The notes: generated by a model from the letters alone, not told the origin. Shown: positions 1 to 64,000, counted from the stretch's first letter. The stretch is DNA of 64,000 nt from Octopus sinensis (GCF_006345805.1 NC_042997.1:87296001-87360000), one strand, 5' to 3'. Numbers and translations: made by a program.

Positions 1-859
1 CACCCACACCAATACTTTTCTGTTGTGGTGGGTGTGTCTTCTTGAGTACAGCAATGTGCCACATATCTTGGTCCTCTGTCATCTCCTTTGTAAGGTTCAG
101 CATTTTGAGATCAGCCTTCAATACTTCTTTTTTCCCCAAGTTTTCCTAGGTCTCCTTCTTCCTCAACTTTCTTCCACATTTAAGTGATCAGCACTTCTTT
201 ATGCAACTATCCTCAACCATGTGCATCACATGACAAAACCAATGCAGTAAACTCTCTTGCACACTGCATCTAATTCCTTTTATGCCCAACTTCTCTCTCT
301 ATACACCAATGCTCTGTCACACATACACAACTAATTAACCTATTAAAATTCAAACTGATTGAATTCATGATAATGCTATTTGTTGAAATCATCTATCCAT
401 TCTATAAATCTTAGTGGCAGTTTTTGTTAGAATGAAAATGCTTACTGAAATCATGCAGTTGGTCAAATTAGCATTTATGTAAGGAATACATTGACATACC
501 AAATACCATTAGCATATTAGCATTATCTAAGTCAAATGTTTAATCCTTTTGACATCAACTTTACCTGAGTCCTGTAAAGTGATTGGTGTTCAGAAGGGCT
601 TCCAGCTGTCAAAACTATATCAAAACTGACCCTGTTTGTGCTTGTGCCATGTAAAAAGCACTCAGCCCACTCTGCTGGGTGGTTGGTGTTAGGAAAGACA
701 TTCAGTTGTAAAAACGCTGCCAAAACAGACACAGAAGTTTGGTGCAGGCTCCTGTCAAACCATCCAACCCATGCCAGCATGGAAGGCGAACGTTAAACGA
801 TAATGATGATGAAATTGAAAAGAAAGCCTGTTGTGTGTGGTGTGTGAGTGTGTGTGTGT

Positions 860-896
<37 letters not shown>

Positions 897-1165
897 TGTG
901 TGTGTGTGTGTGTGTATTTAGTTATGTATGAATGTACGTATGTATGTATGCATGCATGAGTGTATGTATCTTTGGGTCTCCTTGCCTTCACATAATGTTG
1001 CAAATGAATGTCATTCATTTTTAGTATTCTGTGAAAATGTCTGGCCATGGGGAAATATTACCTTGTTTGGAAAGAGGTAAGGAGAGGATCCAGCTGCAGA
1101 AAACCAGCCACAGTAAAACTTCCACCAACCCATGCAAGTATAGAAAAGTAGACATTATAACGATA

Positions 1166-1197
<32 letters not shown>

Positions 1198-1246
1198 AAG
1201 CATTGTATTTCAACAGAAATAGAAAAGTGTTAAGCACAGTACTTAC

Positions 1247-2234
1247 TACATAACCAGATGGGACCTCTCCAGTTGCTGTTGCCACCAAACATATTAGTAG
1301 GTGATTCTCCTGGAGAATATCTCAGGATTCTGTTGTTAGCTCTCTTTACAGGTATATCATCATCACTTTCCTCTTCTTCTATTACATTTTTATCATCCAT
1401 TTGCATGTCACTTTCAAGATTTGTAGAACTCTCCTCTTGATCGGCTTCAGTCTGTTCAGCAGTTGCCATAATAATTATAGATGACTTCTCATCTTCACTC
1501 TCCTCTTCCTCCTCCTCCTCTTCTTCTTCTTCTATTTCTTCCTCTTCTTCTTCTTCTTCTTCCTCACTAACTTTCTCACTTTCTTCCTCACTAACTTTCT
1601 CACTTTCTTCCTCACTAACTTTCTCACTTTCTTCCTCACTAACTTTCTCACTTTCTTCCTCATTTTCTTTCTTGCTTTCTTCCTCATTTTCTTTCTTGCT
1701 TTCTTCCTCATTTTCTTTCTTGCTTTCTTCCTCATTTTCTTTCTTGCTTTCTTCCTCATTTTCTTCCTCTTTTTCCTTTTTTTCCTCTGTTTCATTTTCT
1801 TTCTCCTTTTCTTTCTCTCTCTCTTTTCTCTCTCTCTCTCTTTCTTCTCGCTCTCTTTTTTTTTTCTCTTTCTTTTCTTTTATTCTTTCTTCTCTCTCTC
1901 TCTTTTTTCTTTCTCTCTTTTCTCGCATTCTTTCTTCTCTCTCTCTTTTTTTTTTCTCTCTCCTTTCTCTCACTCTTTCTTGTCTCTCTCTTTCTTGTCT
2001 CTCTCTTTCTTCTCTCTCTCTTTCTTCTCTCTCTCTTTTCTGTCTCTCTCTTTCTTGTCTCTCTCTTTCTTTTCTCTCTCTCTCTTCTCTCTCTCTTTCC
2101 TCTCTCCGTTTTTGTTTCTCTCTTTCTTTTGCTTCCTCTCTCTCTCTACAATGACATTCTTCATCAATGTCGTGGAAACTACTTTGACTCATCCCCAACT
2201 GTACTGGGGCTCTGTAAGGATTTTGTTCATGGTG
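1247..2234 (-). CDS. GH63-like gene exon 16 with large low-complexity insert (HHEQNPY...[E/R/K repeats, poly-E]...[24 protein letters not shown])
   Basis: Strong T-rich ttttag acceptor at 2235, gtaagt donor at 1246, 988 nt open frame joining two conserved motifs; phase 0 to 1. Both ends are secure; whether the interior is fully exonic is less certain. Confidence 0.78.
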
Positions 2235-5200
2235 CTAAAAAAAAAAATAAAAAAAAACAAAAAACCACATAAATCTCTGTTGAGTGGTTTTGAAAAGAAG
2301 TGAGAAATGTATCTTCATTCTTTCAAGTCACACATATACTCCTGAAAATTATACTGTTTATTATTGAGTTTAAATCCTACAGAAATCAAGCTTTGCCTGT
2401 CATTCCTCCAGGACTGGTAAAATAAAACACTACTTGGATAGACGATATCAACTAACACCTTCCCTCAAAATTATTGGCCTCATGCCTAAATCGTTATCAT
2501 CATTGTCATCATGATCACAGAAGTTCAAATCCTGTTGTAGTCAACTTTGTTTTTCATTTTTCTGAAGTCAATAAAATAAGTATCATTCAATTCACTGCTA
2601 AGAAAGTTCACCATGAGGGAAGTTTACCAAGAAAATATATCCATAGTACCTCACCATTAATAGTTAATCTATTTTATAGCATAAAAAGCAAACAAAAAAA
2701 AACCAACAAAAAAAAACGGTGTATTGATGACACTGAACTTTAACTTTTCCTGTAGTGAACTGATGATGGTGAACTTTCCCTGCGGTGAATTGATGACAGT
2801 GAACTTAGTGGGCATGTCTTTTCAGGATTGATAGAATAAAGTATCTGTCAAGCACTAGGGATTGAGTAATTGACTGTATGCTCCCCTTAAAACTAATGGT
2901 CTGGTGCCAAAATTAGAAAGAGCTATAATAATACTTATTTTTATAGTGGATGGAACATGTGGAAGAGGAAGACTTAGGAAGACATAGGATGAATTACTGA
3001 AGGATGACCTCCAGACACTGACCCTCTCACATGAGATGACAAAGGAACAAGATACCTGGCATCTTGCTGTACTCAAGAAGACCTGTCCTCCACAGCAGAT
3101 GTGTTAAGGTCGCTACCCCTGGTGAAGAGGATTGGCCTGCAAGAGTTATGTGCCAATGCCATGTAAAAAGAATTTGTGCCAGTGTCACGTTAAAAACATT
3201 CAACAAACACTGTAAAGTGGTTGGCATTAGGAAGGGCATCCAGTCACAGAAACCAAACCAGTCAGACTAGAACTTGGTGCAGCTCTCTAGCTTACCAGCT
3301 CTGGTCAAATCATTCAACCCATACTAGCATGGGAAATGGATGTTAAGAGATTATTATTATTGTTGTTATTATTATTATTATTATTCAGTAGTTTTATTTT
3401 TATAGCGTGCTTTCACTTCACTACCGAGTGCAGCTTTGTGTGCCTTGGGTATGTGCTGTGATTTGTTGTGATGCTCTGATGGTTATTGTATGGAAAGTGT
3501 TCTGTGTAGGATGTGTGCAGTGCCTAGTAGTGCAATTTTCTGTATGTTATATGTGTTTGTAAGTCCTGGTGTTTTTGTTATGTATTTGTCTGAATATTTT
3601 TTTATCATGCCTAATGCACCTACTATGATAGGAATTGTTTCTGTTTTCAGATTCCACATTCTAGTTACCTCTATTTCCAGGTCTTTGTATTTTGAGAGTT
3701 TCTCCATTTCTTTTAGAGACACGTTGTCATCTGCCGGTATTGATACATCAATTAGAAAGCGTTTTTTTTCTTCATGATCTCTGACAACTATATCTGGTCT
3801 GTTGGCCTTAATTTCTCTATCTGTGTGTATCGGCATATCCCAGAGTATGGTTGCTTTCTCGTTTTCTGTGACCTTTTCTGGTGTGTGCCTATACCATCTT
3901 TTTCTGTTGTTATTCCATAATGTTGGCATAGCTTCCAATGTATGTAGGTTCCAACTCTGTCATGTCTGTGAATATATTCCTTCTTAGCCAGGACTGGGCA
4001 GCTAGAGATAATATGATTTATTGTTTCTTGTCCATCTCCACATATTCTGCAGTTACTTGTTATATTTCTTTTCATTACATGTTTTTGGCAATTTCTGGTG
4101 GGGAGGCTTTGGTCTTGTGCTGCAATTAAAAATCCCTCTGTTTCTGCTTTGAGTCCTGAGCTTCTCAACCATTGCTGGGATTTTTCTTTGTCTATTTCTT
4201 TTGCGTTTAGTTTAGTCCAGTATTTACCATGAAGGGGCTTTTCTTGCCATCGTTTTATCATGGTTCGTTGCTGTTCTATTTTTAGTTTGGATTTCATTTG
4301 TTTTATAGCTTTTGTTGTTTCTTCATCTTCTTCTTCTTCTTCATATTTATTAGGTGGTATGATTTCTTGTTTGTATTTGTCAGCTTCCTTAAATACTGAG
4401 AACAGTATTTTGTTTTGCTCGTGTTTTGCCGCTATTTGTATCAGTCTTCCTTCCTTCTGAAGTAGATATTTTTGCAGTCCTATGGTGGTTATTTTATAGT
4501 AGTTTTCCAGCTGTATAAGGCCTCTACCACCTTCTATACATTGTATATATAGTCTTTCTATGTCAGATTTTGGGTGATGCATCCTAGATCCTGTCATTAT
4601 TTTTCTTGTTTTCCTATCTATTTTGGTCAGTTCATTTCGTGTCCAGTTAAGGATATTGTAGCTGTAACTTATAACTGGGACAGCTAAAGTGTTAATACCT
4701 ATTATCTTGTTTTTAGCATTGAGCTCTGTTTTTAGTATTGATCTAACTCGCCTATAATATTCTTTTTTTATTTTCTCTTTCATTTGTGTGTGTTGTGTCT
4801 TATCTAGTTCATGGATTCCTAAGTATTTGTAAGTTTGGCTTTGGTCTAATTCTTTTATTTCATTGGTTTTATCTAGTGTGATGTTGCTACTCTTAACTAG
4901 TTTTCCTCTTTTCATGGTTACTTTGGCGCATTTTTCTAATCCAAATTTCATATCTATTTCTTTGGTAAATCCATGAACTGTCTTTAATAGTGTTTCCAGC
5001 TGTTTGTCATTTGCAGCGTATAGTTTTAGGTCATCCATATATAAAAGGTGGCTGATGGTTTTGCCGTAACATTTATATCCGCATCCAGTTCTATTTAGTA
5101 TATCAGATAGAGGTGACAGTGCCAAGCAGAAAAGGAGTGGAGAGAGTGTGTCTCCCTGGAATATTCCTCTTCTAATGGGGATGTCTTTGGTTTTCATGAG

Positions 5201-8200
5201 TCCCTCTTTTGTTTGGAGGTGTAGGACTGTTTGCCATTTATTCATAGAGTGCTCTATGAATTTTATGATTGTTGGTGCTACTTTGTTAATGGCTAGTGTT
5301 TCGAGGATCCATGTGTGGGGGATGCTATCAAACGTCTTTTTGTAGTCAATCCAGGCCATACTGAGGCCTTTCTTCTTTCTGTGGCTGTCTTCAGTTATGG
5401 CTTTATTAATCATTAGTTGATCTTTACAGCCATATGAGCCTTTGCGACATCCTTTCTGCTCTTCTGGGAACAGTTTGTTTTCGTCCAGGTGCTTGTTCAA
5501 CCTTTGCGATATCACTGCAGTAAATGCCTTGAACATTGTAGGGAGGCAGGTTATTGGTCTGTAGTTTTTTGGTTTTGCTGTCTCATTTGATTTGGGAATT
5601 AAGATGGTTTTCCCCTTCGTGAGCCATTCAGGCATTGTCTCTGGCTCTGCTAGTATGTTGTTAAAGTTTTCAGCCAGCTTTTTGTGCATTCCTGTTAGAT
5701 ATTTCAACCAGAAGTTGGGGATCTTGTCATGCCCAGGTGCCTTCCAGTTGCTTAGTCTTTGCAGTGCCTGGGTGACCTCTTCAGTTGTTATGGGGGTCCA
5801 AAGTTGTTCAGATGCCGAGTTTGTTATTTTGATACTCCTTTTTTTTGGTTGTTCGTTCACCGACCATATTTCTCTCCAGAATTCTTCCAATTCTTCTGCC
5901 GTTGGTGCTGCAGTGACTTCTATTTTATTTTTGCCAAGTTCTTGGTAGAACTTTTTGGGGTTGGAGTTGAACTTTTTGTTTTGTTCAAAGAAGCGCTGGC
6001 GTTTCTCGTACCGGCGGATCCTTTGTGCTTTGGCAAGGATATCTTGCTTCAGCAAATCTTTCTCTGTGATGTTATATTTGCGGAGTATTTTTGTTTTCTT
6101 TTTGTTGCTCAGTAGCGTTGATTGTTTGCTGATTTCATTAAGAATCGACAGATCTTTTCTCATTTTTTGTATTTTGTTTTGGATGTTATTTATCCACAGG
6201 GTTTGTTTGGGTGGTGGTACTCCTGTTTATTATTATTATTATTATTATTATTATTGGCAAGCTGGTAAAATGCTTAGTGGTATTTCGCCTGAAGCTAGCT
6301 TCTGAGTTTAAATTCCGCTGAGGTCAACTATGCTTTTCAACCTTTTGGGGTTGATAAATTAGGTACCAGTGAAACACTGGGGTTAATGTACTCGACTAGT
6401 ACCCTCCCCCCAAATTTGGAGCCTTGTGCCTTCAATAAAAAGGATTATTATTATTATTATTGGTGAGCTGTAGAATTGTTAGCATGCTGGATGAAATGCT
6501 TAGCGGCAATTCACCAGTTACTATGTTGAGTTCAAATTCTGCCAAGGTTGACTTTGCCTTTCATCCTTTCAGGGTGGATAAATTAAGTACCAGTTAAACA
6601 CTGGGGTTGATGTAATTGACTAATACCCTCCCACAAGATTTCAGGCCTTCAGTAGAAAGGATTATTATTATTATTATTATTATTTAGGTAGCAAGCTGGC
6701 AGAATCATTAGCATGCTGGGCGAAATGCTGCTAAGCATTTTGTCTGTCTTCGAGTTCAAATTCTGTCAAGGTCAACTTTGCTTTTCTTCTTTTTAGGATT
6801 GATGAAATAAGTACCAGTCAAGCACTGGGATCAGTATAAACAACTAGCGCTCACCCTTCAAAATTGCTTGCCTTATGTCAAAAATTAGAAAGTATTATTA
6901 TTATTATTAAAGCAAAGAGTTGGCAGAATCATTAGTACGCTGGGCAAAATGCTTAGCAGTATTTCACTCATCTTAACAAATTCTGCCGAGGCCAATTTAG
7001 CCTTTCATCCTTTAGGGCCCAATGAAATAAGTACCAGTTACATACTGAGGTTGATATAATCAACAATCCACCTCTCCCGAAATTTCAGTCCTTATGCCTA
7101 TAGTTGAAAGGATCATTATTATTATTATCATTATTGACATGATGATGGCTCACTTGCATCTAATGAGGCTGCAAAGAGAGAGACTTGGAGATGCCACTAT
7201 GAAAGGTTGCTAAATGAAGAAAATGGGAGAAAGAGAGTCTGCCAAATGTTGACCCAACAGAGGGACCAGCTATCTGAATTGAGAGTACTTTGGTAGATAA
7301 AGCAATTAAAGGCGTGAAAACAGGAAAGGCCCCTGGACCATAGGTAATCACCACAGAGATGCTTAAAATATCTGGCAGTGTAGGTTATAGTGTAGTTGCC
7401 CATATAGTCAATCAGGAGATACATGAAGGAGTCATGCACAATGACTGGTGTAGCGGCACCATGGTCAAGTGCTACAAAGGTAAAGGTGACGCATTAGATA
7501 TGAATAATTACAGAGGTATCCAGTTGTTGGACCTGGTGATGAAAGTCATGGAGAGGGTCATAGCCCAACTAATTAGGGAGAGAGTTAGTTTAGATGAGAG
7601 GCAGTTTGGGTTTGTACAAGGGAGAAGCACATCTGATACTATATTTCTGGTAAGACAGCTGCAAGAGAAATACTTAGCCAAAGATGAACCTCTGTACTTG
7701 GCTTACATTGACATGGAGAAAGCCTTTGACAGGGTCCCCCGATCCCTTATCAAGTGGTCAATGTGGAAACTAGGGATAGATGAATGGTAAGTGAGAGCTG
7801 TACAAACCATGTACAGGGATGCTGTCAGTAAGGTGAGGTTGGCAGCGAGTATAGCGAAGAATTCTGGGTAGGGGTAGAGGTCTACCAAGGATCAGTCCTC
7901 AGCCCCCTTTTTATTCATCATAGTCCTCCTGGCAATAACAGAGGAATTCAAGACAGGATGCTCCTGGGAGTTCCTCTATGCTGATGACCTTGCTTTAATT
8001 ACTGAGTCACTATCAGAACTAGAGGAGAAGCTTCAGATGTGGAAGCAAGGATTAGAATTGAACGGCCTTGGAGTCAATCTAGCAATAACCAAAGTCTTTG
8101 GTAGAAACTCCATAAGATGTACCCAGTGTAAGCTTTGGACACATAAAAAGTGCAGCAATATCAAAGGAAGGCTAACTAGGAAGATAGTATTTGTATGTCA

Positions 8201-11200
8201 CAAATGCTCAGGTGCTATAAACACTGAAAATGTGTGGAAAACAGCTTCCATCAATATGCCAGGGGGGAAAACTAGATGTAGTTGATAGCTTCCATTACCT
8301 AGGTGACCAAGTCAGTAGCAGGGGCAGATGCTCTGAGAGTGTAGCTGCTAGAATAAGAATAGCCTGGGCAAAGTTCAGAGAGCTCCTACCTCTGTTGGAC
8401 CGAAAGGTAGCCTGTACGACACGTGTGCGAACAGTCATGCTTCACAGCAGTGAAATATGGGCTGAGACTGCTGAGGACATTCGTAAGCTTGCAAAAAAAT
8501 GAAGCCAGTATGCTCTGCTGGATGTGTAATATCAGTGTGCATACACGACAGAGTGTAAGTTCCCTGAGAGAAAAGTTGGACATACGAAATAATATTTACC
8601 AGAGACAAATATAATTCACAGGGAATGAAAGAGAGTTTATCTAAAATGAAGACTGAGATAGAGGAATGAATCTGTGGAGCAGTTGCTCAACTAATAAGAC
8701 CCCTTTTTCAGTTTTCAGGCATAGCATTAAGGGAGAAAAATTTGGTGATGTCTGTTTCAGATCAACTTGATCATACTGAGTTAACCCTTTAGTTTTCAGA
8801 TTATTCTATTAAGCATATCCTTTATTTATTTAAATTGTTTTGAATTACTCATGTATTATCCCATAGCTTCAAGATTTTAATGATGTGGTAGTTTATTTTT
8901 AGAATGATATTGTAGGGTAAGTGTGAGAGGCCAGATCTGGCCTGTTTGAACATAAAGTAAGGAGAATATTTTGGTCTGATATGGCTGGTTTAAATGCTAA
9001 AGGGTTAAAGAAAAACACAACAACAATCCCACCAAAAAAAAAAAAAAAGCAATGATGAAGCCAGAAAGAAAACTTTGTTTCTGTGACAACCAGTGAGTGG
9101 ACAACACAGTCACTCAGTAACAAGGAAGAATGTGTAAAAAATATCTATGCAATGTTATGCATTCCAGAATCATGAAACTTCCAATCAGAGATGTACTTAG
9201 CATTCAGAAAGAAGAAGAAAAAATGGTTATAGGAACAGGCATGGCTCTGTGATAATAAGTTTGTTTCCCAACCACATGATTCCAGGTTCAGTCACACTGC
9301 ATGACACCTTGGGCAAATGTCTTCTATAATCTCAAGCCACTAAAGCCTTGTGAGTGGATTTGGTAGAAGGAAACTGAAAAAAACTTGTCATATATACATT
9401 TATATGTATATATATGCATGTGTTGCTTTTGTTTTTGACTTTGCCCCCCCCCCAACCAGCTGAAAACTGGCATTGGTTTGTTTATGTCCCTAAAACTTGG
9501 TTCAGTAAAAAGACCAATAGTATAAGTACTAAGCTTTAAAAAAAAGAAAAAACAAAAGTACTTGGCAGTAGTTTTTCCTTCTGTATTGCATAGATACTCT
9601 CTTGCCATTCTTGCTATTAAAAAATACAGTGATTCAGTGACTGACTTGTTGGAAATCTATAACCACTAGTGCCACTGCTCACAAAAACCAAAAGGCAGTG
9701 GAGTGACGTTAAAAAATGCCTTGAATTATTTAACTAAACTTTTCTTGGTTTTCATTTTTTTATGCTTTAGCCAAAAGAGGAAGGGCAGAGCATATGACCT
9801 TTTTTAGGTTTTCCAAGATTGGGTGAGAGGAGGGGAAGAAGTTTGCAGACTAAAGACATGATCTGAATGCTTGCAACAGATTGGAATCTGCTAAAACCAG
9901 AGGAGAGGTAGGTGGTGGTGTTAAGCCAGACATCAGAGTAATTCCACCACCTATTCTAAATTCAGATATTGTCAGAGTTAACTTTCCATTTCAAGAGTGA
10001 TGCTCCTTATTGTGTCCCATATTTCTGATTTTTGCTTTGTAAAAGTGCCTGTGTGGTGCTACATAAAAGCATCTATGCAGTGCCACATAAAAGCACCCAG
10101 CACACTTCATAAAGCGGTTGATATTAGGAAGGGCATCCAGCTGAAGAAACCATGACAAATTAGACTGGTGTCAGGTGGAGCTCTCCAGCTCTGGCCAAAC
10201 CATCCAACCCATGCCAGCATGGACAATGGACATTAAATGTTGATAATGATGGTAATTTTACCAGGTTTGGTAAAATAAGTGCACTTACATAAACATATAG
10301 GTATGTGGGTATTTTGAAAATAACTCAAGGGGTGATGACTGTGCCCAGCATAGTTATGGGTTGTCCTTTGGCAAGGCATAACACCCATTCAGCCACCCTG
10401 CCAGGGATATAGCAGATTGGCAGATGTGATGAGGCAGTATAAGAGCTCAACTGAACCAACAGTGCTTCCTACATTGATGTTGAGCAGAGGAATCCTAGAA
10501 GGTCAACGGTCAGGATCACCCAGGTCTATCAAGAGAGTAACTGCAACACATCCATTGTTGTGTAATCAGCTGATGAAAGACTCGTGATTCAAGCTTCCAA
10601 TTCAAATATGAATAGTAGAACTGGGTAGCAACAGGGAGTCATGGGAATCTGTGCAAGCAGCACAACCAAGCTATATAAACATACAAGCAAAAACATGCAC
10701 ACATCCACACATGCATATACATGCATGCAAGCACAGGCAGTTTGTTTAATTCAAACTTTGAAGATTCTATTTTATGAATAGGATGTAAAAGAAAAGTAAC
10801 AACAAACCTTTGAAAGAGATCTAATTCCAAAGGGAGACAAGAATTCTGTCTCACTGAATAGGTAACCCAGAATATGTTGGAGCTGTTCAGAAGAAACGAA
10901 TGATAAAAATAGCTTGTTGTTGTCGATATGCACCTAAAAGAAAAGAAAAGAAAACAATGAAGCAGCTGCAGCCATAGACTTTGAATGAAACGAATATCTG
11001 GAGATAATTGATATATTAACCCTTTCATTACCAAGCTGGCTGAAACTGGCTCTGGCTCTGAGTACAAACGTCTTGTTTTCGTAAGTTTTTGAATTAAAAT
11101 CTTCCACCAAACCTTAGTTACAATTTATGTTTCTAACACTAGCTGAATGATAATTAAGTTATTTTACTAAATTCTTTGTTATATTTAAAGTAATTGAAAG

Positions 11201-13124
11201 AAACACAGAACATTTCAAAATAAATATAATAATGAAAGGGTTAACAGCTGTTGTTATGGTTTAACTCCAGGTCAAGCATAATCAAGGAGACGTGTGATCA
11301 AAAGTATTCCAGTTGTAACCAACCTGTTTTTCTCTTTTTAAGCTCAGATTACATTGTCGAATTTCTCCCTTTCGTTTTTGTTTTATTAAAGATGGTGAGA
11401 TTTGGCTACTATCTTTAGCAAGTTCAGTGACATCATAGTATTTCCTTCATTGACTCATGTTGATGTACTTGTAGTGTATAGTGGTAACAACCTGGGTTGG
11501 CAAGATGCAGTGGTATTGTATGTAGTTGTAACTGCATACATTAGTGGAATGATGAAGAGGTAGTAATTATTGTTGTCTTACCCTAGGTCAGTCTTGATAC
11601 AGCAGACCATTCCAACTGTGACCATACCACCTTTTATTCAGACATAGAATTATATTATCTAATGTACTCATCCTTTTTAAGTTTGGTAAAAATATGATGT
11701 AAGGGTGATTTAGCTGCTATTACTAGAAGTTGAGTGACTATGTAAAGACTTCCTAGTAGTAGGCAATGGTAATGGTAAAAGATGAAATATATATCAATTA
11801 ATCAATGCAGTGTAGTAAGATGGCAGTGGTGGCAGTGGTTGTTAGTGTTGTTTTGTCCTAGATCAGCCTTAACAGAACAGATTTATGACTAAAAGCATGA
11901 CCATCGCATTCCTTTTTTTTAAAGGGAGATTTAGCAACTGTTTCTCTCTGGGAAAGTGACCATTTAAAGGCTTTATGAAGTGTAGTGATAGGTGTATCCA
12001 ATAGAGATACAGTGTAGATGCAGCTGTAGTTGTGTAACCACAGGTCAGCTCTGATCAAGCAGTCCTGTTGTATGTAGAAAGTTGATCAAACTACCAGGCA
12101 TGAACCACAAGTCTTAGTTATGCCATTATACCATGTGTCTACCTAGCTGAGGACAATAGAGCTTGCTCTGATACATAGTGACAAAATGTATGAGGTGCTG
12201 CAGCATTGATAGCCTGGACATATTGCACTCAAACTACTATCAAGTTAATTTCTATATGCTTAGAAATTCTGGTGGTGGTTACAGTGGAAGTAGGCAAAAT
12301 GGACTTGGTTAGACTATGAAAGTTGCTATTCCTCTGCTCTAATTGTTTCTGTTTTAGACTAGGGAAGCTATTCATGCCACAGCTACTTCTGGTGTGTCTG
12401 TGTTTTTTATGTTTGTCTAGGTCAGTGGTTCTCAACCATTTTGTCCCAGTGGACCCATTTCATTGCTATTTTACTCAGTGGGTGGGATTCTCAAAAACAT
12501 TCGATATCAAAAACTCCTATTATACTTTTGTGATTAAATATTATTAGGAATTGTATACAAAATTGTTTAAATATTTTGTGTATAACCAGCACATAAGTTG
12601 CAAATAATATAACCATCTTATCTATATATATAAAACTGAGAATGTGTGTGTGTCTGTCTGTTACCATTCTGTTGATATGCTTATGTCTTTTTCTTGGGAT
12701 GTCTACTGTATCAGGAATTTAACCCACATGGATATACATAGGATTGCACCTAAAGACTTACGCTCATGGATCTATGTAGGATTGCACCTAGGGATTCATT
12801 CTTTGGTTTCTATAACTTTGGAAAGTTGAACTATAAACTTCTTTGCTTCTGTCTCCTTCTCTCTTTCCATCTCCTTATTCTTTTACTCCCTTCCTCAATG
12901 TTGTCGTGGTGTATAGCATTCTCATTTTCTATATCTTTTTTTTCTCAATTTGTCTCTGATGACAGAATATCCCATACCCGGGGATATCCCAGAAAGAGCT
13001 GTAAGATTTTAAATTCCTTCCTGTAACAATATTGTATATGACTTGAGATGTTTGCTTTACCATAATGTTTGATGCCCTGTTTAACAATTATATATATATA
13101 TCGATATGTAGATATGTATATATT

Positions 13125-13192
<68 letters not shown>

Positions 13193-13269
13193 GTATATAT
13201 ATATATATCTATCTATATATAGATATGTATATATTTGTGTGTGTGTGTGTGGGTGTATATGTATGTATC

Positions 13270-13309
<40 letters not shown>

Positions 13310-13459
13310 AATATATATATATCTATATATAGATATGTATATATTTGTGTGTGTGTTGTATATGTTATATATATATTATATATATATATATATATTATAT
13401 ATTATATATATATATTATATATATATATATAGATATGTATATATTTGTGTGTGTGTGCG

Positions 13460-13555
<96 letters not shown>

Positions 13556-13627
13556 CTATATATAGATATGTATATATTTGTGTGTGTGTGTTGTATATGT
13601 TATATATATATATTATAATATATATAT

Positions 13628-13676
<49 letters not shown>

Positions 13677-13887
13677 ATCTATCTATATATATAGATTGTA
13701 TATATACATATATATGTATATATATACACGTATATATATGTATATAACATATATATATATGTATATGTATATATATATATGCATGTATATATATGTATAT
13801 AATATATATATATGAATATGTATATATATAATATGTATATATATATATATGTATGTATAATATATATATATATATATGTATGTATAT

Positions 13888-13934
<47 letters not shown>

Positions 13935-13960
13935 CATCATCATCGTGATATACATATATA

Positions 13961-13998
<38 letters not shown>

Positions 13999-14009
13999 GT
14001 ATATATATG

Positions 14010-14080
<71 letters not shown>

Positions 14081-14126
14081 TGTATATAATATATATGTAT
14101 ATAATATATATATAATATATATTATG

Positions 14127-14164
<38 letters not shown>

Positions 14165-14191
14165 TGTATATAATATATATATATGAATATG

Positions 14192-14266
<75 letters not shown>

Positions 14267-14935
14267 CAAAATGAGAAAATGGAGAAATATATCTAAATCA
14301 ATTATCAACTGTCAGATATACCGAATCATATACTTTATTAAAACACTACACAATAGCAATGAAATTAGACATTAATACAGTACAATAATTACAATCAATA
14401 TGGTGAGATATAACTAAATAAATATAACAAGATATAAAAATACATTTACATTATAACTGACAGCTATTTCGGCCATGAAGATAGGTATGTCTCATTTAAC
14501 CTATTAGCCATATATTGCAGGTATAAATGAGACATTAACAAGAATATCTTACGGCCTCTTCGGAGATTCTAATGCAAGTATGAGTACAAACCCTAAAATA
14601 ATTTACATATAAATATGAATATGAGTGCATACATACTCATATTCTTACATACATATACATATACACAATAATACAATATAAACAATATAAATCAATATAC
14701 ATCAACAAACACAATAATGTTCCATATTGAATGCCACAGCTCCTCAACCAACATCAAGAAACCACAACAGACACACTCACACTCAATGCAGGAATATATA
14801 TTAAACAGTTCAATATATTAAAATGTGTCACTTCACAAAAAGCCAATAAAGTTAATACCACCACCATAGTACCATTCAAGGCAAATGGATAGATATATGT
14901 TATCCCATAGAGGGTTGAATTTACAACCCCTATCT

Positions 14936-14973
<38 letters not shown>

Positions 14974-14983
14974 TATATATATA

Positions 14984-15039
<56 letters not shown>

Positions 15040-15116
15040 GTATATATATATATATATGTATATATATATGTATATGTATATATGTATATGTATATATATA
15101 TATATGTATATTATAT

Positions 15117-15166
<50 letters not shown>

Positions 15167-15232
15167 ATGTATATATATATGTATATGTGTATATATATAT
15201 ATATGTATATATGTATATGTATATATGTATTG

Positions 15233-15311
<79 letters not shown>

Positions 15312-15397
15312 TATATATATATATATGTATATTATATATTATATCTATATATATAATATATATTATATATATATATATATATATGTAATATATTATA

Positions 15398-15487
<90 letters not shown>

Positions 15488-15694
15488 TGGCCACCTGTGC
15501 GGGTGGCACGTAAAAAGCACCCACTACACTCACGGAGTGGTTGGCGTTAAGAAAGGCATCCAGCCGTAGAAACACTGCCAGATTTGACTGGGCCTGATGA
15601 AGCCTTCTGGCTTCACAGACCCCAGTAGAACCGTCCAACCCATGCTAGCATGGAAAACGGACGCTAAACGATGATGATGATGATGATGATGATG

Positions 15695-15740
<46 letters not shown>

Positions 15741-18700
15741 TATATATGTAATATGTATATATATTTGACAGCCAAATGTGGAGTCCTGTATGGAACAGTG
15801 CTATTGATGTTTATAGCCCCAGGAAGACATCTCTTCCAGCTAGCTAATGATACACATTCCGATTAGTATTTGCGAGGGGAAGTCATCGCTTCTATCCCTA
15901 GCCTTACATGATACACATGGACTCAAGTTCCTGGGTGGTTACCCGCACTCAACGTATGCTAATCACCAGCTAGTGATGGAAACTCACCTCACTCACAAAA
16001 TATTATATGCTTTTTCCAGCTAGTGATTAACACATGCTGAAGAAAGGTAACCACCCAGAAACTCGAGTCCTTCATCATCATCATCATCATTGTTTAATGT
16101 CCACCTTCCATGCTGGCATGGGTTTGACTGAGGACTGGTGAGCCAGATGGCTGCACCAGGCTCAGTCTGATCTGGCAAAGTTTCTACAGATGGATGCCCT
16201 TCCTAACGCCAACCACTCCAAGAGTGTAGTGGGTGCTTTCACATGCCACTGGCATGAGGGCCAGTCAGGTGGTTCTGGCAACAACCATGCTCAAAAGGTG
16301 TTTTTTACGTGCTACCTGTATGGGAGCCAGAAATGTTGTTTCTCACGTGCCACCAGCACATGTGCCAGTAAGGTGATGCTGGCAATGATCACACTTGAAT
16401 GGTGCTTTTTACATGCCACTGGCACAGGAGCCAATCCATGGTCCTGGCAATGATCACGTTCAGATGTGCTTTTAATGATCCACTGGCATGAGTGCCAATC
16501 AGGCAGTACTGTCATTGGCCACATCAGCAATTTTGATTTCACTTGCCTCAATAGGTCTTTGCAAGCAAAGTTTATTGTCCAATGAATAAGGGGTACTCAT
16601 AAGTGGACTCATTACACCCACTGGCATAGGCCATGGGCTATGGTCTCATTTGGCTTGTCAGGTCTTCTCAAGCACAGCATATCTCCAAAAGTTTCAGTCA
16701 CTAGTCATTGCCTCAGTAAGGCCCAATGTTCGAAGGTCATGCTTTACCACCTCATCCCAGGTCTTCCTGAGTCTACCTCTTCCACAGGTTCCCTCAACTG
16801 TTAGGGTGTGACACTTTTTCACACAGCTGTGCTTATTCATTCCCAACACATGACCATGTCTGCACAGTCATCTATCTTGCACACCACATCTGATGTTTCT
16901 TAAATCCAACTTTTCTCTCAAGGTGCTTACATCCAGCATAACATACTGGCTTCATTCCTTGCAAGCTTATGCATGTCCTCAGCAGTCACAACCCATGTTT
17001 CACTGCGATGTAGCATGGCTGTTTGTACACATATGTCATACAGTCTACATTTTATTCTGAGCGAGAGGCCTTTTGTCACCAGCAGAGGTAGGAGATCTCT
17101 GAACTTTGCCCAGGCTATTCTTATTCTCACAGCTACATTTTTAGAGCATTCACCCCTGCTACAGACTTGGTCACCTAGGTAACGGAAGCTATCAACTACT
17201 AGTTTTTCACCCTGGAATGTGGCAGAAGCTGTTCTCTGCACATTTTCATTGTTTATAGTACCTAAGCATTTGTCGCATACAAAAACTATCTTCCTTTGAT
17301 ATTGCTGCACCTCTTATGTGTCCATAGCTTACACTAGGTACATATTATGGTGTTTCTACCAATGCCTTTTCTAAAGATCGAGCAGGGCAATTTACTTGAA
17401 GGGATTTGTGATTTGTTTGCCTTCCTACTTATTAAGACTTTGATTTTAGCTAAGTTGACTCCAAAGCCCTTTGATTCTAATTCTTGCTTCCACGCCTGCA
17501 ACTTTTCCTCTAGTTCTGACAGTGACTCAGCAATTAAAGCAAGGTCATCAGCATAGAGGAGCTCCCGAGAGCATCCTGTCTTGAATTCTTCTGTTATTGC
17601 CAGGAGGACTATGATGAATAAAAAGGGGGTTGAGGACTGATCCTTGGTGGACCCCTACACCTACCAGAAATTCTTACTGACAGCATCCCTGTACATGGCT
17701 TGTACAGCTCTCATTTACCATTCCTCTATCCCTAGTTTCCACATTGACCACCAGATAAGGGATCAGGGGACCCTGTCAAAGGCTTTCTCCATGTCAACAA
17801 AAGCCAGGTACAAAGGTTTATCTTTGGCTAGGTATTTTTCCTGCAGCTGTCTTACCAGAAATATAGCATCAGTGGTGCTTTTCCCTTGTACGAACCCAAA
17901 TTGCATCTCGTCTAAACTGACTCTCTCCCTAATTACCTGATTCAACAACTTGATACTTCTGTAATTATTTGTATCTAAAGTGTCACCTTTACCTTTGTAG
18001 CAGTTGACTATCATGTTGCTACACCAGTCATTGGGTATGACTCCTTCGTGTATCACCTGGTTAACTATGCGGGTGACTAGCTATAGCCGACACTGCCAGA
18101 TATTTTGAGCATCTCTGCAGTAATTTCTGATGGGCTGGGGGCTTTCCCTGTCGTCATACTTTTAATTGCTTTATCTACCAAGGTACTGTCAACTCGGATA
18201 ACTGGTCCCTCTGTTGGGTCGACATTTGGCAGACTCTCCAAACCTCTCTCTTTGTATCCTCATTTGGCGTAAGTGAACCATCATCCATGCGAACACATTT
18301 CTCTCCTACATCACAATTCTCTCTCACACACTGTCTTGCAACACGAAATACCTCAAGTCTTTGGTCTTCACGGCGCAGAACATTGGCAAAGTTTTTCTTA
18401 TCTGCTTCCCCTCTGGTTAAATAAACCTGTCTCCTAGCTTCCCTTCAAGCAATCTGATACAATTCCCTGCTTCCATCATTCTTCCAGTCCTTCCAAGCCT
18501 GTTTCTTTTCCTTAATGGCCCTGTCAACAACATTGTTCCACCACCACATTAACTTGGGTCAAGAGGGGACTTTGCACCATCTGTAGATCTGGTCAGTGGC
18601 CCTCAGCAGGTTGTCCCATAAAAACTTCCAGTTGTCTTCCACATCATGTGATGCTATATTCCCCCTCTATTTCATCAAAAGCTTCGAGTAATACGTCTCT

Positions 18701-21700
18701 AAATCTGTCCATTCGCAGGATCTTTAAGCTTCCAGACCCTTCTTCTCCATGCTGGTTGTCTTCTGGGCATCCACTTAGCCCTGATCCTGAAGTTGCTAAC
18801 TACTAGTCTATGTTGTGGGGTACATTTTTCGCCTGGGAAGGTTTTGGCATTTATAAGCAGCGATCTTTCCTTTTTCCTGGCAAGGATGTAGTCAATTTGG
18901 CTAGTGTGCCTACCAGATCGGTAGGTGACTGGCAGGTTTCCTGAAGTTAGTATTGCAAACCATAAGATCATTTGTATCACAGAACTCCAGCAGCCTGGTT
19001 CTCTCCATATTGTGGGAACCAAAACCATAACCTCCATGTATGCCATAGGAGCCCCCTGCATGTTGTCCAACATGTCCATTGAAGTCACCAGCCACAAAGA
19101 GAAGGTCCTTGTCAATCGTCAATGAGGTAGTCTGCAAGAGGGTGTCATAAGATCGGTCTTTCTGTCCATCAGGTTTTCTGGGAAGAGTGGAATACAGTTT
19201 ATCACAGGTCTGCTCTATCAGAAATGACCTGGGGATAAACAATAACAACTTAATGTTGGTATTAATAGTATCGTTTGTTAATTTAGTATATGTATAATGA
19301 TAAGATTAATAGTAATATCTGTTATAGTAATACCATTTGTAACATTAGATAACAAAGATAATAATAATTTGTACCTTGCTACTGCTGCAAGAAGCATCAC
19401 TCAGGACAACAAAAAGCTCAGGATAATTCATCCTTATTGATGAAAGATCAATAACAGTTGTAGCAAGCAAAGGAACAAGGCCTACTAGTGATCGTATGCA
19501 GAGTGGAATGATTGTGTCAGATTCTTGTGAAAGCAGCATATCATAGAAGAATTTATCGTCCTCATGCCAAAATCCTGGAAAAGTGAGAAAGTATTACAAC
19601 TACAACAGACAGAGTAGTCTTAATGCTTCAAATACAAAACACTAATATGGCATGATTAAAAAATAACCAGTTCATATCCATACTGTACTGCAAATGGTTG
19701 GTGATAGGAAGGGCATTAAGCTGTAAAAATCATGCACCCTCCTCATACACACACACACACACACAATCACAGTATATACAACAACAAAAACTGGAACACC
19801 ACTGCTTTCAGAAGGAGCCTCTAAATCAGGGTTCTTTAATCTTTGTATGATTCCAGACTCCCAAAGGATTGTTATTCACTGTGGCTCATGACATCCCTTC
19901 TTTAGACTTTCAAAAAAAAAATCATCCTCATTACCATCAGTCCTATCAGTTGCCAGTACTTGAAAGTATGGGTAACAAAATACTGTCTCATCACAACACC
20001 ACTGTTAACCAACATTAGCACCAATGTTTCTGCAGAGAACCTCAACAACATAAAGCCAGAACAAATAATATCTTTATTCACTGCTCTAAAAATTTCATTA
20101 CTCCACAGCTCTTTGTCTGAAGCTCGAACAATTCTGCCAGCTCAACACTCTAATTGAATTATGTGACAAAACTATATATTATCACTCACTGGACATCACT
20201 ATTGCAAATTTCAAATCACTAGGATTCATAAGGACTGTCTGTTAGTAAACCCATAATCTGAGCAATTATTGATACAGATAATATACATATCACCAGCTGT
20301 TTAGATTCAGGATTATCAATGAACAAATATATATTAGTGACAGGGACAGTATTAAATCAGGAGGTAATACTTATCAGCACTTAAATGTGGATGTTCTGTT
20401 AGAGAATAAACTATATTGCAGTAGTTACCAGGACGGAAACTCTCCTATTGGCTGTTTGACTCGTTTATATCATTAGTGAGGAAATAAATCCCCACTACCT
20501 CCAACACTGAGACCACTAGATCATGTGATTTCAACCTTGTTTGGTCTTGACTGCTAGAGGCAACAGCAATTCATATCCCCACCACTGATATATATATTGA
20601 CAGTGCCAGAACAGGAACTGGTGTCATGATTAGCCGGTTAGCTTGTAAAAAAAAATATATTAGCAACAGAGGCATTATTAATACCAAGAGGTAATATCTA
20701 TCCCCACTTAAAAGTAGATGTTCTATTAGACAAGATCAAACAAAGTCAAAATCATGTGATCTGGTGGTAGTGGAGATTTATCTTCCCACTAGCTATATAA
20801 ACAAGAAGCCAGTATGAGAGTTTCTGTCATGGCAACTATCGCAGTATAATTTGTTCTAATAGAACATCCATGTTTAAGTGGGAACAAATATTACTAATGA
20901 ACAATCCTGACGAAAGTCTACTTTCCCTGCTAGCTTAAAACTTCCAGCAGAAATGTCAATAAGTGGTTTTTAAAAATGAAATGAAATGGTAAATTATTTT
21001 CTTAGTTTTGAAAATATGTTCTAAATAAAATAAAAATAAAATGCCCCCCCTCACTCACTCACCCTCTCTTTGTGTCTGACGGCCTCAAAAATGTCCCACA
21101 AGCTAATTATTATATGCAAACCTACATAATAAATATACAAATTTGACAAATTTAACTATTTCCCTGTAGATTGAAAAAAATGATGTGGCTGTGTGGTAAG
21201 TAGCTTCTTTACCAACCACATGGTTCCGGGTTCAGTCCCACTGCGTGGCACCTTGGGCAAGTGTCTTCTACTATAGCCTCGGGCCGACCAAAGCCTTGTG
21301 AGTGGATTTGGTAGACGGAAACTGAAAGAAGTCAATAGTATATATGTATTTATATATAAATGCGTGTGTGTGTTTGTCCCCCTAGCATTGCTTGACAACC
21401 GATGCTGGTGTGTTTATGTCGCCGTTACTTAGCGGTTCAGCAAAAGAGACCGATAGAATAAGTACTGGGCTTACAAAAGAATAAGTCCCGGGGTCGAGTT
21501 GCTCGATTAAAGGCGGTGCTCCAGCATGGCCACAGTCAAATGACTGAAACAAGTAAAAGAGAGAAAAAAAGAGAGAGAGTCTGTATCAATTTTTGAACAG
21601 TCAGAGGTGTCTACATCACTTGACCACTCCCTGACAAATAAGTAGCCAATTTGTTTATATGCACAAAAAATCTAGTGGCTTCAAAGAACTATAAGTATTC

Positions 21701-24700
21701 AACACTTTAAAGAAAATGAACTTACCAGCTTTGTTAGTAGATTGAGATCCATTTTCAGCTATAAGTAAAAAATGTCTAAAAAATTGTGTTGCTATATCTG
21801 CATAATCTGGGTCAGTTTTAATGAGCTCAATAGCCATTTCAAACATTTTCACACAAAAAAATGCCATCCATCCAGTGGCATCAGCCTATAGAAGAGATTA
21901 ATCAAAATATTTGGTAAGCATCTCAGAAATAATAACTGAAATTATTGTTTTTTTTTAAAAAGTTATGTTGAAAGTTAATTTTCACCAAAAAATGTAACAC
22001 AAAATACAACCTGAGAATAAGCATAAGTCTAAATAAATTTAAAAATAACTATTGCTAAAATTCCTTTCATTCACAAGGAGAGGTAATTGAAAGTATGACC
22101 AAAAAAATTTTCTTATGGTTAGGATACCAATTTAACTTAGGTAACACTCAAATGATTTGATGTCTATTCATTGTATCAATACCTTGTGAATGGAATTTGG
22201 TAAAAACAAACAGTGCAGGAGTTCATTGTATCTATATGTACACATATGTGTGTATGTATACCTGTGTATGCAAGTATGTGTGTATATAGATGTGCATAAT
22301 GTGCTTGTGCTTACAGTTACAGTCGTTAAAACAAAACTGATCAAAATCAAAACCAGTACCAGACTGAAATAATTACTGGGATTAATATGATAGACAGAAA
22401 AAAACCCCCAAAACAAAAGAACTTAGCTATAGCCCAACAACTGAAATCAGCGATGGATAAAATGAACAGAAACATGTATAATTAAATACTATGCAATAAC
22501 ACAACAAAACAACTGCAGTAGATTTGAAGTCAAGAATGATAAGCTGACTGCTTAGATCTTCATTTTACTTCTGTTTATAATAAGTAAAGCTTATATTATG
22601 TAGGAAATGAGTAAATTATTCAAATTCACAAGAAAGTTATTTAAATTTTGAGGCACAATTAACATGCTCAAACTTATTTAGCAGTTAAGGTTATATTCTA
22701 TCTAATGGAGCACACTTGTATATCATGACTCATACACTGTTCACTTTTCTGACATTTGTACATAATTCTACATACTATACATGCACCCTTGATAAGTTGA
22801 AGTGCACCTGAGCACTATATACAATAATTTCATTATAGTAGTAGTAGTAGTAGTGGTGATGATGGTGGTGGTGGTGGTGGTGGTGAAACAGAAAAGAAGA
22901 GAGTATTGGTTTCAAAACCAGTTAGTGGCAATAAAATGGACAAATTCATCGAAAATAGAAATTTCTCAATTATGAGTGAAGTTTACTACAAATAAAAACT
23001 CAAGTTTTGATTTTCAAAACAAGATTTATTTAGAATTATATAACAAAAATATCTAGAATAGAAACAAGGTGTATTCATTTACAAAACTTACCTGAGCAAG
23101 GATATATCCAGGTGGTGATCCAGTGGAACGGTTGAATATCGAAATATTGTCCATACCTAAGAAACCTCCAGAATATAGATGACCAGGGCCAGAAATTTTA
23201 TTTGTGTTTGTCCACCTAGCAATAGAGCATGGAAGAAAATTTCACAATATTTTGTTTTTTTATTTCTCATAATAATTATTAATAAAGAGGGTGGTAAAGT
23301 AATGAAATAGCAAGTAGCAAGTAATATCCAGGCTTGTCTCTCTGAGTTCAACCTATTATTGTTGATTTTATTTTTTATCTTTCTATTAGTCTATAATTAC
23401 AATTTGATTCACATCTAGAATACATTATAGAAATTAACTCCAATGCTTGACTGGTACTTTATTGTATCATCCTGGAAAGGATAAAGATGATCATGGTAGG
23501 ATTTGAACTCAGGACATAAAAAGCTGTAATCAAATACTGTAGGTATTCTGTCTGATACTCTAATGAAGTCAAATCACTATCTCTAGTTTCAATCAGCTAT
23601 AGACCTCTAAAATTATGCTAATATAAAAAAATCATTGTTTAGAAATGACACATTAAATAACAGCCAAGAGATTTTGTGCTATGTTAGTATCCAACTTATG
23701 ACTGTAAAATAAGTTCAAACATTAAGATTACAACCTGTAATGTAGCTCAAAACTGTAATGTAGCTCAAAAGAAGGCTCTCAACTCCATATGATCTTCAGG
23801 AAATTTTACTCTTAGTTCATGATGAAGTATTTCAAAAAGAACACAAAAACCCTCCAGTTGTAAAAAAACAATTGCTCCAGCAGTCTGTCTAAATTTGTGT
23901 AAGTCACTCCAACGTAGCAGAAAATAATAAATGCTGAATATAAGACAGTGGTTGTTAAATAACCGTAGATTGCCTAGGAGAGTCCTAACCGCTGTCATAA
24001 TTTAAGAGATAGCAGAGGATACAAGAAATGTCATAGTTTACATCAGACTGCATCTAATGCAGAGCACGCAAACCATAGATACCATTATAATCATTTTCAA
24101 CGATTATTTCATGTTCATTTTTACATGACAGCTTGAGTTGGATGTTTTTTTTTTCTTAAAGAGCATTTTATGCCCAGATACTTGTCCTGTTGCCAACCCT
24201 TTCAGTTGCATATTAAGACATGCATCGATATAATGTACATAGTTCAAAACCAAGGTACACAGTGTAATAAAGATCATGATAATAAAGCATTATGATAATA
24301 ATTTTTGTGAATGATTAGTTGGTTTTACAATTTTGTGGTCAAACATATTGACTCCTGGTTTCAGTCAAAGAAGCTGATTCAGTCCATCTTATAATTATGT
24401 ACAATGGATAGTTAAAACACATAAGCAGCAAGGTAAACAGTAAAATTAAAATATATTTTCTTGGCTTAAAATATTGAGTTTAAGTGTTCCTGTGGGCTTG
24501 ATCTATGATATAATGTTCAAATGAAAGCTCTCCCTATGACTTAGCAAGATATCACCAACAAAACTTACTTCCAGTTATTCTAACTCAGACTTTCTTCCCT
24601 ATTCCTCTAAATTCATCTTCAGTCTTGACCATTCTCAACACTCCTCCAACCAGCATTTATTTGACTACCTTTCAGCCCGTGACAGAATTATCATTTATTT

Positions 24701-27700
24701 TATTCTCTTTACCTCTTATCTTTTTTCTTGTTTTAGTCATTAGACTGTGGCCATACTGGGGCATCATCTTGAAGAGTTTTAGTCAAACTAATTGACCCCA
24801 GTATTTTTTTAAAGTCTTGAACTTATTCTATCATTCTCTTTTACCAAACAACTAAGTAATGGGGATGTAAGTTATGGTTATCAAGTGGTGATGAGGGACA
24901 AACACAAGCATAAAAACAAAAAACTAGGAAGAACAAAGGACATTGTTTACAAGTTGATGATCAAATGCTCTCTTTAATTTTTGTTTTAAAGTAATAAACT
25001 GCTAGAGTTTACTTACACCATATTCACTACATTATAAAGAAAAAAGAATTAGTATTTAATGTACAGAATTAGTGACAAAGTTGTAAACTTACCAGTTGTA
25101 ATTCAATAATAATCGGTGAAAACATTTCTTTAGAAAGCTCACATCATATGAACCACTATTATGATAAACAGAGAGACACGCCCAACAATGTACAGGGGGG
25201 TTTGTATCACTGAAGTCAAATTCACAACCAGGAAGCTGCAGAAAAAAGTGAACAACTATGTTACAAATAGTAAATTAAAGAATGTTTCTTCTAGTATGTG
25301 TGCATGCACACATACATACATACATACATACATATGTATGTACATGTATGTGCATATATGTTTGCTCATTTGTTCTCTTTCTCTCTTTAATTTAGAATAA
25401 ATTTTTACTGGCCACTAACTTTGGTAGTAAGGTTGTGAAAGAACGCATCATGTTTTAACCATCATCCTTTAAATTTTAAGAAGGTCTTGTAGATTTTTAT
25501 AATTCTAGATATTGCGATCATTTGTAGCATATGAATTAAGGATTTGCGTTCTCTTCTCAAGACCCACAGTTCAGCCATACTTTGCTACAGATGAGTTAGT
25601 ATGCATTCTATTGCTGCAATAACAATAAGTATGAAGCTGAAAGTGTATCTTGGGTACAGGATCTGCAAACCCCTTATCCATAAATGTCCTCTTTCACCTG
25701 TATTTTTCAACCACATGTAAGCATGCATGAATGTACACATGCAAAAATGTATTTATGCCTATCAGGGATACAACTTTTAAATTTTTTTCCTCAAAAACAT
25801 TTTCCTGTATCATATTTAGATGAGCTTTTATGCATAAGTAACTGAAGTGAACTCAATTTTGAGCTATCTTAAAAAAAGTTCACTCATGAATCCATGTTTG
25901 TATTCTTATGCAACACTTGTTTGACTATGGGCAAGGCTGCATAGCGCTCTTGGCTTTCAATAAATTCTTAGCATTTATAAAACTTCAGTGGTGATAAGAC
26001 TGTATTGCTAAGTCATCATGCTTAACCATGAAGCAAATAATTAAGTTCTTCTTTCACTTTCACCCTTGTTGTTTCAGTTTCAGTGTGAGTTCTGCATGAC
26101 TGCTAGCAGGATGTCATTCAAGAAAAGCTTCGAAGTTGTTCAGAAGAACAAGGAGAAATAGAAGAGAAATTTGGTGCAGTTCCAGTCCCATTCACCTAGA
26201 GGTTGTGTGTTAGAAGAAGCCTCACTGGCCAGCAGAAACCAAATGCCACCCAAAGAGCAGATTGTTGGTCAGTACCAGTTTCTTGGAAAATCAATTAAAG
26301 GCAGAAAGAAGAGAGTAGCAGAATTATCAAGAGAGGTAACACAACTGTAGAGAGATAAACTGAATTTTCCAATCATTTCTGAGCAAGCAATATAGTCCAA
26401 GCTAAAAAATGTGCTTCATTTGTATGACAAACGGGCCAAGAAAGGAAAGTTCGAGCCATTAGAAGAACTGTTCAATATCACCAAAATTCATGGTGAATGG
26501 CTCAATGCTGATGACAAAAAGCTGTACCAAAGTGAGCTATTTCTTTATAATGTAGTGTGCAAGCAAGCACACTATCCACCCTTCCAAGAGAAGATGCTCT
26601 GATGCTAAAGCCTCCCATTCTTTATCAAACCGAACAGCCCTGGATACTGACAGTGACTTTGAAGAACAAGAGTTTGAAGAGTACAATCATGGTGAAGGTG
26701 ACAGAGTTGATCAACATGATAGCGATAGTGATGGCACTTATTCCTCCACAAGAAGGCACAATAAATCTGCAATTGGTATGAGACTTGTAACTGGAACAAA
26801 TGTCTCTACCAACAAAGCTGTGAGAATCTGCAAACAGTTGATTAAGGAGGGCATTGATATCCCAGCTCCTAGTCAGCAAGGCATTTATAATGCACTCTTC
26901 AAGAAAGCTGGTGAAATGAAGAAACACTTGATTGATATGCAATACAATCAGAAATAGAGCCTGCACTTCAATGGTAAACATATTGACGGAAATGAATGTC
27001 AAGCGGTTGTCATCAAAAATGAAACAAGTGAAATCAAGCTGGCTACTCTGAAGCTCTGTGATGGCAAGGCTGAGACCATTGCAGAAGGACTGAAAAGCAT
27101 CTTGGATGAATTTCACTTGTGGGGCACAATCTCAGTAATTATCGCTGATACACCAAGTGTGAATACAGGAATACAGGATGAAAGATTTGGGTAGTGGTTA
27201 GACTGCAAAGAATGTTCTTGAGCAAAAGCTATGACAAGTCACAATTCATGAGCTGCCAACACCGTATCTTGTACAGAATCTTGCATGTTGTTATGGATGA
27301 AGAGCTAGCAGGCACAAAAAATTCACCCAACATCGAATATTTTTTTGTCAAAGAACTCATGACAAGTTATGAAGAATTCCAAGGCTCCTTCCAGAATGGA
27401 GCTCATGTCATTGAAGATCAAGTTGGCTGGAGAGATGATATGAAGTTTCTGTTCCCTTAACCCATGCCTTCAGGTTCTTCCATGAAAATGGAGATCTACC
27501 TTTCATCAAGTTTCAGAAAATTCCAAACATTAGTAATGTCAAATGGAATTCGCAAGCAATCTTAGCCCTTCTTGCATTTTTCCTCATGCCACATGTGAGA
27601 GAAAGATTGTAGATGGTCTGGCGGTTCATCTCATGTGACTGGGCAGACCACTAGTTCAGTAACCAAATATATAGAGCTGAAGATTATGCAGGGCTATCAC

Positions 27701-28557
27701 AAGCCTTACTACCCTATAAGACTGTTTTGAAATTCTTGACAAATCACAGGAAACAAGAGCCATCAAAAATAAACATCAGCAGAAACAGTCAATGCTGTGA
27801 GTGAGTAATTAAGGTCATTCAAGAACTACATGCCACATGCAAGAACAAAGCAAACCTGCCATTGCATTTCATTCTCTCTAATGACTTGCTGCAACTTGAC
27901 TATTGACTAATTTGATTTTATATAACTTACCTTCTTTTTATAGTTCTGGAATGCAGAATACAGTTCTTTTAATAGTTATGGATTAAACGATTTGGATATT
28001 TTAAACATTTTTTGTTTATTATTCAACCAGGGTTCTAGTTTTTGGAAATCTACCCAAATGCAACCGAGTATAGAAATTTCAAAGTTAGTCATGAGTGAAC
28101 TTTTTTTATCAAATACAAAAAAAAACATTGATTTTCATTGCTTTCTAGCAAAAGCTCATCAGAATATGATACAAGACTATGGAGTTGCAAAAAAGTTGTA
28201 TCCCTATTGTATATATGTATGTACATATTTATGTATGTTTATTGGTTTGTTTATTTATTTATTTATCACAAGAGTGTAGTTCAGTTTAGCTTTCTTCAGG
28301 TTTTCTAAAAATAAAAACAAGAGTAGGGAAGGAGCTTCTGAGGTCTGCATGTCTACAATGAAAGGAGATTGTGTAGTGCAGGACCTGAGAGGTGAGACAC
28401 AGTAGGAATGATGAGTGGAGGGGCTCATGTCCAGTGCAGTAGGTCATATTTAGTTCAATAGTTTAGAGGAGCAGAAGTGCTGTTATAGCTTCAGAAGAGG
28501 CAGAATGAAAAGGAAAAGCACATCTATTGGTTAGCAGTTGTTGCATGTTGGTACACA

Positions 28558-28597
<40 letters not shown>

Positions 28598-31500
28598 GTG
28601 TGTGTGTGTGTGTGTGTGTGTGAGTGAGAGAGAGAGAGAGAGAGAGTTGTAATTATACTATCTAAAATATATGAACACTTTAATGATCACTTTCATTTGA
28701 ATGATTATTTTCTTATGCTGGTATAGATTGGAGGAGACTGAAATAAATCATGCTACCACATCTTGCATGAGCTGCTGACCTACTGAGATCTAGTATTTTG
28801 ATATCTGTTTTCATCCTTCCTCCTATAACTTCACTATCTCACTCTGTCTGTCTGTCACTCTCACTTTTTTACACTATGGATACCTTCCACGTGTACCTTT
28901 CTTTTATTTTTTATTTGTTTCAGTCATTGGACTGCCTTGAATGATTTAGTCAAACTAAAGAAATATTTCTTACAAAAAGATGAATGTGGGGATTTGTTTT
29001 TTAGACCCAACTCAATTTTGATTGCACATGTAACATTAGGAAGGGCATCCAACTGTTGAAACCATGGCACAACAGACAACTGGAGTCTGGACAGCTCCCT
29101 GCTAGCCAGTTCCATGTCAAACATCCAACCCATGCCAGCATGGAAAGCGGACATTAAATGATGATGATGATATACGTAGATTGATATCAAAGTATTTTTC
29201 CCATGTCTTAAACTCACACAATACATTTCCAATGTAGTTCTCTTTCTGTTTTCATCTTCAGTAGTTTGTTTAATTAACTTATCCACTCAAATTCCACATA
29301 TCTGCCTTTCACAAAGAGTGTTCTTCTCAAGAGTCTTGCCCAAATACCTTTTCCTTCTTCTAGATATTTACTATTTCAATGCTTGCTTCACTCTTCTCTT
29401 TTACTAAATTTTCAAATGGGAGCACTTTACATGTTTGTTGTAGAAAAATAGAACCCAAAACTAAACAAAAACACAATTACTTAAAAAAACTCAATCATGT
29501 AGATTTTGCTTTGGAAATTTTTTTAATTGTTTTAAAATAATTAACAAAAGAGAAAATGAATAATCTTACCTGACCATTTGGATGTAGATATTTATCAGAT
29601 AACAGTAAAAGAAGTTGCTTCTTGGAGAAATCAGGGTCAAGGAAACTGTATGGAATCATATGAAATGCCAAATCCCAAGCAGCATACTGGAACAGCAGGT
29701 AAAAAATATAAGAGATAAGGAACTTATGATTGACATATTGCTAAAAGAAAACATTGAAAAATAAGAATCCACAAGAGTTATTGTATATGAAATATAGATA
29801 TATTGATTAATAACTGAGGTTTGATGATAAGCTATTGAAAATTCTATCAAGTTGCATGGAATGTGGAAAGATTTGAACTTAACATTATAAGCTAACAAAA
29901 CATTTGTCAATTATGCAGTACCTTAGTTTCTTACTTGTGGGTAGTAGATGCTATGATGCCTATTCATAACAAGGAAGACTAATTTTACTGAGTTAAATTT
30001 CACTAACAAATACAATGTATGAAGGTCAGCTGAAAAGTTCATAGGTTGACCAAGTTATTCTCATGGAATGTGACCAAATGGGGTTTATTTTTCAACTTAG
30101 TCTCTTTTGCAGCCCACACACTTCTTCCATTGGTGTTGCAGTGCTTGGATCCTGTTGGTGAAGAAGCTTTCATCCTGTTGCTCAAGAAAGTCAACAGCAG
30201 ATATAACATCATCATCACTGAGACACTGGTTCTCAGCCAAGTAGTTTTTCATGTTGGGGAACAGATAGTAGTCACACAAGGCTAAATAAGGATAATAGGG
30301 GCAGTGATGAGCCAGTTCAATGCCACGGTCATGCACAGCAGCCATTGAAACACAAGACTTGTGTACTGGAGCATTGTCATGATAAGCCATGGCTGTTGTT
30401 GTGGACTGCTGCTTGTGTCTGTTTGCCGTCTGTGTACTGTGTCATCTCATGCTCTCTCTGCTATATCCCAAAGCTGTCTGTTTGGTAGTCACAATGTGTC
30501 AATTTTATACTGATTAGGGGAGGGGGGGCTCAAAAAGATGAGTGCTAAAAGTAGAAATTATCGCTGGAGACTATTTTACATGAAGTGGTGATCGATCAGA
30601 TTTTGTTGATCACATGGGTAATATTCTTTCCATGCGAAGTTGTGATTGGTCAGTTTTCGTTGATCATGAGGGTAATGTTCAAGTGAATCACAACATGGGT
30701 GATTGCTGCATATTCCTGCTGCACATCCATTGCATTTTAAATTCAATTAGCTGTAACTCTAAAATATCATTTAGACACAAATTAGCTCCCAATTTATAAT
30801 CAATTTTAATGAACATTTTGAATGGAAAGGAAATAATTATTAGACAAACCCAAGGGAACTCCCATTTGTCAGGCATAGAAATAATATCACAGTTTTGGAG
30901 GTGAGATATCCAGTGCTGATTTCTCGAAGCATCAGTCCAGTTATTACAACCACTTGCACAAAACAGACTTTCTGGGGACATTCTTTCTAAAATACAAATA
31001 GAACATCACAATGAAAATCAATCAATAAAGTTAATATATCAAGCCAAAGAAAGCATTTTATAGTTTTAAATTATTAACAAAAATATGTTCAAGAAACAGA
31101 CAAACAATTCAAAACTATTTGTATTATTCATTCATACATATACATATATTCAAAAACACACACAACACATCCACCTCTACTACCCCTAAACATCCAGCCA
31201 TTTCTCACTCTTCATATTGTATATAAGACAATCCACCCAATTCTTACTTCTTTGAACTGTGTCTTGGGAACACTGTCTCTATTTATGTTTTCCTTTCAAT
31301 CACTGATCATCATGTCCCAAGTGAATATTAACCATATTAATTTTACTCAAGTAACACTGTCTTACTATCTTTTAGTCAAGGATCCATGGAAGTTGCAAGT
31401 ATTATCCTTCATCCTCAAACTATATCATAGGTTTCAAATTTTGGCACAAGGCCAGCAATTTTGGGAAGTAGACAAGTCAACTATATTGATCCCAGTGTTC

Positions 31501-34500
31501 AACTGTTACTTATTTTATTCCTCCTGAAAAGATGTAAGGTAAAGTTGACCTCAGCAGAATTTGAACTCAAGACATAATGATGGATGAAATGCTACTAAGC
31601 ATTTTACCTGGATTGCTAACAATTCTGTCAGCTTGCCACCTTATCAAACAATATTATAAATTATGAAACATATACACAGATGAATACATTAGTGTGTGTG
31701 TGTGTGAGAGAGTGAATTTGATTTTTAGTGACAACCCTAGATATGTTTCAATCTAACTAAACCTCATCAGCAAAACATAGTCTAGCCACGACCACTTTAT
31801 CGTAAAATGATTAGAGAGATTATAGAATTTTTGAGAATGAACTGAATGGTGTTATACATTTAAATGCACTCACAAGGCTTTGGTCGGCCTGAGGCTATAA
31901 TAGAAGATACTTGCCCAAGGTACCATGCAGTGGGACTGAACCTGGACCCATGTGGTTGGGAAGCAAGCTTCTAACCACACAGCCATGTTATTTTTTACTT
32001 ATTTCAGTCATTAGACTGCAGCCATGCTGGGGCACCACCTTGAATCTTTAGTCAAATTAATTGACCCCAGTACTTATTTTTTTTTAAGACTGGTACTTAT
32101 TCTATCAATCTCTTAACCACACCAAGAGTGTAGTGGGGGCATTTTATGTGCTACCGGCACGAGGGCCAGTCAGGCGGTTCTGGCAATGACCACACTCACA
32201 GTCAAAAGGTGTTTTACATGCTACCTGCGCAGGAGCCAGTCTGGCGGCACTGGCAACAACCATGCTTGAATGTTGTTTTCACGTGCCAACAACACATGTG
32301 CTGGTTAGGCAACGCTGGCTATGATCATGCTTGAATGGTGCCTTTCACATGTCACCAAACAGGAGTCATTGCCTCAGTAAGGCCCAATGTTCAAAGGTCG
32401 TGCTTCACCACCTCATCCCAGGTCTTCCTGGGTCTACCTCTTCCACAGGTTCCCTCAACTGCTAGGGTGGTACACTTTTCCTCTAGTTCTGATAGTGACT
32501 CAGCAATTAGAGCATGGTCATCAGCATAGAGGAGCTCCAAGGGGCATCCTGTCTTGAATTCCTCTGTTATTGCCTGGAGCACTATAAGAGGAGGCTGAGG
32601 ACTGATCCTTGGTGGACCCCTACCTCAACTCAGAATTCTTCAGTGTACTCATTGCTAACCCTCACCTTACTGACAGTATCCCTGTACATGGCTTGCACAG
32701 CTCTCACTAACCATTCAGCTATCCCTAGTTTCCTCATTGACCACCAGATAAGGGATTAGGGGACCCTGTCAAAGGCTTTCTCCATGTCAATGAAAGCCAG
32801 GTATAGAGGTTTATCTTTGGCTAGGTATTTCTCCTGCAGCTGTCTTACCAGCAATAATGCATCAGTGGTGCTTTTCCTTTGTACGAACCCAAACTGCATC
32901 TCATCTAAACTGACTCTCTCCCTAATTAGTTGGGCTATGACCCTCTCTGTGACCTTCATTATCTAATCCAACAACTTGATATCTCTGTAATTATTTGTAT
33001 CTGGAGCATTAAAAATACATACACACACACACACATACATTACATACATACACACACACACACACAAATACACACATATATACACATACACACAATGAGT
33101 TTCTTTCAGTTTCCGTCTACCAAATCCACTCACATGGCTTTGGTTGGCCCAAGGCAGTAGTAGAAGATACTTCCCCAGGGTACTATGCAGTGGGACTGAA
33201 CCCATAACCATGTGGTTGGGAAGGAAGCTTCTTACCACACAGCCACCCTGTTTTCAATTATCAATGAGTCCTGAGGTTTCATTTTCCAAAGAATAAAAAT
33301 CCTTACAAGCAGATATATCAGAGACATTTTTTTTTACCTGAACGTATAATAGTTGATTCTATCCATTTACGAACATCATAACAATAAAACTGTTTGGACC
33401 AGAGGAGACCAGAGTATGCTTGACAGGCAATATTTCTTTCTTCTTCAGTCCAAGAGGGACTTAATATCTAACAAAAGATAAATACAGTTCCTTTAAAATT
33501 TTAAAATTAATTTTGTAGACACAACATGAATAAATCATATTATATGATTTCAATAAAAATACAAAAAAACATAAAATTCTTCTTCTTCAAGTAGCCACAG
33601 CTGAGATGTGTTTTACCACAGCAAGACTACGTTTCTCATTAGTTTTGATAGGTTCTCAATTTTATGGTGAGTGTCTCTCTCTGCCAATAACATCTATGTC
33701 ACAGCTCAGCACAATAGCAGTGGTTAGCAAAACTTATTTCCTTGAGCAACATTAGTAGAGATGAGTGGAATATCTCCATAAAACTTCTCTTTCATCTTGT
33801 ACTCATGCCATGACATGTTTTAAACCTTCATGAGAAACCTGGTGTAAGCCTAAGTGAAAGTGCAAGGTTTAGTGGTTAGGGGATTCAGGTCATGATCATA
33901 GGGTCATAAGTTTGACTCCTGGTGGTGCGTTGTGTCCTTAAGCAAGACACTTTATTTTATGTTGCTCCTGTCCACTCAGCTGGCAAAAATGAGTAGTACC
34001 TGTATTTCAAAGGACCAGCCTTGTCACACTCTGTGCCACAGTGAATCTTCCTTAGAACTACATTAAGAGTATACGTGTCCGTGGAGAGCTCAGCCACTTG
34101 CACATTAATTTCAGGAGCAGGCTGTTCTGTTGATCGGATTAACTGAAACCCTTGTTGTTGTAACCGACAGAGTGCTAGTTATACAATCTAAGTGATCTTG
34201 AAGATTCTCCTTCATAATCCTGGTTTTGACTCCATAAAGAGGAATGCTCTCAATATAAAATAAAGTAGCATAGTTCTTTAATATGGCTACCAGATATATA
34301 GTGATATGAAGGATATCCAACAATGAATGACTACATCAAATTTAGATACTATTGTATTCAAAATGTTTACTTCATTTCACAAATGTTAATGCAGTATTCA
34401 TATTGTTGTGTTCATAATATTACCAAAGTATTTGACAGTACAGCTAGTAAAGTGACATAGTATAATTCTTGGATCTTAACAACTATAATTGACATCTAAT

Positions 34501-37500
34501 TTGATCTGAGTACACAAAAAAATCATATCATAGTATGGATGCTGGAAAAGTGAAGCTATGTCCTGAGGGTTGTTTAGCTTCTATCAAGAAGCAAAGAGTA
34601 AAGCTTTTAGTTTTTGGCTGTTCAGGAACATCTCTATGCAATATTAATAGCATTCTTTGAGGCACTGTGCCAAGTATTGAACAATTCTTTATTGTCCACT
34701 TGAACAGGCAAACATGCCTTCCTAATATTACAGTTATCTTAATTCACCCTCAACAGCCTAACATATCTTGGACACTGTGAAACTAAACCCAAGACAGAGT
34801 GATATCATGAACTGTGTCCTTGATAGTATTATTTCACTTTACTGGAAGAACAATTGTAGTACATTTTCTCTCAAAAAATAAACAATCAAAAGCTGTAAGC
34901 ACAGTTTAAAAGTTTTTTTTGATATTTTTTTCTTAAATTAGAAACCAGTCATTGGAAGTTATCAAGTGTCTTAAGGAACAACAAGATTGAAAAACCAAGT
35001 CTTCTTTTTCATTTGTATATTTTCCTTATCAGTAAAAATATTATTTTAAGAATGACTGAAGAAATATTAGTAATAACAAAATATATTTGTGATGATAGTT
35101 TGGGTACATTTCATGAGAAGTTTATGGAAGTTTGAAAAGTTGACAGTACCATAGTATAAAAGTTTTTAGCATTTTTCTCTCTTTTCCTTAAAATCTCTTC
35201 AAATACCCATTTAAAGTTGCTGCATTCAGCAACAGCACTTTCTGAATACAAACACCATTGAACAATTTGACTTTCTCCTGGGTCTACAGTTAAGCGATAA
35301 AGAGCACCACATTTGGTTCCTTGCATTTCTGGATTGACAGAAGTTAATTCATCTGAAAAAAAAATACAGATAGGGAATAATACTTATTTCATTTAATTGT
35401 TTGTTGTTGTAAGGCATGAAACCTTTTAGCAAAACAAATACTGTTAAGTAACTTTCCCAAATACAAAAATGTCTGCAGCATGATAAAGAAATGTGAGTTT
35501 CAAAGCAAAGAGGGGAGTATCCTCTTTTCAGCAATTGTGCTGTTCCAACACAAAAATGACTCCAATATGCATTTCCCATCTAAATATTTCACAGAAAAAA
35601 TTAACTATAACAAACCCCTGGTTATTACAAACATTACAAGTATTAAACTAATTTTAATTATTTTTATTCTAACTAAGCAATCCAAGTCTTTTAAAATTTG
35701 AATACTTTGTATGATTTGATTTTGATTTTGATTTTTCCAGTTTCAGCTAATGATATTTAAGAGGTCAGTTGAGCTGCAGTAGATATAGTGTCCACTTTTT
35801 CAGTCAATAAAATTCAAATTAGGCTTTAAAAAAACTTCAAATTAGTCAGCTGTAAAGGAAGGATATCAAATGTAAATGAGAATATCAGAATTGCAGAAGC
35901 AAAATAATCTGATAGCTAATGTGTTGGTTAAACAGCTTGTAGGCTCTGAGTTCATATTCATGTGAAGCATAACATTATGTCTTTGGACAGGGCAAGTCTA
36001 CTGCCACAACTTACTTAATCCAGAAATAGGTGCCAGATTTAGAAATATTTCTTGAGCTAGAGTTGACTTTCAGCCAAGAAGAATTATATCTTTGGATCAT
36101 CTGATTCCAAAGAATTTGAGAACTAAGATGTGGAAGATCTCTACAGTACCAACTGTCCTTCAGAAAATGTTACTATTAAGTGTAAAAGAAAATAATTGAA
36201 ATATTAGATTATTGCTTTAAAAATACCTCAGTACAACAATTTAATGGCATTTTACTATGCCTCAAGGTAAGTACTTTATCATATTTGCCTTAGGCAACAT
36301 TAGATATCATTACTATTATTTCAAAGTTGAATGGCTTGTGTTAGAATTGACTTTCAGCTGTTGAATCTTCATTTCAAAATTATGTATAAATTTGGATTTA
36401 TAGAGCAATTTCAATGGTGTTGATAAAAGAAAGAGATGAAAGAACATATTTTTTATAGCATAGTCATGACAGTGAAAAAGGGCAGCATCAAAAGAAAAGC
36501 AACATCCAAAACCTTTTTCCAGTTTTCAGGGCATGTGGTGGTAGCAGTAGTGTTGGTGTAGGGTGGTTGGCACTTGTAAGGGTTGGAAAGGGAGTGGACA
36601 TAATGTGATGTTTAATATAATTAAAATGGTTTTTAAACTTGTTCAGTACTATGGAAAAGAAAGAAGAGTAATATGGCAAAGAATATGGAAGCAAGCTCCA
36701 TTTTGTCAACTCACTAATAAATAGTTGGGTAGAGCACAAAATTCTCATGAATTTTATTTTGGTGGGGAGATACTTAGTGTTTGTCAGTTTGAGAAAAATG
36801 AGATAGGAGGGGGAGGGAGAAATAAACAAAAGCTCATCGACTGTTGCAGTAGGAAGCAGAACATCAATATATCAAGTTATTCTCAGATCAAAGCTCTTAC
36901 TTGAATGCTTGCAACTTTGCCAAAAGGTACTCAAGGTTCAGGTGGTAGTGATAATCTGAAAAATGCATCAGCTCATAGCCCTTTAGCATTCAGTTAACTT
37001 TCTCAAATGTAATGCTTTGTTTTTAATTCACTGCATTGTCTCATAGCTTCAAGATTTTGATGATGCAATTGCTTATTTTTAGAATGACATTGTAGGGTAG
37101 AGTGAGAGGTTGGATTTGGTTGGTTTGAACATAAAATAGCTAGAATATTTGAACTGGATGTGGCTGATTTAAATGCTGAAGGGTTAATTATCAATTGATT
37201 AATCAAATACCAAGTATATTGATATAAAGTGAAGAATTTATAATTTTCACACTTAAATGCTTACTAGAAATAATATATCGATGGAAAGCGTCTTTGGTGT
37301 AATTAGATGTTTGGCTGTCGTTTTCAGTAAAAAGCATGGTTGGAAAACTACCATCAGGACCACAATCAAATTTGGCAACAAAACATCCTAGAAAGAAAAA
37401 TATGATTGATAATATAGTAACACACACACATATATATACAGTGGTGGGCACAGCTAACCAAAAAGTTAGCTTTGCTAACCGCTAATCTGTTAACTAAAAA

Positions 37501-38985
37501 AGTTAGCTTCACAAATGCTAAACCACTAAACAGGTAAAAAAATTAGTGAAAACTAATGTAACTGATAACTGCAAATTTTTATCATATGAATTTAGCTTTG
37601 GTTTAGTTTTTTGGCTCTAAAATCCTTAAAAACAGACCTAGAGAGAGCTGACAATTTTATGTTGTAGCTTAGACAGAGCTTTCCAGAAAGGTATAGCATG
37701 CCAAGATCAGATGATGATCAAGGTGTACACAAATAATTAAATGAACGAGTGAAATTAAACATTAGTTTTTCAGTCAACATACACTTTATTTACTGTACAA
37801 AAAGTATTAAATTAATTAAAAAAGCATAGCATACAAATCATGCCAAGATCAGATGATGATCAAAGTGTACTACTCTGACTGGGCCTTCTTCATTGCCTCA
37901 ACATGATGCTGGTTGCCCTTCATAAACATCAGCCTCTCAGAATTACCATATGACAGGGTGGCTTTCTAGGCCTTCAAAATATCTTTGCCTATAGAGAATA
38001 GGCATTCACTGCAGTACTGGATCAGATGGTGGTATTATATTTGGTGAACAGGTCAATCAAGACCTGCTCATCCAAAAAGGCGACTTCAGTCAGGACCCCC
38101 TTTGAAACAGCTTCTAGCCAGGTCTTCACCAAGTTCTGCACCTTGGATTTCAGTGACATGTGGATCCTGCTCTCCCAGGACCGAGTGATGTTGCTGAAGA
38201 AATCATCTTCCTCATCCTCATTGCTTGTGGTGCTGCTGTCCACTTCACTGGTCTCCATTAGGGCTATCTCTGTGACAGTCTCCATTGTGTTCCTTACTCT
38301 GCTAACCTGGCTATTATTATACTGCTCCAGTCAGAACAGGCGAAACTTGGGGTGAAAGGTAGTAGCCAGCTGGCATTCTAGGTCTCCTTTTAATGATGCC
38401 TGCCAGTATCGCATCTACCAGAGAACTGCAGTACAGATGTTTGAACTTGGCCTCCTTCAACTTCATGACAGTAGCTGCTACAGTTGACAGAAAGCTCCCG
38501 AGATAGGCCTAGTCCTCCCATTGGATTTTATCCAAGACCTTGGCAACATTAGATATCACTTGGGTGTACTCCATCAGGAAGCCGACATCAAAAGTAGTGA
38601 AGATCTGCAGCCTTCTGATAATGTACACTACTGTTGCTGACACTGTAAGACTATCTGTAATATGACGAAGTCGAAAGTGAACACAACTCAAAACTGCAGA
38701 ATTACACAATGATGCTCAGCTAGCTGCTGTTGTGTCAATCAATCATGTCTTGTCATGTGTACACATAGTCAGCCAATAGCGTGCCTGACAGACTCTTCGA
38801 AATATGCCCACAACAGACAAGAACAAACATATGAATGTTGTTAATGGACTTAAAGTTAGTGGAATTAAATTCAGCAGAAACTAATTGGTCAGCTAATGGT
38901 TTCCAAAGTTAGTGAAAACACTAATCTGTTAAATGGAAAGTTAGCTTTGCTAATTAGCTGTTAGCAGAACTGTGCCCACTACTGC

Positions 38986-39017
<32 letters not shown>

Positions 39018-42000
39018 GTAAAACTATTCTTTGTCACATACATTTTTCACATTTATCATATTCTTACAAATAAACATTATTTAGAATTGAGAGTGTACAG
39101 AGCATAGTTATGACTTTATTAAATTTACAACAGAGTGAATAATGCTTATATAAGGTTATTTACAATACAGTACAAAATGCTTTATGATAATTAATTTCAT
39201 ACCTTTAAAGTCTTGGTTAAAATCATAGGATTGATAAAATTAGTAACAGAAAATATACTAACATCAATTTGATTGACAATATCCAGTTCTCTATAAAATC
39301 AGTCTTGTGTATTACTGAAAGAAATCAGTCATTACCATCATCCTCATCATCATTTAATGTCTGTTTTTCATGCTGGCATGCATTGGATGGTTCAATAAAA
39401 GCCAGCAGGCCAGAGGATTGCACTAAACCTCAAATGTCTGCTTTGGCATGGTTTCTTTGGCTTGATGCCTTTCCGAATGCCAACTACTTTACAGAGTGTC
39501 CACTCTGGCTGCTCTTTACATGACACTAGCATTAGTGAGGTCACCAAGTAATTCACAAGACAAGATCCCCTCAAATGAAGTAGGTAAAATATTAAGGGAG
39601 GTGGTTTTATTGCCAGGTAATGAGAAGAAATTATATGGTCAATTCATACGACAAACCAAGGACATTGGAACTAAAGAACACTGGCTGTGGATAATGGACA
39701 AAAACCTGAAACCAGAAACCAAATTGCTAATTGTCAGCCACTCAGGAAGAAGCCATTAAGACAAATTTGATATAGGCAAAGATCAATAAAACTCAGAGAG
39801 CAAATCCAGAATCTGAGAGAAAGGAGACAAAAACATTAACCATCTCTTGACTGAATGCAGTAATTTATCACAAAAAGTATATAAGTTCAGGCATGACTGT
39901 ATAGGCAAAAGAGTGCTGAGTATGTGGATTAAAAGAAACAGAACATGAGTCAGTGGCTGTGATAGAGAATAAGAGTCACAGGATTTTATGGGATTTCCCC
40001 ATATATATACTGACCATACTATGGAAATATGAAACAAGAAGACTAAATATGATTATAAAGGACAAAGGAAACTGTAAAATCACAGACTTTTCAATATCAC
40101 ATGATGATAGAGTGAGATACCAAAGAAATTTATAAAAAAAAACAACAAAAAACCGAGAAATATCAGGACCTAGCCAGAGAGAGGAAGAGATTGTGGAAGA
40201 CAAAGACGACAATTATTCCTGTGGTAATTGGTGCACTTGCCACAACACTGAAACTGCTACTTAAGAAGCTAAAGGATATTGGAATTGAGACACAAGTGCA
40301 ATCCTTATTCTGCAAGAGTCCTAAGAAAGATTCTTGAGATTTGAGGAAACTTGTTGTCACCACACCTCAACAATCCCTCAACTGAAAGGTGGGAAGAGGT
40401 ATTGAGAGAGGTGGTTTTGTGCCAGGTGATGAGAGATTAGAATATGACAGAGAAACAAAGACAAGATCTGGTTTGAAAATGTTTCCATACAAATTTTCTT
40501 TCTAATGAAAACGAAAATGAAAATTGTACTAGTACCTTCGGAATAATGAACACAAATTTCGTTTTTATCATTATGCATTTTCATCGTTGGTTTTGAGAAT
40601 GTGTGACATTTATCACAGCTATAATGGCTCCACGTATCTCTGAAAATAGCAAGCAATTAAATGTAAATAATTAAGAAAAAAAATTAGCTAAAAAAATTTT
40701 ACATTTCATACACATAAAATTTTAGACTGATGTTACTTTTAAAGTGCATGAAAGTTGGTGAAAATCTTTTGAATACAGTTAAATGAGAATGTATGAGGTA
40801 GTATCAAAAGGTTGCTGGACTAGTTATGTTAAATAAAAAATAACTTATTTACCTAAGTTTTAACATCATCTCCTTCAGAATAGTTACCTTGTACAGCAAT
40901 ACACTGCTCCCAACATTCCTACCACTTTTAGAATCTGGCCTGGAAGTTGTTTTCTGTAAGCGAGTTGAGGACCTTCTGTGATTTGCGCTGGATCTCAACA
41001 ATTATGTTAAAATGGAGACCTCTGAGATGCATTTTCATCTTGGGGAAAAGATGGAAGTTTTTAGGTGCTAAATCTGGAAAATAGGGCAGGTGCAGAAGCA
41101 ATACTATGTTGTTTTTGGCAAGAAACTTGTGAGTGAGGAGAGCTTGATGAAGAATCCAATTCTTTGCACTCCACAGATCTAGTCACTTTTGCCAAATGTC
41201 CTCTCCCAAATGCTTCAAGACGTTGCAGTAGGACTCTCAATTAATGATCTGGCCCTGGGGGATAAATTCTCGATGCACAGTACCATATTTCCAGGGATGG
41301 TGCATGTGGCAGGTCTTCTAGATCACTCATCATCTTCCAGGGACATTCTTCCACTTTTGAAGTGCTTGTGCCACTTGAGACATTGTATATGCCCCATTGC
41401 CTTGTCAATGTAAGCTTGCTGAAGCATGCTCAATGTCTCTGTAGCAGACTTCCCAAGTTTAACACAAACTTTCACATTGGCTCTTTGTTCCTGTCCATGA
41501 CAAAATTGCAGACTACATACACGTGATCACAAAAATACAAATTTCACAACTTGTGATGTAAACACAATAACGTCACTCAGCACACAGCCTCATGTAGGTC
41601 ACTACTATCTCTCAATGCAAACACAACCATATGCTGACATCTGTTGGTGTGCTACAGAACTAGTCCAGGAAAGTTTTGATACCACCTCAGTTATGTTTAT
41701 AGAGATATACTGTTTATAAGGGGACAAAAGTAATGAATAAATTATGCATTATTATGTATTTCTATAGCAATGAAAAATAGTTAATTAATAAACTAACCTC
41801 AACCATATTTGAGGTAGAATATACAGTGTTGCACGCTCACTTCCTTGATTATGTACAGTATAACGACAAAGACAGGTTTTTTCCTCTTCTTTAGCGAATT
41901 CCATGTAAATATCCCAATACCCAGAAACAAATGCACCTTGAAAAAAAATATTAGTAAATTGTAATAATGACATTATGATTACACAGAATGTACAAGTTTC

Positions 42001-45000
42001 AGATATCTAATCAGAGAAATCATAATATTGAAGATATATACAATTTATTGTGCTGTTGTAAAAACAATAATCTTATAAACCTGGAACCTATATATATATC
42101 ATCATCATCATTTAATGTTCATTGTCCATGCTGGCATGGGTTGGAGTGTTTGGCTAGAGTTGGCAAGCTGGGGAGCTGCACCAGACTCCAGTCTGATTTG
42201 GCATGGTTTCTATGATTGGATGCCCTACCTAATGCCAACCACTTTACAGAGTGTGCTGGGTGCTTTTATGTAGTACGACACTGACACTTTTATATGGCAC
42301 TGCATGGGCGCTTTTACATGATGCCATACAGGTGCTTTTATGTGGTACCACATGGTCACTTTTATGTGGTACCACACAGGCTCAACTTACAACTTTACAT
42401 GTTGCTGCCATGAGTGCTTTACACCACCAGCAGGATCAGTCTTAATGCATCTGTTGCAGGGTACAGGTCTTCTTGAGTATGGCCAGGCACCAGATATCTC
42501 AGTCCTTTACCAACCAACAACCTCACAAACTAAATGCATTGCAATCAAGTCAGTTACTAAGTCACAGCTAATGCAACAAAAATTTTCACACCAAATAATA
42601 AATGCTTCGGTGAAGTTAACAGTCTTTGTTTCCATTTTTGTTGAATGACAAATATATGTCATCTGTGAGTCAGTGAGCTGGCAGAATTGTTAGCATGTTG
42701 GGCAAACTGCTTAGTGGCATTTATGTCTACCTTTACATTCTGAGTTCAAATTCATCCTTTCAAGGTCAATAAAATAAGTTGAGCACTGAGGTTGACTTAA
42801 TTGACTTGGGCCCTCCCACAAAACTGCTGGTCTTGTGCCAAAATTTGAAACCAATACGTGTCTCCTATTCTGCAATCATTTTAGTTTGAATACAGAATCT
42901 CATATCAAAATACCTGCAAATGCATCTCTGAAATGTGAATAATTTTATATCTATCATATTGATTTTTGACATAAGCATGAACCACAAATTAGTGGGAATA
43001 AAAATGTTGAGTCAATTACATGAATCCCAGTACTTTATTTATTTATTGACCCTGAAAGACATGATTTGAACTCAGAACATAAAGGAAGAGAAGTATTGTT
43101 AAACATGTTATCCATTGATCAAGTATTGATCCAATACACATTGCATGGTATTGTTAAATCATACATCTAAATAAAATATCTATGAATATGTAATAAAGAG
43201 GTATTTTGTTGTAATATTTCTCAATTGTCAAAGTAAGGTTGGTTTAGTTTAATGGACAAGGTTCTTTTGAAATTACTTGTCTTATTTTATATCAGCCAAC
43301 CTTCCTGTCCATCTGTCCATCCATTCAACTTCTCAAGTCACTATTCCTGGGAGGGTTGTTGAAGTAGAGTCCTCTGGCACTTCCTCCATAGGATCCTATC
43401 AGAAGCAACCGTCATTAGACTTTCTGGCCAGATTTCCAAACATAACTAACTGAAACTATGGATATTATCCAACTATCTCATTCTACCCCTAGGTCTCATG
43501 AAGAATCTTTCTCATGATTCTTTCCAGCAACATTCTCATTACATGTTTGTAGGACTGTAGCTGTGACCTCTCAATGTGAAGAAGTTGTGGTTTGGCCTGG
43601 AAAGACTCTCTGGTCTCCGAGCTACATACCCTGTAAAATAACATTACTCTAGAAATCCTTCAGAGAAACCCCAGTTTGGCTGCTTATATTTGCAATTCTA
43701 TTATTTTGTAAATTACCCAACATTCATGACCATAGGTGAGAATAAGCATGAAAACTGAATTGAAGATAGTGAGTCTAGGATTTTTTTTGTCAAACTCCCC
43801 TATTCTGAGGATCAAATGCTGGAATTGGCACATCATCCATTCACTTATTGAATGAAGTGAAATCAATTTTCATAAAGTTTTGCAGAAGCAAGTGGAGTTA
43901 AACAACTTATTTATGAGCAGAATTAGGTAAGTTGAAATATGTTTATCACATATTTCAACTGCTAAAAGGCAAATACACAGCAGTTACCATGGTAAAAAGG
44001 TGTGAAAACATCCAGTTCATTCAGTGTCACCATCTATAATTATTTATGAGCACAACATAAAACCAAATGCAGTTTGTTTTGAATTTATGATCCAGAAACT
44101 TAGCTCACGACGTCTCTTAAATACATCACAAAATATTTAACTATCTTAGTACTTGCTAACATTAGACAGTTAGAGAAAAATTGAACAAGTTTCTAATATT
44201 GCTATTATGATTATGAATAATATAGGTAACTATTCTGAAGTTACAAGACTAGCTACACAATACTGATTATCAATAGGACAGAGATTCTTGGTACTACAAA
44301 TAGACTACATGATCTTATATGTCCTTTCTTTTTATAAGATGGTTGGGTGTGATTTGAGGGAGCTTTTATTGCTATTTTTAATAGGTTGATCAAATACATA
44401 AAGGTGCCCTATTTGGCTTGTGAAGAAATTAGTTGACACTTTGATAATTTTGCCTTTAAAGCATGATTTCATTATAGTTAAAGAAACTACTTATTTAAAC
44501 CAAAATTCTACATTAATATAAATGGATCAATGCGATACAAACAAAAGAAAATAAAGAAGTTACCAACCTGTATCAACTATTTCATATTCTCGTTCAGCAA
44601 AACAACGTTTTCTATTTTGTTTGATTAATTTTTTATATGGGAAATTTGTCTGTGGGTACTGATACAGAGCCTTCATATAGTTGTGGTTAGGGACATTACA
44701 TAGATAGTAATATAGTTCTTTAACATCCTCGCCATGGTTACCCTGAAAAAAATGAAGGGTTAATGTTTGCTTCCTTTTTATTTTTAGACTTCTGCAATTT
44801 TCAAAATTTGATGTAAAACTTTTGCTGTAAACAGGAATAAATAAGGTGATGATTTGTTTACAATAGGGAAAGCATGCTTTATTTAGTAAAAATTTTGATA
44901 TCGTAACAACTTCCTGAGGACCAAGATATGTCTTTTCCACACATTGGTTCTGCCTGTCCACCTTTACAGAACTGAGACCTGGACCTCCCTCAAACAAGAC

Positions 45001-48000
45001 CTGAACAAGCTCAAGGTGTTCCAAATGTGATTTCTTCATCAGATCCTTGATGCCTCTATGCAACCAAATCTCAAACAACATCCAAGAATAATGCCAGCTG
45101 CAGCAACCGACCATTGAAGACCAAGTCCAGCAGCATAGGCTATAGTGGTTTGGCCATATCAGCAGGATGTGCACTGGAAGACTACCACACCAACTTTTGT
45201 GATGGCAGTGACCCACACACTGGAGAATCCAGTGCAGTGCACCAAAGAAAACATGGGTGAAATAAATAGAGGAAGACCTGAAGTGTGCAATGCCTTGACC
45301 TTGAGCATGGTAAGGTCAGTGCTACGGATTGAAAAGCATGGAATAACATCATCACCAGAGCCTGCCATCTAACAGGATATTGGTTGAGAGAATGGCTTCC
45401 CACTCTAGCCGTCAGTTAGGGAAAGAAGAAGAAGAAGAAGAAGAATAAGACATTTTCTATACTATCATGTGACACATTATTTATAGTTATTGTGGTTTAG
45501 CTCCATATCAGCCATGGCTGAGCTCTGACTATCTGATTTATTTATGTAAGATTACATTATTTAATATGTTCTTCAGGCAGCAGGTATGATTTGTAAAGAT
45601 TTGGTTGCAATTTCTAGTATGTCAACCTACCTCATAATGGCTCACTCATTGGCTCGTATAATTTTTAGTTATCATTGATATGGTCTACACTGCATATAAA
45701 ATTTCAGAACAAGAGAGACATTTTTTGTCACTAACATTAATGGAGTACAAGTCAGGCTAGGGATCATCTCATCACAGCCCAATGAGAGCTGCTACTGGTA
45801 CCATGTAAACGGGAACTACCTGTTCTGTTATTGGTCAGTGACTAAACAGGTTCTCCCCACTGCCCCATGAGTAGCTTGCTATTCTTGTAAAGATGGTGTT
45901 TGGACACTCAGTAGGATTAAAAACAAGACCTGTCAATGGGTAGATGAGCTACTTGTGGGTCAACAGACATCCAATTGGGGGAGAGCAATGACAAACTACT
46001 TCAATATCGCTGTCAAGAAATCATTATGAGAAAGACAGAATGAAGTAATGCTATAGTTTCATTCAATGGGAGAACTTGCATTTAATCAGGAAGACTTTTA
46101 CTGTAGCATTATCATCTAGGCTAGTGCTGCACAACCTTTTTTCACTTGTGGTACATTTATATTCTTTTCAAAATTCGGTAGCATACCTGAACTAGATATA
46201 TAACTAAAAGTATTACACTGTGGCACACCCCCAGCATCGTCTCGTGGCACACCAGTGTGTCACTGCATACCAATTGTGCAGCTTTGATGTAGACCAGTGG
46301 TTCTCAAACATTTTTTGCTTGTGGACCTCTCTGGTTCCTATTTTATTTGGGTGGACCTCATAGCCATTCAATGTTTAAAGAAATTCTCTTATATTTTTAT
46401 AATGAAATATTATTAGCAATTGTATAAAAAATGTTAAAATATTTTGTGTATTGGAGAAATATAACCAACTTCTTCTTCTTCTTCACCACCACTACTTAAT
46501 GGCCATTTTCTATGCTAGCATGAGTTGGACAGTTTGACAGAAGCTGTCAGGCTCCATGTCTGTTTTGGCATGGTTTCTATGACTGATGCCCTTCTTAATG
46601 CCAACCACTTTACAGAGTGTACTAGGTGCTTTTACACAGTACTGGTGCAGGTGCACTTATGAGCACTTACGAGCCCATAAGATTAGGGATGCTCAGCTGA
46701 AGGGGTTGCAAGGAACGAGCCTGCATGCAAGAGTAAACACATTTCTACTTAGCTTGATGTGTCTTTTCAAGCACAGCAAACTGCTAGGAATGTCAGTCTC
46801 CTGTCATCCCCTCTGTGAGTCTCAAAATTTGTAGACCCTTTCTCACAACATTGCATATAAATTTTAACAACAAAATCTTGTATGGACCCTGGTTGAGAAC
46901 CACTGATTTACATGCTGTAAAATTGTATGATACATGATGGCAATGATTAATGGAATAAATATACTAGAATTTAGCTTTGACAAGGAAGTTGAATATTATG
47001 TACACATAGAAAAAAATGAAACAATGAAATAAAAATATTAAGTGTAAAGCATATTATCATTGGAGTCAGTATCATAATGATAATTAATTGAAAAGACAAT
47101 ATAAACAAACGATTAACAAGAAACTATTTTGTATTAATTTTAAGATGAAAATTTATTATCTTCTTTTTTTCATGTCAAGAAACATTGTATTTAAATTTCA
47201 AATTATTTTTTTTCCATTTTTGAAATGGATATTTGTAGGCATTTTATTAAAATTGCAACCTAAATAGTGAGCAAACTCTGCAGCTCAATTTTGATTTCTT
47301 TATTGTTATGTAAGAAACCCTTATTGTCCTTGTTTTAACATCTGTTTCTCATTCTAAGGTATGGGTTTGCAACGTCTGTTACACAATACATTACCATTCT
47401 TTTCAATGTTATATCATCTCAATTGTGAAGCATAGAGGCACCATCTTTCATGCAAGTCAATGCAACATATCCAAAAGATTGTTCTCAACTCATTTCACTC
47501 TAGCTTCTGTTCTACAGGGGTGAGTGAGAAATGAGTCTATGTCCTATGTCCCATTACCATGTAGCCACACATACTTTACACCATATACTTCCTGAACTTA
47601 GTGTGGACAACATGCAAAGATCTGCATCAACTGCACAACTATTCTAGAAACAGCTTTAAAGGCCTAGCTGCACATCATTTTCTGTCAATTCCAAGGTTTT
47701 CACCTCTGACACCACTGATCTGCACATCAAACTATGTCTCAGCAACACTATGGACTTCATATCCTGAAAAGTACCTATCTGCAGCTGAACTGTTATGAAC
47801 TACTGTGCTTATTTTCAGGAAAAAGAAACTATTCACTACATTTTGTGATCCATCTGAAAGATTCCAGTTCACAGACTTCATTTCATTGCAGCTCCTGCTG
47901 TTACTACTTCTAAAACAACATGAGGGAGTTTCTAAATGGTTTTTAGACCTACTAGAAGAAGTAATCAAATCTTACTCAACTGTCTGTTGTGGTATGGTTT

Positions 48001-51000
48001 CTATAGCTTGATGCCCTTCCTAATGCCAAATGATGTATATATACATATATATATACACAACTGTCTGTCCATCCATCCGCCCATACATACATACATACAT
48101 ACATACATACATACACACATACATACATACATACATACATACATACATACATACATACATACATACATACATACATACATACACACACACACATACACAG
48201 TAATGCCCCAACATATGAGTTAATTTGTTTGCTGAGGCCACTCAAAATGAAAATTCGTAAAGCAAAGCAATAATTTCCAATAGTAGCAATGTTATAAATC
48301 ATAATTTGTTCCCAGAAAAATATTTATAATACTCGTAAATAAATGGCAATAAAATAACAGTAGAATGTAAAGAATATTTTATGTAAAGCAGAAAGAGTAT
48401 CAAGGTCATTTATAATAAAAAATATTACTATTATAATCGTTTTCTGAATCCTTTTCAGTTTCACTAGACTCTCACACACCATCACTTGTAGATGTGATTG
48501 CTGATTCACAAGCACTCATAGACGGACTTGTAGATTTCCTTTTTAAAAAAGCAAGCCGAAAGTTGTTTGCTTAGAAGAAGCTTTTTCTTTGCTCTCTATA
48601 AATTTCTTGGTAACATCCACTTTTCCATGACTAGATGCCCTTCCTGTTGCCAACTCTTACCTGTTTCCAAGCAAGGTAATATTTCTCTGTGGCCAGACAT
48701 GTTTTCACAGAATATCATAAATGAATAACATCCTTGTATAACAATCATGTGACATCAAGATGAACAAGATACACACACACACATATATATATAAATATAA
48801 ATATTAATATTTCTAAGTCTCTCTAAAGGAGACTACAGCAGCGGTACTGGATATTAATAGTTATTGCCAAGCTAACATGGCAGTCCAGAAAAATAGGACA
48901 AATGCTGCCATTGATTAGCTCCAAGAGGCCATCACCTCTAGCTAGCTATGTGACACACGAACCTGTGTCCATTATAACCTTTGATCAGGGGAGGTCAGCT
49001 GCTTCCCCTTGCTGGTCTGGCATCTACAGACTAGTTTCAGGCTATTTGACCCTTATCAATGTAGAGTAGCCAAACTCAGCAGGTGTCACTACTGACTGTC
49101 GAAGGTTTATTTACCTAAAATTCAGTGGAATACATCCACTGGTTTTCAAATATATATATATATATATTTACATGTATATATAGATGTACAATAGGCTTCT
49201 TTCAGTTTCCATCAAGCAAATCCACTCATAAAGTTTTGATTGACCCAGGGCAATAATAGAAGACACTTGCCCAAGGTGCCATGTACTGGGATTGAACCTG
49301 AAACCATGTGGTTAGGAAGCAAACTTCTTAACCAAACAACAAACATGCTTTCACACAGTTAACCAAAAAGAGTATAGTAGAAAACACTTGGCTAAAGGTG
49401 TGTGTATTGAGTTTGAACTTGGAACCTGTTATGATCACAAAGCAAAGTTTTTAACCATATGGCCAGGCTCGAGTCCAAATATATCTCTTTTGCAAATTCA
49501 GATACTTAATCGTGAATAGTTGAGTGGGAATATTAACAATGGGATGAATGCTATTCTTACCATTAAATATTCAGCAATACATTTTCAGCAAGATAAAAAG
49601 GAAAAGGTACAATGAACACAATAAATTCAATGAGAAAAATTTGGTACAATTATGTCATCTTGACAAATAACAGGTATTTTTCTTAGTTCATGCATGAGTG
49701 ACTGAGAATAGGGAGTGCATTCAGGTGTAAAAAAAAAATCTCACAATCATGTCAAAAAGTTAATGACATTCAGTGTGTAAAAAGTATATAAACAAACATG
49801 CCATTAAAAATGTTTATAAGGGAAAATATTGAAATACGAGGAGTGTATGAAAAGTTTTGAGCCTAACCTAGAAACAGGGCTGCAAGGTAGCTAAAACAAT
49901 TTTTTCTGGTAAGTACAGTCTTTTTGAAGTATTCTTGCTCATTTTCATGATTCTGATATTTTATTTTTTTTGTTACAGATTTTTGAATAAACAAATGACG
50001 AGGTTACAAGGAAAATGGAGAAAACTGAGTATCGTTCTGTCATAAATACCTTCATTTGAAAGGTATGATTCCATCAGAAATCCATGAAGATATGGTGAGA
50101 ACCTTAACAGACAATGCTCTTTCATATGTATGCTGGGTAATGAATTCCAGTGTGGCAGGGAGAGTGTGGAAGATGATCCCACACCAGGGAGGCCTCCAAT
50201 TGCAACCACCGAGGACAACATTGACTTTGCTTTTGGTATGATAATGCAAGATCATCGAATATCATGTCGCCAGATAGCTGAGAGACTGGGTATCTCAAAT
50301 GAAAGAGCAGACAACATTGTGACAAAAGAACTTGGGTTCTCAAAGGTTTCTGCAAGGTGGGTCCCTCGCCTTTTGACTCCTGAACAAAAACGCACCAGGT
50401 GCACTTTGTCCACGAGCAAACTGGAACCGTTTGAAGCCGATGAAGAGAATTTTCTTGCTTGTTTTATTACTATGGACGAAAGTTGGGTTCATCACTACCA
50501 GCCTGAAACCAAAGAACAATTAAAGCAGTGGAAGCACACATTTTCTCCTACCCCAAAGAAGGCCAGCTCATTCCTTCAGCTGGCAAGGTCATGGTGTCAT
50601 TTTTTTTTTTGATTCTCAAGGTGTCTCGCTGATCGATTACCTTGAAAAAAGTCACACCATGACAGGGCTGTATTATTCTCAGCTACTGTAATGCCTCCAG
50701 GAAGCAATCAAAGAAAAAAGGCCAGGAATGCTCTCCAGAGGAGTCCTTTTTCATCATGACAATGCTCCAGCCCACACCTCAGTGGTTGCAATGGCAACAA
50801 TTCGTGATTGTGGATATGAACTTGTTCCCCATCTGCCTTATTTGCCAGACTTAGCCCCCTCTGACTTTCATCTATTCCCAAAAATGAAAAAAGCCCTGGC
50901 TGGTTGCCATTTTGCCACTGACAATGACGTCATAGACACTGTAGGAAGTTTCTTAGAGTCTCAAACAAAGGAGTTCCTCTATGCCGGGATAATGGCACTT

Positions 51001-51799
51001 GCACCGCTGGAGAAAGTGTTCAGCCATCAAAAGGGACTATGTTGAAAAATAAATCATCAGAAGTCTTGTACTATGTTTTGTTTTTTTGAGGCTCAAGACT
51101 TTTGAGACACCCCTTGTATTGTACATTTTAGCACTGCATAAATATTTGTTTCAAATACAAACTTGTAAAACAACAAAGATAAAAAATACTTCAAATGAAT
51201 TACCTGAGGCCCAGTAAGCCCAAATAACCTCTCTTTAAGTATAGTATCTTTTCCATTCCACAATGCTACAGATGCACATAATTTGGCTTTATAATCGGAC
51301 CAGCCAAACAAGCCATCTTCTCCATGAAGGTAAACTGTGTTGAGAGAGTCATGATGTGTACAATATTTCCAACTGTTTAAATTATATAGAGGGAGACGAA
51401 AAAAATGAAATAGAAAAATAATTAAACATGTTAACATTTTTCATGTTTTAAATACTTTTCACAATCTCCTTTTCTTTAACGATAAATTGAACTTAAGTAT
51501 TTTCAAGAATTGCTACACACACACATGTGCATAAATATGCATATACACATGTGTATGTATGTCATTGTTCAGTTTTATTTCAAGATTTCTTGCCAGTAAA
51601 GAACCAGTTTCTAACCTAGATTCAAGGCTCCTTCATTGGAATTTCAACATCAACAAAAGGGGATTTTTGTTTGTGTGTATGTATGTATATATATATATGT
51701 ATATGTGTGCATGCGTGTGTATGTATGTATGTATGTATGTATGTATGTATGTATATGTGTATATCTATGTCTATGTATGTATATGTGTATATCTATGTC

Positions 51800-51833
<34 letters not shown>

Positions 51834-54800
51834 GGCGTAGGAGTGGCTGTGTGGTAAGTAGCTTGCTTACCAACCACATGGTTCCGGGTTCAGTCCCACT
51901 GCATGGCACCTTGGGCAAGTGTCTTCTACTATAGCCTTGGGCTGACCAAAGCCTTGTGAGTGGATTTGGTAGACGGAAACTGAAAGAAGCCCGTCGTATA
52001 TATGGATGTATGTGTGTGCATGTGTATATGTTTGTGTGTCTGTGTTTGTCCCCCCAACATTGCTTGACAACTGATGCTGGTGTGTTTACATCCCCATAAC
52101 TTAGTGGTTCGACAAAAGAGACCGATAGAATAAGTGCTAGGCTTACAAAGAATAAGTCCTGGGGTCGATTTGCTCGACTAAAGGCGGTGCTCCAGCATGG
52201 CCACAGTCAAATGACTGTAACAAGTAAAAGAAAAGAAAAGAGAAAGAATATCAAAATAAGCAACAGGATATCCAGAGGTAATGCAGTACGACTGTTTCAA
52301 GTGACTCCATTTAATTGAACAATGCAACCATTGCATCAATTTAAATGCTGTGCTATCCTCATCTGCATAAATAAATAAATAGAATTAATTTAATCAGTTG
52401 GACACATTTGTATAATTTTACTTAAATCCTCTAAGAGGGTAAGAAGAGAGACAAAGTTAGCATGTTCTATAACCTCAATATTCCTCTAGTAAATACCAGG
52501 TATCAGTCTGTATAGATACCACCTAATAAATAAATAATTTAGTTTAAATGTTTGAATTATTAAACAAATTCTATATAATCTTCTCTTTTCTATTGATGAT
52601 AATAAGGTATATATACTTCATCATGGTTTTTAGTGATTAAACTATTTCTTTCTTTCTATGGTGTTCTACCCTACTGATCATATTTATAATAGCCTTTATG
52701 TAAGTAAACCTAATTTTTGTATCCCTAGAAATTTATATCAGCTTATATATAACAGCACCAGTAACTTCACAACTTATAATATACCTCTTAGATTATATTT
52801 ATTATATAGTTAGCATGTTCTATCGCCCCAGTATTCCTTTATTAAATGCCAGTAAATGCCAGTGAGCAATCTTCATAGATACCACCTAATAAGTAAATAT
52901 TTAAGTATATGAAAATATATTAAACTAACTCTATGTAATTTTTTTCTCTCTCTATTGTTGTAAATTACTCAAAATTGTATCCTTTTGGTTATAATATTTT
53001 TCTTGATAACCCTAAATTTTATCTTTATATAATATAACAATATTGTTTAAATCATTCAACTATAGTACCCCATAATAAAAATTTCTCCTGTATCATTATC
53101 ATTGGTTTTATTAGAATCTTGCCCCTTTAACTGGTAATTAACATCTTGATTTAAGATATTCCTTTACCAAACCTCATTATAGCTAGTTACTTTATACTAC
53201 TTCAAAATAAACTTTGACAAGTTTTATGACTATACCCACTATGACCCTGTCAACTCACTCATGCCCTTTCTTAACAGACATTGCTCTATAGTCTTAGATT
53301 TTGATATATAAAGATTTGATAAACAAGACTAAATCAAAACGACCCCAAAATTAGTGACAAGCTAGAACCCTAACAAGTTTCTTTTTTTCCTGATGCCTTA
53401 GGAGCTTCTAAGCTAAAGTGAAAACAGCATGGACTTTGTCTGTCTTCTTGCCCTCTTAGAGGATTTAAGTAAAATTATACAAATGTGTCCGATTGACTAC
53501 ATTAATTCTATTTATTTATGCAGCTGAGGATAGCTCTGCATTTAAATTGATGTAATGATTGCATTGTTCAATTAAATGGAGCCACTTGAAATGGTCGCAC
53601 TGCATCACCTCTGGATATCCTGTTGCTTATTTTGATTTTATTCACCTTATTTTGAAATTGTATGGATAATACCGCACTAATTTTTGGTGCCTCAACTTAA
53701 GTACCAAATTCATCTGAATCTCAATTTTTTGCTTTATATATATATATTCATCATATTCAGATTGCACCTTTATACCTGGACATCTTTTTTTTTTGATTAG
53801 CTTGATGATAAAAGAGAATCTCTATGACAGTCATGGGCAAATTGCAGCCCAATAAGGGATACAGTGGATAATGTAGTCCTTGTTATATAAAAACATGGGA
53901 CAGTCATGGCTAGAACACCTTTGATCATAGATCTGCTCATTCAAGGTTAACTAGTGGCTATACAATTGGTTTCAAATTCAGCACAGTTTAATTTAAACAC
54001 TCTCTCACACTATTGAACACTGGTAAAACTTCTTTCTGCTTCTCTTTTAGTTAGATTTTCCCTTAGTCTTAGATTAAGTCTCTACCTCCATTTTATAAAC
54101 CTGTTTTATCACTTGTTGCATATGTACTATGCTATACTACCATTAGTTTTGTTCAAATGACAATCCTATTGCAGGCTTCAGCTCTTTTAACTTTGTTGCT
54201 TTTAAACCGAAATAAGCCTCAGTATACAGGACTGATTCAGTGCCATTACCCATTTTAACCTGTGAGGTATTTGGGTCAGAAATTTGAAGCTCACTGGACC
54301 AATAAGCGAGCAGTTGCTTGACTGGCTATTCAAAGCTTCAACCATGGACAGTAAAATGATTTATATCCCTGAACTGAGAGGACTTTACACTTATTTTCTT
54401 TAATTATATCAAGACCTTATTCTCTGTATAACTGTGTACCAACTGTAGTGATTGACCATGTGAGATTGTATTGCAATAATCTCATAATGATAAGGTTGTT
54501 CTCAATAGTCATATAAAAGTGGTCCTATTTGTCTGTTAATTTTACTTATGGAACATGGGATCAACAGTTGCTGCCCAGTGGTCTAGTAATGACCTAAGTA
54601 GCAGTGTCATTTTACAAATAAAGAAAATAAGATTCAAAAATTATTTTCTTGAAGTAAGATTTAATTATGAAAAATTAATCTGAAGATTCTCAACAGAATT
54701 AAGGTTAGCCCATTATTAATGAAGCATTAATGGAAAATTGATTTATGAAGCTTTTAAACAGACTTAAGATAGCTCATTATAAAACAACTGAACACATACT

Positions 54801-55296
54801 TCTATTTCAAGCTGATAATGGTTGTGAGATAAGAAGTTTGCTTCCTAACCACATGGTTCCAGGTTCAGTCCCACTGCATGACACCTTGGGCAAATGTCTT
54901 CTACTAAGCCTCAAGCTGACCAAAGCTTTGTATGTGGATTTGGTGGATGGAAACTGAAAGAAGCCTGTTGTATACATGTGTGAGTGTATGTGCCTGTATT
55001 TGTCCCCCCCCCAGCACTGTTTGACAACCAGTGTTGGCGTGTTTACATCCCTGTAACTTAACAGTTTGCCAAAACAGACTGATAGAATAAGTACCAGGCT
55101 TAAAAAAGATAAGTACAGAGGTTGATTCATTTCAACTAAAAATTCTTCAAGGTGGTGCCCCAGCATGGCCACAGTCTAATAACTGAAACAAGTAAAAGAT
55201 AAAAGATACTAACCAGTCTCCAGAAAATGAGTAGTCTTCACGGACGGTCCCCCACTGGCGTTCAGAGAGGTAGGGCCCAAAGAATTCGTCACCCAT
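1247..55296 (-). CDS. YMR196W-like GH63-related (MGH1-like, six-hairpin) glycoside hydrolase; 16 coding exons in window, 3' end outside window
   Basis: Manual splicing gives one frame with consistent phases and ordered family motifs: [151 protein letters not shown]. Confidence 0.93.
1558..1765 (-). repeat. Coding 24-nt minisatellite, about 4 units (EEESKKEN) followed by about 4 units (EEESEKVS)
   Basis: Plus-strand units ttcctcactaactttctcactttc and ttcctcattttctttcttgctttc are read directly. Confidence 0.9.
3386..6226 (-). mobile_element. 5'-truncated R4/Dong-type non-LTR retrotransposon (RT, CCHC knuckle, restriction-like endonuclease)
   Basis: 791-aa ORF with [34 protein letters not shown] and [14 protein letters not shown]; second frame with ILWD..RPDIV..LIDVSIP..EK..KY; (TAA)n tracts on both sides; one frameshift at 3899..3903. 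Confidence 0.9.
6256..7112 (+). mobile_element. Four head-to-tail tRNA-derived SINE copies separated by (ATT)n
   Basis: Copies at about 6256-6444, 6462-6660, 6686-6892 and 6910-7112 share ctggcagaa..gagttcaaatt..ctttgcctttcatccttt..taagtaccag..ctgggg. Confidence 0.85.
7136..8590 (+). mobile_element. Degenerate RTE-clade LINE, RT region fragment
   Basis: [58 protein letters not shown]; several stops and frameshifts. Confidence 0.85.
9232..9560 (+). mobile_element. tRNA-derived SINE with internal microsatellite (degenerate)
   Basis: Similar to the copies at 21184 and 51833. Confidence 0.7.
10808..10933 (-). CDS. GH63-like gene exon 15 ([13 protein letters not shown]...[13 protein letters not shown])
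   Basis: ttttag acceptor after a polypyrimidine tract, gtttgt donor, 126 nt, phase 0 to 0. Confidence 0.9.
12423..12600 (+). mobile_element. 5' part of a hAT-type MITE (CAGTGGTTCTCAA terminus)
   Basis: Same terminus and internal AT-rich motif as the complete copy at 46295..46905. Confidence 0.6.
13085..14267. repeat. About 1.2 kb compound (TA)n/(TG)n array with a higher-order repeat
   Basis: Direct reading; the motif tagatatgtatatatttgtgtgtgtg recurs five times. Confidence 0.95.
14455..14566 (-). ncRNA. Candidate minimal type I hammerhead ribozyme with extended helix II (Penelope-like remnant)
   Basis: CCGAAGA, GGCC...GGCC, GAAA, near-palindrome ATAGCTGT, GTC triplet; U4C core change and a weak helix I. 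Confidence 0.55.
14940..15484. repeat. (TA)n/(TATG)n microsatellite array
   Basis: Direct reading. Confidence 0.95.
15485..15695 (+). mobile_element. Young-looking short retroposon or RTE 3'-tail copy ending in (GAT)n
   Basis: ggcacgtaaaaagcacc..ggttggcgttaagaaaggcatccag..aaaacggacgctaaacgatgatgat with CpGs retained; more diverged relatives at about 640-812, 3120-3345, 10040-10250, 16075-16260, 29020-29170, 42100-42260 and 46490-46640. Confidence 0.8.
15913..16070. ncRNA. Inverted pair of degenerate minimal hammerhead ribozymes (plus copy 16031..16070; minus copy 15913..15960)
   Basis: Plus copy: ACACATG CTGAAGA AAGGTAACCACCCA GAAA CTCGAG TC. Minus copy: ..CGGGTAACCACCCA GGAA CTTGAG TC CATGTGT. 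Confidence 0.6.
16072..19235 (-). mobile_element. 5'-truncated degenerate RTE-clade LINE (end of APE endonuclease, RT, 3' UTR, (GAT)n tail)
   Basis: [14 protein letters not shown] and PQHRLVV (APE); [38 protein letters not shown] (RT); tail tcatcatcat at 16072-16090 on the plus strand. Confidence 0.88.
19375..19574 (-). CDS. GH63-like gene exon 14 ([11 protein letters not shown]...[10 protein letters not shown]...)
   Basis: ttccag acceptor, gtacaa donor, 200 nt, phase 1 to 0. Confidence 0.9.
21184..21570 (+). mobile_element. Near full-length young tRNA-derived SINE with internal (TA)/(TG) tract
   Basis: Head gtggctgtgtggtaagtagc..ggttccgggttcagtccc, body gcaccttgggcaagtg, tail ccagcatggccacagtcaaatgactgaaacaagtaaaagag; CpGs intact. 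Confidence 0.85.
21726..21885 (-). CDS. GH63-like gene exon 13 ([14 protein letters not shown]...[11 protein letters not shown]...)
   Basis: ctatag acceptor, gtaagt donor, 160 nt, phase 0 to 1. Confidence 0.93.
23092..23215 (-). CDS. GH63-like gene exon 12 (WTN...[15 protein letters not shown]...LAQ), putative catalytic-acid exon
   Basis: tgctag acceptor, gtaagt donor, 124 nt, phase 2 to 0; Asp codon of GMDN at 23149..23151. Confidence 0.93.
25093..25235 (-). CDS. GH63-like gene exon 11 ([18 protein letters not shown]...LLLNYN)
   Basis: ctgcag acceptor, gtaagt donor, 143 nt, phase 0 to 2. Confidence 0.93.
25763..28206 (+). mobile_element. Decayed hAT-superfamily (hATm-like) DNA transposon with imperfect TIRs of about 65 bp
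   Basis: Left cagggatacaactttt..ctgtatcatatttagatgagctttt matches the reverse complement of the right end (tagggatacaactttt..ttgtatcatattctgatgagctttt). Transposase remnants SLHFNGK, IADTTSVNTG, GVVVRLQ, CQHRIL. Confidence 0.72.
29570..29686 (-). CDS. GH63-like gene exon 10 (YAAWDLAFH...YLHPNGQ)
   Basis: ttccag acceptor, gtaaga donor, 117 nt, phase 0 to 0. Confidence 0.93.
30018..30385 (-). mobile_element. Mariner 3' fragment with one TIR
   Basis: [27 protein letters not shown]; terminus ta-tgaaggtcagctgaaaagttc. Confidence 0.8.
30850..30986 (-). CDS. GH63-like gene exon 9 (...RNQHW...[13 protein letters not shown])
   Basis: ttttag acceptor, gtttgt donor, 137 nt, phase 1 to 0. Confidence 0.9.
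32115..32985 (-). mobile_element. Internally deleted RTE LINE fragment
   Basis: [10 protein letters not shown] and ELLYADD joined almost directly to [20 protein letters not shown], followed by 3' UTR motifs. Confidence 0.8.
33338..33467 (-). CDS. GH63-like gene exon 8 (ILSPSW...[17 protein letters not shown]...)
   Basis: tgttag acceptor, gtaaaa donor, 130 nt, phase 0 to 1. Confidence 0.92.
33865..34170 (+). mobile_element. tRNA-derived SINE of a different family
   Basis: tRNA-like head ggtttagtggttagg..gtttgactcctgg followed by ttgtgtccttaagcaagacacttta. Confidence 0.6.
35150..35352 (-). CDS. GH63-like gene exon 7 ([18 protein letters not shown]...NFYTM)
   Basis: tttcag acceptor, gtactg donor, 203 nt, phase 1 to 0. 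Confidence 0.9.
37265..37387 (-). CDS. GH63-like gene exon 6 (CFVAKF...LFTENDS...[10 protein letters not shown])
   Basis: ttctag acceptor, gtaagc donor, 123 nt, phase 1 to 1. Confidence 0.9.
37439..38984 (-). mobile_element. Internally deleted hAT transposon with TIRs and C-terminal transposase remnant
   Basis: TIR cagtggtgggcacag / ctgtgcccactactg; subterminal gttagc repeats; minus-strand FHPKFRL and [11 protein letters not shown] dimerisation-domain remnant; flanks tatatata / catatgta. Confidence 0.8.
39615..40350 (+). mobile_element. Old R4/Dong-type LINE 3' fragment
   Basis: [53 protein letters not shown]; many lesions. Confidence 0.75.
40536..40639 (-). CDS. GH63-like gene exon 5 (DTWSHYSC...HYSE)
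   Basis: tttcag acceptor, gtacta donor, 104 nt, phase 2 to 1; completes the W-x-R-[ND]-T-W-S motif. Confidence 0.85.
40794..41689 (-). mobile_element. Internally deleted mariner element
   Basis: TIR tgaggtagtatcaaaaggttgctggactag versus reverse complement tgaggtggtatcaaaactttcctggactag; remnants [16 protein letters not shown] and [12 protein letters not shown]. Confidence 0.75.
41798..41936 (-). CDS. GH63-like gene exon 4 ([15 protein letters not shown]...LPQIWL)
   Basis: ttcaag acceptor, gttagt donor, 139 nt, phase 1 to 2. Confidence 0.9.
42672..42856 (+). mobile_element. tRNA-derived SINE (same family as the train at 6256..7112)
   Basis: gagctggcagaattgttagcatg..gagttcaaattc. Confidence 0.7.
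44568..44742 (-). CDS. GH63-like gene exon 3 ([14 protein letters not shown]...EYEIVDT)
   Basis: tttcag acceptor, gttggt donor, 175 nt, phase 0 to 1. Confidence 0.93.
44960..45448 (+). mobile_element. RTE-like LINE 3' fragment with (GAA)n tail
   Basis: [10 protein letters not shown] and RGRP motifs; gaagaagaa tail at about 45424-45446. Confidence 0.55.
46122..46286. mobile_element. Small hAT-type MITE
   Basis: Termini tagtgctgcacaa / ttgtgcagctttg; flanks atctaggc / atgtagac (6 of 8 identical). Confidence 0.5.
46295..46905. mobile_element. hAT-type MITE with a nested retroposon
   Basis: TIR cagtggttctcaa / ttgagaaccactg; RTE-tail retroposon inside at about 46480-46830. Confidence 0.75.
49023..49065 (-). 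ncRNA. Degenerate minimal type I hammerhead ribozyme
   Basis: TCTACA TTGATAA GGGTCAAATAGCCT GAAA CTAG TC TGTAGA: perfect 6-bp helix I, ACTAGT palindrome, GTC site; two core substitutions. Confidence 0.6.
49837..51116 (+). mobile_element. Full-length degenerate mariner (DD34D) transposon
   Basis: TA-flanked TIRs (cgaggagtgtatgaaaagttttgagcct versus reverse complement caaggggtgtctcaaaagtcttgagcct); [28 protein letters not shown] with a counted 34-residue spacing; several frameshifts. Confidence 0.92.
51204..51372 (-). CDS. GH63-like gene exon 2 (WKYCTHHDS...GEDGLFG...[11 protein letters not shown])
   Basis: aaacag acceptor, gtaatt donor, 169 nt, phase 2 to 0. Confidence 0.93.
51833..52245 (+). 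mobile_element. Near full-length young tRNA-derived SINE
   Basis: Closely matches the copy at 21184..21570. Confidence 0.85.
52246..53643. repeat. Inverted repeat arms of about 210 bp (52246..52457, 53433..53643) around a 1-kb spacer with an internal direct repeat
   Basis: Arms align as reverse complements along their whole length; a direct repeat of about 140 bp at about 52457-52600 and 52810-52960. Confidence 0.85.
54820..55207 (+). mobile_element. tRNA-derived SINE abutting the exon 1 donor
   Basis: Same family as 21184; the tail ends a few nt from the donor at 55213. Confidence 0.75.
55214..55296 (-). CDS. GH63-like gene coding exon 1 ([27 protein letters not shown])
   Basis: ATG at 55296 with an in-frame TAA five codons upstream; donor gttag; ends phase 2. 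Confidence 0.9.
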
Positions 55297-55737
55297 TGAA
55301 AATTCTTTGATTTACAGATTAATGGGTATAATAAACGTTGAAGTCCCAGTTATTGTTTTCTTATCTATAATTTTAGTGTTTGAAAGTTGATTCTTCTTGA
55401 AGGTTTAAGATATTTCAGCCAAAAATAAAAGAAAAATAATTTTTTAGTATATGCAAAAAAATATAAAATAAATAAATGAATAAATAAATAAAAGGCACAG
55501 AAGTTTTAAAAACAACAAACTTTTTAAAGTGCAACACTGAGTGAAACATGATAGAAGAAAGTATAATTATTACATATTTTATTCATCCCCACAGGATGAA
55601 AGATAAAGCCAACCCTGATAGGATTTAAACTTACAATTCAAAAGAACAAAATAAATATGACAATGCATCTGATCAAGTCCTCTGCTGTGTACATGACTGC
55701 CAAAGCCCAAACTATAATCAATATTGTATATGTGGAA

Positions 55738-55955
55738 GGTGGCAAACTGGCAGAAACGTTAGCATGCCGGGTGAAATGCTTAGCAGTATTTTGTCTGTTT
55801 TTATGTTCTGAGTTGAAATTCTGCTGAGGTCGACTTTGTCTTTCTTCCTTTTAGGGTCAATAAATTAAGTACCAGTTGCATACTGGGGTCAATCTAATCG
55901 ACTGGCCCCCTCCCAAAAAACTTTGGGCCTTATGCCGAAAGTAGAAAAGAATATT
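55738..55955 (+). mobile_element. tRNA-derived SINE (train family)
   Basis: ggcaaactggcagaaacgttagcatgccgggtgaaatgc..gtcgactttg..taagtaccagttgcatactgggg. Confidence 0.8.
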
Positions 55956-58199
55956 GTATATGTGGGAAAATTCTTTGAAACAAAACAAAAATCTGGTTGA
56001 TGTTGTTTAGTCCTTCGTCAGTTCAGTCTGAACAGACTTATGAGTCAAAAGCATTCCAGTGGTGACTATTCAATCTATTTATGAATATATCTAGGACTAC
56101 GTTACTCATGTGTTATAGTTTTTTGAGGGAGACTTGTTATGCCAAGTAAATTGAGCAGAATATACTTAATAATATGTGTATTTCAAGAAAAAAGGAAATA
56201 GAGCTAATTTTTTGAAAGAATCTTTGACGAAGGGACTTCAATTGTTCTCTTACAGACCCTCATCGTAATAACAAGCTGCTTCAAAATGATATTTCTCTTT
56301 AAAGTGCACTGACACCTCTAGCTCTAAATAAGACTAACATCTGTCAAATAATAGAAGCATGAGAAATACAACCTTAATTCTAATATGAAATAATTCATGA
56401 TATGACCCAACTTGAATATGAAGAATATGTTATTCTTGTTAGAGATGGAAGAACAGTGGTATTATCGTCAAAAAATTTTTTATAGAAGTTGTGCATGTCT
56501 AGCATGGTGAGTATAGATGTCTGTTATTTGAAAAACTGTTATCAAGAAATGAAATATGCTTTCATCTGCATAGAACCACGTGCATGGTTAAATGTAACAA
56601 GTAGGTCATAATGTAAAGAAGGAAGAGTGCAATGGTGAGGGGATACACTATACATATATAAGCTAGCAGAGGGAATATATTATATTTAGACAGAGACATG
56701 AATCAATGCATAGATACACCCTATGTATGTGTGTGTATATGTGTGTACATGCCAAAATGATGCAAAACAATCAAACTGGAAAGGTATTTAGTTACATTTA
56801 GGAGGAGATATTCTGTACCAACTTTAGCTTTACAGTAGCAAAAAATTCTCAATGTACTTGTATTAAAAAGCCTTAACCATCTTTACTGTAAAAGCTGTAC
56901 ATGTATGTGTGTATATGTATATATCAAGCATTGTGTGTATGAATATTTTTTGTGCATTTATGTGTGTTCTGCATAGATGATGAGTGTGTGATGTGTATAT
57001 ATGACCACGTGTTGTATCTCCTAGTCGTTGTCATTTAATTGGACATCTTACTTTCAAAAGTTTGATCTACCTCTATCTTCACTAGTCTTTCTCAGCTTAT
57101 GTACACCCAGGAGTTGTCCTTTTTCCATGGTCTCATTGCTATCCAACATGTACTACTTGCTGACATATATTCAACTCATATATATCAAATATTTTTCCAG
57201 ATAATCAGTTATCTCTTCAATTCATTTATTTCCAACAAACTTACATTGAACATCTAATAAATTAAATACAGCTTATTCCTTCCTATTGCTACAGATAATC
57301 TACTTCTATTCCTGTTTTTTCATTTTCATATAGAATAATATTGTCCATCTTTTTTCTGAAAACTACAGCTGGATATACAATGAGGTAAAAATATAGTTGA
57401 ATATTAATTTTTTGAAAATTAATCTCATTTATAGTTTGTAGTGATACAAGATATAAGTATAAAGTCCCCAAATTTTTAGTGGAAAGAAAACAAGTTCTTA
57501 AACCAAGCTATTTACAGGTTATAGACTGCACAATATTTCAAAAGGTTTAAATATCGTAGAGTAGAAATACAAAATATATAGTATATTTAACACTTAAAAA
57601 TATATGTTAAATAGTTTGTTTACTATGACTTTTACAGAAGACCAATACTAATTTTAAAGTTGCCAATCATCATCTTTAACAACTGTTGTCCATGCTGGCA
57701 TGAGTGTGTAGCAATTTGATAATTGCATAACTATATGCCTTATGCTGCCACAGATATATGTTATGAAAAGACACAGCTATTATACAAAGTAGGTCAAAGT
57801 TTCATTTAAGGTAGAATAGATGTGAAAGACATTGACTTTCTTTTGTAGTGACCTTAAATCCCTAAGCTTTAATAAATTGCTTTTCTCGTACAACTATTTC
57901 TTTCAGGGGAACCAATTAAGAAATGACTTGACCTGTTAGAACTAGCAAGCAAATCTCCATTAAATTATTCCCTATTGTCATGAAAAGAGTCAAGAAAATT
58001 CATACTAGAAAGTCAAGCCAAGTACTTTTGTTAATTGGCAGAAATATATATAGAGCAACTCATAATTAGCCTTATATCTCTTTGTAAGTTTGCCAGCATT
58101 GAAAATAATGCTCTTCATGAAGATATATTGGTTAACTCTTGGTAATTCAAGTGATGGTTTTCTAGGTAGAGATTATTGATGTGTGTGCAGGTGAGTAAG

Positions 58200-59131
58200 T
58201 ACTATCCTGATGGCATGGATCGTCTGACAGCTGGTTGAATGGGTTTTGGTAGTGAGTTTTGATTTTACTTGTCTTCCTCCTGCTATGAGATCATACATAG
58301 CAATCTACTCCTTGATGAATGAAGAAACTTTAGGCTGTTTGATCATGAGCCAGAACTTTTCAGTTGTTCATGCTCATGCTACACCTTTTGAATGTTGCAT
58401 TCAGGATGTTGTTCAGCTGTTTTCGTCTTGTTCATTTATATTCCCTCAGCTAGCTACAGATTTTCTAGAGGAAGCAGTTGCTCTCCCTTTGAAAGCAGTT
58501 CTTAGTGCTAGCTGCTTCAGTATTTCCTCTTTGAAAGATGTTAATATTGGTTCTAAATCTTTCTTAGCTGATCATGAGAATGCTATGATGACAGCGCTTG
58601 TGAAAGTCCCTCAATAAGGTCAGATGCCAATGGTAGATGGGATAACAACTATTTTACACAGGAACACTGAGAATACAAGGACTTTATAGCAATCTGAATG
58701 TCTTGGTTGTGAAAAGTCCACATCCAAAGGTGCCTAAAAGCAGTTCTTGCATATTTCAAATGATGTTGGGATTTGCAATCATTGTTAACAGTGACCAAGA
58801 GATGACTCTCCATGTCATCAAAGTTGCTGAAGTTCTGAAGATGGCTGTGATAAATATAGTAAAACAAAAGCACTGGAATAATGCAACAACTCTGTTTAAC
58901 TCTATGACAGACCAGAACAGCAGCAACCATGTTGCTATGAAGAAATCTTAGGATCGTGATGAACTTAGCAGAATATCAAAAAATATCAAGGATCTTCTGA
59001 AGAAAATCACAGGAGACACTGCAGAAAGTCATGAAGAGGTTTTTAAGGATTATGTAGAGGATTTGATTCTGTTCTTAACACTTCACTTAGATCTCACAGG
59101 TTTGAAAGATCATATCCATATCTTCTCTTGA
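58200..59131 (+). pseudogene. Unidentified decayed coding-like segment (about 300 codons, internal stops and a frameshift)
   Basis: ORFs at 58246..58617 and 58703..58951, plus a further 59 in-frame codons after the TAG; non-repetitive protein-like composition; no family recognised. Confidence 0.35.
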
Positions 59132-59479
59132 TAGGTAAAAGCCAATTGAGTCTTATTAGAAACTTCTCTGTTAGTAGTTTAAGCCAATGATTAGGGATGC
59201 TGCCTACAATATTTCCAGTGACTAATAGTACAGAGATTTCTCTGTAGTCGCCACTATCTGCCCTATGTGCTTTCCTTTTGTAGAAAATGAAAATACAAGC
59301 ATCTCTCAGGTTAAAAAAAAAAGACCATGCATAAGAAAAAAAAAAAAACTAGATTCAAAGAGTTTATAGAGAGATTCGAATTATTAACATGTAATGTAGC
59401 TTTATATCAGATTGAAAAATTTTGTGCAGTATATGTTTGATGTAATAAAATACTATATATATAGATATATATAAATATA

Positions 59480-59715
59480 CAGGGTAGGCCAAAAGTCACC
59501 CAACAGTAAATCAAAACTCCATAAATACTTAATATTCAATTTTATTTATTCATTCCAATTATGAATGTTTAATAATTGAACACTATGAGTTAAAATCATG
59601 TTTTTTTTCAACATTTGTCTGTTTATTAGCAAAATTTCATTCAGTTGTTAAACATAAATAGATGTTGGAATTACATGGTTTTGATTTACTGTCAGGTGAC
59701 TTTTGGCCAACCCTG
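59480..59715. mobile_element. Tc1/mariner-type MITE (236 bp)
   Basis: TA-flanked TIRs of about 40 bp: cagggtaggccaaaagtcacccaacagtaaatcaaaac / gttttgatttactgtcaggtgacttttggccaaccctg. Confidence 0.85.
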
Positions 59716-60893
59716 TATATGTCTGATGAATCACAACAGAAAACATAAGTGATTATACTTTCTTTTATTGATCCAGGACAGCAGGTACCTATAAATTTCA
59801 ATTGAAAATTACAAAGTCAATGAAAATCGATATTAAATGAAAAACTTACAAGTGAGTTGAACTGGAAGAGTAAAGGATTGTTTCAAACTAAGCTGATGAA
59901 ACTTCTTTACAATAATCAGTTTATATTAAAATCATTATATTTATTATTACAAATATATTGTCATTGGATTTACTTGTGTCAGATTCATAATAATGATTGT
60001 TATATTAGTGTTAACATATTTAATGCAGGGAGCATTAAAAAGCTAACTAGAAATAATTAATCAGTAAAGAAAAAAAAATTAATCAATGACAAGTATTGTT
60101 TTCATTATTTTGGTAAATATGGAGAAGTGTAGACATAACCAAATTTACTAAAGAAATGACTTGTACTATCCTTTTTATAGTATGTTGTACATCACTTTTA
60201 GTAGTTGAGCAGTGTTTAACAAAAACAGTGAATAGGTCTTAAGTGCATGTAAGCCCTTTAACAACTAATCATAAAGTGGTAAAACCTTTGCCATAATAAG
60301 AAACCTTTTAGTTTGGTAACCAGGAATGGGTTACTAAAATTGTATGTGGGAAAATTTAGGTACATAAATAGATATGTACATGCGCTTATGTATTACTGCT
60401 TCATGGTCTTCACATCACAAGACTGTTGTAAATGAGTCTCTCTGTAATGCAGGCAGTGTTGTTTGTTTCCACTATTGTGAAAACATGTCTGGTCACAGGG
60501 AAATATTACTTCACTTGAAAAACATGAGGGATAGTAATGACAGGAAGGGCATCTGGCTACAGGAAATCTACCACAACAAATTCCATCTGACCCATGCGAG
60601 CATGGAAAAGTAGATGTTATGATGATGATGATGATGATGATGATGATATACAGAAAGGATCAGAGGCATGAAGTATTCAGTATTGCCCTGAACATACTGA
60701 GTGCCTTTTTCATAGCACCAACACCAGGGAGGTCACCATGCAGCTTGCAAAACTAAGAATCCCTTCAACTGAGTAAATTACAGAGGGAGGTGGCTTTACC
60801 CAAGGAGATGAGGTGGTTAAAGTGAGAGAGAAGGGAACCAGAACAGAAAGACCTCTTGCTGTAGAGGAGCTACATAGTCACTTACTGTAATCA

Positions 60894-62148
60894 CAGGGTG
60901 CATTAGGTATTTGAGGACATACCTTTCTTGGGTCATTGCTGCATTTTTTGCTAACTCTGTATAATCTTTGTTTCAGAAAATAATAATGGCAGACCCTCAG
61001 CTTACTCAAGAAATGAAGAGGTATGCTGTTATTGTGGTTATAAAGGCTGAGCATAGTGATTTAGAAATATCTTGAGTTTTAAAAGTTGCCAGACCTTTTA
61101 TCTACAAAGTTTGTAAGGAGCTAGAGACCGAAGATGGAAATGTATAACTAGTATCAAAGCATAAAAAACATTCTAAATGCCCTGAAATCATCAGAACACT
61201 TGAATTTATCCAGGAAGTTCAACAGACCATTGATTACAATCCGAAAAAATCCATGAGGTCAACTGCAAAAGATGTGTCAGAAAGGAACAGTCAGATAAGT
61301 TGTCCATGAAGACTTCAAAGATAAGTCTTGTATGATGAGGAAAGGTCAATTTGTCGGAAAAAGCAAAAGAAAATCACTATATCAGATCTAAAAGGCTCTT
61401 ACACAAACTGAAAAATCCAGCAGAAGATCTGATTTGGTTTTTCGCAAACAAGAAAAACTTTGACCAAGATCAAAAAGTTAACAGAAGAAATGACAGATTG
61501 TTATGTACAAACCCTTTGGAAGTTCCAAGTGTTATGCATACAAAACTTCCTGCAACTGTCATGATTTTAGGGATTGTCAGCAATAAAGGACATGTGATGC
61601 CTCCTTACTTCTTTTCACAAGGCCTTAGAGTTAACTCTGCCACCAACATTGAGGTCCTGGAAATAATTAAGCTCTGGATAGACAGTGTATGCAATGGAAG
61701 GCCATATGTACTTCAGTAAGACTCTGCACTATCACACATGGCTCTAGTAATACAAGAATGGATGGCTGAAAATTTTCATGATCATGTAACCCCTAACATT
61801 TAGTCTCCTAATTCTCCGTATCTCAATACAATGGACTATTACATGTGGAGTGTTGTTGAGAGAGAGGTCAATGAACACACCTATAACACCAAAGATTCTA
61901 TGAAAGCTGCCATAGTCAGAGTAATGTCCAAAATGAACCAGGACCACTTGATTCAAGCATGTAGATGATTTAAATCTCATATAGAAGCAGTTTCTGAAGC
62001 TGAAGGTGGTTTTATTAAACAACATTATAGAAAAGAAGGTTTATTTTTATCCTCATAGCATTCTTTGATAAATTAAATTATTATCTGTTACTATATATTT
62101 GTTTTTTTTATAAATATAAATCTGTCCTCAAATATCTTACGCACCCTG
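60894..62148 (+). mobile_element. Full-length degenerate maT-type (DD37D) transposon
   Basis: TIR cagggtgcattaggtatttgaggaca versus reverse complement cagggtgcgtaagatatttgaggaca; Q*DSALSH...SPYLNTMDYY with a counted 37-residue spacing. Confidence 0.85.
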
Positions 62149-62156
62149 TATATATA

Positions 62157-63295
62157 CAGGGTCTGGACAAAATAATGGAAACACCTAGAATCATAATTTT
62201 GAAATATCTATAAAACTGTCAAAAGCTTGTTTATTTTTATGTTTTTTGATTTATTATTAGTGTTGCTTAATATGTTTTGCTAAAATTGCTGTTTCTTTTC
62301 AGATATCATCAGAAAAAGGTAATTAAAATTCATTAAAATGACATATCTATCAGACTTTCAAAGAGGTCAGATTGAGATTGCTCGTATGGCAGGTGCTAAC
62401 ATAACGAAAACAGCTGAAATGTTTGGTGTATCAAGAAGTACTGTCTCGAAAGCAATGACAGCCTTTGAGAAAAGGGGAAAAAACCTCCTTGTCGAATCAA
62501 AACTTTCAGATAGGGACTACCAGACTCTTACATGAATTGTTAGAAAGGATCACAAAAGTACAGCTCCCAAAATTACTGCAGAGCTTAATGACCACCTCAA
62601 GAACCCATTTTCCACAGAAACTGTTCTTCAGGAGCTGCACAAGGCTGGATTTCAGAGGAGGGCTGCAATCAGAAAACCACTACTTTCAAAAACAAATGTT
62701 GCAAAGTGTTTAGAGTAGAGTAAAAACCTACAGAATTGGTCCCTAGAGCAGTGAAAGAATGTTATTTTCTTGGACGAGTCATCCTTAACCTTTTTTCCAA
62801 CCACTGGTCGAGAGTACATGTGGATACAGCCAAAAGAAGCATTTGACCCAGACTGCCTTCTTCCAACTGTTAAACATGGAGGAGGATCTGTAATGATCGG
62901 GGAGGGGGGGGGCTAAAGTTACATAACTATATAAATCTTAGAAATCCACTGGCCTAATGGTTTCCCTACATGACAGAATTAACAGTCAAGACTATTTAAA
63001 CATTTTATCTGATCAAATTCATCCTATGGTTGCGGAACTGTTTCCAGAGGCAAACACAATCTTTCAGGATTCACACAGTTAAAGTTGTTACTGAATAGCA
63101 TGAGGAACATTCTAGTGAAGTTGAACATCTTATCTGGCCACCACAGTCCCCAGATCTCAATATTATTGAACATTTAAGGTGCATTTTAGAAAAACAAGTA
63201 AGGAGTCGATATCCTCCACCATCATCACTACAAGAACTGGAGACTGTTTTAGCTGAAGAATGGAGAAAAATTCCTTTGGAAACAATTCAAACTTT
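62157..63295 (+). mobile_element. 3'-truncated Tc1-type transposon
   Basis: Left end ta-cagggtctggacaaaataatggaaacacc; LSDFQRGQI..FGVSRSTV helix-turn-helix, IFLDES, HGGGSVMI, WPPQSPDLNIIE. Confidence 0.85.
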
Positions 63296-64000
63296 GCTTA
63301 TGGGGAGAAAAATATTGAAAAATATCAATAGATGTGTGAGTGAGAAAGAAACGAGGAGGGAGGTTATGGGATGTACTAGAAACAACAGCCAGATCTTTAA
63401 ATCACACATTTTCCTCTGAAATTATTAACAATTTATTTTTAAACCAAAAATGTTTCTCTCACGTGTTTTAAGTGCATAGGGGGGGGGGAGGCCCAAATCG
63501 TTTCGAACCGGAGTGGGAAAAAAAATTTTGCCAAAAATTTTTTTTTTTTTTTCGTGAAAAGATGCCTCCAATCATTCTGAAGATTTTGGTGAAAAACATT
63601 GGAAAAAATCCCCGTCAAAAGGGAGAAATTCAAACTTATATGGGCCGTCTGTTCTGAAACTCCGTTTCCTAGAAACTCATACCCCCACCTCCTTCCAAAA
63701 AGTTTACCCACAAATTTATTTGTAATCCTAATCTACATCGTTTGAAAGGTATTTGTATAAAAATTTATTACGAAATACCGGTTTTCCAGAAAGTTATGAG
63801 TGTGGAAATGTCGGGTCCTGTGAATTTTCCGAAACTCCTCTCCCCAACTCCTCATAAATTTTTTCCAACAAATCATTACATATACTCAGTCTACAAGGTA
63901 TACGCGATTATTTGTTGAAAGTTTCGTTAAAAAATATCCATTTTTCTGGGAGTTATGAGGCAACAAAACTGGTGGGGTATTAAACTGTAGTTATGCCTTT

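Follow-up and report, generated by a model that had tools for sequence, protein, structure and literature searches.

A codon-phased, charged repeat expansion in a surface loop of a GH63-like glucosidase gene of Octopus sinensis

Exon 16 of the 19 exons in a YMR196W-type, GH63-like gene of Octopus sinensis (1247..2234, minus strand) is 988 nt long, i.e. 329 codons plus 1 base, and encodes a charged, repetitive insert. The insert is real, and it is probably translated. The best explanation, to which we give a probability of about 60%, is that a low-complexity expansion, translated and lineage-specific, sits on the tip of a surface beta-hairpin in an otherwise intact GH63-like glucosidase. If the whole exon is translated, the insert is very large (about one third of the size of the core), predicted to be partly rigid, and situated between invariant motifs. 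Positions refer to the window, the 64,000-nt stretch of genomic DNA that was analysed (C1:87,296,001-87,360,000, from an assembly of 2.72 Gb in 13,516 contigs), and the coordinates of the gene and of all its parts are on the minus strand.

The gene and its enzyme family

The concatenated exons match, in the protein database, the ‘uncharacterized protein YMR196W [Octopus sinensis]’ (P0001, 1016 aa). Mapped onto the window and the 20 kb below its start, this public model resolves into 19 minus-strand coding exons, which extend from 55,296 down to a point ~4.7 kb below the start of the window. Exon 16, at 988 nt, stands out among exons that otherwise measure about 60–200 nt; the upstream exon 15 is at 10808..10933, and exon 17 is about 700 bp below the start of the window. 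Apart from an internal gap of the model that falls within exon 16 (see below), the gene has 18 introns, all of them GT...AG with pyrimidine-rich acceptors.

P0001 matches the Pfam families PF22422 (MGH1-like_GH; 54.8 bits, cut-off 27) and PF03200 (Glyco_hydro_63 C-terminal; 33.3 bits, cut-off 22.4); a Pfam scan of the exon 16 translation alone gives no match. The same domain matches characterize the YMR196W/MGH1-like GH63 family (PF22422 + PF03200; clan GH-G), the bacterial and invertebrate members of which have 45–50% core identity with the octopus protein and share its LFYEYF...HQTGW and GGFLG motifs. The octopus protein departs from the family in its GIRSLS-GGNSNWRGP loop, which is 317 aa long rather than 31 aa, a difference that leaves its membership unaffected. 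The insert thus sits between two family-invariant motifs, in frame and inside the GH63-like catalytic domain, which is where a preliminary description of the locus had placed it. A full-text search for literature mentioning YMR196W, judged by titles, found no paper on cephalopods or on the loop, and apparently none characterising YMR196W.

An AlphaFold model of P0001 (pTM 0.73, core pLDDT mostly >85) consists of an N-terminal beta-sandwich and an (alpha/alpha)6 barrel. A single-sequence search of the PDB gave no match and a profile search only short GH63 motif matches. The top PDB matches of the model in Foldseek are GH63 alpha-glucosidase I structures (8e3j, 5mhf, 4j5t; E 1e-15 to 1e-12) from Chaetomium, mouse and yeast, with E. 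coli YgjK next. D530 (in GGFLGxDN) and E985 (in LFYEYF) of P0001 are invariant in 24 aligned sequences, and E985 aligns with the Glu in the YxYE motif of yeast glucosidase I. The catalytic general acid and general base of YgjK are D501 and E727, respectively (PMC13671375). We infer that the GH63-like core of the octopus protein appears to be catalytically intact.

A whole-genome search with PF22422 did not recover the YMR196W-type gene, because its exons are short, and found only two intronless GH63 ORFs elsewhere, at C2:121831904-121833070 (L001) and C13496:180342-181436 (L002; 683 aa open). The L001 ORF is 653 aa long and has the GLDDYPR and WEQY...FTGWSAL motifs of a MOGS-type alpha-glucosidase I. 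Single-exon genes or retrocopies are possible readings of the two, as is a duplicate on an unplaced scaffold.

Splice sites and reading frame of exon 16

The acceptor of exon 16 (2235..2264) is a 28-nt T-rich tract followed by AG (ttttttttatttttttttttag), with a pyrimidine fraction of 0.94 that ranks among the highest in the gene; the donor, GTAAGT, is at 1241..1246. Translation starts with HHEQNPY and continues without a stop through to the donor, the phase being 0 at the acceptor and 1 at the donor, and the open frame spanning the exon is 334 aa long (1230..2234). The ORF and splice-site reading therefore bears out the earlier claim of a 988-nt frame open from HHEQNPY to a gtaagt donor. TAG and TGA triplets had also been said to fall only in the other frames, and the stop counts for the three frames of the coding strand are indeed 0, 9 and 36.

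The exon is 82% purine (A 509, G 303, T 107, C 69). When it was shuffled with dinucleotides preserved, either as a whole or region by region, the frame was open in 0 of 5000 shuffles. The ER/K tract alone (see next section) is open in 33% of shuffles because there is almost no T in it, as against 10 of 2000 for the acidic repeats and 4 of 2000 for the unique acidic segment (non-repetitive, 167 nt). The significance of the open frame thus rests on the acidic repeats, the unique acidic segment and the common frame of both anchors. The complement of a purine-rich strand is A-poor, so that the opposite strand is poor in stops; the long ORFs found there (237–272 aa, S/L/F-rich) were considered as genes and rejected as a mirror of the composition. 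The purine-rich GAR content of exon 16 would probably act as an exonic splicing enhancer, helping to define this long exon.

Anatomy of the insert

The exon begins with a unique N-terminal anchor (exon aa 1–29; 2148..2234), which carries the conserved H..NPY motif and the first hairpin strand and includes a Cys/His-containing piece (ECHC in O. sinensis) in common with Argonauta (ECHM). The ER/K tract follows (exon aa 30–140; 1815..2147), built on the pentapeptide (E/Q/K)(E/K)RER from 15-nt units (SAAGAAAGAGAGAGA). Its 111 residues comprise 44 E, 40 R, 18 K, 5 Q and 4 others, so that over about 110 aa more than 90% are E, R or K; there is neither Gly nor Pro, and the net charge is +14. After a K/E-rich transition (exon aa 141–156; 1767..1814) comes an array of 24-nt (8-aa) repeats (1566..1766), in which KENEEESK occurs four to five times and then KVSEEESE three to four times, the copies being mutually identical. 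A poly-Glu run of GAA/GAG with period 3 and one Ile interruption (1498..1565) leads into a unique acidic segment of about 55 aa (1335..1497), predicted to be disordered and 76% identical to its counterpart in O. bimaculoides. Exon aa 141–310 together carry a net charge of about -59. The 29-aa C-terminal anchor (1248..1334) holds the second hairpin strand and the family-invariant GGNSNWRGP.

The periods found in the exon by Tandem Repeats Finder are 15 nt (23 copies), 60, 24 (12 copies), 72, 12 and 3 nt, and there are A10–11 runs within the repeat tract. The 15-nt register is kept across about 22 units (330 nt) with no indel, and the units have diverged to about 77%. Such a (GA)-rich tract, free of 2-nt slips despite the divergence of its units, is what coding constraint would predict. 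Gly is not encoded by any of the 221 low-complexity codons, 21 of the 23 GG dinucleotides straddle codon boundaries, and T is never at codon position 1, although these figures overstate selection since the repeat copies are not independent. In the whole O. sinensis genome (2.72 Gb) the 24-nt unit is found only at the exon 16 locus, which means that the array grew locally; an origin from a dispersed satellite or transposon was rejected for this reason. Codon-phased tandem repeats that are unique genome-wide agree with the original account of a charged insert derived from repeats.

Predicted structure

In the AlphaFold prediction for exon 16 alone, residues 20–175 form a helix, in which 119 residues have a pLDDT of >=90, and the remainder is of low confidence. 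The prediction for P0001 with an alignment has a confident core and makes the retained ER/K part a single helix at 730–790, after which the pLDDT falls to 24–35 (790–877). As predictions, then, both models agree with the long single helix and acidic disorder that had been proposed from the sequence. Opposite-charge pairs at i/i+3 and i/i+4 number about 0.8–1.05 per residue in the ER/K tract and hydrophobic residues are almost absent, and the tract would fit an ER/K single alpha-helix (SAH) rather than a coiled coil.

SAHs such as the lever extensions of myosin VI and X, and that of caldesmon, link two domains or extend a lever. The octopus tract resembles them in being rich in E, R and K, in its i/i+4 pairs, in having no hydrophobic seam and in forming an uninterrupted predicted helix. 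It differs in its unit, an ERER-type pentapeptide rather than E4K4, and in its placement: the helix, in this case a prediction, would be an excursion within a loop, its far end continuing into an acidic chain, predicted to be disordered, that has to lead back to the start. With a rise of 1.5 angstroms for each of 155 residues, the rod would measure about 23 nm. In the AlphaFold model PYRAPV and ILRY, which flank the insert, are short paired strands, placing the insert at the tip of a beta-hairpin. Since the two ends of the insert are anchored at a single hairpin, the rod cannot hold two domains apart; it has no domain at its far end, and a role as a spacer would be geometrically awkward. The tether, spacer, ion-binding and condensate roles suggested in the preliminary description find no support in these analyses. 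The acidic chain may lie along the slightly basic helix.

Loop length and lineage history

Among the 118 homologues that have both the GIRSLS and the GGNSNWRGP motif, the spacing between the two is 31 aa in 108 and 29–32 aa in 110. In a typical homologue 12 aa separate HHEQNPY from YSPGES, in agreement with the ‘about a dozen residues’ given in the preliminary description. The exceptions to the 31-aa spacing are animals in every case. The loop spacing is 317 aa in the O. sinensis genome (an extra ~286 aa), 183 aa in the public model P0001 and 179 aa in O. bimaculoides; it is 146 aa (+115 aa) and 92 aa (+61 aa) in the products of two Logan contigs (P0005 and P0004, respectively), 77 aa (+46 aa) in Argonauta hians, and 66–75 aa (+35–44 aa) in three hemichordates. 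Insert length among cephalopods therefore ranges from 46 to 286 aa.

The orthologous exon of Argonauta is a single exon of 268 nt with a matching poly-T/AG acceptor and A/GTAAGT donor, and encodes 89 aa as against 329 aa. The Logan contigs (L005 and L006, for P0004 and P0005) are 3.7 and 3.5 kb long, with uninterrupted ORFs of 1005 and 1039 aa and UTR-like flanks; being intronless although the gene has 18 introns, they are transcript assemblies. In the tree their clade is sister to the octopods (support 100/99). Read as transcripts, these contigs prove that inserts at the hairpin reach mRNA in the cephalopods that are sister to the octopods. On the evidence of the sequence comparisons, the acidic Ser-rich insert is older than the Octopus repeats and was present in the common ancestor of the octopods and the sister clade; the insert site is cephalopod-wide, while the large expansion is specific to Octopus. 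Orthologue alignment, spacing counts and tree thus support the lineage specificity that had been suggested at the outset. The accompanying claim, that microsatellite expansion made the insert, stands for its enlargement by repeats in Octopus but not for its origin, an acidic insert of 46–115 aa being already present in Argonauta and in L005/L006.

The insert is 76–84% identical between O. sinensis and O. bimaculoides, compared with 93% for the core; the corresponding values for Argonauta are 24–27% and 66–74%. Faster divergence of the insert, together with its variation in length, would fit a permissive, largely disordered loop that is selected for frame and composition. The pattern of divergence lends no support to a sequence-specific function.

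The three hemichordates, Ptychodera, Saccoglossus and Glandiceps (P0006, P0009 and P0010), have acidic inserts at the same hairpin. They are not sister to the cephalopods, which suggests that this loop has received insertions repeatedly. The transcripts L005/L006, from non-octopod cephalopods, have a second acidic Ser-rich insert of ~100 aa after YCYDV.KWF, for which the equivalent position in the octopus gene is about 30850-33340; the octopus protein has a shorter loop of low confidence there (P0001 361–421, pLDDT <50). In the tree, cephalopods, Sinanodonta and Solemya form one clade, and Mytilus, Pinctada, Asterias and Macrobrachium group with bacterial sequences (100/100). These two animal groups could represent old paralogues, horizontal transfer or assembly contamination.

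Length of the insert in the mature protein

P0001 retains 68 + 127 = 195 of the 329 exon 16 residues, with the junction RQKRE/SEKVSEEE, and the mature protein may accordingly have a shorter insert than the exon implies. The missing segment (1629..2030) is 402 nt, exactly 134 codons, and in frame. Its boundaries (agagaa...ggaagaa) are without a GT or GC donor, a pyrimidine tract or real microhomology; lacking a GT and a pyrimidine tract, the gap is probably not a true intron. Rather than splicing, it probably reflects modelling guided by homology, short-read evidence that collapsed, or an allele of lesser length. Four aaa/GTTAGT sites in the 24-nt repeats were considered as alternative 5' splice sites and rejected: they have donor-like scores but are in phase 0, and exon 17 needs phase 1, so that their use would break the frame. 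A protein search for partial Octopus transcripts with the unique acidic segment, covering candidates of 181–576 aa, gave no matches, and the database search with the gene itself yielded no Logan-derived Octopus protein.

It is possible, though rather unlikely, that O. sinensis mRNA has only a shortened insert (~150 extra residues), either by an exitron-like loss of the 402 nt or through shorter alleles. A gap of precisely 134 codons in frame would suit this, as would the gap-free, collinear alignment of P0001 with the O. bimaculoides protein across the junction, but the gap may instead mirror O. bimaculoides homology evidence or a collapse of short reads in the repeats. The identical repeat copies suggest an array that is unstable and possibly polymorphic, which would favour alleles of different length. 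The likeness to exitrons is that P0001 drops an internal, in-frame piece of a coding exon; the difference is that the gap is non-canonical and without a pyrimidine tract, unlike the gene's 18 other introns, making removal by the spliceosome unlikely.

Growth and possible function

Under the preferred explanation, a translated low-complexity expansion, the Octopus loop would have grown by slippage or unequal exchange of codon-phased 15-nt, 24-nt and 3-nt units, and the identity of the 24-nt copies suggests that this growth was recent. The product would be a lone ER/K helix of ~155 residues, roughly 20 nm long and slightly basic (+14), that projects from the (alpha/alpha)6 barrel, and an acidic disordered chain of ~170 residues (about -59) would return the backbone to the second hairpin strand. 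The effect would most likely be small, with the insert acting, for example, as a charged bristle or as a shield on a loop that tolerates it, and with selection acting mainly on reading frame and composition and less on sequence.

Low-complexity loop insertions are familiar from Plasmodium proteins, which have Asn-rich inserts, and from those of Dictyostelium with polyQ/N inserts. The octopus insert is like these in its in-frame repeat growth, its quick turnover in length and sequence between close relatives, and the intact core around it; it differs in being a charged block polyampholyte, part of which is predicted to be a rigid helix. If the whole exon is translated, its value would lie in giving an example of how far a permissive loop can be stretched via codon-phased repeat slippage, and a natural system in which to study ER/K helices fixed at their two ends. 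The non-canonical internal gap, for its part, marks a place where the public gene model is likely to be wrong or uncertain. Part of the insert is already public in protein models, and the finding opens no long-standing question.

We regard it as unlikely that the insert is an adaptive module, in which an ER/K mast and a polyanionic arm serve cation binding, docking, phase separation or nuclear/nucleolar targeting. The reading frame and a helix-compatible composition have been kept, with no Gly or Pro in 111 aa, and the order of blocks, a basic helix and then an acidic tail, is common to two Octopus species; yet divergence in the insert outpaces that in the core, and no insert sequence is conserved with Argonauta. 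Acidic inserts are recurrent at this loop in cephalopods and hemichordates, but among the former their length runs from 46 to 286 aa. KKKRER-type basic clusters adjoin the acidic runs and are candidates for nuclear/nucleolar targeting. With its ends anchored at one hairpin, the rod separates nothing. Decidedly unlikely, too, is that a catalytic-domain hairpin of a housekeeping glycosidase has become a selected appendage in Octopus, in which the slightly basic helix of a ~20-nm ER/K mast would pair electrostatically with its own polyanionic arm of ~170 residues and give the enzyme a new property. Candidates for that property would be cation buffering, docking to a charged surface or partner, condensate partitioning, and nuclear targeting. 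If this were true, no SAH inserted within a loop of an enzyme would have been described before.

Assembly error and cryptic splicing

A very repetitive, A-rich tract such as this one is prone to suspicion of an assembly error that inflated or scrambled the repeat, the true array being shorter and like that of O. bimaculoides; both P0001 and the O. bimaculoides protein are indeed shorter. Indels from long reads would disrupt the frame, however, and here 988 nt are open in a strict 15/24-nt register. The extra part, moreover, has a unit of its own, KENEEESK, and is not made of more copies of the adjoining unit. We therefore consider an assembly error improbable.

AGs within the repeat tract (2145-1498) have upstream pyrimidine fractions of <0.44 (the value of the eighth-best internal AG in exon 16, which is itself outside the tract), as against 0.61–1.0 at the real acceptors of the gene. 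The preliminary description had named removal of the tract as a cryptic intron, for instance via the AG near 1330, among the findings that would count against it; a sequence check gives only a poor in-frame donor for this AG, and no pyrimidine tract. That the whole tract is such an intron, for example from the donor CA/GTTGGG at 2199 to the AG at ~1330, a pair that is in frame and would leave a short, family-like loop, is very improbable: GTTGGG departs from GTRAGT at +3, +4 and +6 and is absent from the twelve best internal GTs, of which only four are not outscored by most real donors; the AG is purine-rich upstream; the resulting loop would be 4 aa short of the invariant family spacing; Argonauta and the transcript contigs retain inserts at the same loop; and there would be no explanation for the frame that stays open across the unique acidic segment (4/2000 shuffles).

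Surrounding sequence

No inverted complement of the AG-rich tract, which could provide a dsRNA or RNA-editing substrate, is present within 8 kb. Exon 16 lies between the two arms of a 109-nt inverted repeat (19-127 and 2991-3099, 77% complementary), which are separated by 2863 nt. They are probably oppositely oriented copies of one short interspersed element, and pairs of this kind can favour the formation of dsRNA or back-splicing. An intronic (GAT)12 microsatellite (1162-1197), about 50 nt downstream from the donor of exon 16, appears as His or Ile runs in the minus frames.

Intron 15 contains, at 3791-6226 on the strand of the gene (minus), an open frame of 812 aa with RVT_1 (2.8e-31) and zf-RVT domains. 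This is a retroelement copy with a long intact ORF, probably of the non-LTR type. Further RT-like fragments are found at about 7344-8500 (plus strand) and 16900-18450 (minus strand). In intron 14, at about 13000-15500, a TA/TATA-rich microsatellite of ~2.5 kb gives rise to artefactual I/Y-rich ORFs in all frames.
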